In this document: piece by piece, positions 1-64,000 of the stretch
Numbering within the stretch: position 1 is the first letter of the stretch
How the letters are laid out: each line of letters begins with the position of its first letter
The notes under the pieces: model-generated
What the model was told of the DNA's origin: nothing
The model's database searches: none
Seen by the model: the letters and a program-made list of their open reading frames with translations, nothing else
Program-made: the position numbers and the translations under genes
NCBI GenBank assembly: GCA_963514005.1
Contig: OY740799.1
Location: forward strand, 27,466,001-27,530,000
Origin: Raja brachyura
Taxonomy: Eukaryota
DNA length: 64,000 nt
Direction: 5' to 3'

Positions 1-178
1 AGGCAGGGAGCGGGGCACCGATGATGTACTGGGTGGTTTTCACCACCCGTTGTAGTGCCTTCCTGTCTGCCAAGGTGCAACTGCTGTACCATACCGTAAA
101 GCAGGTGGTCAGGATGCTTTCGATGGTGCAGCGGTAGAAGTTCGTCAGGATCTGGGGGAACAGGTGGGCTTTTTTGAG
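1..178 (-). mobile_element. Rex1/Babar-like (or L2-like) LINE RT C-terminal fragment
   Basis: Translates LKKAHLFPQILTNFYRCTIESILTTCFTVWYSSCTLADRKALQRVVKTTQYIIG, the typical post-RT region of fish Rex1-like elements. Confidence 0.8.
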
Positions 179-198
179 TAAATAATTGCTGTTATAAG

Positions 199-397
199 TG
201 TTAAAGAAGGAACTGCAGATGCTGGAGAATCGAGGGTTACACAAAAAGCTGGAGAAACTCAGCGGGTGCAGCAGCATCTAAGGAGCAAAGGAGATCCCAG
301 TCTGAAGAAGGGTCTCGACCCGAAACGTCGCCTATCTCCTTCGCTCCTTAGATGCTGCTGCACCCGCTGAGTTTCTCCAGCTTTTTGTGTAACCCCC
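199..397 (+). mobile_element. Palindromic Penelope-type mini-element with hammerhead-like core
   Basis: 62-nt inverted arms 234-295/334-395 (1 mismatch); loop holds CTGAAGA-A-GGGTCTCGACCC-GAAACGTC (302-329); 15-bp TSD aatt(g/a)ctgttataag at 184-198 and 398-412. Confidence 0.8.
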
Positions 398-689
398 AAT
401 TACTGTTATAAGGTTGTCCAACATTAAAGACTGTTTCATGTGACCAACTGGAATAATGTTGACTGTGTAAGGACTTTGAGGCCGTTTCTGAGCACCGTTT
501 CTGGTCCATGCCAGGGCAACTGGACTCTGGAGCAACAGATAATTCCCTCCCAAAGCAAAGGATTATTTGTGTGATGGTCACCCCTTCAAACAAGAACTCA
601 ATCAAGTTAGTAAGATATAATTTGCTGCAAAGCCACGCTGACTGTGCCCGATTATCCCATTCTCTTCCAGATGCGAGTAAATCCTGTAC

Positions 690-1010
690 CCAAGGATCTC
701 TCCAATAGCTTCTCCATCACCAATGTGATCAGCAATTTATAATTGCGTGGATTATCTCTATTTCCCTTCATAAACAAAGAAAAAAACGTTGGGCATCCAC
801 ACCTCCGAGACCTCCTCTATGGCTAGAGAAGATACAAAGATCTTCGTCAAGGCCCCTGCAATCTCCTCTCTTGCCTTTCCCAGTAACCTTGGACAGATCC
901 CATCTGACTCTGGGAATTTGTCCACCATAATGCTCTTCAATTGATCCAACACCACGTCCTCCTTACGTCTACTCTCTTTCTTGAACTCTACTCCAAAAAT
1001 ATTTTGTTCA
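690..1010 (-). mobile_element. Degenerate CR1 LINE fragment
   Basis: ORF 758-1018 contains VDKFPESDGICPRLLGKAREEIAGALTKIFVSSL, homologous to VDKSPGPDRIFPRTLREVSVEIAGAMTEIF of the intact CR1 at 19205-21511. Confidence 0.85.
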
Positions 1011-1109
1011 ACTCCCATTCACCCACCTGCCTTGAACAACCTACCTGCCTTCCAATATTCTTCCTCAGCTCTGAAATTGTAGCAAGACAGAGACAACGAT
1101 AACAACTGG

Positions 1110-1393
1110 GTCAGCAATTCACAATCTGGGAAAATAGATTCCCATGCAATTCCCACACTGTCTTTGCCACACTCCAATATCTCCAGTTTTCTAATCCTAG
1201 TCCTTTCGTTAAAAGCATCACCTTTATTCCACATTATCCGAGTAGTCATCCCGCTCCACTCCACTGAATCACAGTTGTTCTTGTACTCCTTTACTCATCA
1301 TTGGCACTCACTCCCTCCTTCAAAATGTCCCTGACTTTGGAACTCAAACAGAAACTACCGGTACTTCAGCCTGATAACTTGACCCTTCCTTTT
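1110..1393 (+). repeat. Left arm of a long diverged inverted repeat (partner 2689-2938)
   Basis: e.g. caaaatgtccctgactttggaactcaaacagaaactac here vs gtagtttctgtttgagttccaaagtcaagggacattttg in the partner; cccatgcaattcccacactg vs cagtgtgggaattgcatggg. Confidence 0.85.
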
Positions 1394-2404
1394 AAAGGCC
1401 TTGCTTATTCCCATTCTTTTCGCTTGCTTGATATCCTTCCAGTCCTTTTGCAAATTCCTCTGAGAGGTTCTTCTGCAAAAGACGTTTTAAAAATCCATAC
1501 TCTTCGAACTTGGAGGAATGGAAGTTGTAACAATGAGAACACTATTGCCATCCCATGGAGAGGAGAGAATATAATTGAAGACAGAGTTAGTGGCATTATG
1601 GTGAGGGATCAGAGGGAATATTAAAGGGCGACCTTGAGGTTGCCTGCACAATGGTGCGAAGGCAGACATCTCTGCGACAAACTCGGCAAATGATGTTTCC
1701 TGATAATGGTGGGTCCATGCCCTCTGATTCCACCATCTCTTGAAAATACGCTACTGCGTGTCCAAATTATCAATTCATTTATTTTTAATCCCAAAAAAGA
1801 TGCCAGTTTCTGTAAGGAGCTCATTTAGTATTGCTTTTTACTGAGTCAATGACTAGGTTCAGTTGTAACTGAGATCCTGGCTTTTTGTTGCATATAAAAC
1901 CTTTACGTTCTCAGAACCTACAAAATTGCTTCATTTAAAAAGCATTCAGCCCCCAATTCATTGCCTTGATTTTTGTTTTCAAGCAGCAAGAGAATTGCAA
2001 AATTCCTGCAATGACTGACTGTTTTGGTGGATTGCCATACAGTTGCACATCATTAGATTGTCATCAAAATTACAATACATGCAAACTTAGTTCTTTCATT
2101 ATTTTTCTAGGTACGCATATAGCTTGAATTAGCAATTTTATGCAAATAGACTGATGTACGATGCATAAATAAGTATTGAATTTTAACGAAGGAATATAAA
2201 GGAATATTAGGCTGGCAGCTGTTTTACAACATTAAACTACTTTATTACTCTATATTACCATAAAAATACTATCTAAGTCTCCAGGTACCAAAGACACAAA
2301 GGTAATGTCGCTAAGTTTAGAGAACTTAGGAAAAAAAAGTCAGCACATTACAAATTTCACAGCCACAATACATACGTCAAAGCTGGGTAAGAATGGGAAT
2401 AAAT

Positions 2405-2690
2405 GGGGCCACGGTGGCTTGCAGCGCCGGAGACCCGGGTTCGATCCCGAGAACGGGTGCTGTCTGTACGGAGTTTGTACATTCTCCCCGTGGCTGCGTG
2501 GGTTTTCTCCGAGATCTTCAGTTTCCTCCCACACTCCAAAGACGTAAAGGTATGGAGGGAGGTAAATGGGCTTGGTGTATGTGTAAATTGTCCCTAGTGA
2601 GTGTAGGATAGTGTTGATGTACGGGGATCGCTGGTCGGCGCGGACTCGGTGGGCCAAAGGGCCTGTTTCCGCGCTGTATCTATAAACTAA
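2405..2690 (+). mobile_element. HE1/V-SINE-type tRNA-derived SINE
   Basis: B-box gggttcgatccc; V-SINE core gtttgtacattctccccgtg..ttcctcccacactccaaagac; CR1-like tail gggcctgtttccgcgctgtatc. Confidence 0.85.
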
Positions 2691-2938
2691 AAGAAAGGGA
2701 AAAGGTATCGGGCTGTAGTAGTTTCTGTTTGAGTTCCAAAGTCAAGGGACATTTTGAATGAGGGAGTGACTGAGGGAGTACAAGAACAAATCACAGTACA
2801 GGAGTGGAGGGGGATAACTACTCAGATAGCATGGAATAAAGGTGAGGCTTTTTATGTAAGGACTAGGATTAAAGAAACTGGAGATATTGGAGTTTGGCAG
2901 TGTGGGAATTGCATGGGAAACTATTTCAAATTACTGAC
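2689..2938 (-). repeat. Right arm of long diverged inverted repeat (partner 1110-1393)
   Basis: Reverse complement aligns along its length with 1110-1393, with small indels. Confidence 0.85.
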
Positions 2939-3437
2939 TGCCACCTGTAGTAAGGCTTTTAAGCTATTTTTTCCCCCAAGTGACTTCCATCTTCGTCCAA
3001 CTGACAGTTCATATGAGGATTTCAATGGCAGATCAAGCATCCCTTAAGTGAGTCGTAATTTACAGGGCTATTCAGATGGGTTTGATTTCAGGGCATTTTT
3101 AAAAAAGATAAAAGTGGAAAATTAAATTATTCCATTGTCATGACAAGCCCAATTTCTAATATTCTATATCCTCTAATTCATTTGGGTACCGTATATAAAT
3201 AATACATTAACCAAGCAAGGCAAATGACATTTGAGCTCTTTTCAAAGTGTAGGGATTGTTTTTTATATACAGGTCCACCACCGATTTGAAATCCCCCTAA
3301 AAAATGTGGAACCTAGGCCAGATAAGGCCACCGACCTTGACCTCATCTTGATTTCCGTGACTGATCGGCAGGTCAAATTTACCCCCGGCAACCGGTGCTC
3401 TGCAACTCTGGACCATGTAGCAGATCTGTCCTCATAA

Positions 3438-3735
3438 AGGGCCTGTCCCACCAGCATGCGACTCCATGCGGCAAGCGTGACCTAACGTGGTCGCTTAAGC
3501 CGTGCGGCCTCGCGGGGCCGGTCACACTTCGATCGCTGGAGCCGTATGGAGTTGTGCGGAGATGGTCCCGACATCGTGCGGGGCTCCGAAAAACTGACAC
3601 TGTTCAAAAATTCTGCGCGGCATCGGCCTGTCGGCCCGCAGCCGCCTCAACGCCGTACAGACCGCCTCGACGGGCGTGTGCAACTTCTCGACGCTATATG
3701 CAGCGTCTCGACAGGGAGAAGAAGAGCTTTCAGCC
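3438..3735 (+). mobile_element. Harbinger-like GC/CpG-rich MITE fragment
   Basis: Begins taa|agggcctgtcccac, the same terminus as the TAA-flanked element at 34417-35566; the other end was not found. Confidence 0.6.
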
Positions 3736-3749
3736 TCAGAACAGAGATG

Positions 3750-4650
3750 GTCTGGTCAACAGGGCAGAATTTTATCCACAGCAGTGCGAGGTCTTGCATT
3801 TGGGAGGTGCAACAGGGATGTAATGCCAATAGACAATAGGTGCAGGAGTAGGCCATTCGGCACTTCAAGCCAGCACCGCCATTCACTGTGATCATGGCTG
3901 ATCATCCACACTCAGTACCCCCTTCCTGCCTTCTCCCCATATCGCCTGACTCTGCTATTTTTAAGAGCTCTATCTAACTCTCTCTTGAAAGCATCCAGAA
4001 AATTGGCCTCCGCCGCCTTCCGAGACAGAGAATTTCTCAGATTCACTACTCTCTGGGTGAAAAATGTTCTTCATTTCTAATACCGAGGTTTCATAAGGTG
4101 TTGGCCAGAATGCATTTGGGGCATTGTGAGCAGTTTTGGGCCCGGTATCTGAGGAGAGACGTGCCTGTGTTGGAGAGCATGCAGAGGACGTTTACGAGAA
4201 TGATCCCGGGGTTAACTTATGCTGAGCATTTAATGGTTCTGGGCCTGTTCTTGCTGGAGTTTAGAAGGATGAGGAGGGATCTCATTGAAACGTACCAAAT
4301 CATGAAACACCTGGATAGAGTGGATGCGGAGAGGATGTTTAAACTAGTGTAGAGTCCAGGACCAATGGGTACAGTCTCCGAATAAACAGATGTATCGTTA
4401 GAAAGGAGGTGATGGGAAATGTCTTTAGCCAGAAGGTGGTAAATCTGTAAATTTATTGCCATAGATAGCTGTGGAGACCATTGGGTATTTTTAAAGTGGA
4501 AAATTACAGATTTTTGATTAGTACGGGAGTTAGGGGCTATGGGGAGAAGGTGGGAGGATGAGGTTGAGAGAGAAAGATAGATCAGCCATGATTGAATGGT
4601 GGAGTGGACTGAATGGTCTAATTCTGTTCCTATGACATGAACATTAATAC
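3750..4650. mobile_element. CR1 LINE 3' fragments: plus-strand copy interrupted by an inverted 3' end at about 3830-4070
   Basis: ORF 4098-4352 has EQFWARYLRRDVPVLESMQRTFTRMIPGL..RRMRRDLIETYQIM; the inverted tail reads caataggtgcaggagtaggccattcggc. Confidence 0.8.
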
Positions 4651-4819
4651 TTTATGGAAATATACAATAAACAGCAGTCTATGGAAAGAGACCTTGGAGT
4701 AAATGTCCATAAGATCTAAAAAATAGCAGAACTGTTTAAGAGGTGGTTTAAAAGGCATGGTGCATATATTATTAGCTGAGAAATAAAGATACAAGTGCAG
4801 GAGGATTTGCGAGAAGTCA

Positions 4820-5090
4820 ATTTAGTTTTAGTTTAGAGGCAGCAGCGCGGAAACAGGCCCTTCAGCCCGCAGACCAGCAATCCATGCACATTTGCATTAT
4901 GCTACACACACTAGTGACAATTCTCAATTTTACCAAGCCAATTAGCCTACAAACCTGTACATCTTTGGTGTGTGGGATGAAACCGGAGCACCCAGAGAAA
5001 ACCCACGCAGGTCATGGGGAGAACGTGCAAACTCCATACAGACAGCACCCACAGTCAGAATTGACCCCGGGTCTCTGACGCTGTAAGGCT
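4820..5090 (-). mobile_element. HE1/V-SINE-type SINE
   Basis: Reverse complement of the 2405-2690 family, with (tttag)n tail. Confidence 0.8.
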
Positions 5091-5139
5091 GTGATGTCCC
5101 AGTTGCATAGTCCAGATTTATTGATTTTTTTGTATCAAG

Positions 5140-5520
5140 ACAGCTGAAGGGAAGCCTGGCAACTGCAGATGCTGGAATCTTCAGCAAGTGCTGGAGTAAC
5201 CCTGTAGGTCAGGCAGCATCTGTGAAGAGAAAAGTTAGGCGGTGGTTTGGGTTGGGACCCTTCTTCAGACTGATTGGAGTAGGGGAGAAAGTTGGAACAA
5301 AAAAGGTGGGGGCAAAAGCTGCAAAAGAGAAGCAGGACAAACCGTGAAAGTGATAGTTGGGTGTAGGTGAGGACGTTTGATTGCCCCCACCCCCACATCC
5401 TTTCTCTTTCCAGTGATCCTCCCACCTCTAGTGCTTATTTATTTATTCCATTACCCCTCCTCTTCCCCTCACATCGCTGAACCCTTCCACCCATATCACT
5501 CCTGTTTCTCTTGGCTGACA
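5140..5520 (-). mobile_element. Degenerate Penelope-type element with eroded hammerhead-like core
   Basis: aactgcagatgctgg..ggcagcatctg..gggttgggacccttcttcagact, same family as 199-397. Confidence 0.65.
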
Positions 5521-5599
5521 TTTAAGAAAACATACGAGTCATAGATTTAAAGTAATATGGTTTTTTCCAGCCAAATTGTCGCTGGTATCTGGTACTTAC

Positions 5600-5694
5600 G
5601 AAGGGACTCGACCTAAAACGCCTCTCCCGCTGAGTTACTCCAGCATTTGTGTCTATCTTCAATTTAAACTTGCATCTGCAGTTCTTTCCTACAC
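5600..5694 (+). mobile_element. Truncated Penelope-type mini-element
   Basis: 13-bp TSD atctggtacttac at 5587-5599 and 5695-5707; gaagggactcgacctaaaacg..gcatctgcagttc. Confidence 0.75.
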
Positions 5695-5788
5695 ATCTGG
5701 TACTTACTGCTGTTCCCACAGTATGGTCTACTAGACTCCATAAATAATGTCCGATCAGTGACTACCTCAACTCTGCAATTACCTAGCA

Positions 5789-5985
5789 ACCCTGTGGCCA
5801 TTAGATGAATTCTTAAGAAACTGGTTCCTATTCATGTAGGGTGGATAAGTGATGGTACTGAGGCAGCGACTGACAGACAGGCAACATGGGGAGGAGAATG
5901 TCAAAGGTTCCAACATTTAAGGACATTTTCCTTGCATTTATGAAAATATTACATGATTGCCTTCCTAGCCTTTTTTAAGTATAAA
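5789..5985 (+). repeat. Copy 1 of an about 195-bp diverged direct repeat (copy 2 at 7254-7449)
   Basis: Shared blocks accctgtggccattag, aactggtt..ctattcatg, ctgacagaca, acatttaaggacattttccttgcatttatga. Confidence 0.85.
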
Positions 5986-6564
5986 GGCAGCTTGTGAATA
6001 AAGAACCAGTGCTTCTTTTTGAGTGGATTTGAATGTGTTGTTGAGTCATTCAATGATGCAGCACAAAAACAGGCCTTATGCCCCAAGCTTACTTGAGGTA
6101 CTCATTTACTAGAACAACATTTTTTGTTTTAAGTTAGTGTGAGAATGATATGGAGAATTAAAATGGTAAACAACTGGAAGCACAGAGACAACTCTGTGCA
6201 CAACCGTCTCCAGTCCATGTTTGGTTTCTCCAATGCAGAGGAAACCACATTCTGAGCATTAAATGCAAAACATTAGATTTGGGGGGGGGGGGAGAAACAA
6301 TAGCGTTGCTGCTTCACCTGCCATGTGTGTCCTGTCACGATGGGAAGCTCCTGCATTTACATGGAAATGTGTGCGATTGGTGGAAATGGAAGGGATCAGG
6401 GAATCGCTGAGGACCCGGTCCCTTGGAGGAGGGGTCGACTGCATGTCAGCAGGTTGAATTACAGTAAACTCACAGAAATTGCACAGGATAATGAGTTTGG
6501 AGGATGGTTGGATAGAAAGTGAAGACCAAGGGAAGTCTATTTTTGCTCCAGCTATGGGAGGGGG

Positions 6565-6720
6565 TAATAAATGAATGATTCTTTATTGTCTCGTGTATCT
6601 AGGTACAGTGCAATGCTTTGTTTTGCATCCAACCGAGGCAGTACACAAGTGTCGCCTCGCCGGGTGTTAGCGCCGACAAAGTTACAAAAGTACCGAATAG
6701 TCCTATCTACTGCCTGCCAC
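6565..6720 (-). mobile_element. LINE/SINE 3'-end fragment (family also at about 24860-24985 and 28530-28655)
   Basis: Shared motif tgtaactttg..gcgcc..gcaa.caaag.at..cactgt.cct.g..aca.g.gacaataaag. Confidence 0.6.
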
Positions 6721-7253
6721 CGCCTGAGAAATAGATGAGATGCGGTAACGGGAAAGCCACCTTGAAGGGTAAATGAAGACAGTGCAGGAATACATAGTTT
6801 GAGATAGAAAATGGAAAATAAACAAGGTTAACTTGTCACTATGGAAGCTTATACATGAAGCACAAACAGAGAGGCCCTGATGGTTAATTTATATTTTAGA
6901 AGATTATTTGTGGGTCATGTTGGCTAGAATGTTTCTTCTAATTTTCACAAGGGAGCCTTGGGCAAGTCTGGCTGCCATCATTAACCAGTGAGATACAGCA
7001 AGAGTGAAGGTAGGAAGGAAAATCTATATGAAAACCTAGCAGCAAAAGGCAAAGCAGTGTGAAGGTCACGATATGCATATTTCATTTAGGTCCTCGCTTA
7101 GAAAACTCAGAAGTAAGGACACAGCTTTATAAGATTCATGCTGAGGAATCCGATAATTGAGTGCCAGACTTGGTCACTGTGGAAAATGTAATTTAAGAGG
7201 TGAACTAGTTCAATGCATTTTAGCTGCACTGAGTAATTGCTTAGATTAATAGG

Positions 7254-7449
7254 ACCCTGTGGCCATTAGCTGCATTCTTAAGGAACTGGTTTCTATTCAT
7301 GCACGGTGGATAAATGTGAGCTGATACTAAGGCAGCAACTGACAGACATGGGTGAGATGAGGAAGACGGCCCAAGGTTCTTACATTTAAGGACATTTTCC
7401 TTGCATTTATGATATTATATGGCTTGCCTTTCTAGCAATTTATATAAAA
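7254..7449 (+). repeat. Copy 2 of the about 195-bp diverged direct repeat
   Basis: See copy 1 at 5789-5985. Confidence 0.85.
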
Positions 7450-7924
7450 CACCTTCACAAATCCATTTATATCACAATGATTAGAAGCCAAGCACACTCG
7501 TGCACCTGTAATTAGATAATTCAGTCAGCATACATTTGTTCAGACAACTGGGAAGAGTCACCTTGCTGCAGCACCTAATTGTGCATTATATTTACCCAGG
7601 CCTTTTGTCCACATTATTCAGACCTGACATTTTCCTGTGTTGCTTATAGTCTAAATGAATAGCATCTTCCTGACATCAGTAATTCATGTACTTGGACCAG
7701 CATGCCCTGGATCTTTTTCATAGTTCTGGGATGACCTTCTCACCCCTTTTATTACTTTGCATAGCTCTATTTCAACAATATAAAGTGGACATGGTACTTC
7801 AGAGGTGCTCCAACCAGATCACGGTACATTTTAAACCCGTCTTCCTGCATCCAAAATTAAACTGCTCTATCTATTTGGATTATGCCCCCCTGCTTCTGTT
7901 AATTGCTGTTTTAGGGATGCTGCG

Positions 7925-8185
7925 TGGAAACAGGCACTTTGGCATACCGAGTCCGCTACGACCACCGATCACATGTACATACTAGTTCTATCCTACACAC
8001 TAGGGACAATTTACAGAAGTCAATTAACCTACAAACCTATGGAATGTGGGAGAAAACTAAAGCTCCTGGAAAAAAACCCACACGGTCACAGGAAGAACAT
8101 ACAAACTCTGTACGGATAGCAGCTGTAGTCAGGATGCGGGTCTCTGGCACTATAAGGCAGCAACTGCTGTGCCACTATGCCACCT
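7925..8185 (-). mobile_element. HE1/V-SINE-type SINE
   Basis: atcctacacactagggacaatttac..ggaatgtgggagaaaact..tacaaactctgtacggatagc. Confidence 0.8.
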
Positions 8186-8620
8186 GCCCTGTTCTCTATA
8201 GATTGGGCACATTTTCAGCATATAGCCTAATGAATCTGAGAGGCTTTTTTTCCAAATCCATTCTTGACGATTTCATTGCCGTTTATGGAGTAAGCGTCAA
8301 TTCCAAAGTGAAACTGTCTCAAAGTATTCAATTTCAATAAAAACAACTCACAGCTGTTTAATACAATGGGGAGGAAAACTCTTCAGCGGCTTATTTTGAC
8401 AACATCTGTTATTTGCAATGAAACAAATGAAGGAATGTTTCATCGATGGCACAATTACAAGGTGATCTCATTACTAGTCACCTAGTGCCTACAGCATAAC
8501 TGCAACTTCAATTTGTACAGGAAGGTTTGGCAGCAAAAACAACTTTAGTAAACTTTCCAACAGATGGCAGCCGAAAAGCATATATTATAAAACCATAAAC
8601 AAGGAATTCTTACAGAACCA

Positions 8621-8626
8621 TTTATT
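8621..8626 (-). terminator. Candidate polyadenylation signal AATAAA
   Basis: tttatt on the plus strand at the distal edge of the unique AT-rich tract. Confidence 0.45.
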
Positions 8627-9927
8627 TCAAATAAAAATCTGCATGACTTTTTACAAGACTATCTCTCATTTTAGAATAAACATGATCCAAAGCTTGCAGA
8701 TTTTATAGGCTTAAGTTACATTTGGATCCATTTATATTTTCTGCATTTACACAAAAGTTTTACATGATACCAAAAACAATTATGCACAACTTTCAATATG
8801 TAAACAGTCAACATATCTAATGTACATCAACAAGAATGGCAACTGCTGTTTTTTGTGATCGGGAGTATTAAGAAAATAAATCGCATTAGTTGAAAACTAC
8901 TAGTTGATGTTTCATTTTTTACAAAGTTGTTTATAATATTTTAAACTTAAGTTTGTTGCTAGTGCGTATCCTTCAAGGAATGCAAACTAGCAAATTCACT
9001 TCTTACACAGAAGCTGAAAAATTAGCCCTCAATAAACATTCCCACATTAAGAGTACACAAAGGAAGCTTGGCAAATGTTCGTACCAGGAAACTATATATC
9101 ATAAACGAGTTACTATTTATATACCAGTGTTTGCAGCAATAATAATGTTCAATTAAAAGTTTCAATGAAGTAAACCTTGAGCAAACCCAAGGTAAATGTG
9201 AAAAATATTACACATGGTCAGGTATTTTTATGAAGTCAACATAAATTCTATGCGCACATGTAAAAATAAAATGGGCCGTAAAATCTTAAGTATTGATAAC
9301 TGGTAGCTCTGCAGTTTATTGAAGGTTATATCCATTAGAGGTTTGTTGCCCATCATATTTAAGCTACATTCCAATGATTTTGATGGTGAATTCGGAGAGT
9401 GTGAGCTATGGCCGGGGCAGCTGCTACATCCGATCACTGAAGTGACACGAAGAACGTGTGCCACGTCAGAAAGGAATGGGATTTTCTTCCCCCTGCAGGA
9501 TGGTTTATATGGGCATCTGTCATCAGATTCATTGCATTTTATCTAGAAGGTGTGTGAAAAAAATTAAGCTTCAATGCAGGTAACCCCTATCCTGAACTGA
9601 AGCAAGAAATGAATGAGAAAATAAATCATCAAAGCAGATGTACATTATCTTTAAATCCATAATTACTGAGATCTGGAATATGGGTCCATATCTGTGACAA
9701 CTATCAACAATTTTCCAAACTATTCTCTATCTGGACATTGAACAAATTTGCACGTGGAGAGCAGGAATATCAGATGATATAATGAACACCCCTTCCACGC
9801 AAGTCCCAAAGAGTGTGCGTTGAAGATTGATTCAACCATTTTTTAAAAAGGGGTCAAGCCAAAAAATCAATAAATATAATTGGTATTTAAAAAGATGCTC
9901 TTTCACACACAGAAAATTGTCAAAAAG

Positions 9928-10012
9928 GGACACAAAGTTGCGGAGTAACTTAGCGGGTCATGCAGCATCTCCACAGAACAAGGATAGGTCACATTTTGGG
10001 TCGAGACTCTTT
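9928..10012 (-). mobile_element. Degenerate Penelope-type mini-element inside the probable 3'UTR
   Basis: gacacaaagttgcggagtaacttagcgggtcatgcagcatct..gggtcgagactctt; catalytic core residues lost. Confidence 0.65.
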
Positions 10013-10987
10013 GCCAAGTCTGGAAAAACTGTCAAGGGCAAACTTTCTGGAAGGAGCCAGCAGGCAGTAAGTATCAGGATAAGTACGTGGATGTAGCATT
10101 CAATATCTATCTACCAGTTGGAAGATTTGTTCAACACACATAGCTCATGTAGCTGTATGGCCACATTGCAATAAAGCCTGAAGGAGGAGTGGGAGTGAAA
10201 AATTCAAAATAAAATGATCTGAATAGGTTGTTACTTACAACAAAAGAATTATTAAAAAAAAATAGAATTTATGTCTGTAATTACATTTTAGCACCAGTGG
10301 AAACACTGGCTGAGATTTTGTCTGCAGTGGTTTGTGACATAGCATGCAAATATTTAACCGACCTACAGAAGCCTCTGAACAATTACTTAATCATTATTAT
10401 TTTAGATCCATACTTGAGGTTGAGGGTGTAATTTAATCACTTAGGTATTTTTTTATTCTAATAAAAAGACATTGATCTGATAACTTTGTTTCCCGTCTCA
10501 GAATTTCTGTCTAACTTGCTCAACATTTGCTGCATTTCTGCTCAACCTTAACTTCCTAATTCCTTTTGAAAATATTACTTCAAACAATACTAGTCATCTG
10601 AAATGGACACTGAAAAGTATACAATCTTGGCATTCAGATTTTGCATGTTTTACTTCAAATTTTATCTTACATTGTTTTTTCTTTTCATTAAAAAAACACT
10701 TAATTTTACACTACTTCAATGTAATCTAACATTTAAAATGTCTGTAAACAAATGCCAAAAGTGCTTACTGTGCCGGGATTACTATGATAGTAACAGCACT
10801 TCTGTGCAAAACTCTCACCAAAATGTAAAATAACTAAACAGCAAGTTAAAAAATATTTAGATAGTAAACCATCTATTCCAATTGGGTACAAAATCCATCG
10901 CAAATATCATCAAACAGATAATAGAGGTCTAATTGCTCATTTCAACATTATTGTACACATGAAGAATTCCTTATTGACACCATGTGG

Positions 10988-11089
10988 TTAGGGTTCATTA
11001 CTGGATATGCTGGATGCTATTTTGGTATATTGACAGTTTATTGCTTCAAAGGCTTCATCTCTGTGTAACATAGCACCAAATACCAGCGG
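10988..11089 (-). CDS. GRAMD4: GRAMD4 last coding exon (CDS part incl. TAA)
   Basis: gcttttcttcag|CCGCTG..; PLVFGAMLHRDEAFEAINCQYTKIASSISSNEP*. Confidence 0.95.
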   Translation of the reverse strand, partial: PLVFGAMLHRDEAFEAINCQYTKIASSISSNEP

Positions 11090-11179
11090 CTGAAGAAAAG
11101 CAAACAAATAAAAACATATCAAAGAAAAATCCATTACAAATGTAACAAGCATGCTAACCAAAAAGCTCTCTGTAACACC

Positions 11180-12330
11180 ATTACATAGAATCACAGAAAA
11201 TTTATGACAGGGGGGCGTTCGATCCATTTTGTCCATGAAAATTGAAGGAATTACACAATCTAACCCCATTTTCCATCACTGATTCCGTAAACTCTGCGGG
11301 ATATCTCTGCTCTTCAAGAGCACAAACAAGTGTTGTGTAAATGTGATGAGTGTTTCTGCCCTCACCACCCTTTCTGGCAGTGAATTGCATAACCAGATCA
11401 CCATTTGGGTGAAAAGTTTGTATGTGAGCAACTACTTTAAAGCTATGATCAATGGTCTTTAACCTTGCAGCAGTGGGAAATAGGTCCTTACTAGTTACCC
11501 AGTCAAGGCCCCGCACTTAATTTTAGATATCTCAGACAAGTCTCTTCCCAGCCTTCTCTTTTCCAGAGATAACAAATGCAGCCTATCCATTTAGGTCTAT
11601 CTAACCTATTTAGCCTATCAGCCTATTTAGGGTGGCACAGTGGTAGAGTTGCTGCCTTACAGTGCCACAGATCCAGATTCAATCATGATTACAAGTTCTG
11701 TCTGTACAGAGTTTATACGTTCGCCCTGTGGGTTTTCTCTGGGAGCCCAGGTTTCCTCCCACACTCCAAAGACGTATAGGTTTGTTGGATAATTGGCCTC
11801 TGTTAATTGTAAATTGTCCCTAGTGTGTAGGACTAATGCTAGTGTATGGGGCTATCGCTGGTTGGCACGCCCGGTGGGCCAAAGGGCCTGTTTCTAAGCT
11901 GCATCTCGAAAGCCTAAAGTAAAGTCTAACCAATTACTAAAACTTCTCAGTACTGGCAACATCCTCATAAATCCTTGCTGCACTCTCTCTAATGTAATCA
12001 CACATTTCCTACAGTGCAGTGACCAGGAATATGCAATGTACTTAAGCTGCTATCTGATGAGTGTTGATGAAACCGAACCTTTGCTAATAATGGAAAATAT
12101 CCGGTATGCCATTTTGACAATCTTATCAGCCTATCCTTTGAAGGGTCGGTGAACATGCATTCTACACTCCCTCCGTTTTCCCACTGCAGTCATTTCCTTG
12201 GCTGGACACATCCCCCTCAAATGAAATACCTCACATTTGCTGAACTAATGACCAGATCATCTACATCACTCTTCAATCTAAAGGTATCCTCCACATACTT
12301 AACCTCATGGCCAATTTTTTGAGAGTATAT
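11180..12330 (-). mobile_element. Old CR1 3' region, interrupted by a SINE at 11630-11925
   Basis: ORF 11202-11516 MRGLDWVTSKDLFP.. resembles the CR1 C-terminus MRGIDRVNVDKLFP. Confidence 0.65.
11630..11925 (+). mobile_element. HE1/V-SINE-type SINE
   Basis: gggtggcacagtggtagagttgctgcc head; ttcctcccacactccaaagac core; gggccaaagggcctgtttc tail. Confidence 0.85.
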
Positions 12331-12697
12331 GAATTATATAACTGTTGAGAAGCAAGTACACTCTGCCAAACAAATGGCATACTGCAATTAAACTGCTGAA
12401 AATGATCCCACGTGAAAAATACGTAAAGATATTAATCTGTGCAAGATTACCCCGAGTACTGCAATGCACAACATCATTCAGCTACGTTGTTAAGATTTGC
12501 TCTTTCCTTGCAAGACTAATGACACTATACAGAAGGATAGTGCTTTCAACAAATTACTGGTTGACAGCATCTCTATAGAATTTAAACTTTATTGTTAGGG
12601 ACTGAAGAATTCTCAGATGGAATGACTATTTATTTATCATCGATAAGCAGAATTGTGAAACATCAAATTACAACATCAAAGTAAGGAAATTACTTAC

Positions 12698-12766
12698 TTT
12701 TTGTGTCAATGGAGTAGTTATTGAAATTCCCATTCCTGATCCAGGTAAAACGGACAGAACTTTATA
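12698..12766 (-). CDS. GRAMD4: GRAMD4 coding exon (GRAM domain)
   Basis: tgtcccacag|..|gtaagt; 69 nt; YKVLSVLPGSGMGISITTPLTQK. Confidence 0.95.
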
Positions 12767-13224
12767 CTGTGGGACAAACAGAACAATGGGAGAGGTTTAA
12801 AATAAAAGCAAATACGTTTTAGGCGATGAGATTGCATTTTAAGTTATTCCCAGATCAATAAAAATGGCCTAGATACCAAAAAAAAAAAATTCAAGAGTCC
12901 CACATCCCACCTGCAGTGGAACAGGATTTTATTTAGATTCCACTGCAGTGGATTCTGGTCTCAGTTTCGGCGCTGGATTTGTGAACTATTGATTTCAACT
13001 TGGAAGGTAAAACCGACGGGGAAAAAAAAAATAAAAAGGAGATGCTACTGATGGCAAATATGTTATTAAAATATTACCAGGGTATTGTTTAACATCTTTA
13101 AGGATTTTTAGCCAATTTTGTTTTAACATAATTTAATATATTGTTTTTGCTCTTTGGGCCAGAACTTACAAGTGTGGGCCTGACACCCCCAGATGCTCCA
13201 CACCCAAATAATGTTGTTCACACA

Positions 13225-13465
13225 TTTTTCACACAGTGGTGAATCTCTGGAATTCTCTGCCACAGAAGGTAGTTGAGGCCACTTCATTGGCTATATTTAA
13301 GAGGGAGTTAGATGTGGCCCTTGTGGCTAAAGGGAACAGGAGGTATGGAGAGAAGGCAGGTACAGGAAACTGAGTTGGATGATCAGCCATGATCATACTG
13401 AATGATGGTGCAGGCTCGAAGGGCCGAATGGCCTACTCCTGCACCTATTTTCTATGTTTCTATGA
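13225..13465 (+). mobile_element. CR1 LINE 3' end
   Basis: gtggtgaatctctggaattctctgcc..gggccgaatggcctactcctgcacc plus (ttctatg)n tail. Confidence 0.85.
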
Positions 13466-14559
13466 TGGTCCAAAGAATCTGGACTCCCGTTCTGATGGGG
13501 ACAGGATTGCCCAAGGTACACTGTAATTTGTAAATTGCTCCAGAAGGAGAGGTTTTTTCGTTGTCATGGTAAACAGGCAGGAAGAGGTTAAGGAATATAG
13601 TGAAACTGATTGGCTGAACTGTATTTATTTCAATGCGAGGAGCATCATGGGTAAAGCAGTTGAACTTAAAGAACCTGAATTAGTGCTTGGGAATGTGATG
13701 TTGCGGCCAGATGTGTACCGAGATGGTTGCGAGAAGGACAGAACTGGTATCTCAACATTCCAGGGTTTCAAGGCAATAGAGAGGTAGGTGAAAAAAGTTG
13801 TTGCTCTAATAATTAAGAAGAATGTCACAGCATCACTCAGAGAGGACATACTGGAGGGTTCATCCACTGAGGCGATATGGGTAGAGAAGGTGCAACCAAT
13901 CTAATGGAATTATACTATAGGCCCCACCATAGCCAGAGGAAATAGAGGAACAGATATGTAGACAGATTGTGGAAAGATGCAAAAATAACCGGGTTGCCAT
14001 AGTGGGGGATATTAATTTCCCCAATATTGATTCCGACTAACATAGTGCAAAAGGCTTAGATGCGGCAGATTTTGTAAGGTGCATCCAAGAGGGTTTCCTG
14101 ATGCAGTATGTGGATGATGCAACTCAAGGAGATACCATACAGGACTTGGTATTAGAAAACAAGCCTGTCCAGGTGACTGTTTCAGTGAAAGTGCATGTTG
14201 AGAACAGTGGTCACAAGTTTTAAGATTGTTTTGAATAGGGTTAATTCTGGACCTTAGGGAAGGTACAACAGTGCCCTCCATAATGTTTGGGACAAAGACC
14301 CATCATTTATTTATTTGCCTCTGTACTCCACAATTTGAGGTTTGTAAGAGAAAAAAAAATCACATGTGGTTAAAGTGCACATAGTCAGATTTTATTAAAG
14401 GGTATTTTTATACATTTTGGTTTCACCATGTAGAAATTACATAGTCCCCCCTGTTTCAAGGCATCATAATGTTTGGGACACATGGCTTCACCGGCATTTG
14501 TTATTGGTCAGGTGTTTAATTGCCTCCTTAATGCAGGTATAAGAGAGCAATCAGCACCA

Positions 14560-15282
14560 ATCCATCATTCCTATACACTCTCTGGACATCATAATTTCTA
14601 GTCATAAATACTTAGGAGTTACTTTGTCTGAAAACATGAAATGGAACAAGCATGTGGAAGGGGCAACAGCCAAAGCCAGCAGTGTCATCGGCTTTCTATG
14701 TTGCAATCTGCATAACGCACCCAAAGAAGTTAAGATCCAAGCATATAAAAGCCTTGTATGTCCACATTACTGCTCCGTGTGGGATCCTTTCACTCAAGGG
14801 AACATCAATAAGATCCAGGCTGTGCAAAACAGAGCAGCAAGGTTCATATCTAACAACTACAAGTGGCAGAGCTCAGTCGGCAGCATGATAAAAGACCTTA
14901 AACTTCATCCACCTGCTACTCGTCGCAGGTTCATCAGACTGACAACATTCCACAAGATCAAGAATACCACTATTGATTTAAAGATTTAACATCCAGTTAA
15001 TCCAAGCACCCATAGGCATGTAAACCAGAAGCTACCAACCTGAAAATGATTTCATTCAGCACGGCACTTCATTAGCACTTTCTAACTCGTTTTTCTTCAT
15101 GACAGCAAGGGATTGGATTACCCTACCAGCAAGCATCAGAGATCTCCAAAACATCAACACATACAAAGATGCGCTCCAAAGGCATCTCCATCTCAACTAG
15201 CACGTTCACCACCATCATAGTGCTGAGTGAAGCTCTACCTAGAGCTTTTCAGCGCATTACATCCAGATCGAGATCCAGACCT
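14560..15282 (+). mobile_element. 5'-truncated non-CR1 LINE (RTEX/Crack/Daphne-like) nested in Tc1
   Basis: ORF 14624-14989 KWNKHV..KASSVIGFL..KIQAYKSLV..CSVWDP..KIQAVQNRAARFI; 3' stem-loop aagctcta-cc-tagagctt and ccagat-like tail. Confidence 0.7.
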
Positions 15283-15660
15283 CGTCTTTCCTCCAGTCTT
15301 TCCATCATCTTTGGAAACTTTCATTGCTGTTTATCAACATGAGGATCAAAGTTGTGCTAATGAAAGTCAAAGAAGCCAGTCAGAGACTGAGAAACAACAT
15401 TTAAACTGTTAGAGACATCAGCCAAACCTTAGGCTTACCAAAATCACCTGTTTGGAAGATCAAGAAGAAAGAGAGCACTGGTGAGCTTACTAATCGCAAA
15501 GGCACTGGCAGGTCAAGGAAGACATCCACAGCTGATGACAGAGGAATTCTCTCTATAATTAAGAAAACCCCCCCAAACACCTGTCCGACAGATCAGAAAC
15601 ACTATTCAGGAGTGGATTTGTCAATGGTCACTGTCCACAGAAGACTTCATGAACAGAAAT

Positions 15661-17059
15661 CAGGCATGACACAGGATACAACTGAAAAAAGAGGAAGAGA
15701 TGGGGGTCAAGGGGGCATTGCCCCCTGGTAGGAATCCGAGGGGCAACGCCCCTGGCAGGGGTAAATGAGGGCAGCACCCCCCCCTATGCAGATTTGTTTT
15801 GCTAATTGTACCTTGAATTGACACTTGTTTTCTTGCTTGTTTACCCTTAATTTCTCGCAGGGTCTTCCACACTCACAGGGACCCCCCCCTTTACCTTTGC
15901 TCACACTCGCAGTGACCCCCTCACTGTTCACACTCACAGGAAACCCCTCACCTTTGCTCACTCACAGGGAACCCCTCACTGCTCACACTCACAGGGACCC
16001 CCCCTTACCTTTGCTCACGCTCACAGGGGCCCCCTCACTGCTCACATTCAAGTGAAACCCCTCACCTTTGCTCAGACTCACAGGGACGTCCCTCACTGCT
16101 CACACTCACAGGGACGTCCCTCACTGCTCACACTCACAGGGACGTCCCTCACTGCTCACACTCACAGGGACGTCCCTCACTGCTCACACTCACAGGGACG
16201 TCCCTCACTGCTCACACTCACAGGGACGTCCCTCACTGCTCACACTCACAGGGACGTCCCTCACTGCTCACACTCACAGGGACGTCCCTCACTGCTCACA
16301 CTCACAGGGACGTCCCTCACTGCTCACACTCACAGGGACGTCCCTCACTGCTCACACTCACAGGGACGTCCCTCACTGCACACACTCACAGGGACCCCCC
16401 TCACTGCTCACACTCACAGGGACCCCCCTCACTACTCGCACTCACAGGGACCCCTTCACTGCTCACAGGAAACCCCTCACCTTTGCTCACTCACAGGGAC
16501 CCCCTCACTGCTCACACTCACAGGGACATCCCCTCACCTTTACTTACACTCAGAGACCTCCCCCTCTGCTCACCAGAGCTCACACACTCTCCCTCTACAT
16601 GCTTTAAAACGATTACAGACACCGACAAGGCCACGGTCCGGCCTTTCCCAGCCCAGTGCCCACTCTCCAGCTGCCGTCCCCTGGGCCGCGGCTACCAGCG
16701 CTAACTGCGTTCCTGGCCCCAGCGTCTTGCTCCACCTGGCCTCGCCTTGTCCCACCCCCCCCCCCCCCCCCCCCCACACCTCTCCTCCAATCACCGCTCT
16801 CTATCCTCAATCCCGCCCCCCCCCCACTTCTGCCTCTGACCGACGCCTCCCTCCTCCAATCATCGCACTGAATCATCATGTCCCGCTCCCCACTGCCTGC
16901 TGACTGACATCCATCTCGCCCAATCGCCGCCCTCAATAATCAGTCCTGCCCCCACTGTTTCGAGGAAAGTCATTTATAGATTTATAGAGATTTAGATTTG
17001 TTTTAACGAATTTCAAAATCCGTGGAAATTCGCGGGTCCGGGGAGAAATCTCCTGCCTG
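15661..17059. mobile_element. Non-autonomous hAT-like DNA element with 6-bp TSD, nested in Tc1
   Basis: TSD agaaat at 15655-15660 and 17060-17065; short TIR caggcatga / tcctgcctg; removing it restores the Tc1 sequence gaacagaaatacagaggctac. Confidence 0.75.
15865..16590. repeat. 28-bp minisatellite (cagggacgtccctcactgctcacactca)n
   Basis: 11 near-identical units starting 16081 to 16361, with degenerate units on both sides. Confidence 0.95.
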
Positions 17060-17808
17060 AGAAATACAGAGGCTACACTGCAAACCACTGCATAGCCGCT
17101 AAAATAGGATGGCCGGATTAGTTTGCCAAGAAGTACTTAAAAGAGCAACCACAGTTCTGGAAAAAAGGTCTTGTGGACGGATGAGACGAAGATTAACTTA
17201 TATCAGAGTGATGGCAAGAGCAAAGTATGGAGGAGGGAAGGAACTGCCCAAGATACAAAGCATACCACCTCATCTGTGAAACACGGTGGTGGGGGTGTTA
17301 TGGCCTGGGCATGTATGTCTGCTGAAGCAACTGACTCACTTATCTTCATTGATGATACAACTGCTGATGATAGTAGCATAATGAATTCTGAAGTGTATAG
17401 ACACATCCTATCTGCTCAAGTTCAAACAAATACCTCAAAACATTGGCCAGCGGTTCATTCTGCAGCAAGACAATGATCCTAAACATACTGCTAATACAAC
17501 AAAGGAGTTTTTCAAAGCTAAAAAAATGGTCAATTCTTGAGTGGCCAAGTCAATCACCCGATCTGAACCCAATTGAGCATGCCTTTTAAATGCAGAAGAG
17601 AAAACTGAAGGGGACTAGCCCCCAAAACAAGCATAAGCTAACGATGGCTGCAATACAGGCCTGGCAGAGCATCACCAGAGAAAACACCCAGCAACTGGTG
17701 CTGTCCATGAATCGCAGACTTCAAGCAGTCATTGCATGCAAAGGATATGCAACAAAATGCTAAACATGACTACTTTAATTTACGTTACACTGCTGTCCCA
17801 AACATTAT

Positions 17809-17847
<39 letters not shown>

Positions 17848-19134
17848 ACTATGTATTACTGCTGTAATTTCTACATGGTGAAACCAAATGTATAAAAATG
17901 GCCTTTATTAAAATCTGACAGTTCACTTTAAACCATGTGATTTTTTTCTATTATAAATCTCAATTTGTGGAGTACAGAGGCAAAAAATAAATGATGGGTC
18001 TTTGTCCCAAACATTATGGAGGGCACTGTGAATTGGAGCAAGGCAGGTAAATTATACAGGAGCTAAGAAGAGTGAATTGGGAACAGTTGTTATTGTTTCT
18101 GCCTCATTTGGCAGTTGTTTAAAGGCCAGTTGATCAAAGTTCAGGGACTGGCATATTCCAATAAGGAGGAGGGATAAGGATGGCAAGGCAAGGTAATGTT
18201 GGATGACCAGAGGTGATAAATTTGGCCAAAAAGAAAAAGGAAATGTATGTAAGGTTAAAGAAGAAGAAATCATAAAGGCCCTTTGAGGAATATAGAGCAA
18301 GGAAGAAAAAAATTCAAGCTGGCGATTAGAAGGTGCAAAAGTGCCATGAAATGTCATTGGTGAGTCAGATTAAAGAAAACCCAAGGATTTTTATGCCTAT
18401 ATTGAAAACGAGAGTAATCAGGGTAAGGTATGATCGCTCAAGGATAAAGGAGGAAAATTGTGCTATAGTCTGGAGATGTAGGCAAAATACTGAACATGTA
18501 CTTTGCATTTGCATCCACCAAGAAGAACATGGAGGTCCGTGAGATCAGTGTGGAGAATAATAATATACGACGCAGCTTGAGATGAGGAGGTGGGGTTTTG
18601 GGGGCTCCTGAACGGCATTGAGGTGGATAAATAACCAGGGACAGATGGGATCTATCCCAGGTTACTAAGGGAGGCGAGAGGAGAGATTGCAGGAGCCTTG
18701 ATGAAGCCCTGTTCCTGCGCTGTTCTCTTCCCCATTCTATCTCTAAAACAACAAAAGTTAAATCAATAAAGTACTTAAAATAATCATGCTTCTTACAGAT
18801 TGTGTAAAATTTGTAATATATCAACAGCAAAAGAGCACACAGCCTTTTCACTTTGGGCGGTTGTGTAGTTTTCAAACCCTTGAATTACATCCCTCAACTT
18901 CACATGGAGCCCTCAAGTCTGATCTTATTCTTCATTATAATGTATCATTGGTACAGAAGATCACATTATAGAAATACATTAAGGTCTTGGCAAGATGATC
19001 AATAAGTAATTTTCATGTGTAGAATCAAGGCTGAACAAACTGAACTCCTCAATTAACATTGAACTCGGATCACTTCAAGAAATGGTGATAATATTATTCA
19101 AATCTTTAAGTATTTTTCTATCATCATTGTTCTC

Positions 19135-21493
19135 CATATAACAATTACAGCACGGAAACAGGCCATCTCGGCCCTTCAAGTCCGTGCCGAACAACTTTTT
19201 TCCCTTAGTCCCACCTGCCTGCACTCATACCATAACCCTCCATACCCTTCTCATCCATATGCCTATCCAATTTATTTTTAAATGATACCAACGAACCTGC
19301 CGCCACCACTTCCACTGGAAGCTCATTCCACACCGCTACCACTCTCTGAGTAAAGAAGTTCCCCCTCATGTTACCCCTAAACCTCTGTCCCTTAATTCTA
19401 AAGTCATGTCCTCTTGTTTGAATCTTCCCTATTCTCAAAGGGAAAAGCTTGTCCACATTAACTCTGTCTATCCCTCTCATCATTTTAAAGACCTCTATCA
19501 AGTCACCCCTTAACCTTCTGCGCTCCAGAGAATAAAGACCTAACTTATTCAACCTATCTCTGTAACTTAGCTGTTGAAACCCAGGCAACATTCTAGTAAA
19601 TCTCCTCTGTACCCTCTCTATTTTGTTGACATCCTTCCTATAATTGGGCGACCAAAATTGTACACCATACTCCAGATTTGGTCTCACCAACGTCTTGTAC
19701 AATTTTAACATTACATCCCAGCTTCTATACTCAATGCTCTGATTTATAAAGGCTAGCATACCAAAAGCTTTCTTTACCACCCTATCTATATGAGATTCTA
19801 CCTTCAAGGAACTATGCACGGTTATTCCCAGATCCCTCTGTTCAACTGTATTCTTCAATTCCCTACCGTTTACCATGCACGTCCTATTTTGATTTGTCCT
19901 GCCAAGGTGTAGCACCTCACATTTATCAGCATTAAACTCCATCTGCCATCTTTCAGCCCATTTTTCCAACTGGCCTAAATCACTCTGTAGACTTTGGAAA
20001 TCCTCTTCATTATCCACAACACCCCCTATCTTGGTATCATCTGCATACTTACTAATCCAATTTACCACCCCTTCATCCAGATCATTGATGTACATGACAA
20101 ACAACAAAGGACCCAACACAGATCCCTGAGGCACCCCACTAGTCACCTGCCTCCAACCCGACAAACAGCCATCCACCATTACCCTCTGGCTTCTCCCATT
20201 CAGCCACTGTTGAATCCATCTTGCTATTCCTGCACTTATACCCAACAGTTGAACCTTCTTAACCAACCTTCCATGAGGAACCTTGTCAAAGGCCTTACTG
20301 AAGTCCATATAGACAACATCCACTGCTTTACCCTCGTCAATTTCCCTAGTAACCTCTTCAAAAAATTCAAGAAGATTAGTCAAACATGACCTTCCAGGCA
20401 TAAATCCATGTTGACTGTTCCTAATTAGACCCTCTTTATCCAGATACTTATATATATTATCTCTAAGTATCTTTTCCATTAATTTGCCCACCACTGAAGT
20501 CAAACTAACCGGTCTATAATTGCTAGGTTTACTTTTAGAACCCTTTTTAAACAATGGAACAACATGCGCAGTACGCCAATCCTCGGGGACTATTCCAGTT
20601 TCTAATGACATTTGAAATATTTCTGTCATAGCCCCGGCTATTTCTACACTAACTTCCCTCAATGTCCTAGGGAATATCCTGTCAGGACCTGGAGACTTAT
20701 CCACTTTTATATTTTTCAAAAGTGCCAGTACTTCTTTTACTTTGAAACTCATAGTATCCATAGCTACTCTACTAGTTTCCCTTACCTCACATAATTCAAT
20801 ATCCTTCTCCTTGGTGAATACCGAAGAAAAGAAATTGTTCAATATCTCCCCCATCTCTTTTGGCTCTGCAGATAGCTGTCCACTCGGTCTCTCCAATGGA
20901 CCAATTTTATCCCTTGTTATCCTTTTGCTATTAACATAGCTGTAGAAACCCTTTGGATTTACTTTCACCTTACTTGCCAAAGCAACCTCATATCTTCTTT
21001 TAGCTTTTCTAATTTCTTTCTTTAGATTCTTTTTACATTCCTTATACTCCTCAAGCACATCATTTACTTCATGCTGCCTATAATTATTGTAGATCTCCCT
21101 CTTTTTCCGAACAAGATGTCCAATTTCCCTTGAAAACCAGGGCTCTTTCCAATTTTTACTGGTTCCTTTCAACTGAACAGGAACATAAAGATTTTGTACT
21201 CTTAAAATTTCCCCTTTAAATGTCCTCCATTTCTCCTCTACATCTTTCCCATAAAACAAAATGTCCCAGTTCACTCCTTTTAAATCATCTCGCATCTCGT
21301 TAAAGTTAGCCTTTCTCCAATCAAAAATCTCAACCCTAGGCCCAGTTCTGTCCTTCTCCATAATTATATTGAAACTAATGGTATTGTGATCACTGGACCC
21401 GAAGTGCTCCCCTACGCATACCTCCACCACCTGTCCCGTCTCATTTCCTAACAGGAGGTCCAGCACTGCCCCTCCTCTAGTAGGCACCTCCAA
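19135..21493 (-). mobile_element. Young 5'-truncated CR1/HER1 LINE with uninterrupted RT reading frame
   Basis: ORF 19205-21511 (768 aa): NYRPVSLTS, QHGFMPGRSC, DFSKAFDKV, GVPQGSVLGPLLF, YADD; 3'UTR and tail intact; lacks most of the endonuclease. Confidence 0.95.
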
Positions 21494-21676
21494 TAACAGA
21501 AAATTTGTCAAAATTAAGGGATTTTAAACATTAATATAAAAGCTGCAATATAAAATATCTGGAAACATTACATGCAACTCTTGGTGAAATACACATAAAC
21601 ATTCAAGTAGAAGTACACTCATATTAAACAAAAAGCTAAAACAAAATTCCATATTCAAAAATCTGGTCAGACATAC

Positions 21677-21761
21677 CTTTTGAATTTCTGTAATTTCTTT
21701 TAGTTTTATTATCTTATTTTTCTTGGATGACCCAGACCTGGAGCTTTCAAAGCATAAATAA
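21677..21761 (-). CDS. GRAMD4: GRAMD4 coding exon (GRAM domain)
   Basis: ctttttctccag|..|gtatgt; 85 nt; YLCFESSRSGSSKKNKIIKLKEITEIQK. Confidence 0.96.
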
Positions 21762-24537
21762 CTGGAGAAAAAGAAACAACCCATACAGTTTTGATAATGA
21801 ATCTAATATGATGAAGAAAATGACAAACTTCATCGGGGATTTTGCATAACCATGGCTTTCACACCTGGTTTATTTTACATTCAACAACCTCCCATGCACA
21901 TCAAATATGTACTTGATGACAAATAAAACAGCAAAGTACAAAGGGAGAATCGTTAATCACAAAAGTGAAACTTTAAGATATTAAGATTTGACTTTTTCAT
22001 AATCTAGTGTTTATTTTTAAATTAAAATAAATGATTCAGAATCACAGAAGGTGACAAGACAGTAGGCGAGTCAGACTATCAAATTCATACAATTCCATGT
22101 AAGATCAATCCACTGTCTCATTTGTCTGCCCAAAGCCCTTTAGATATTATTCTAGTTCCTTTATGAACACTACAATTGAACCTGCTTCCACTACCACCCA
22201 AGCACATTACATTCCAGTCCTGACCTTTTTGCAAATGATATCAATAGCTATCTATTCTGTTTGTATATTATTAATTAGTTTAATTACCACTATCAAATTT
22301 CCCTCCAACGTTCTCTATTCCGAGGAGAACCAGACAATTTCTCCAGTTCTTCAACGTTAACTAAAGTCTCTTATTCTGAAAATTATTTTGTTAATTCTCT
22401 TCTGCGCCTTCACAAATGTATTTACAGCATTCCTACAGTGTGGTACCCAGAAATGGACACAAGATGTAGCTCAATGTGTGAAAGCCATTTGTTGCAATTT
22501 TACTGACTGCTAAACAATTTTTTATCTGATAAATTCACACTCACTAATCTAAAGTTCCTTTCATGGCACTCAAATCCAAATATTTTTGGTGTTTGTTACA
22601 TTGATCATGTTATACTACAAAGTAAGGTGTTGCAAACTTTGACTTAAAACTAACCATATCATCATAAAATCATTGGTAATTTTCCCATAATAGGCCACAC
22701 CATAAATACTTTATTTTTTTCTTGCATGTTCAAGCACTTGTTCGCCCAGAATTTGTATGGCCAGGAAACTTCAAGCTTGCTTCAGTAACATCAGTATTTG
22801 CTGCGGCATTTTTCACTCCTGATTTAGAATGCTAAACCAACCAGTTATAGGGCACCGACATTAACTCGGGTCAGTGCAACAAGTTTTGGTTTCAGGTTGT
22901 AACGTGGACTTAAAAGTTAAGTCTGGCTAATAATCTCATATGCATAATAAAATTAACTGAATGTATATCAAAGCTCCATTCCCTATAGGTAATCTTCAGT
23001 ATGCCATAACACTGCTGAAGCTGCTGTATCTCAGCTATTCCAACAATGAAATTGGAGACAACGATGCAATGGAAGGTGAGAACATGACACGTTTCCCAGA
23101 TTACGACCTGCTGACCTGAGCAGATGAATGGAATCTCTCTTTTACATTGAGAGATTATTCAAGGCCAAAATAAAGAGGTTAGATAAATGCCATTGAGCTA
23201 TCCCCTAACAGTGATACTGATGAAGCAGCCAGAAGTAATTCCATGAATTTGCAAGGTAAGAAATTTTATAGCTGACCTGTAACTGTACCTCGATTGTGCT
23301 GTCTTCACCGGGAACTAAAGACAGCATTTCACATGCATACATGTGCACACATGCACAAACACTCACGCATAAAATTAACCGCTAACAACAACATTGATTT
23401 TCCATACCAAATCCATCCACACCCATCCTACCAGTTTCCCAAACCCATTGAAATATACGGACTGCACAAAAATCGAATGTTTGTACCTGTGTTACTTGGC
23501 TATTCCTAAACATTTGCTAGTATTCCCACATTGTTGGGGAGCAAATTTCAAATTTAAGGCCAAAAAAATTCAGAAATGTCCATGTCATGATGGAGTGAGG
23601 CTTGGAGAGGAATCTGAAGTTGATGGTGTTCTTACATGTCTGGTGATACAGGTCAAGGGGTTGTGAGGTTGAAGCAAAATTGGCATGTACTTTGGAGATA
23701 GTACATACTGCACTGGGCGTGAAGGAATGAGCAATAGGGCAGAGTAACGTTGTTAATCATGCAGGACATTTATTACTGGATGATGTCAGGTAGATGAATG
23801 TTGCATCTATCCAGAAGACAAGTCGAGACAATTCTATCAAGTTTCTGACTTGTGCCACTAGGACGGATCAAAAGATTTGGGGCAAATATTCATAATGTCA
23901 AAAATAGGAATGAAATGTCATGATTGATAAAACAGTTGGTTCTTAGACAATGCTCTCCTACATGCAAATTTGAGGTAAAATAATTTAATTCCAATAAGCA
24001 CAATCGCCTTCCTTCATATGAAGAAAGATTCCAACAATAGATGTGTTTTCCCCTTCACTATCAGCTATATCTTCCAGCACTTCGCTGACGATTCAGCAAT
24101 ATGCAGCTGTATTGGATTTGCCTTGTATTTTGAGGAAAGGCTATATTCATTTAGCAATTTTTTACATTTTCCTGGAGTTGCTTGGCTGGCAGCCCAGCTG
24201 ACTCTGGAGCAGATCTGCAGTACTACATCTTGGATAATATTCCATTGCACATTGTGCAGTCAGGCATTTATCGATATCATACAGAGGGTATGGAATTGGC
24301 TAAAGATTGGTTCCTGTGATAGTGAAGAACTGGATGAAATGGATCATCCATCAGTATCTTCCATTTGAAAATGATTGCAAATTTGTTGGCACAGCCCGAG
24401 CCCAGGTCTTGTTGAGAATGGGCATGGAAACCCCTGGCCCTCCTCCTTTTGTAAGTCAATGAAATATCCCCAATCATTTGTGACTGGATGTATCAGGTCA
24501 GCAGAGCACTGAATGATTGGTGATATTTATGGAGCAC

Positions 24538-24985
24538 CTAGACCAAGTGGGACCCGTTGGGTCCCTGTCACATGGGAGGCCTGGTGCCCCAACGCAGGCC
24601 ATTCCCCAACACAATATTCCACTACTCACCCTTAGCCGACAACTGCGCAGGGATGCTCATTTTTCAACTTAAAAAAAAATGCATTTGCACTTGCTAGCTA
24701 GCAGAACTGAGTGTACTGTGACTTTAAAAAAATGCATTTGCACTTGCTAGGGAGAGCAGAACTCAGTGTACTTGGATAGCACCAATGTTGCGAGTAGGGC
24801 TACAATCCTATTGCACAGCTATAAGGACAGGGAAAAAACTGTTGGGTGGGGGGGAACAAAAGGGGGCGCCAGTGTGCTTTGTTACTTTGTCAGCGCCATA
24901 GGGGGCTGCTATTTGTATACATTGTGTGTGCAAGCAAAGAATCTCACTGTGCCTAGTCACATGTGACACTAAAGTATTCATATTG
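24538..24985 (-). mobile_element. Helitron-like non-autonomous element (3' end at 24538)
   Basis: Minus strand ends gggaccc-aac-gggtccc-acttggt-CTAG; same terminus as at 62560-62587. Confidence 0.6.
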
Positions 24986-25437
24986 CTCCTAACTTGGAAT
25001 CAAAACTAACTATGTCAAAGGCATCAGTGAAATTCAATTACAAGCAGTATATTCAGGTCTTTAAGAAAATTAAAAATGGCCATTGTTTGCTGTACTCAGG
25101 TTGGATTGAAAGAATGAAAAAAAACAATAGGCTATGTCTCTAAATAATCAATAGGACACACATTTCTGCAACTGATTTAGAAAGACAACCTAATCTTATC
25201 AATTTAATTATTGAATAAAAGCAGAATATTAGACTGCATCTGCATCAGACAAGCTATTTGCCTTACATTATTTGTCTTTTTGCAAACTTACTTGTCTTAT
25301 TGTAATAAAATATTAAATGTTTTGTAATTGTGAATTAATTTGCATTAAATTGCATCAATATTGAATAGTTCCTCTTTTGTCATATTTCCTCTTGCACAAT
25401 ATATAGTCTAGACAGAATATTTTTAAATATAACCTAC

Positions 25438-25531
25438 TTTTCCGTTACATAGAGAAAACCATGCCGAATATAGTCGGTGGGTATCTTCTTGTCCCTGTTA
25501 ATTAGACAGCAGCGCCATCCATTTTCACATA
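25438..25531 (-). CDS. GRAMD4: GRAMD4 coding exon (GRAM domain)
   Basis: cttttacag|..|gtaggt; 94 nt; VCENGWRCCLINRDKKIPTDYIRHGFLYVTEN. Confidence 0.96.
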
Positions 25532-25734
25532 CTGTAAAAGAGCATATTTTTAATTATGAATTTCCAATTTGGTGACATGTTACATGCGGTCTGCCAACAA
25601 TAACATTTTCCAAAATAAGTCTTAGTATTTGAACGAAGAAATCCATGGACAAAACTCATGTCATGAGCAAACGTTTACCACTGCTAATAAAAAGTATTCT
25701 CAAACGCTTTCCCAGCTTCCGTCCACTACTACCA

Positions 25735-25855
25735 TCAGTCTGAAGAAGGCTCCCAACCCAACCTTTCCATGTCCTCCAGAGATGCTGCCTGACCTGCTGA
25801 CTCCAGCACTTTGTGCTCTTCGTAAGATTTCAGCATCTGCAGCTTCTTGCGCTTC
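25735..25855 (+). mobile_element. Degenerate Penelope-type mini-element
   Basis: agtctgaagaagg..gagatgctgcctgacctgctga..cagcatctgcag. Confidence 0.65.
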
Positions 25856-26215
25856 TCTTAAAAACTAATGACTTTTCAAATTCGATGCATGGAAACATGA
25901 CAGTGCCTTTCTTCCACATGAATCTGTTCCGCCCTTCAAACAGGTCGTGGTTGGTCTGTATCATTACTTAATTGAATTCCAGCAATTTATAGCCAAGCAA
26001 TAAATTGACCAACTGACCTGGATTTAAAAGCTTTTGTTCTACCCCACAAGATATGCTATTGTAGTTATTGTTTCACACAATTAGGTTTTCAAAATAAAGT
26101 CTGCATTCCAACCAAACATATATATAAAACACAATGCTTTACTATTGTCATATCCAGAAATGTATTTTAAATGAAATCACTGCCTTTAATAGATGAGAAA
26201 CGTCATTGTACCTAC

Positions 26216-26360
26216 CGGGTAAAGGACGCTCATTCTCTGCCAAGCTGAAAATCTCACTGAAGCTGTTTTTTTTGCTGTGTGACCGTGCACCATCATCCTC
26301 CCGACTATAAACAGACATGGCATTGGCAGTTATATTGGACCTTGACACAACCGTAGGAAT
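26216..26360 (-). CDS. GRAMD4: GRAMD4 coding exon (start of GRAM domain)
   Basis: ttttcacag|..|gtaggt; 145 nt; IPTVVSRSNITANAMSVYSREDDGARSHSKKNSFSEIFSLAENERPLP. Confidence 0.94.
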
Positions 26361-29154
26361 CTGTGAAAACATCACAATTATTTGGTGGGTATGCGTACAA
26401 AACGTACATAAAATCACATGCCTCGAATTGGCAAGAAAATGAGTAATAGACATCCTTCCATTGCAAAGATACCTACAAACTTTCAGAGAAGTAAAGAAAC
26501 TGTTGGGAGAAATCTTGCAGGGTTGGCGTTAGTGGTTGCCATTGAGAACACTGGCTATCAGCAGTTGAAACATCAGAGTGTCTTGGACTTCGATGCAGGC
26601 ACTGCATGGAGGTCACCATTCTTGGGCAAATGCTTGCTGTTTCTGACACTACACACCACCACAGAGATTCCTCACTATGGTACTGGCAAACTGTCTCTAT
26701 GATCCAATGGCAAGTCAAATCCAGAGTACAAATCAGACTGCTGAAGAGCAGGCCAGGCAACATCTGTGCTGGAAAATGGACAGATGTTGTTTCAGGTCAG
26801 GAACCTTCGTCAGACTGATGGGAGAGGAGATAGCTGGTATAAAGAGGCAAGTTAAATTCCAATCATTTCAATGGGATTCTTGGCCTGGACATTAGTAGAC
26901 AAAGTAGAAAGTTAGACAGTTTTTCTTTTTTTAAGTTATTTAACAAATTAGGCTTCCTGTTGCAGCTTCTCATCATTCTCAATTCTAAATGTCTTCAATT
27001 TTAATAAGTTTTATATCCCTTCAACTGCCAGGGATATTCAAATACACGTTATTCTGGAGTTAGGGCTGTGCAGAGCGCTGCCTGAGGCCTGGTCACTGCC
27101 CAACTCCAAGATGCAGGGAACAAGTGACTGAGCCTCTCCCAGACTGGGACTGACATAATGACTTCATGCTTCAGAGTGGATCCAGCACCATCTGGCTCCT
27201 TACATTTACTTTACTGCACTTAATTGGTGAAAAGACTTTGCAAAATAACAAGATTCACTATTACTTTATATTAGATTATTTCTATTATTTTACTCCATGC
27301 CTCTTAAAATCCTTTGAACCTTTTACCATCTGCTTTATCATGCTAGCAGGACATTAAAGTTTAAGGATATTATCATGTTCACTCTAAAGGCCAGAAAATA
27401 ATTGTTAGCATTGTATAACTAATTCTGTTTTCACTGTTTTTCCAAAACTGTTAAGATTATATTCTAACATTGCATTCATAAGATATGGACAAGGAAGTGA
27501 ACTACTTCTTAGGGTTCATTAATCCAGGAAAATTCACTGGACTGAATTACTAACAGATTAAATACATTTCCCCCAAACAACATTAATTACTCGGGATAAT
27601 TTCAGTGTTACAGATTCTGCTATAAAATAACATTTTACACACCGGAAAAAACAGCTTAAGCAATTTGCACAATAAACTCTCTTTACTTGACTTGTTTAAC
27701 ACTGTTTGAATGATTAATTCCAAGTCTAAATTTCAACCAGAACATTAAAACAAAAATATGGAATTCCATCCACTAGCATACAGTAACTGAAAGTTGTATT
27801 TATTGAAGATTCAGAAAATAAATGGTTTGTTTGGGAGAGGAGTAGCGATCAGTGGGACAGAACAGTCACGTCAATGCAATACCAAAAGCATCTACGGAGA
27901 AATGCCACAGGAGGGCGCATTTCACACTTTTTCAGCACCAGAAAAAACAAAGTATTTGCTGGTATCACAGTACTTGAAAAGCAGAAATGCATGTTTTGTT
28001 TTGTCCTCTGAGCCCAGAAAACAAAATTATATGCATTAAATGAAGAGTTGGATTCCCTTGCTTAAGATAAACTTTATATTTCTCATCTGCATTTACAGAA
28101 TTACCTCACTGCAGAATAAGACAATTGAAAACTATTTTAAATGTCCATTAGTCACTTTAACTGTGTTACGATATTCTTCTAATGACTCAGAAATTAAGCT
28201 CTTAGCTGAACAGACCAATAAGAGCCAATGTTCTGATTTGTGGGTTATTATCCAATTGTGAATTAATTACCGTTTTGTCCACTTAAAAGTGTTCACACAT
28301 AATAAACACTGTATTTATTCTTGTCTCAGATTCCATCCAACTCTCTATCACCTCAGGATGATCCATACTTTCCATAAGATGGGTGTCACCTTCATCCCCA
28401 ATTTGGACCTTAGTGAGGGAGGTGGGGGGGGGGGGGAAGAGAACAATGGAGGAGGGGGAGACAAAGGTCAATGGGGACCCAGCGTGGGGCACCACTGTGG
28501 GGGGGGGGGGGGGGGAGGGTAAGAGAACGAAAGGGGGAGCTGGCGTGCTTTGTAACTTTGATAGCGCCGTCGGTGGCTGCTATTTGTATACATTGTGTCT
28601 GCAAGCAAAGAATCTCACTGTGCCTGGTCACATGAGACAACAAAGTATCCCTACCATTTGAGTTTCAACTCTCTATTCGCCATACTCTCTATCCGCTTTA
28701 TAATCACAGGAGCATTGTTAATCTCACCCGGTGGTTCTACTTTCCCAAAGCCCACATCCATGCCTATCAGCTCTAGACCCAAATAATTGATTACTCACCA
28801 GAAAAGCTACTCTTCATAAACTGCAGCTCATCTAAAACTCTGTTGCTCAAACTCCATTGACCTACATTTGTCCCTAGTTCCCTAACACCTGCTATTTCTC
28901 AACCTGATGTTCAAGTGCCCTCAAGGCCTCTTTGCTTTTCCTGCAGTCTTCCCCAGTTCTGAAAACCTCAGAACTCTACATTCCTCTAGCTCTCTGCTTA
29001 TTAACTTGCCAAAGGTCCATCCCCCTCTCCCTCCAATTATCCTGGACTCTGTCCAGGATTGTGTCTCTTTCTTGCCAACTGTTTTACAGATGGATCAAGG
29101 TAAAAAAAATATATAATATTTAATTAATTTGCAAATGCCCTGATTTCTGCAAAG

Positions 29155-29700
29155 AACCAGGAAATCATATTGCAGCTTAACAAAACCATGGTTAGACTGC
29201 TTTTTAAGTATTGTATACAGTTCTGGTCACCCAATTACAGGGCATATGTGCAGGCTTTGGAAAGGGTGCAGAAGAGGTTTACCGGGATGCTGCCTGCATT
29301 AGAGGGTATTATCTATAAGGAGAGGTTGGACAAACATTTTCCATGTCCGTCAGAGGTTGAGGGGAGACGAGAGAAGTCCATGAAAGTATGAGAGGCATAG
29401 ATAAAATAAATGGACAGAACATATTTCCCAAGTGGAAATGTGAAACACTTGTCAGCTTAGCTTTAACGTCAGAAGGGAAAAGCTTAAAAGAGATGCGCGG
29501 GGCCACTTGTTTCCTAAAAGAGATTAGTAGCTGCCCGGGGGGGGGGGGGGGGGTGGTGGTGGTGGGAGCATTAATAGTGGTATTAAATAAGTTTTTTGAT
29601 AGGCCGGTATATATTTTGGAAATGGAGGGCAGAAGGGATTAGTTTAATTTGGCAACATGTTCAGCACAGACATGAAGGGCCTGTCTATGTTTAATGTTCT
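29155..29700 (+). mobile_element. Degenerate CR1 3' fragment
   Basis: ORF 29170-29391 LNKTMVRLLFKYCIQFWSPNYR..ALERVQKRFTGMLP. Confidence 0.85.
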
Positions 29701-31069
29701 CAATTTGCATCTGGAGGTTTCTAACGTGTACTGTCATTGACAGTTCTTCTGTCTGGCAGGAAAGGGAGGTGCAGAAGATCAATATTGCTAAGTATATCAC
29801 TGCAAAAACTAGCATGGGGCTATAACAATTTATATTGGATTAGGAAATTATGGAAAATTAGTTGCTTGCTTCAGATTCAAGTCCATATAAATGCAATTTT
29901 TCAAATTTTCCATTAATAAAGCAGGTTATTTCCAAAGATTCTCATTGATCCTCTAGGCACATCAACATTTCTATTTTTAATTATGTTTCTTATTTGGTTT
30001 TTGATCCAAATAAATCAATATGTTTAAAGGAATTTTTCAGTAATTGTATACCTATTTTTTTAATATATGAAGCTCTGGAAGAAGTTGTTATATCTCAATG
30101 TCGAACAAAGAAGCAATATCTCCAGTGTACACATCAGCAGTGGCAACAATTTAGCATTTTTTATTTGCTATCACAAAATATTGAATACAGAATAAAAGGC
30201 AAATTATTTATTTATTTTAAGCGATGCGTTATATCATTTAATTCGATAAAAATGCCCTTTCACCATATGATAAATTATTTAAAGAAATAAAAACTTAAAA
30301 ATTAAAATCTCTTTAAAATAACAGAATTTATTTGCTACATTATACTAAGAATTTTGCTTAATAATTTTCATAATCACATTTTTAGGAACATTTTAATGGT
30401 TTTATCACTGTGAACAGAAAATTATTAAACAATTTAATAGCACTACAGAAAACAAGACAGTAACATGACAACTAGATCACACTTCACTCAAAAAGTAATA
30501 TCTATTTTATGATTACAAACAATTGCAAAAGTACACGTATTTAAAAAATATAGACTTAACCCCTACCTTTTCAAACCCTGACAGCTAGCAGAAAAAAGAA
30601 ACAACAAAACATGTAACAGACAACAAATTATATTACACTATTCTAATTGGAGCTAAACTTAAATAATTAGATGTTTTTAATGATATCTAACCCAGCACTG
30701 TCTCAATCTCTCTCTCACACACAACACACAAACATACTAAATTGGAAACATGTTAAGTACACTGATCAATGGCTGGAACAACAGATTATATCATTCAATT
30801 AAGGAAAATGTAATTAGATTTTTATTGCATCGTACTTTATTGATTTTATCAACAGATACCAAGTACAGATTAGAAATTGCTTTGGTGTCATCAGTTCTGC
30901 AGAGATTGCAATGAGAGTTGAAAGACACAAATAATCAAATTCTACTTCTGCAGTGTTAACAACTATAATATCAAAATTCAAATATATTATCAACTGTATT
31001 TAGCCATTAACCAGGACTTTGGGTTAGTTTTTTTTTTAAACATTAGATAATTTAATCAAAAGCACCTAC

Positions 31070-31224
31070 CCTTCTTGTGAGAATAGCATTGGACCTTTCT
31101 TTTAGCTGAGGATCCGTAGGTAAATTCTTCCACACAATATAGGGAGTGTCATATTTTTCTCGAAGCCTTGGACATCGTTTGAAGATGAAGTCAATGAGAA
31201 AAAACTTGACTCCTCCATAAAGTC
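31070..31224 (-). CDS. GRAMD4: GRAMD4 coding exon
   Basis: ctgctccag|..|gtaggt; 155 nt; LYGGVKFFLIDFIFKRCPRLREKYDTPYIVWKNLPTDPQLKERSNAILTRR. Confidence 0.96.
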
Positions 31225-33659
31225 CTGGAGCAGTATGAAACAATCAATTTTTAAGAGTTATAATCTTGTAAATCGAACACCCAAATATGTATTTTTGTAA
31301 AGCCAATGTGTACAGAAATTTATCTCATCCCTTTCACATTAATTCATATTCACAGCTTCTACACAGATGGTTACCTTCAATATTTATTCAATCAAACTCA
31401 CTGCACTCAGCGTTGAGTCAAATGTCAAATTGCAAATAATTCTCAATGCTTATCATGGTTCACTTGCTTATTTGCTATATTTAGTCATACCATACAAATG
31501 AACATCTAGAGTGAAGTTCTATAGTGTAGATTTTTACAATAAAATTGAACTGTATGAATTACAATTTAAGAATCGATATTCCAAAGACATTCTGAATTCA
31601 GCAGTCTCCCACCAAGCTGCCACCCAGCTTCCTTCAGATGAATACAACAAATATACTTAAATGGATAAAATAATCTAACAATCTATACATGCTTTTGACC
31701 CACTCTATCCCACAGATTGTATTGATATCATCTCAGATCTCAGTTGCTCAAGCTCCCTTGCCAGGTAGAAGTCATTCTTGAAAGAAACCACTGTTTCAAT
31801 TAGTTGTGGACTTGAAATTGATCCACCAAACAGATTAAATCATATCCCCAGTAACTCAAATGCTGAATGTATGAAACAAAATATTTGCTGTCAATTCCTC
31901 CCAAAGAAATAGATTAAAGATTAAAATGACAACCAACAGCAATTTCAAAAGAATCAGGAGCAGGTGCAGACTATTGAGCCCATTGAGCCTGATTAGCCAT
32001 TCAACAGGTACATGGCTGATCTTCTACCTCAAGACATTTTCTTGCCCATATCCTGTGATTTCTTTAATCTCTAGAAATCTATCGATATGAATGCCATCAA
32101 TGATTGTGTTTCCATATCTCTCCAGGATACAGAATTCCAATTATTCAACACAATCATATTCAATCCATGCAACTATATTACCGCCATTTCCATGTGTTCG
32201 AACCTTGATCTCCAACCTTGCTCTGTGGGACATTGTTGAAAGCGTTCTTATTATTCATATGGATTTCACCCTCCTCTCCCAATTGACCAGATACAAGATC
32301 ACCAAAAAATTAATCAATCAAGGTTTTGCTCGATCATATTATCTAAGTGTTTTGACATCACATATTTTATTATAGACTCTCAACATGTCCCAACACTAGG
32401 TTAACAGGTCAGTAGTTTCTTGTTTTCTCTCACTCTCCTTTCTTAATGAGTGGAGTCATACATGCCATCCTCAGTTTGAGGGAACTATACCAGGCCTCAG
32501 CATTTGAAGTTCGGGTTTATTATCTTCCAAATTGTAAATAGTAACACAGTAAACACATAATTGTGAATTAACAAAAGGAAATATGTGATCAACCAAATCT
32601 CTCGAATTTAAATAAGTGGTGGTTAGACTAACATAGTTCATTTAACTGAAGAAATAACAAGCAAATGCACCTCAGTATCTATTACATGGCACAGCAAATA
32701 TATATTTATTCATATCCCCTGGCATACTCTTAACAATACTACTGCCTTTCTGCACTGAGTTGAGGATAGGTGACAAAACATCCTCCATGATCGTTATCAT
32801 ACTGGTGCCTGCATGGATGTGTTCTCAGTCCTTTTCCCCCTATACACACAACTGTGCGGCCAAATTCTGCTCTTGCTGGAGGGCTCAGGCTAGTCCAGGG
32901 TCCAATTAATTCACATGTTTAAAAGTTATAAAAGTAACAGGTGAGCCAAGAGAAGGTCAGACACAGCCACGGTTATGGAGATGGAAGTGGGAAGTCCTTA
33001 CAATCAACACCAAAACTGCAATTTATGCCCAAGACAGAAAATAATGGTTTTAGTCTAAACATTTTTAGTTGGAGGATATTTCTTCTTATCAAGAACTCAA
33101 AGATAACTCGCTTTTGCTCCATTATGGGGGATTGAGCTAATTAACGAGGCTAACGTGAGAACAAAGACTCTTGGGGCAGGAGGTGGACAAAGGGTAGGAA
33201 TTTTGAGGTGGTGGTCATCTTTGTCACATCTACACAGGGCCAGCGCAACCTCCCAAAGCATGGCCTCAATTTTCCTAAACCCAGCACAAGGGCTTCTTTG
33301 CCACTTTGAATGGTCATGGGCCCGAGGTTGCCAGGAGTCTGTGGGGATGTGACAATTCAACTCCTCCTCGAATCCTTCGTCCACTTGGAAATTTTCTTCC
33401 ACGACAGAATTCAGAACAATGACTGCATTGGGAGTCTGGTGTCGGACGTGTGAATAACATGACCTGCTAACTGAGAGTAAACAGGGTTCAGTGCAAAAGA
33501 AGCTGGTCAGAGAGAGGATGCTAATTCCAGGTCACTTATGAATATGGAACTCAAATAATATCCTCCATCATAGTGCCAGAAGAAGTTGGGAGCCAGCTTA
33601 ATAATATATCTTTATTGTCATTGTAGAAGAACTTAGAGATTAAGATTGCAACCTCCGTA

Positions 33660-33990
33660 TTAACCATATACCAATTACAGCACGGAAACAGGCCTTCTCG
33701 GCCCTTCCAGTCCGTTCCGCCCATTTATTTTCCCCTAGTCCCATCTACCTGCACTCGGACCATACCCCTCCATTCCCTTCCCGTCCATATACCTATCCAC
33801 TTTACTTTTAAATGTTAAAATCAATCCTGCCTCCACCACTTCTGCTGGAAGATCATTCCACACAACCACCACACTGAGTAAAGAAGTTCCCCCTCATGCT
33901 ACCCCTAAACTTCTGTCCCTTAATTCTCATGTCATGCCCTCTTGTTTGAACCTTCCCTACCCTCAATGGGAAAAGCTTTTCCACGTCCAA
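33660..33990 (-). mobile_element. CR1/HER1 3' end inserted in a Rex1-like tail
   Basis: Near-copy of 19135-19460; VEKLFPLRVGKVQTRGHDMRIKGQKFRG. Confidence 0.85.
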
Positions 33991-35775
33991 CAGTATTGAT
34001 GCTATAAAATAAATAAATAAGGTAAAAGTACAAATACGTCCATGTACACCGAGGTTAGAAATTACAGCAGCTGTCACTGTGTTAAGATTAGTCAGTTGTG
34101 CCAGTTTATTATGGGGAAAAGACAGATTATGGGGTATGTTTAGCAGACAGCTTATGGGGTATGATTCCATGCAGTTGTTTATCTAGGGTAAAAGCTATTT
34201 CTCAGTCTGGAGGCGGGGGTGGAAAAGGCCTAATAACGTCTGCCAGATGTTAGAAGTTCAAACAGACGATGGCATGAGTGTGTGGAGTCCTTACAGATGC
34301 TGATGGCTTTTCTGAGGCAGCGTGCATTATAGATGTCCTCCTGGGCTTGGAGCTGTATCCCAGTGCTCTGGAGACGACCCACTGAAGAGCTCTCCGATCC
34401 GCTGCTGTGCAACTAAAGGGCCTGAGTTTTCCCTTTGATTCAAACTCGGAGAATGTCCGTAACGAGTTCGTAAGTAATTTTTATTTATATAACACTTTTA
34501 AATCAAATCTTTTTGAAGCCAAAGTGCTTTACAGAGAAAAAAAATTAGACGACCATACATCCATATAAAATAAAAAGAGAAGAAACAAAAAAGACACAAT
34601 GCACTATAGGATTCAACATGAACGTTCCCCCACAGCAGAATCAACACTTTACACTGTGAGGGAAGGCACCAAAAAGTCCAGTCCTTCTCCTCCTAGTCCA
34701 CCCGAGGTCGGTGCCTGTTTGAGGCCTCCGCAGCCAGTCGCCGCAACAGCGGCCCGATGGTATAGGCCCTCCTGCCAGGAAGATGAAACACCGGCGTCGG
34801 GTGAAATAGTGATCAATTCATGGATCTGTCTGGAGCGGCCGCTCCCTCCCCGGAGACCGCAGCGCCCAAAGTCCTCAGGCCACGCTGGTTAGAGCTCCAA
34901 CTCTGGCGATCACGGATCCCAGGCTCCGCAGAGTTTTAAATCCAGCGCCGCCCGCGGCTGGATGTCCGCACCCACAGCTCCGCAATGTTGGGAGTCGGCT
35001 GTCACAGCATTCCGCCGGGACTACAGCTTGCCGCCGCCGAAGCTGTAGTCCCGGCAGGAAACGCCACTCCAGCCGATGGTGAGCCGCACTAGAAGACGAA
35101 GATGCAATTCGGAGGAATACCTCAGAAATAAAGCTTCCCCCTTCCCCTCCCCCCACCCACCACATAAAAAAAGACCCACAACAAACATTTTGATCTAACA
35201 GGACTAAAAATAATAATAAAAAAGGGTGAAAGGACAGACTGCAGGCAGACAAGTCATACACAGGCAGGTGGCCCACTCCTGCAGTCTGCCATCTGCAGGA
35301 GTCGATAGATATATCGTAGCGGCTCGTTACGCCAGCCGTAGGTACTCGGGGCATCAGGTAAGTCGGGACGTTTTTTCGGGCTGATGAAAAATGTCCACGA
35401 GTAATAAAATAGCCCCGTGTACCTTTGGCTGGCATTACGAGCCGCTACGATATATCCACGGACTCTTACGGCCTCCTATGGACTCGTTACGGACATTCTC
35501 CGAGTTTGAATCAAGAGGAAAACTCGGGAGAATTCGTGAGTAACTCGGGAAAGTGGGACAGGCTCTTAAGATACCACACAGATGTGCAGTATGTTAGGAT
35601 GCTCTCTGTGGTACAACGGTGGAAAGTCACCAGCATCTGTTTGGGCAGACCAGCTTTTTTCAGCATCCTCAGGAAAAACAGCCGTTGCTGTGCTTTCTTG
35701 ACCAGTGCAGTGGTGTTACTGGGCCACATGAGGTCCCCTGAAATGTGTGTGCCCAGAAACCTGAAGCTGGTTTCT
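33990..35775 (-). mobile_element. Rex1-like LINE fragment interrupted by a Harbinger-like MITE
   Basis: KKAQQRLFFLRMLKKAGLPKQMLVTFHRCTTESILTYCTSVWY (35511-35729) continues LSCTAADRRALQ after 34416. Confidence 0.8.
34417..35566. mobile_element. PIF/Harbinger-like MITE with TAA TSD; contains a further retro-insertion at about 34475-35300
   Basis: taa|agggcctg .. caggctct|taa; about 44-bp subterminal inverted repeats gagttttccctttgattcaaactcggagaatgtccgtaacgagt and its reverse complement. Confidence 0.75.
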
Positions 35776-35919
35776 AAAAACCTGAAAAATCTAATTTTGT
35801 AACTTTTCTCACAGGGGACACAAAGACATCAATCATAATCAAGGTGCCCAGCTCTTAAACAACACAACTGAAATTAAATAAAAGCTGTAGCAAATGAAAA
35901 TCATATGACATTTATTTAC

Positions 35920-36029
35920 CTATGACGAGACCGAGAATTCTGTATGGAAAGAAGCAAGATGCAACAAAGAGAAGCCACAAGCCCATGTACAACTTCTGTG
36001 TAATTTCTGGATGTACCCACATAAATAAG
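35920..36029 (-). CDS. GRAMD4: GRAMD4 coding exon (hydrophobic/TM segment)
   Basis: ttcttacag|..|gtaaat; 110 nt, follows an 89-bp intron; LFMWVHPEITQKLYMGLWLLFVASCFFPYRILGLVIG. Confidence 0.95.
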
Positions 36030-36118
36030 CTGTAAGAATAAGAAAAGAGATTACAATAGGCAGCACAAACTCTTATCAAATTGTTCTGGTTAGTACAGAG
36101 AGCAATTGAAAAACTTAC

Positions 36119-36162
36119 TTCTTAATTTTTTCTAGTACATCTGCCATCTTGCCAAAAAGATT
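36119..36162 (-). CDS. GRAMD4: GRAMD4 coding exon
   Basis: aattacag|..|gtaagt; 44 nt; NLFGKMADVLEKIKN. Confidence 0.95.
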
Positions 36163-38642
36163 CTGTAATTTAAATTTCAAAAGCTGAATCCACTTTAAAT
36201 GGTTTAAAGATACAAATCAGGCGACCATACATTGGAACATGATCTTTATAAATGTACATATTTACTTAGGATTGGAGAGTTCAACACTATTTTTTTTGTA
36301 TAGCTAACAAAATATTACCTTATTAAATAAAATTTAATTTTATTATATTCACTTCACAGTAGGACATACATTGGGGATTCTAAAATAATTACCAGAAAAT
36401 CACCTAATAGGTTCAACTTTAGAATTACGAAACTTATTTTGGTCTGCCATACAATCACAACAAAACTTATTTTTTCTTTAAGTTCTAAAATCAATACAAA
36501 TACGTTTCAATACCACCCCATAACATTACAAAATAGACTTGTTTTCTTCGTAAACGGTCAAAAGATCAGCGGATGTGTCAGAGCAAGCCAGACTTAATCG
36601 CATGTCATTTATTTCTTAATTTACTTATTACTTCTTTTATATTTGCAAGGAACTATATCTTGTTTCTAGCACGCTGTGGAATTAATACAGTTCAACAATT
36701 CCCCCCCCCCCCCCCCCCGAGCCATAATGTCAGCTCGTTAAAATTTAACATTTAACCTATTATTCTATCTTGGGCCACTCCCCTCAAAATTCATGGAACA
36801 ATCTTTGGTATTGCAACAAAGCTAATCTAATTTAAGTAAAATGACATAAACTAGCTTTGAGAATTTCTAGCTCAGTTGAATAACAGTGATCTCAATCAAA
36901 GTTCATCTCAATTGTATCTTAAAATTTGTGGGAAATGATAATGTCCTGACTGCTACATTGGCAAAAAATGAATTTTCTTAGGACACAATGATTTGCTTCA
37001 TTGATCTGAAATCTGAGCTTGAAACATTGGCTTAATAAGGAACCAAAATGATTGATTTCTGATGATTCTGTGTAAAGAGACCCAGAAGAAAGCATAGGTA
37101 CCAGAATCGGAAGAGTGATTGTTAATCCGATAATTCTGTAGAACATACGAGGGAGTGAATTACGCCAAGTCGAGTCTATTGTCATGTGCACAGGTACAGT
37201 GGATTACAGGTACAATGAAAATCTTGCTTGCAACATTATCACAGGCACATTAATTCAGAAAAATACACAAAGATATAACATACATAAATTGCACAATTAC
37301 GCAGATGTGGATGATACACAACCACATGGTGGCTGTGCACTAATTAAGTTACTGAACTAGCAACCTAGAGACGGGAGTTTTAGGTATGGGATTTAAAAAC
37401 AAACTAATGTGCTTCAGCAGAGGAAATCTGCCTTCCTTTCCTGGATGAACCTACAAGGGTAACCTGAAGATTACCCTCCAAGCCTCACACCATCCTGACT
37501 AGAAATGCATCCCCGTTCCTTCAACCTTGCCAAGTCAAAATCCTGAAACTTCCTCCCTTGTGGATATATCCACACGTCAAATGGTTCAAGACAGTAGCTC
37601 ACTGCCACCTCCACAAGGACAATTAAATACTAGCTCAGCCTGTGAAGCTCACAATCCGAACGAATGGTAAAATGCGACTCGAGGCCTAGAGTAAAGTGAT
37701 TGAAGGTCAATATCTGATTCAGGAAGGGGAAAGCTTCAAAATCCCCATTCTACATTCAGATATCGTTACTGATGTTATGTAGCCAAAAAAACAATCCAAT
37801 TTGCCTACAGCATAATCCCACAAAAAAAAGCATTGAGGTGAATTACCTGTTATTGTTTAGGGGATGCTAAATGAAATAGTAAATACTGGCTGTAGTGACA
37901 GCCTTTATGACGTCTCATGGTTTTAGTCCTCGATAGTCACTAATATGCTGACTAGGGTTCAGAAGGTAATTTTACGCATTCCACGAGCTCGTCACTAGAC
38001 ATTCAAAGCCGTTGAAAGATGAATATTTCAAAAACACTCTTGATTAATAGTTTCTTTATTGTAGCAGTACAAAACAGTAAAGTCACTCTGAAAACTTCTT
38101 CCTGTATACGTACATCGCCTTCCAGTTTATATACGTTTCAATCATACTCGTGATCATGCTTGAAAACTATTCTTCTGCCTTCACCGAACTAAACTAAAAA
38201 CTATCTAGGAATCTGCGCCAGAATCCTAGCCATAAACACGCCCCAGACTACGTATAAATCTCACCCACATAATTACAGACAGATCAAATTAAAGGTAACT
38301 GGATAAAATTATAATATACTGGGTTACGCTAAATGGCTACTACACTGGCAAAGATGGCAATGCTTGGTTCTTCTTGAAATACAGTTAGATCTCTTGCATC
38401 AACTAGATTAAAGCGCGTTAAAATCAAGCAATTCTGCAATTGCCATATGATTCCTTCCACATTGCACAAACTGATGGCCTTTGGACCAGAGCAAGAGTAC
38501 AAATAATCAAGCAGACACTCTATAAATTCTCAAAACAATGAAAATGATAAATTAAAATCAGAAAATAACATTTATTTTAATAGCTCATCTACCACATTAC
38601 AGTTGTTTTGTTGGATATTATGTATAAATCCCTTTAAGCTAC

Positions 38643-38714
38643 CTGTGCTTTTTGTGCTACATCGAGCACTAATTGGAATTTTTCAGATACAGTGAGATCT
38701 TCTTTGGTAGGCTC
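38643..38714 (-). CDS. GRAMD4: GRAMD4 coding exon
   Basis: ttctttgcag|..|gtagct; 72 nt; EPTKEDLTVSEKFQLVLDVAQKAQ. Confidence 0.95.
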
Positions 38715-38808
38715 CTGCAAAGAACAAATACTTTATTCAGTTACTAGAATTCTCAAATAAATACCACAGCAGAACACTGTCGAGTATGATGTAGTAATTC
38801 AGTGCTGA

Positions 38809-41800
38809 AAGTGCATTCAGAAATTATTCAGACCGTCACCTTTTCCACATTTTGTTCCTTTACAGCCTTGTTTTAAAATGGATGAAATCCAATTTTTTTT
38901 CATCCTCAATCTAAACACAATACCCCAGAATGAAGTGAAAACAGGTGTTTAGAAATATCTGCAAAGTTATTAAAAATAAATAACAGAAGTATCATAATTA
39001 CATAAGTATTCAGACCCTTTGCTATGACACTCCAAATTGAGCAAAAATGTCCCAAGACCTCCGAGACAGGATTGTATCGAGACATAGATCTGGGGAAGGG
39101 TATAAAACAATTTCTGCAGCATTGCACGTCCCGAAGAGCACAGTGGCCTTCGTCATTCTTAAATGGAAGAACTTTGGAACCACCAGGACTCTTCATAGAG
39201 CTAGCCGGCCGGCCAAACTGAGCAATCGGGGGAGAAGGGCCTTGGTCAGGGAGGTGACCAAGAACCCGATGGCCACTCTAACAGAGCGCCAGAGTTTCTC
39301 TGTGGAGATGGGAGAACCTTCCAGAAGGACAACTATATCTGCAGCACTCCACCAATCAGGCCTTTATGGTAGTGCGGCAGCCCGCTTGGAGTTTGCCAAA
39401 AAGCACCTAAAAGACTCTCAGACCATGAGAAACAAGATTCTCTGGTCTGATGAAACCAAGATTGAACTCTTTGGCCTGAATGCCAAGCGTCATGTCTGGA
39501 GGAAACCAGGTGCTGCTCATCACCTGGCCAATACCATATCTACAGTGATGCACGGTGGTGGCAGCATTATGCTGTGGGGATGTTTTTCAGTGGCAGGAAT
39601 TGGGAGACTAATCAGGATCGAGGGAAAGATTAAAGGAGCAAAGTACAGAGAGATCCTTGATAAAAACCTGCTCCGAGGCATGCTGGACCTCAGACTGGGA
39701 CGGAGGTTCACCTTCCAACAGGACAACAATCCTAAGCACATAGTCAAGACAACACACAAGTGGCTTTGTGACAAGTCCATGAATGTCCTTAAGTGACCCA
39801 GTCAGAACCCAGACTTGAACCCGATCGAACATCTCTGGAGGGACCTGAAAATAGTTGTGCATCGACGCTCCCCATCCAACCTGACAGAGCTTGAGAGGAT
39901 CTGCAGAAAAGAATGGAAGAAATTACCCAAATACAGGTGTGCCAAGTTTGTAGCGTCATACCCAAGAAAGCTTGAGGCTGTAATTGCTGCCAAAGGTGCC
40001 TCAACAAAGCACTGAGTAAAGGGTCTGAACTTATGTACAGTGGCTTGCAAATGTATTCATACCCCTTGAACTTTTCCACATTTTGTCACATTACAACCAC
40101 AAACGTAAATGTATTTTATTGGGATTTTATGTGATAGACCAACACAAAGTGGCGCATTATTATGAAGTGGAAGGAAAATGATACATGGCTTTCAAATTTT
40201 TTTACAAATAAAAAACTGAAAAGTGTGGCGTGCAAAAGTATTCAGCCCCCTTTACTCTGATACCCCTAAATAAAATCCGGTGCAACCAATTGCCTTCAGA
40301 AGTCACCTAATTAGTAAATAGAGTCCATTTGTGTGTAATCTAATCTCAGTATAAATACAGCTGTTCTGTGAAGGCCTCAGAGGTTTGTTAGAGAACAAAC
40401 AACATCATGAAGCCCAAGGAACACACAGACAGGTCAGGGATAAAGTTGTGGAGAAGTTTAAAGCAGGGGTAGGTTATAAAAAAATATCTCAATCTTTGAA
40501 CATCTCACAGAGCACTGTTCAATCCATCATCCGAAAATGGAAAGAGTATGGCACAACTGCAAACCTACCAAGACATGGCCGTCCACCTAAACTGACAGGC
40601 CGGGCAAGGAGAGCATTGATCAGAGAAGCAGCCAAGACGCCCATGGAAGCTCTGGAGGAGCTGCGGAGATCCACAGCTCAGGTGGGAGAATCTGTCCACA
40701 GGACAACTAGTAGTTGTGCACTCCACAAATCAGCCTTTATGGAAGAGTGGCAAGAAGAAAACCATTGTTGAAACAAAGCCATAAGAAGTCCCGTTTGCAG
40801 TTTGCCACAAGCCATGTGGGGGACACAGCAAACGTGGAGGAGGGTGCTCTGGTCTGATGAGACCAAAATTGAAGTTTTTGGCCTAAATGCAAAACGCTAT
40901 GTGTGGTGGAAAACTGACACTGCACATCACCCTGAACACACCATCCCCACTGTGAAACATGGTGGTGGCAGCATCATGCTGTGGGGATGCTTTTCTTCAG
41001 CAGGGACAGGGAAGCTGGTCAAAGTTGATGGGAAGATGGATGGAGCCAAATACAGGGCAATCTTGGAAGAAAACCTGTTAAGAGTCTGCAAAAGACTTGA
41101 GACTGGGGTGAAGGTTCACCTTCCAGCAGGACAACGACCCTAAACATACAGCCAGAGCTACAATGGAATGGGTTAGATGAAAGCATATTCATGTGTTAGA
41201 ATGGCCCAGTCAAAGTCCAGACCTAAATCCAATTGAGAATCTCTGGCAAGACTTGAAAATTGCTGTTCATAGACGCTCTCCATCCAATCTGACTGAGCTT
41301 GAGCTATTTTGCAAAGAAGAATGGGACAACATTTCAGTCTCTAGATGTGCAAAGCTGGCCGAGACATACCCCAAAAGACTTGCAGCTGTAATTGCAGCGA
41401 AAGGTGGTTCTACAAAGTATTGACTCAGGGGGGCTGAATACTTTTGCACGCCACATTTTTCCGTTTTTTATTTGCAATAAAATTTGGAAACCATGTATCA
41501 TTTTCCTTCCACTTCACAATTATGCACCACTTTGTATTGGTCTATCACATAAAATCCCAATAAAATACATTTACGTTTGTGGTTGTAACGTGACAAAATG
41601 TGGAAAACGTCAATGGGGTATGAATACTTTTGCAAGCCACTGTAAATGTGATATTTCAGTTATTTATTTTTAATTACTTTGCAAACATTTCTAAACTCCT
41701 GTTTTCGCTTTTTTATTATGGGGTATTGTGTCTAGATTGATGATAACAAAAATGATTTTAATCAATTTTAGGATAAGGCAGTAACGTAACAAAATGTGGA

Positions 41801-41837
41801 AAAAGTGAAGAGGTCTGAATACTTTCTGAATGCATTG
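38809..41837 (+). mobile_element. Tc1-family transposon (outer element, defective)
   Basis: TIR gtgcattcagaaa.tattcagacc / ggtctgaatactttctgaatgcattg|ta; ORF 39047-39796 [28 protein letters not shown], then a stop, then NPIEHLW. Confidence 0.93.
40038..41642 (+). mobile_element. Tc1-family transposon (inner element, full length, frameshifted)
   Basis: TA|cagtggcttgcaa..ttgcaagccactg|TA; about 210-bp IR/DR-type TIRs; transposase pieces [25 protein letters not shown] (DD34E type). Confidence 0.95.
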
Positions 41838-42381
41838 TATTTGCTCAAAATGTAAGACAAAAACAATCCAAAGTCCTCTCCCCCCACATTCCCTTATTCT
41901 TTAAAAGGACATTCATAGAATGCTGATTATAATCAAAAATGAGAATGTCTTTTATATAAACATTTTGAATGAACAATGAAAGGTAAAGGACAAGCTTAAA
42001 AGTTTCACCTATTACAAAGTGGTGTTTGGGATGTTCATGTGAAATGCTGTGTTCATGAAAGTTCATTTAATTTATTTTAATTCACTCATTCTGTGAACTG
42101 TGAATGACCAATCTTTTGGTTATGAATAATCTTGCCAGATTTATGCCGAAGAGTAAAAGTGAATCAAAATAATATTTCATGGATTTTCATAATTTCTTCC
42201 AAGAAACAAATAACTTTAGACACTGAGGATTTAGATTGCCCCAAATATAACAAATTGGAAAGAAATAGTTTGAAAACAGTAAAAAAAAATCAAATTAGAC
42301 CTTAATTGATCCACATATATACACACTAGAAGCTACAAGAGTCATATATTAGTTGATAATTGTAATAAATAACAATACTAC

Positions 42382-42430
42382 CACAGGATCTGACACTTCG
42401 GGCACGATGCTCCATTGAATCCTCCAACCC
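42382..42430 (-). CDS. GRAMD4: GRAMD4 coding exon
   Basis: tttttgcag|..|gtagta; 49 nt; GWRIQWSIVPEVSDPV. Confidence 0.95.
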
Positions 42431-42961
42431 CTGCAAAAATTCCAAAAAAGTACACAGTTACCAAGGATATGGAACCAAAATCTACAGGACTGACATATTG
42501 ACATATGGAATATCAGGATAAGCCAAGGATGATGACAGAAGTTTTATTATATTTACTCATGTTATGAACTGTTTGCACTTCATTTTGTTGCCTGCATTAT
42601 CAAAAATTGTTCCTGTAAAAGTTATTAAATCTTATGGAACATAATTAAGTGGGGGGGGAACCACATTTGTTTAGAAGGATTTCTTTGCAAAAGGTTGACA
42701 GTTTAATTGTTCAGTGAGGTGAAATGTTTATTAACTCTGGCTTTTCTCACCAGTATTGAGAACAGTATTATCAAAACTGTTTATCTTTCCCCAGCTTCCT
42801 CAGATGCACTTGGCTTTTTCTAGCCAGTTGTTGCATTTAGATTATTGTGGGGCTGGTCACGAATTGTAACAAAATTTTACAATGGAAGAAAATACTGAAG
42901 TACCATTACATTTTATTAATTTTAGACAGCAGTGGAAAGAAAGGAATGGAAAAGTTAATAC

Positions 42962-43053
42962 CTTGCAATGAGATAATTAAGAGACAACCTCAAAATGGCT
43001 AGAAATAAGAACATTGGAATGGCCCAGCCATGCCACACAGCATTCATGTAGAT
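42962..43053 (-). CDS. GRAMD4: GRAMD4 coding exon (hydrophobic/TM segment)
   Basis: ctgtttttcag|..|gtatta; 92 nt; IYMNAVWHGWAIPMFLFLAILRLSLNYLIAR. Confidence 0.96.
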
Positions 43054-43114
43054 CTGAAAAACAGAGTTTTGTACCAAACAGTTAGATTCCTCTCCCTCCC
43101 ATATTAGCAGAATG

Positions 43115-43237
43115 CTGGGGTGGGAGATTGCAACCTTCACTGTTTTGACGAATGCAATCAACCTGGTGTGCACAATCAAATAAGATCAAATAGAACAAGT
43201 TGTCCTACAACTTTAGGCTGTGCACACCATACACAAG
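43115..43237 (+). mobile_element. 123-bp retroposon-like insertion with 10-bp TSD
   Basis: tagcagaatg at 43105-43114 and 43238-43247; internal inverted repeat ggtgtgcaca / tgtgcacacc. Confidence 0.65.
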
Positions 43238-45557
43238 TAGCAGAATGTTAAGCATTCATAAACTAAGTTAATATCTGCAATAAAGCTCACTAATATAGAT
43301 TTACTGAGCTCACCCAAAAATATGACATTCAAAATGAATACTTTAATAAACTATTTTTAGTGATTAAATTCCCAACATATCAGTATAAAGGGTTCTTCTT
43401 AAGGAGTCGTTCCCTTGGTATTTTTATACCTTAAAATTTCTATAAGATAAATTGCATTATCAGCAATGTCATAGCTTGCCTTTCCCCCGAGTGGCCACCA
43501 TACCAGCAGTCAGAGGCAGCTTAACCAGTGGGAACATTGGCCAACATTGGAGCCAGTCATCAATTGAAAGCCTGTGGGAACCCTGATTCAGGAAAATTGA
43601 TGGGTCATTTTTCTTCCTGTGGTCTCAAAAGCAACATTGGAATTCACATCAGTACAAAGTAATAAGATCAAGAAGTGACTTAAGGGAGACCTGATTAAGA
43701 TGCTCAGTGGGCCACATATCTATGTGAGGCATAGATACATAGATTAGTGAAAAAACTTCTCATAGCAGAAATGTCTAAGCACCTTAGTTTAAGAGGAGAG
43801 GGACGGCTTAGAGGGAATCTGAAGAGGTTTTTTACTTAGAGTACATGGAATCTGCAACACATTATACAAGTGGGTCACGGAACTACAGACCCTCATAACA
43901 TTTTAGTATCTAGAAAGGTACTTGAAATGCTATTCATCCAAGTGCTGGAAAATGGAATTAGTTGAGATGGGTATTCAATAGTCAACGGACAGCTTTCGTG
44001 TTGTATAACTTTGTCAAATTTGGAGGATTAAAATGACACACACTTAACTTTTGCTTTAAGAATTCTATCGAGGGATTGCCTGCATTAACAAAGATACTTG
44101 GTTCTAAGACCTCACATGAACTATCTTCGAATTAATCCCTTGAACATAACCCCTCTGTTATTCATTACATAATAAAGGAAATCCCCTATTTTGAAATCCA
44201 TATCTCCTTTTCACATCAGTAATCAAGCAGGCATACATATTATTGTACAATATATCTTATCAACACCACCCCTTACCCCTCTCTCCACACACTCCCATTC
44301 ACTCACAGCGGTACTCATTCTGCACATCCTGAACCATTTTTATGTAAGTGATGACAATCATTTAAATGCAGGAATTGGAACAATAGAGTTCAAAAACGTA
44401 ACCAAATCCCCAAAGTCATCAAACTGAGGTGAACTGCATTCCCAATTAACTTCAAAAGAAATTCATGCTTTCTATTTGTTTCCACAGACTGGTTGGGGTG
44501 GAGATAACACAGCTTTCTCACAGGGGTTTGCGGCAATAACCTCAAACCGCTTACTTGAAGGGGAAGCCTTTCATATTCGTTCCATCAAATCTCAAAGTGC
44601 CTTGTATTCAATTAAATCCTTGACTTTTGTAATGCAGGAAACATGGCAGTTCATTTTCAAATGGGAATCTTCCACAAACTGTAACATTATGTAACATGTA
44701 CTATCTTGTCACATTGGCCAAGAACTGCGCTATTCACCACTAGTAACTCTTCCTCGTCAAAATAGGATCACCCATCCAAGGGACTGCAATGTCTTCCTCA
44801 AAAAGACAATATTTCAGTTTGTGAAAGTTTTCTGCAAAGTCTTCGAAATGGGGCTTAAAACCAAAACCTTCAGACATTGAAGTGCAAATGCTGCCAACTA
44901 ATAGCTTAACACCATTTATCGTCCCGAAAGGCTGATCAAATCAATTCAACAAAATGCTACAGTTATAGTTCATAATATTAAAACTAATAACACTATAATG
45001 ACTCACAAACCCCATCTCAAATAGATGAAAAGAATGCAACTGTTTTAGACAAACACTTTCAGAAATTAACATATTGATAAGTTACCCCTTCTAATTGGAA
45101 AACAGCAAATGTACTCTCGATATTCAAGAAATGTGTGCATTTGAAAGGAGGAAAGTACAGGCCAGCTCACCTAACATCTGGGGCAGTGAAGTGAGCACAA
45201 ATTGGAAACTTGAGCCGATTAAAAGCTCAGACATCAAACAAAATTAATAGACATTTTTGGCAACTACCACTCAAGTTGTAGTTACGAGAATGTTAACTAA
45301 TGTAATTCAAATGGACTTTCAGAAGGCATTCAATACAATTCCTTGGAAAGGACTGTAAACTAAAATTAACATTTACTGAATTAGAGGATAATCTAAATTG
45401 GAAGGAAGGGAGTGGAGCCCCATGAGGACTTCTGTCTGAGCCTTAATTATTCAGTGGTTATTAATAAGTTAGATCATGAAATAAAAAGCTATATATCACT
45501 TGCTAACAACACAAACACTATATGTAATGTAGAAGCAAGCATAATATTATAAGAACC

Positions 45558-45770
45558 TAGACACAAAATGTTGTAGTAACTCAGCAGGACAAGCAGTATC
45601 TCTGGAGAGAAGGAATGGGTGACGTTTCAGGTCGAGGCCCTTCTTCAGAGTCTCGACCCGAGACATCGCCCATTCCTTCTCTCCAGAGATGCTGCCTGTC
45701 CCCCTGAGTTCCTCCAGCATTTTGTGTCTATCTTTGGTTTAAACCAGCATTTGCAGTTCCTTCCTACACA
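45558..45770. mobile_element. Palindromic Penelope-type mini-element
   Basis: About 80-nt inverted arms tagacacaaaatg..ggtcgag / ctcgaccc..cattttgtgtcta; minus-strand core CTGAAGAAGGGCCTCGACCTGAAACGTC. Confidence 0.75.
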
Positions 45771-46776
45771 TACATTTATAAAACCTTTGCAGATTAAACA
45801 TACAAGTATGAATGAAGTTCATTAGAGAGTTAAGTGATGGTTACCCATTTTAGACAATAACAAATATCAACATTTTAAATAATAAAAAAAGTAGGATTAG
45901 TGGAACTTCAACATGCATAGGACAGATTACTTGGAAAATAATCACTAATAGGACGTTAGTCTTTAGAAGGGAAGGGGATGCTACAATAACCCCAGAGGCA
46001 CTGGTTTAACAATATTGGGAAAAGCAGAGTTCCATAAAAAGAACTGCTGTACATGGAAACCAAGACATGATCACAGAATGTAACTGGGGTACCACGGGTC
46101 AAATTATGAGATGGTAGTATATGAATTAGCCTTGAATACCCTTTTTAGAATTAAAATGCAATGTATAGAGCAGATTAAAAATAAAACAGTAATCTCAGGT
46201 GGGATGCCCAAAACAAAACTTTACACCCAGGACCCAGAACATTTAGGAGGGAATTCAGGAAAAGATTCTTCAATTAAAAAAAATACAAAAACTGTACATA
46301 ACTCTCTGGCAAAAAAAACTGATTGATGACAACCGATAATTCTAAATCACTTATTAATTTTGCAATCCAAGAAAAGTTAAGGAATATAGAGCAAAGTATT
46401 TGTACTGTGTTAGATCACAATCTAAATTAATGGGAGAACAAGCTCAAGGAATTGAATAGGCTATATTTATTCTGATGTTTCTCAACAGCGAACAACTATG
46501 TTGCTCAGCGAAAACAAATCTCAGCAGTGAAAATAAAACAGTTTCAAGATTAAAGTATTCATCAACCTAAATTATATAATTGACACTGACAGAAACAGTT
46601 GTATGCAATTTCCACAGATCTCAAATTGCCTGCTATAACTACAATAGAAACCAATAGAATCTTCAGAGGTTCCTCAGAAGTTATGCCAGGTCAGGAATTC
46701 CTCTGGAATCTCTGCATTATTGTATCTCAAAGCAAATGCATTCTTGCTAAACAAATCCGCACCATTAATTACTTAC

Positions 46777-46868
46777 AATAAAGGCAATTATTGACGTGTA
46801 CACAGAGTGCCAATTTGATAAGGCTGAAAGGTTCTTTAAGAAACTGGTAACTGGTTTGGCACCTCGTT
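46777..46868 (-). CDS. GRAMD4: GRAMD4 coding exon
   Basis: tactttcag|..|gtaagt; 92 nt; KRGAKPVTSFLKNLSALSNWHSVYTSIIAFI. Confidence 0.95.
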
Positions 46869-47144
46869 CTGAAAGTAAATAAAAAAGTGATCCAGTAACT
46901 TTTTCTTTAAAATAATTAGATCAATAACATTTTCCATTTCCTTTGTGAACATTTATTGAAATAAAAATGACTCATTGCTCAAAACCTAGAATAATCTGGT
47001 TTAAATTAGAATATTAATTTTAATAAAGTTAATGATAACCGCATGTATAATTGAATATAGTGACATCCTGCAACATACAAAGGAATGAATAGCTGAGTTG
47101 TAACTAACCCACAGCACAACATTTTGTAAGCTGCACATTGCACA

Positions 47145-47435
47145 TTGGCACAGTGATAATAGAGTTGGTGCCTTACAGTGCCAGGCATCAGGATTTGATC
47201 CTGACTATGGATGCTATTTGTACTGAGTTTGTAAGCTCACCCCGTGAGCACAAGGGCTTTCTCAGGTGCTCTGCTTTCCTTCCACATACCAAAGACATGC
47301 AGGTCTGTAGGTTAATTGGCTTCTGTAAATTTGTCCCGAGTGGATAGGATAGAACTGGTGTACGGGTGATCGTTTGGTCAGCGCGGACTCGGTGGGCCGA
47401 AGGGCCTGTCTCAACACCGTATTTCTAAACTCTAA
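47145..47435 (+). mobile_element. HE1/V-SINE-type SINE
   Basis: ggcacagtg..agagttggtgccttacagtgcc head; ggactcggtgggccgaagggcctg tail. Confidence 0.8.
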
Positions 47436-47941
47436 AAATTTGCGACTTGTGTGTTCTGTGTTCCGGTTTACCAATTGTGAATATACTTCTGAAATTGCAT
47501 TTAATTGCTGTTCTGTTCTTGGAATGCAACATAGTGCATTGTATGGCACCCCATCACATCATAACATCGAATTTGGACTTTATTGAAGTGCAACAAAACT
47601 ATTAATACTCTTTTTGTCCCACCTGATTAATGCAGATGTGTGCAGAAAATGTCAACTCTCTGTTGGATCGATAGTTTAATTAAGAACACATCTGATACAT
47701 GCAATATTATAGAATTATTTCGAAAAATATATCTGCTCCTCTATGTTTAATTTTGATTTTAACAAAGTTAATATGGTAGAAGAATATTACTTATGAGTTA
47801 TTTCATGAGATGAGACCCAGCCAAACTGTACAAGATAAATTTACAATACAAGTTGAAACCACAAGGCTGATATCATAATTCCAATAATTTCAGCATACAA
47901 AAAGCTTATGTCTAACACCCAAAGAAAACAAATTTACTTAC

Positions 47942-47967
47942 TTAATCTTCTCATATTTTCAGTTAAT
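47942..47967 (-). CDS. GRAMD4: GRAMD4 26-nt coding microexon
   Basis: gtatttccctag|ATTAACTGAAAATATGAGAAGATTAA|gtaagt; (R)LTENMRRL(K), identical to recalled human peptide. Confidence 0.93.
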
Positions 47968-48470
47968 CTAGGGAAATACAAATTGATGAGACACAATACA
48001 TAATCTCGGGAAATACAAATTGATGAGATAAAAATCATAATTATTAAATTTGATCATTTAAAAAATATTTTATAAACACAGCTTCAGATACAAACTCAAA
48101 AGTTATGGCTTTGATGGTGCTGATATTTTTACCTCCTGCGAATCAACTGTTCAGAACATTTTAATCTATGCATTGATATCTTCACTATTGAACTAATTTC
48201 ATGTAATGCTTTGGGATACGTGAAAGAACGCTCCATGACTAACAACCACAGGTCTGTTTTTCTAAGTTAGTCACAACCTTTACTCTCTGCATCCTTCTAC
48301 ACAATTTAATTCCATCCATGGGGACTGAACAAAGTAACAAACATGAATTATTAAAATAGCAATTTCACTATTTAATTTATGGCCCAACTGTTCCACAAAA
48401 CAAATAAGTACTGCCAGTAACATGGCATGGAGACGCCAGCTGTGGGTAATTGCAGATCTCTTACACATAC

Positions 48471-48917
48471 CAAGTTCCAATACACTGTAAGAAGCAGTAA
48501 CAAAAAAAAACTATTCAGCAATAACTTAGATTGATTACAAATTGCTTAATTTATAGCTTCCTTTGGGCATTGTCTCTTTTAGAAAAATGAAGAATCTTCT
48601 AAAAATAATTTTAAAATCTAATTAGAAAATCATAGTTCCATTATTTTTAATATTCAAAATCAACAAGTACATAACAGGTAACAAACACCAAGATCTCGAC
48701 GGAAGCATAGAAAAACATATGCTAAATGTCCAAAGATTTGTTGCTTTAAACTCAATAGGACAAATAAAAATCTTAAACTACAAATGATGGCTGAATAGAT
48801 CACTCTCGCGCTCATCTGTGCAATAATTATCTTAAGCAAAACTCGCCATATTAAATTGCAACTGCATTCGATACAAGGGTTTTTTTGTTACTGCTTCTTA
48901 CAGTGTATTGTAACTTG
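48471..48917. repeat. 38-bp inverted repeat pair (48471-48508 / 48880-48917), 37/38 identical
   Basis: caagttccaatacactgtaagaagcagtaacaaaaaaa vs reverse complement caagttacaatacactgtaagaagcagtaacaaaaaaa. Confidence 0.95.
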
Positions 48918-49706
48918 TACATGTCATATTTAACCAATATTAATATTTGGATAACTTAATAGTACTTGTACAGTATTTGGGTGCATTGGTATTTCAACAT
49001 ATCTTTCAGGAGGTTGAATTCTGGAGATTGAAAACTTAAACAAACATATATATGGTTTTGTTTAATCCAGTAGAAAACTTATTTTAACTCAAGTCTCTTA
49101 ACAGTGTTGACAGCCACCTCAGCCCGAGTACAGCTTCACATATTTTCAGAGTAATCTATAGGATTTATGATCAAAAACAATGTATGATTTTTGGTCAGAG
49201 CCATCTTCTTTCAGGGAGTTCTCATTGCATTATCTGTTCCTATAACAATCAGTTTAAAAAAGTTAGACGAGCGTCATAATTTAAGAACATTATTAATTGG
49301 GGCGTCTGGATTTGTAATGACATTTACAGAAGGTAAATGGTGTGAAGAAGTAAGAAACCTCAGAATTTAGTACCGAGACAAATTGATGATCCATTCTTTA
49401 CTTAGAAAACTAAAAAGTAGCCTTTATCACTTCAAATGCCTATAATGGAACATGCTGACTAAATACATGAGACCTCTACCAACATGAGATTTTTCAATGT
49501 TCCTAGACCACTAAATGACACTAACAGGTTTCCATCCAGTAGGACAATAGAAATGACAATCAATCTTGGTAGCTATTGTGAGAATAGTTGGGGCAAGGTT
49601 CAGTCTGCTAAAACTGCAGTTTGATTTCAGTTGGAGAGAAGTGTTGTGGACCCCACATAACCCAGTGGAAAGCAGTTAGACCACAATACCAAATGGTTCT
49701 TCCTAC

Positions 49707-49839
49707 CGTTTAGCGCTAAGTGGCTCTTCCATTTCTACAGGGATCTCTTCTTGTTGGAATTGAAAATCTTCAATATACTCTGAAAACTTTTCAAAGAACC
49801 ATTTTTGAATCTTGGAGTAGAATGTCCTACCACGTTTTT
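49707..49839 (-). CDS. GRAMD4: GRAMD4 coding exon
   Basis: ttttccag|..|gtagga; 133 nt; EKRGRTFYSKIQKWFFEKFSEYIEDFQFQQEEIPVEMEEPLSAKR. Confidence 0.95.
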
Positions 49840-50329
49840 CTGGAAAATTTCAAAACAAGAGATAATTAGAACGGACCAACATTTCTTTCAAATGCAACAA
49901 AAGTCTTGCTGCAGTATTAACTTCTTTTGTAGGTCAATTCTTGAAACAGATTAATTATAGTTTTCTACTTTTTAATGGAATATTTCTCATCCTCAGTCTA
50001 TTTCAGTTTGTCACATAAATACTTTGTACTAAAATTCAAATGTTGCATCATGCATGGCAAATCTAGCTTCTCTGATTACTTTTGCAACATCCAATTTTAT
50101 ATTATATCTTCCAGAAAAGATTTTTATAGAAGGAAAATAAAGAGATTATTGCTTTTATGTCATGTTCCATTGTGCGCAGAGGTACTTTTTCCCCTGCTGA
50201 TAGGTTAATGACCTAATTTAATTGGAGATATTATAATTGAACTTGCAAGGCTATAACTCTAATACTTCGAAGAGGAGGGAGGTTCTATTAGATCAGAATT
50301 AATACAGTTTATTGATTACTTTTACCTCT

Positions 50330-52190
50330 TTCTTTGGAAGCTCATCGAGCTTGGGGATGACTTCCTTCCACTCCACATCTATGAAGTCAATGAGAACAGA
50401 AAAAGCCAACATGGCCCTACTTCAGGTAGATTAAGAGACAGGTGGAAAGTTTGGTGCACCTCTTATACCATTTACTCTGGGTTTTTAATGCTCCCGATGA
50501 AGTATCTGTAGGTTTTCAATATCAACCCCTTATTATGAGTGATCTCGGGGCAGGGATTCACACGAGTAATTTTGGACGTGACAATTATTCAAATATGGAT
50601 TTGAGATATGCTTGAATTGTTTCATCTCAAAATCTCTTACCATAAAAGGCTGAGGATAGAGTGCCTATTTCAGGAGACTGATGTCAGACATGCGAGTGAC
50701 ATCACCTGCCCATGGGAGCCCGCTTGTTATTAGTTGCTTAATACTGGGGATGTTGTCCTAAGGGACACGCTGACATTGATACGTTTATCCTGCCGAGGGG
50801 GGTTTGTTGTCAGAGGCCAGTGAAATGCAGCTGGGGCAGACCGATCGAGGACCTTTTTCTTTGCACATGTTAAAGGCAAGAACCATTCTTTTGTACACTT
50901 CATGGAATGAGTTGATGACACAGTGTTCGGTCTTCAACCATTTGCCAACTGCAACTCAATGACAGAGATTGAAATAACCTTGGCTTGGAACAGAGGCAAT
51001 GTGGATCAAAGCAATTTGCATTTATCCAGTAGATCAGCTCCATTCTCCATTTCAACAAAAGCTAGTAAGAATAGTGGTGCAGCATTGCAACTAGAAAGAA
51101 TGATAAAATTGCTTGATGCCAGGCAGTTATGGATTTGCAGGTTAAGATCGAAGCTTATACCGCCATGTAGTATTCACAAGATGGAGACACATTTCTATAA
51201 GCAGTCAAATTAGAGAAGTATGCTCCGTCGAACAACTCAACTGAAAGTGGTCAAAGAATTTTGTGACATAAGACACAACATGTGGCTAATGAGGTCCGTC
51301 ATATTTCTCTTGAAGTGGAAACCGGCGAAGGTCCAATCAGCCTCTAGTTAGATGATTAATGCTGCGATTTGAGAAGATGACTGAGGAGGAACCTAGCAAT
51401 GACATTCCTGGAGGTGACAACCGAGAGACCATCTGCAGTTGCTTCTGTGATGTAGGACAGGGTTTCTTCAAGGTCAGAGTGGAGGTTTACATTACAACGA
51501 GCAGATGGGATCATGAGATGTTCATGTATCTCATCAGGGAGTTGCTAAGACTCAACAGAAGCTCATTCTTAATAAAACCCCACAGAGACAGCATTCCTCG
51601 ACTGGTTTGTCCTTCCAGCAGGATTTATACCCACCAGGATTTCTGAGCTGGTCATTTTCTGCCCACCATGCCTTACAAAGAGCAACAACATCAATGACAA
51701 CGTATCCGATAATGCCAGTGAAGCAATATTCAGCTCTGTCATACTTGGGGTATCGATGAGGTTCCCCATATTTTATGTGCTGTCCTTTACATCGAGGACA
51801 TACAGGTGCCAGTTTGTGCATTTTTAAGCATGTGACCATCAGTGAAGTAAAGGGAGCTGGTATTGGTCAGTGACAGTACGATCCACTGTATGGGCACCTG
51901 TAGGTATGTACACACCCACATTCGACTGGGCTGAGGCACAAATACTCTTGCTCACTGCCTAATCCAGTGCAATGACTTATTGGATCAATGCTTATTCGCC
52001 GAGTTCCCCGAGATGCTGCCTGACACGCTGAATTACACCAGCACTGTGTGTCATTTTTCCACTGCCATGCACATGGCCACCTGTATCCCTTTTGTTCATG
52101 GCTCTCCCGGTTCCTGAATTTCCTGTCACTGAGTGTCTCACCAACATCCAACCGTGGTCATGGTCTACCAATGCTTTGGAGGTCTCATCG
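50330..52190 (-). mobile_element. Highly decayed RTE (BovB-like) LINE
   Basis: Residual endonuclease peptide YVVIDVVALCKAWWAENDQLRNPGGYKSCWKDKP (RTE pattern IDIAALSETR..GQL..GYTFFWKGKP); RTE-like 3' end ggggatgacttccttccac. Confidence 0.6.
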
Positions 52191-53019
52191 AATCATTTTA
52201 AAGTTGTATTTTAAAAATGTATTTATATAATATTTTTCAAACACTCGATGCTGCAAAGTCAATGAAATACTTTTGATTTAAATCAATGTGATGATAAAAC
52301 AGCAGTAAATGTATATCCAGGATACATGTTGATTTGTTTTAGTGGTTTTGAGAGATAAAAATAAATAAATACTATAACATTTTCTTCTTTAAATAGTGCA
52401 ATAGGGTTGTTTAAATTCACATGGAAAAGCAGGTAGTCGCTTGACTAATGTTTCATCCAAAATCACCTATATTTTTCTCTCTAATATCCAAGATAATATG
52501 TGCAAGTTGTTTGAGAGAAGAGTTGAACTTAAGACATCTGGCCCTGCAGCAACGGATGCCAACTTTGCTATCATGCAACGGTTAAAATAACGTTCCCCTT
52601 ATCAGGACACAAAGTTAATCTGTAGGTTTACAAAGATTGCAGTATGAGGTTAGTGTCATGATACTGGAGTAAAAAATGGTTTATAGATCAGCACCCTAAA
52701 AATGTATTATATTAGATAACCAAATGATAACATCACAAAAATTGTATCATTTTTCAGCTACAGCAAGTTATATGCAAAACCATAACTTCTTGTCTAAGTC
52801 TGACCCTTCCGACAGGCTTACATATGAAACCACAACCAGAAATTCTAATGATTTAACATTTAGAATGGCCTTCACATTTCAATTCTGAAGAAATTGCTTT
52901 ATCAATATGGAAACACAATTTGCTACCAGCCTAAAGATTTAGCAGCAAAATTAGATTTAGTTTGTATTATTGGAATGTGCAAAAATACCTTAAAAAACAC
53001 AATCAAATTCTTGAAACAT

Positions 53020-53590
53020 GCTAACTATCCTGAATCAATCCTTGCCTTCTCAAATGCAAATATATCCTGTTTCATAGAATCCCTTCCTATAACTTTCCCA
53101 CCACTGCTACGAGGCTCATCAGTCTGTTATTCCCCGACTTATCTCTGCTGCTCTTCCTAAATAACGGAACCACATTAGCTATCCTACAGCCTTCTGATAC
53201 CCCACCCATGGTCAACAAATATATAGAAATCTCTGCCACAATCACAGCATTCTCCTACCTTATTTCCCATTAACATCCTAGGATACATGTGGTCAGGTCC
53301 TAATGCATTCCATGTCTTCCAACACCTCCCCCTTCGAGAGGTTGATATCTTCTAGGATATTCCCTCACTTTCAGTGTCTCCTCAGATAGATAACCACACT
53401 GATCTTTAACAGGACCTACTCCCTCCCAAGTTACCCATTTACTCTTAATATCTTTATAGAATCATTTAGGGTTCTCATCTATATTAACTGCCAGGGTTGG
53501 CATATTTTCCTCCTCCTAATTTACTCTTAAGTGTACTTTTACATCCTTTATACTCTTCAAGGCACTAGCTTGATTCCAGCTGTCTGTAAC
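53020..53590 (-). mobile_element. Decayed CR1 fragment
   Basis: Colinear similarity to 20500-21050 (aacggaaccacattagct, ggtcaggtcct..). Confidence 0.6.
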
Positions 53591-53599
53591 TGACAAACC

Positions 53600-53750
53600 T
53601 TTTCCCTGTATGTCTTTGGAGTGTGGGAGGAAACTCGAGCACCCGGAGAACATTCATGCAGTCACAAAAAGGTACAAACTCCGTGCAGACAGCCCCCAAA
53701 GTCAGGATCGAACCAGGATCTCTGGCGCTGTATCTACCGCTACGCCACTG
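53600..53750 (-). mobile_element. HE1/V-SINE 5' fragment
   Basis: gtctttggagtgtgggaggaaact..tacaaactccgt..ggatcgaacc. Confidence 0.8.
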
Positions 53751-55759
53751 TACCTGAGCATTAATCAATGTAAAATGAAGACAGCATGGTACAATGATGG
53801 TAGGTTGGTGAAACTTTGCTGCTAAAATTATCCGTTCTTCATTTCATACCATAACTTGTGATTGCCTATATTCATAGCCAGTAGGTAAATGTCTCCATCA
53901 TGAACAAGTACTCATAAAATAGCTTCTCAAAAATGGAAATTAAATTCATTTACCTCAAAATATTTCAAAGATTTGCTAATATTTTTGATGAGTGCACTCA
54001 TTGTGAACCACTATTTGAAAGACATGCAGGAACTGTGTGCTTAAATACACAGAATTAGAAAGTAAATAGTCAGTGGTTATCAATAAGTATTAGTAAAGAT
54101 TTGTACAAGAAATTAAACAGTTTCAAAATATCAAAGAGGCAGCACTACAATTGGTTTTCCAGATTTTTAAACCAAGAATAAAATATAAACATCTATATTT
54201 ATAAGCAACAACAATAATGTGAAATCCCACCAGGAACATAATAGGTGCTGATCTTAGAGTGAGAGATATTTTCAGTATGCAATGTTCCAGATTTAGAATC
54301 CAAAGCAATCAGCAAAGGTTAAGAACACATTTATCTTACTCTCTCAAAAGTAAAAATAAATATCTTACATTGACTTAAACATGAAACATTGATCAAATAA
54401 GGTAACTAAAATTAAATCAGCAAAAAACTTGCAAATAATTTTAGATATCCTGAAGGATAAATTCACACATTTTCATAATTAGTGAGTCACAGTGAGTAAT
54501 GCAGTTGCATGCTGAGAAACGTTACACATGCTTATATTTGGGCATCAAGTGAATTACATGCAGAGTGAAAGGTCTTGGAAAAGCATCAATGGAAAATCCA
54601 AGCTTTTCAGAGAATTTCTGTTGGGCCTTCAAATTTGCAATATATTGACGATAAGACATGACAGCTTTAGATTAAATTTGTGTTATGTTTTTTTTTGAAG
54701 TATGCATTTTTTTAGATAAGATACAAACCTTACTTTAAACACTTAAGTCAGCAGGCTGAACAAGAAAAATGACAGATTAAAAAATAATTTTGAGCGATCA
54801 GTTATTAATCTTCTATCTCTAACTTGAATGCTGTCAATTAGCTTATCTGGGCACAGTTTTATTTCTCAAAACAAATTCAACAATAAATTTGCCAATTTCA
54901 CTGAATTCTTCAAAAAAGTAAATTGCAAACTATAACCAAATCCATTCAAGATCGATCATCTTTATAAAACCATGATAGTTTTCACTATCGTAACATTTCA
55001 GCTTCTGATTTGTTTATTCCGCATCTTTCCAATCATAGTTTGATTTACTTTAAAAGTTAATGAAGCCAGAGTTTGATGAGAAAGTGACAGACAGTTGCAA
55101 TTTTATGTAGATTTTAAGCTAAGTTTGGATTATTAATTACATGATAGAATTCCATATTTGCATTTGATGGGGCATGAATTCATCTTTATCAAAAAATTTT
55201 TTTTATTTGACTTGAATAACAAATGAATGTTGAATTTAAGTTGAATTTAAGATTTTATGCACTCAAAGCCGAGTAGGTACTTTCTACACAAGTCTTAAAC
55301 AATTTTTCTTTTACACTGAATTTATCAAATATTTTTCAACATGGTTGCAGCCTCAAATTGATTTTTAATTTACCATTTTGGAGGCACTTCCAATAATCAA
55401 GCATCCCTAGATAATGCTAGGATTGATGCAAAATAGTACCCCCTGCCTCTAAAATGCACTCAAAGACCAGACAGGACCTCAGAAAATAATTCCCACCTGA
55501 TCTATTTTCCATTACCATATAAAGCCAATCTCTCAGCATCAAGACACAATAGAGCTGCAAATTACATTTGGGATTATAAGAGACTGCTCACACTCCTTTC
55601 AACCCACACCATTAATACTCTGGAAAGATCCATCATGAATTATAGATTTACATTTGTACGTTTTTAAATTGTCAAAGTAAATTCTTTCATATTGTCATCT
55701 ATAACTAATATACCTTTACTAGCACTGCATTGATCTTGCCAAAATCAAATATAAATTAC

Positions 55760-55818
55760 CTGTTCCATTCACTGAAGTTTGCACTTTTACAGACTGTTGA
55801 CTTGATGTATCCTCACCT
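55760..55818 (-). CDS. GRAMD4: GRAMD4 coding exon
   Basis: ctctttcag|..|gtaatt; 59 nt; GEDTSSQQSVKVQTSVNGT; phases fit both neighbours; low-conservation linker. Confidence 0.85.
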
Positions 55819-56172
55819 CTGAAAGAGGAAACATATACTAAAGAATTTGCAACAATGCCTCAATTAATTAGATGACCAGATATAAATAACTTTCACATAT
55901 AACCTCAAGCTCTCACAAACTTTCAACAAAATTGTTTTTTGAAATGCTGAACTTATCATTACCCAGTACTTGTCACATAACTCACTGCCACATAAACACC
56001 ATACAATGATTCTTTATTTCTCCAGAAGGATTTTATGGTAAAAGGAAACCAATTCTATTGATGGGACTTCCAGAAGGAATTAAAAATTTACATTGCCAAC
56101 ACAGCCCATATAGTGATTCTTTATTTCTCCAGAAGAATTTTATTGTAATAAAAAAACATTGCTATTGATGGG

Positions 56173-56267
56173 GGGTACACAAAAGGCTGGAGAAACTCAG
56201 CGGTGCAGCAGCATCTAAGGAGCGAAGGAGATAGGCAACGTTTCGGGCCGAAACCCTTCTTCAGACT
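56173..56267 (-). mobile_element. 95-bp Penelope-type mini-element with intact hammerhead-like core
   Basis: Perfect 15-bp TSD attgctattgatggg at 56158-56172 and 56268-56282; minus-strand CTGAAGA-A-GGGT-TTCG-GCCC-GAAACGTT. Confidence 0.8.
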
Positions 56268-56539
56268 ATTGCTATTGATGGGATTTACAGGACGGATAAA
56301 AATTTGACACAATCATTACTATTCTCTTCTTAGTCCAATGCTTCACAGAGATGCACTGTTAGCTGAGACAGCACTGAGAACCAAAGTTCAGTAACACTAC
56401 GAGAACCTTCCATGAAGTCTAGACAATTCTAATTGTGTATCTAATATTAGGTAAACTAAATAAGGAGCTGAAAGCTAAAATCATAAAAAGATGGACTCTA
56501 TACTCAAGGACACTTCAAGATCAAGAGGTCATGGTTTAG

Positions 56540-56855
56540 AGTCATCGTCATACAGCGTGGAAATAGACCCTCCAGCCCAACTTGCACACCAACTACACTC
56601 GTACCACCTGCCTGCGTTTGGCCCATATCCCTCCAAACCTGTCCAATTCATGTACCTGTCTGTTTCTTAAACATTGCGATAGTCTCTGCCTCAATCACCT
56701 CCTCTGGCAGTTCGTTCCATACATCCACCACCCTTTGTGTGAAAAAGTTAACTTCCAGATTCCTCTTAAATCGTTTCCCCTTCACCTTAAACTGTCCTCT
56801 GGCCCTCGATTTCCCTACTCTGGGCAAGAGACTATTCATCTACTCGATCTATTCC
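56540..56855 (-). mobile_element. CR1 3' end
   Basis: RGQFKVKGKRFKRNLEVNFFTQRVVDVWNELPEEV. Confidence 0.85.
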
Positions 56856-57606
56856 TGTGAAGTATCGTCGGTGAATTTAAAGATGTCATTGGAGCAGAGT
56901 CTGGCCACATATTCATGGGAATTATTAGAGTAGAGATGACTTTATATTATCTCATGCTATATTGTATTCCTTCTCAGTATTAGCTAAACAGTACAGACCA
57001 CCATCAACAATGTCTTTACCCACCTATGATCCCCATTCTGGTATAATCTGCTGTTTCTGTGTGGTTTATAGTGCAGACTATTAAACCAAGTTATCATTTG
57101 TATTCCTATCACTGTGGAGCACCTCTTTCCTCTCGTCAGACCAGTATTCTTTACCACCACCCTGCTTTCCTCCGTCATTATTCACCTGACAACGATGGTG
57201 TTGTCGGCAAATTTAAAACTTCTACTGATACCACTGAAAAATTTAACTTTCAGATTAAATTAGCTTTTTAAAAAATATATATGAATGTTACTATGTGTGA
57301 ATTGGAAGATTAATTTAGAATTGATCCTGACTGCTGTGACTGATGCCCACTTGAAGAGACTACTGCTGTAGAACCAGGTTTGTAAGAATTGGTAGACAAT
57401 GTAAATTCTATGAAAGCCGATACGCTTCTTACATTTTTTTTACTAATCTGCATTCACAATTTAAACAAAAAAACATTTCTAAAACTAATTCAAAAGTAAA
57501 GGTGAAAGTTCATCCTTTCCACATGGCAATTCTTAGCACTTGAAGTGTTAACAATTTTATCAGTACAGAAACACAATCTTGGATTATCTTTTTATATCAG
57601 TTGTAC

Positions 57607-57727
57607 CTGACTTTAAGCACATCAGAAATTTTCTGTTCCAAATCTATTCGTTTTAATTTTTCTTTTTCAAGTTCTTGCTTTAGAGTTTCAGCATTTGTCT
57701 CTTCTCTAAGTTTCCGTAGTTCCTCCT
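57607..57727 (-). CDS. GRAMD4: GRAMD4 coding exon (most 5' in window; coiled-coil region)
   Basis: ttttcctacacag|AG..GTCAG|gtacaa; 121 nt; translates EELRKLREETNAETLKQELEKEKLKRIDLEQKISDVLKVR, matching recalled human GRAMD4 EELRKLREETNAEMLRQELDRERQRRMELEQKVQEVLKAR. Confidence 0.95.
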
Positions 57728-59918
57728 CTGTGTAGGAAAATAAATAGAAAGCAGACTTTAATAGGAGTGACTGGTTTTACAATATATTCAGCTCTTCGAA
57801 GTAGTAAATCAAAGTAATTGTATTATAAATATCTATGATAGTTTATAAACCTCATGTGGCCTTCATGGGCCAATTCCCATTACATGCTTGAACTGGGTGA
57901 ACTTTATATTAGCTGACAGAATAAAATATTAACCTACATTTAAAAAAATTAAACGTAAGCATTAAATTCCTTTTTTCAGCTGCTGATTATTGTATTTAAA
58001 ATAAAATGACTACTATTTGGATTAAACAAAGAAAACAACCTTTCTTTCAATATTATGTTCTAATCATGTGGGCAGACAAATCACTGGGTAATCAGTGTGA
58101 AAGATTGACCACAAGATGGTGCACAGGATTCATGCAGGTGAACTCACTTCCTCACCCACCATGCATTTTGAGTATTCTCCGAGCTGCCGTTTCCCAGATG
58201 ACCTTCTATTGGATCTGCATCAGTATCATCACAAATCACATTTTCAATATCTCCCTTTTTCCTCTCTCATCATGTCATTACTGCAGACTTAAATAGAAAT
58301 GTCCCCATTCCAATTAAAAGGGAAAACTGTACAGCAGCTCATAGACATCATTTGTTGTTGTTGTTCTCAAGATACTGCACACAAGATCATGCAGAACCTA
58401 TGGAGAAATAAATAGTTAACATTTCTGATTAACGGTAATCAAACTGAAATGTTAAGTCATGGTTTTAAGCGGCACGCAAGTGTTGTAGTGCAAATGTATT
58501 ATCTCAACAGATCATGTTCACGTATCGTAATTCTGGTAAGGACACTACCCAACATCAGCAACATATTGCAAGCTATCTAACAACTCTATCAATGGCCAAT
58601 GAAAGAGGATAAGCAGCCTGGCGATGTGCCAATGCTCTAGCAAATAAACACAGCACAGGGTAGTGAAAGCTGTCCACGATGGATAGCACAAAGCATGTCA
58701 GTTTGTTGCACATGCACACAGTATTCCACTTCTGACATTCAATTCCAATATTATCAGGATGAACTTGTAGGCAATCTAGTTTTAAAACTGCAAATAAGGA
58801 GTTAACATTGGTGGCCCGAATATATTGAAATTAAATAAAATCAAATACAAACAATAAAAATAACACTGCACGATTAAATTAGTTTGAGAAATTAATAGAA
58901 TTCTTTTCTGATTGATGCTACCCTCAGCCAATTCCAAATCAAAAGGCTCTGAAGCAAAAGCTCAATGTACAAACTTAAGTGATGGCATGAAGTTTTGGTG
59001 GTATTGCAGGGTTGTTGAGACATGAAATCAATGCCAGTTCAGTTCTTTCCGGCACCCATAAGTCTGTATTAAAGAACATAAGGAAATTTCACCAACCATC
59101 AAAAGGCATCTTTTATTTTTCTTTCAACTGCCAAAGACAGTTCATTTCCCCATTAACCTGCTGTTTGAGATAACCCAATGTGCACAAACTGGTAGAACAC
59201 TTTCCTGTGCTGTCATAATTTGTGTGCATCAAAAGATGCTGGCTGTATTGCACTTTGAGCAACCCTGCATTCAAATAAATGTAGCTATTTTAACATTATT
59301 TCTTCCTTTGATTGAGTGATTAATACTGTCACTTTCTCATGAATAATATCACTGCAAAACATATCTTTGGAGAGTTACAAACATTACATTGATTCACATG
59401 CAGTATTGAGAGGCTATTTGGCTCACCGTGTCCATGACAATGACAGAGTACCTATCTAAATTAATCATATTTTAATTCTGTAGTCTTTATTGTTTTAATA
59501 GTAATAGTGGTAGATTAAGTGTTCTATGCTTTACTTTTGAAGCAACTGAAACTAGTGTACTTGGGGATCACCCATCAGCCAAACGGGTCTATATTTCCAA
59601 GTCTGTTGAACATTTTCAGCATCTTCTGTTTTTATTTCAAATTTCCAGCCTTCACAAGCATTGGTCCATCAGCAAGGTTAGCCACCAGATCAAAACATAT
59701 GTAAGTTACATTTATAAATTCTACCAAAAATAAAACCAGTGAAAAATCTTCAGTGGACCAACTTTGTTTGTTTCTTCAGTTTAACATTAATTATAGTAAG
59801 ACTCAACCAAATTTAATTTTAAGACACTAGAAAGATCACCACAGAAGTGTACTTCTGAGGGAAACAGCAATCCATGTAAACTAAAGCAACTATATTTTCA
59901 AGCCACCTGGATTTGATA

Positions 59919-60014
59919 GTCTGAAGAAGGGTCTCGACCCGAAACATCACCCATTCCTTCTCTCCAGTGATGCTGCCTGTCCTGCTGAGTTACTCCAGCC
60001 TTTTGCGTCTACCT
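59919..60014 (+). mobile_element. 96-bp Penelope-type mini-element with hammerhead-like core
   Basis: 11-bp TSD tggatttgata at 59908-59918 and 60015-60025; CTGAAGAAGGGTCTCGACCCGAAACATC. Confidence 0.8.
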
Positions 60015-61914
60015 TGGATTTGATATTCTTTGGGAGCCGAGTGCCAATGAGGTTCACAGAAAACACAGGCTGCTTTCCAAAAAACATGGTAAAGCATCAA
60101 GTTGTAGAAATTTACAATACGGGAGGCAATTCAGCCCAGAGTGCCTGTACAAAACACAAACTAACTACAGGTTAAACCTCCTCAGGTGATTCAATAAAAA
60201 GCAGAAAGTGAAACTTGAAGACAAGACATTGTATCTCCTCTAGAACATCCAATTCACTGAGAACAACTGCCTTTGTTTTTGTTTCGAAAATTGTTTAAGA
60301 CAATTTCAACTTTGTAACAGTCTCATCAAAGCTAATTACTGAGAGTTTCAATAGCTACTAGGAACAGGCATAGGACATGTAAAGTAATTGAGTCGAAAGA
60401 TCAGTAGGGAGATGGGAAGATGATATCTGGAGCTCATTGCCTGCAAGGATCGTTCATGCAGAAATCTTAAGCACTTTTACGTGACTGAATGCAAACGTGG
60501 GCGGCGACTTGCAGGCTTGGGAATCAAGATTGGAGGGGTAGGGAGTGTGGCAGCAAAGAGTGGTAGCACTCCACTTTGATCAGTACACAGACAAATAGAT
60601 CAAATTGCCTCCCCCAGTTTTAATTGAGATTGTGTTAATTATTGTTCCTGGGAGACTGTTCTATTTGAATACAGGATCATGCAAAGGCGATCCATTTCCC
60701 TTCCAAAAACATTTTCTCTTTGCAGCGTTTCAGGTCAAAATTCAAGTTTGAGTGTCAATGTACTCCAAACAAAAAAATAAACAATATGCACTTAAAAGAC
60801 TTGAGATGGCAGCAATGCCGACAGAATACAGGGCTACAAGAATTGAGAACCCTACAAACAGTAAACACTTACACTTTGCAACAAAAAAATAATTTTAAAG
60901 GATAGAGGAATGTCACTATTTCATGGCAATAATGTGTTGTAAGGTTCAATAAACAAAATGGCGAGTCTAGATTTAAACATTGCAAATCCTCTGATGACCC
61001 CATCACAGCATTGTACTGCAAACAGTGTCTGCAGTTGCCTAATTGATATTGAACTGACCTGCATAATCATTAAATCTTAGTGACTGTCGAATAGGATTAT
61101 ATCAACAGGACCATGCAGCTTTATATTCCATCAAGTACAATATGTAGAATTTAACATTTGCAAATAGTTCCTTCAACATCAGTACTCTGCTACCACTAAA
61201 TTTTAAAAATTCCCACAGAACTGGGAAGAACTTGTTTTTATTACAAGTTATACACTAAACACATCCCAATTCCGTAGCAGTGGAATTTCAAATTAGCATT
61301 AATCAATCAATTATAGGGTCATTAGCAAAGTGCATACCAGTAACAAAGATGTGGTTTGCAAAAATATATATTGTCTTTCATTATGAAATGCCTTGTCTCA
61401 TTCACACAATTATATTTTAATTAGATATGTTCGCACATTAGCTTCCTGCTTAATGTCACTCACATTCTAGTGAAAATTAGATTACAGCCTGCTTAGTGTG
61501 AACCACAATTCGATTTTATTGAAATTTGTACAACAAAGTAATAATTCCTAAATATTGAAATTGAGAGATGCTTCTTTTCACTTCTGATCTTTACAGGTCA
61601 GACACCATTTCCTGAGCAAAGAAAGAGCTGAGGAGAAAAAATAAATTCAGAGACAATGAGAATTTGAAATAAAACAGAAAATACTGGGCATTTTGAACTC
61701 CCTGAAATGTAAACTCTGTTTACATCTCAACTGATGCTGCTTGATTTTCTATTTATGGCAATTTATGTTGTATTTAAGAAACTAGTCGGTAAACGTCACT
61801 ATATATCAGAGTGGAAGAGAGACTCATATGAAAATCTTTTCTTTCTTGGCCACAACACACTCCACGAACAGTGAAATTTCTCTCAAGCAGGCTGCTGTTT
61901 GAACTCAGCATTAC

Positions 61915-62320
61915 ATAACCACAAACAGACAGAGTATAGAAGTGAGATCGACCGATTGACCAAACAGTGGCAGCACAATAACCTGGCTCTCAACACCAGC
62001 AAAACCAAGGAGCTGATTGTGGACTTCAGAAGGGGTAGGATGGGGACCCACAGTCCTGTTTATATCAACGGGTCGATGGTGGAAAGGGTCAAGAACTTCA
62101 AATTCCTGGGCGTGCATATTTCCGAAGATCTCTCCTGGTCCCAGAACACTGATGCAATCATAAAGAAAGCACATCAACGCCTCTACTTCCTGAGAAGATT
62201 ACGGAGAGTCGGTATGTCAAGGAGGACTCTCTCGAACTTCTATAGGTACACAGTAGAGAACATGCTGACCGGTTGCATCGTGGCTTGGTACGGCAACCTG
62301 AGCGTCCAGGAGCAGAAAAG
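61915..62320 (+). mobile_element. Rex1-like LINE RT C-terminal fragment
   Basis: NNLALNTSKTKELIVDFRR..FKFLGVHISEDLSW..KKAHQRLYFLRRLRR. Confidence 0.9.
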
Positions 62321-62329
62321 GGTGAAGAG

Positions 62330-62587
62330 AAGGTGGAGGGAGTGCTGGTGGATGAGCAGTTGGGGACGATGGGTGAGTGGTGGAATATTGCATTGGGGGA
62401 AAACAGGTTGCTTTGGGGGAAACAGGTGAGTGGTGGAATATTGCATTGGGGAAAAGGTTGCGCTGGGGTCCAGGCCTCCCATGTGGGCTATGGGTGAGTG
62501 GTGAAATATTACATTGGGGGAAATGGGTTCTGTTGGGGGACATGACCTCCCGTGTGACAGGGACCCAACGGGCCCCACTTGGTCTAG
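62330..62587 (+). mobile_element. Helitron-like 3' terminal fragment
   Basis: Three copies of ggtgagtggtg.aatatt.cattgggg, then hairpin gggaccc-aac-gggcccc and CTAG|T end. Confidence 0.65.
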
Positions 62588-64000
62588 TACCTTCATCATT
62601 TCCTTTGGTTTCAAATGGAGCTCCATCACTTTCTAACACAAGATAGCTTGTTCCTTAGATAATTTCCCCTCGATGCAAAGAGAGTACTGAATTTCTATTT
62701 CCATGAATGCATTAAATCCTGACATGCAGCTTTGCTATGGTTCAATCGCTAGTCAACAAGCTGGATAAACAAACATATCAGACGTCCAACATGAGTGCCG
62801 GTGAGGAATCTAGACGCTTTGTCAGCCACTCAGGGGAAAAAAACAACAGAATAGCATTTGATCAGTCTCTCGCCCCGCCCCTCACAGTAGTTGAACCAAC
62901 CAATTAAAAAAAAATCAAGTCAACTCAATTCAAAGTAACTGCAATACAAATATTTATTAACTGTATTCAGCAGTCCATGGCAAATGGACCGATTCATCTG
63001 ATGACACCAAGTGTTAGCATCCAAAGGAAACTGAACATTTAGGTGAGTGACTAAAGTACACAGAGGGCTGAACTGCTTGCACGTGGCCAACAACTCCAAG
63101 AAGAAATACCAGCATTCAGCCACCCCAAACATACAGTGGAAATCTGCAACGTTCTGAGTGACAAATGCCATCATTTTACTTTGATTATTAAATTAATCAA
63201 TCAGTATTTTACCATATTTTATTTTTTGTATTATTTAAAGCATTCAATGTTGTTTAAATTGCTCCGACCATTGGAGCTTTGTAAAAACAGTTCCAAAGGG
63301 ATGACAGCTTTAACACAAGGCCATGTAAATGTCTCCAGCTTTAATCCCCGTCAAGAGCTGCCACTGCATTTGAGATAGTGCCTCGGAGATGAGCTGCCCA
63401 CAGCCAACTCATCATTGATGCCTCACTCTGCCTATGCAAGAGGAGGTAGCCGTCAGCTCTCTGCATCTGACCAGGTCAGTGCAGGAGCTGGATTCAGCCC
63501 ACGAGAACTTATGTCGTTAGAAGAGTTACCTCATTCTAATTCATTCACTAAGCCAATTCCGCAGGAAATCAGTTATCTGTGGCACAAGAATACTTCATCG
63601 ACCTTTAATTTTTAGATTGGTCACTGCAAATAAAATGTCAAAAATATTGTAAGTAAGTAAAATGGCGGTCACATTAAGAAGCAATGAGTATTTAGACCCC
63701 TTCCAGCACTTGAAGACTGTGCACAGATTCTGCTAAAAGTTCACATTTGTGGACAGGATCAAACTGGAATACCATTGGCCACTTGATTAAACATGGATAA
63801 TGGTGAGTTTAGTGAAGCATTGGACAGCGTGTTCCTGAAATGTAACTGCAACACAGCATGTTAATACAAAAAAAACTAAGAAAAGTCAGTAAAATTAATG
63901 GCACGGTGGAGGAAGATTACTCAAGATTCAAGAGAGTTTATTGTCATGTCTCCCTGATAGGACAATGAAATTCTTGCTTTGCTTCAGCACACAGAAGATA

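Follow-up and report, generated by a model that had tools for sequence, protein, structure and literature searches.

GRAMD4 exons and normal splicing around the intron

The window, by which we mean the whole 64,000-nt stretch of the Raja brachyura assembly analysed here (contig OY740799.1, positions 27,466,001 to 27,530,000), carries GRAMD4 on its minus strand. Aligning GRAMD4 proteins by tblastn and fitting their exon junctions let us place 16 GRAMD4 exons in it; the gene was identified from the exon upstream of the intron studied here, whose identity to Amblyraja radiata GRAMD4 is 100%. This 133-nt coding exon (49707-49839, minus strand; donor GTAGGA after exonic CG) is supported by tblastn, by junction fit to GRAMD4 proteins and by a joint in an RNA-like contig. 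It is followed on the same strand by a 26-nt microexon encoding LTENMRRL (47942-47967), supported by database proteins and a contig joint, and by the downstream coding exon (46777-46868), supported by tblastn and junction fit. When the exons were joined computationally, the 26-nt exon alone gave the known GRAMD4 protein, and LTENMRRL is encoded in 174 of the 175 database proteins compared, from sharks to mammals, the remaining one being an unrelated 44-mer. These proteins were drawn from 120 of 1030 matches, all 13 short matches and 51 of 76 cluster members, and since they had been ranked by how closely they resemble the normal region, the set leans towards the normal form. The joint of normal splicing, 49707-47967, occurs at depth 100 in one of four RNA-like runs, X17. 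The RNA nature of these four runs is a guess, and they consist of assembled contigs from unlabelled tissues; X17 was automatically tagged 'probably DNA', a tag against which its exon joint argues. Splicing would run from 49707 through the 26-nt exon to 46868, as in other vertebrates.

Some further features touch on the splicing of this gene. The acceptor of the 26-nt exon lies in a 37-nt tandem duplication (47964-48041), which is also present in relative E (see below) and leaves at 48004 an AG that could act as a weak decoy (score 3.6, versus 5.6 for the real acceptor) and whose use would shift the frame. GRAMD4 also has a real alternative microexon of 18 nt (LSGFEK; 30567-30584, minus strand), with UGC directly before its AG, which is included in 7 of the first 53 proteins, those of skates and rays. 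A high-copy repeat lies at about 47150-47440.

A 14-nt exon-like site within the intron

An earlier sequence-only reading of this stretch had described a 14-nt microexon, flanked by a CAG acceptor and a GTATGT donor, in the intron before the 26-nt exon, and the minus-strand letters confirm this anatomy. The site consists of a pyrimidine tract with CAG and a UGC at -12 (48485-48510), an exon-like 14-mer that is a candidate cryptic microexon (48471-48484) and a donor-like GTATGT (48465-48470). For scoring we used splice matrices built from GRAMD4's own 15 junctions, with the real sites scored leave-one-out. The acceptor of the 14-mer scores 10.6, within the top third of real GRAMD4 acceptors (2.7-12.7, n = 15) and above that of the real 26-nt exon (5.6), and the donor scores 6.3, compared with 2.3-9.9 for real GRAMD4 donors. 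With the cut-off set, after the fact, at the 14-mer's own score, 46.5 kb contain two pairs of at most 30 nt, of which one lies in a real exon and the 14-mer's is the only intronic one. Equally strong pairs occur 13 times in 2.4 Mb of strand, and 128 pairs are found at the lower-quartile cut-off. Two sequence features of SRRM3/4-type microexons are present, namely the very short exon (14 nt) and the UGC at -12, between branch point and AG. The UGC feature is found in 74-79% of SRRM3/4 microexons according to the accessible part of 10.1101/2024.09.17.613571; it also occurs in 3 of the 15 ordinary GRAMD4 acceptors.

The frame arithmetic of the sequence-only reading holds. Computed joining of the 14-nt exon alone gives LSAKRVLELERGAKP, an open frame with four residues fewer than the normal form, and joining both the 14-nt and the 26-nt exon gives an immediate stop. 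The open frame, however, belongs only to the allele of this genome: position 48477 (plus strand) reads A in both readable relatives, which places an in-frame TAA in the 14-mer.

An antisense copy of the site lies upstream in the pre-mRNA

Both a repeat scan of 46000-51000 and self-BLAST (E 1.7e-10) agree with the claim of a near-perfect antisense copy about 370 nt upstream of the site. The inverted pair 48471-48508 / 48880-48917 is 38 nt long, 37/38 complementary (97%) and 371 nt apart, and it is the one outstanding pair among 13 in the scan, the other 12 being weak pairs spread over 5 kb. An inner inverted pair of 17 nt (48511-48527 / 48782-48798) was considered and rejected, as it is at the chance level set by these 12. 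Rfam gave 0 matches at E <= 1 across 46700-49900. The antisense arm (48880-48917, minus strand), upstream in the pre-mRNA, was said to cover tract, AG and exon and to stop at the donor. It does cover the AG and the exon; of the tract it matches only 7 of 9 T, GG replacing the first two. Although the letters cease to match at the donor, G-U pairs extend the predicted RNA helix across it.

In folding predictions the minus strand of 48440-48960 (521 nt) is far more stable than expected (z = -5.95; 0 of 100 shuffles as good), and the two arms are predicted to pair in the pre-mRNA at -52.8 kcal/mol, which would make tract, AG and exon inaccessible. According to an equilibrium fold of 800 nt, the predicted chance of being unpaired is 0.02 with the arm and 0.32 without it in the tract, 0.00 and 0.23 at the AG, 0.16 and 0.27 in the exon, and 0.20 and 0.29 at the donor. 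The model thus predicts a strong duplex over tract, AG and exon. Since the upstream arm is transcribed first, pairing could form as the 14-nt site emerges.

Searching the 2.7-Gb genome of the species itself with 48400-48980, by a method that skips very common words, returned only the locus and its two self-matches; within 664 kb each arm matches only the other arm, and the spacer has 0 other matches. The sequence-only reading had seen no target-site duplication suggestive of a MITE and had suggested a copy-number check of the 38-mer. We reject a MITE as the source of the arms, given the single locus in 2.7 Gb, the lack of a target-site duplication at the junctions and a relative, G, that has the spacer without the second arm. 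Mobile-element sequence does occur elsewhere in this DNA. Small elements with terminal inverted repeats lie at 34421-35528 of the window and in L015, L023, L029, L041, L044, L045 and L048; most members of this family start with a common CCTGTCCCAC motif, and we take them to be likely MITEs. A 772-codon open frame within a GRAMD4 intron (19205-21523, minus strand) resembles, to our eye, a LINE reverse transcriptase, and transposase-like remnants lie near 15400-17500 and 39000-41200.

The upstream arm is most likely a young templated insertion

Runs from organisms A-H matching the stretch numbered 20 of 21, all of them contigs, and 7 different runs were compared. The readable relatives were E (run X17) and G (run X15); X13 gave no alignment and X14 a 34-nt stray piece, and B, C, D and F were left unread. 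Relative G is about 4% diverged from this genome. Its single contig of 1966 nt (depth 21.4), which spans from 48445, joins 48877 directly to 48916, so that 48878-48915 (38 nt) are absent at record positions 1497 to 1498. To the right of the joint 20 of 20 letters match, a short side below the usual threshold of 31, in one run and a contiguous record. In E, a single contig covers 48518-49051 with full depth in the bin 48840-48946, indicating, as judged by length, that an arm-length segment is present. G also lacks 48466, which lowers the donor score from 6.3 to -0.9, whereas E keeps the donor. Arm and intact donor therefore go together in 3 of 3 lineages, a small and unpolarised sample. Over 48518-48853, E differs from this genome by 19 substitutions and G by 15, and because the two are about equally far from it, the tree of three has no root.

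When the 38 nt absent from G are laid against 48510-48473, the alignment is gapless and 35 of 38 positions match; putting the base of the relatives at 48477 raises this to 36. At the junctions AG is common on the left (48876-48877, plus strand, a 2-nt microhomology in register with 48512-48511) and TG on the right, the last two nucleotides of the antisense arm (48916-48917) being old flank that serves as the microhomology. Given the absence from G, the register of the missing piece on 48510-48473 and the 2-nt microhomologies, the arm is most likely a young, templated inverted insertion. As the base at 48477 in both relatives equals that of the arm, the copy appears to have been exact when made, and the mismatch at 48477 is probably a later change to the source copy, made in the lineage of this genome. 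That the direction of change was a gain is suggested by the exact boundaries, with E and G the only relatives compared.

We propose that a 3' end at 48877 folded back onto a match of 2-3 nt and, after 38 nt had been copied, returned to its own template; a later change of the source base at 48477 would then have broken one pair and, by chance, removed the stop codon. The junction matches of 2-3 nt rank 3/76 and 13/26 among sites within 1 kb, not above chance, and because they are so short and unremarkable the template-switch model is a fit and not a proof. A longer microhomeology over the donor as primer found no support (rank 13/26). The empty site lies in short palindromes (48872-48925; TACA-AG-TGTA at the junction, TGTACA and ACATGT), possibly a stalling site.

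Alternatively, the arm could be old and deleted in G, or the G contig could represent one allele or an assembly slip. The equal distance of E and G, with no root, and the dependence on one contig with 20 letters on one side leave some room for this. Against it, both ends of the missing 38 nt fall within 2 nt of those of the inverted copy, the missing piece has no direct repeat at its ends, and the arms differ at only 1 of 38 positions, as expected for a copy about as old as the species splits. We consider this alternative very improbable.

The arm resembles the products of template switching, MMB-TI and Pol theta TINS in being a short reverse-complement copy of a nearby template and in showing 1-3 nt microhomology, no target-site duplication, AT-rich sequence and an inverted repeat made in one event. 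The accessible parts of the respective papers describe a four-point template-switch model (PMC5453318), germline MMB-TI in human DNA (PMC8421209), hairpin creation by template switch in one event (PMC8794818) and Pol theta TINS with tracts rarely over 10 bp per round (PMC7165422). Here the template lies 370 nt away and the tract is 38 nt; unlike in that class, the copy happens to span a full acceptor and an exon-like 14-mer. As such, the arm illustrates a known type of mutation neatly and can be dated.

The boldest variant of the silencer reading discussed below would take as template the gene's own pre-mRNA, cut at the donor of the 14-mer. The match ends exactly at the 14-mer's last base, and two non-matching C then follow the copied tract on the same strand. 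The exon's last base is where a half-spliced pre-mRNA would terminate. The junctions are explained no less well by a DNA template. RNA-derived patches at breaks have been described (PMC5110952, as far as its accessible text goes), and the arm shares with class 2 or RNA-derived templated sequence insertions the short patch at a break, the microhomology and possibly untemplated bases; those insertions, however, come from distant loci, whereas the template here lies in the same intron. If RNA was the template, the insertion would be fossil evidence that the 14-nt exon was used in the germ line.

Inverted pairs of this size and low copy number are routine. Among 43 inverted pairs in 1.26 Mb (30-100 nt, at least 90% alike, 50-1000 nt apart) 4 are low-copy, including the GRAMD4 pair. 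The other three, in about 1.2 Mb, measure 51, 52 and 36 nt (L031:418-674; L117:3408-3949; L013:2923-3775) and probably reflect the same kind of event; one of them, L117, also spans an acceptor scoring 10.6, with no donor near.

Use of the exon and possible roles of the duplex

We found no joint at 48484 or 48471 among the 15 joints listed for the four RNA-like contig sets, a further 10 falling outside the list, and none of the 10 listed rows with letters between joints touches either position. In X17, a contig covering 47942-48509 crosses both donor and acceptor of the 14-mer unbroken, the intron contigs of this run having depths of 5.6-7.8. As a test of exon use this is weak, because rare forms are lost from contigs and decay would remove a poison form. 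The peptide of the 14-nt exon was found in 0 of the 175 database proteins, and none of the 13 short matches is a truncated protein ending at the 14-mer. A literature search, with subscription journals and supplementary microexon tables outside its scope, found nothing on GRAMD4 microexons or this splice site among the titles and abstract openings listed.

These data bear on the proposal of the sequence-only reading that a duplex under regulation selects either the 14-nt or the 26-nt exon, or else gates a conserved poison exon. The frames fit such a switch in this genome, the predicted duplex is strong, and control of this kind exists for BRD2 and BRD3 (accessible text of PMC10789245). Against it, the arm is absent from one of two relatives, both relatives carry TAA, and the donor is broken in G. 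The sole arm difference seen (48477) breaks one pair, with no compensatory change. Moreover, LTENMRRL occurs in 174 of 175 proteins and the alternative in none, in a set that favours the normal form, and the repeat scan shows no competing partner for the near-perfect 38-bp stem. Substitutions also accumulate at the intron's rate: G shows at least 20 changes in 433 nt, of which 2 fall in the 46-nt site, where 2.1 are expected, and the run 48478-48516, unchanged in G, has P = 0.17. The 14-nt site thus appears, from this comparison, to evolve like the surrounding intron, with no excess conservation. Because TAA is present in both relatives and the donor is lost in G, a conserved protein-swapping switch is unsupported, and we regard this form of the proposal as largely refuted. 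What is found does not resemble a mutually exclusive pair (TAA in 2 of 2 relatives, 0 of 175 proteins with the 14-nt peptide) or conserved complementary regions (an arm missing in G, one uncompensated change), and a regulated switch of either kind strikes us as extremely unlikely.

The proposal that the antisense copy silences a cryptic exon fares better: the anatomy fits and the predicted duplex covers the site, but use of the exon was seen neither in contigs nor in proteins. With the same origin of the arm, silencing could be incidental, the insertion having shut a leaky poison microexon, perhaps a neural one of SRRM3/4 type, and G having lost the donor instead. The splice-like pair is strong and rare and has UGC between tract and AG. 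Inclusion would bring a stop in the relatives and, together with the 26-nt exon, also in this genome; the AG is predicted to be unpaired at 0.00 with the arm versus 0.23 without, and the joint occurrence of arm and intact donor in all three lineages would be in keeping with silencing. Stems that hide the splice sites of pseudoexons are known (PMC1935003, accessible part). Against this, inclusion is unseen in the listed contig joints and the 175 proteins, UGC occurs in ordinary acceptors as well, the site is not conserved above the intron's rate, and the lineages number three and are unpolarised. Because the site is unusually splice-like and predicted to be fully paired, we hold incidental silencing to be possible, if unlikely. 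In its stronger form, one repair event made an antisense silencer, the copy shutting a working poison microexon in some skates while the sister lineage lost the donor; this we find doubtful.

The reading that we consider fairly probable is that the arm is a scar over an unused site, that is, a young backwards copy from repair or template switching, the duplex merely hiding a 14-nt exon that is seldom or never used and having no regulated role. Several points count against it. The GG in place of TT at the junction is without explanation. The site is unusually splice-like, and chance would seldom place a copy over such a site: a rough product, assuming a 40% intronic share, puts the number of chance cases with a copy over a sense-strand microexon-like site at 0.4 to 4 per genome. 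Since the window was chosen for that very coincidence, chance is still a possible explanation in spite of its rarity. Finally, the armless lineage has a broken donor and the two armed lineages keep theirs, which fits silencing either way (n = 3).

Several known systems resemble the locus in part. In the accessible text of PMC10789245, long-range intronic pairing is predicted to repress a stop-bringing cryptic exon, as it would here, in BRD2 (exon 3b) and BRD3 (exon 5b); those regions are conserved and proven by compensatory mutants, and those of BRD2 lie in flanking introns. In GRAMD4, by contrast, the exon itself forms one of the arms, a close relative lacks the other, and inclusion is only hypothetical. 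The cryptic poison exons described in the accessible part of PMC11632617 are likewise conserved, unlike the GRAMD4 site. Pseudoexons of ATM and CFTR masked by RNA stems (PMC1935003) are alike in that a stem hides otherwise usable splice sites, and inverted Alu pairs (PMC2533698, PMC13019027), judging from the accessible portions of these papers, in that a new inverted pair changes splicing in one step. GRAMD4 differs from both in that no mobile element is involved and the masking arm is a dedicated, one-off copy of a splice site. If the exon proved usable without the arm, the locus would offer a natural example, with species representing the states before and after, of how one mutation can give rise to a long-range RNA structure that silences splicing, and without a mobile element.

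The intron with the inverted repeat is itself covered by low-depth contigs (within 47942-49733) in all four RNA-like runs. The downstream intron is uncovered in these runs, a lack of cover that carries no weight. One intron contig of X17 ends 3 letters past the 26-nt exon, at the same point as the spliced contig, and may represent an intermediate in which the inverted-repeat intron is retained and the next intron is gone, a weak hint of slow removal.
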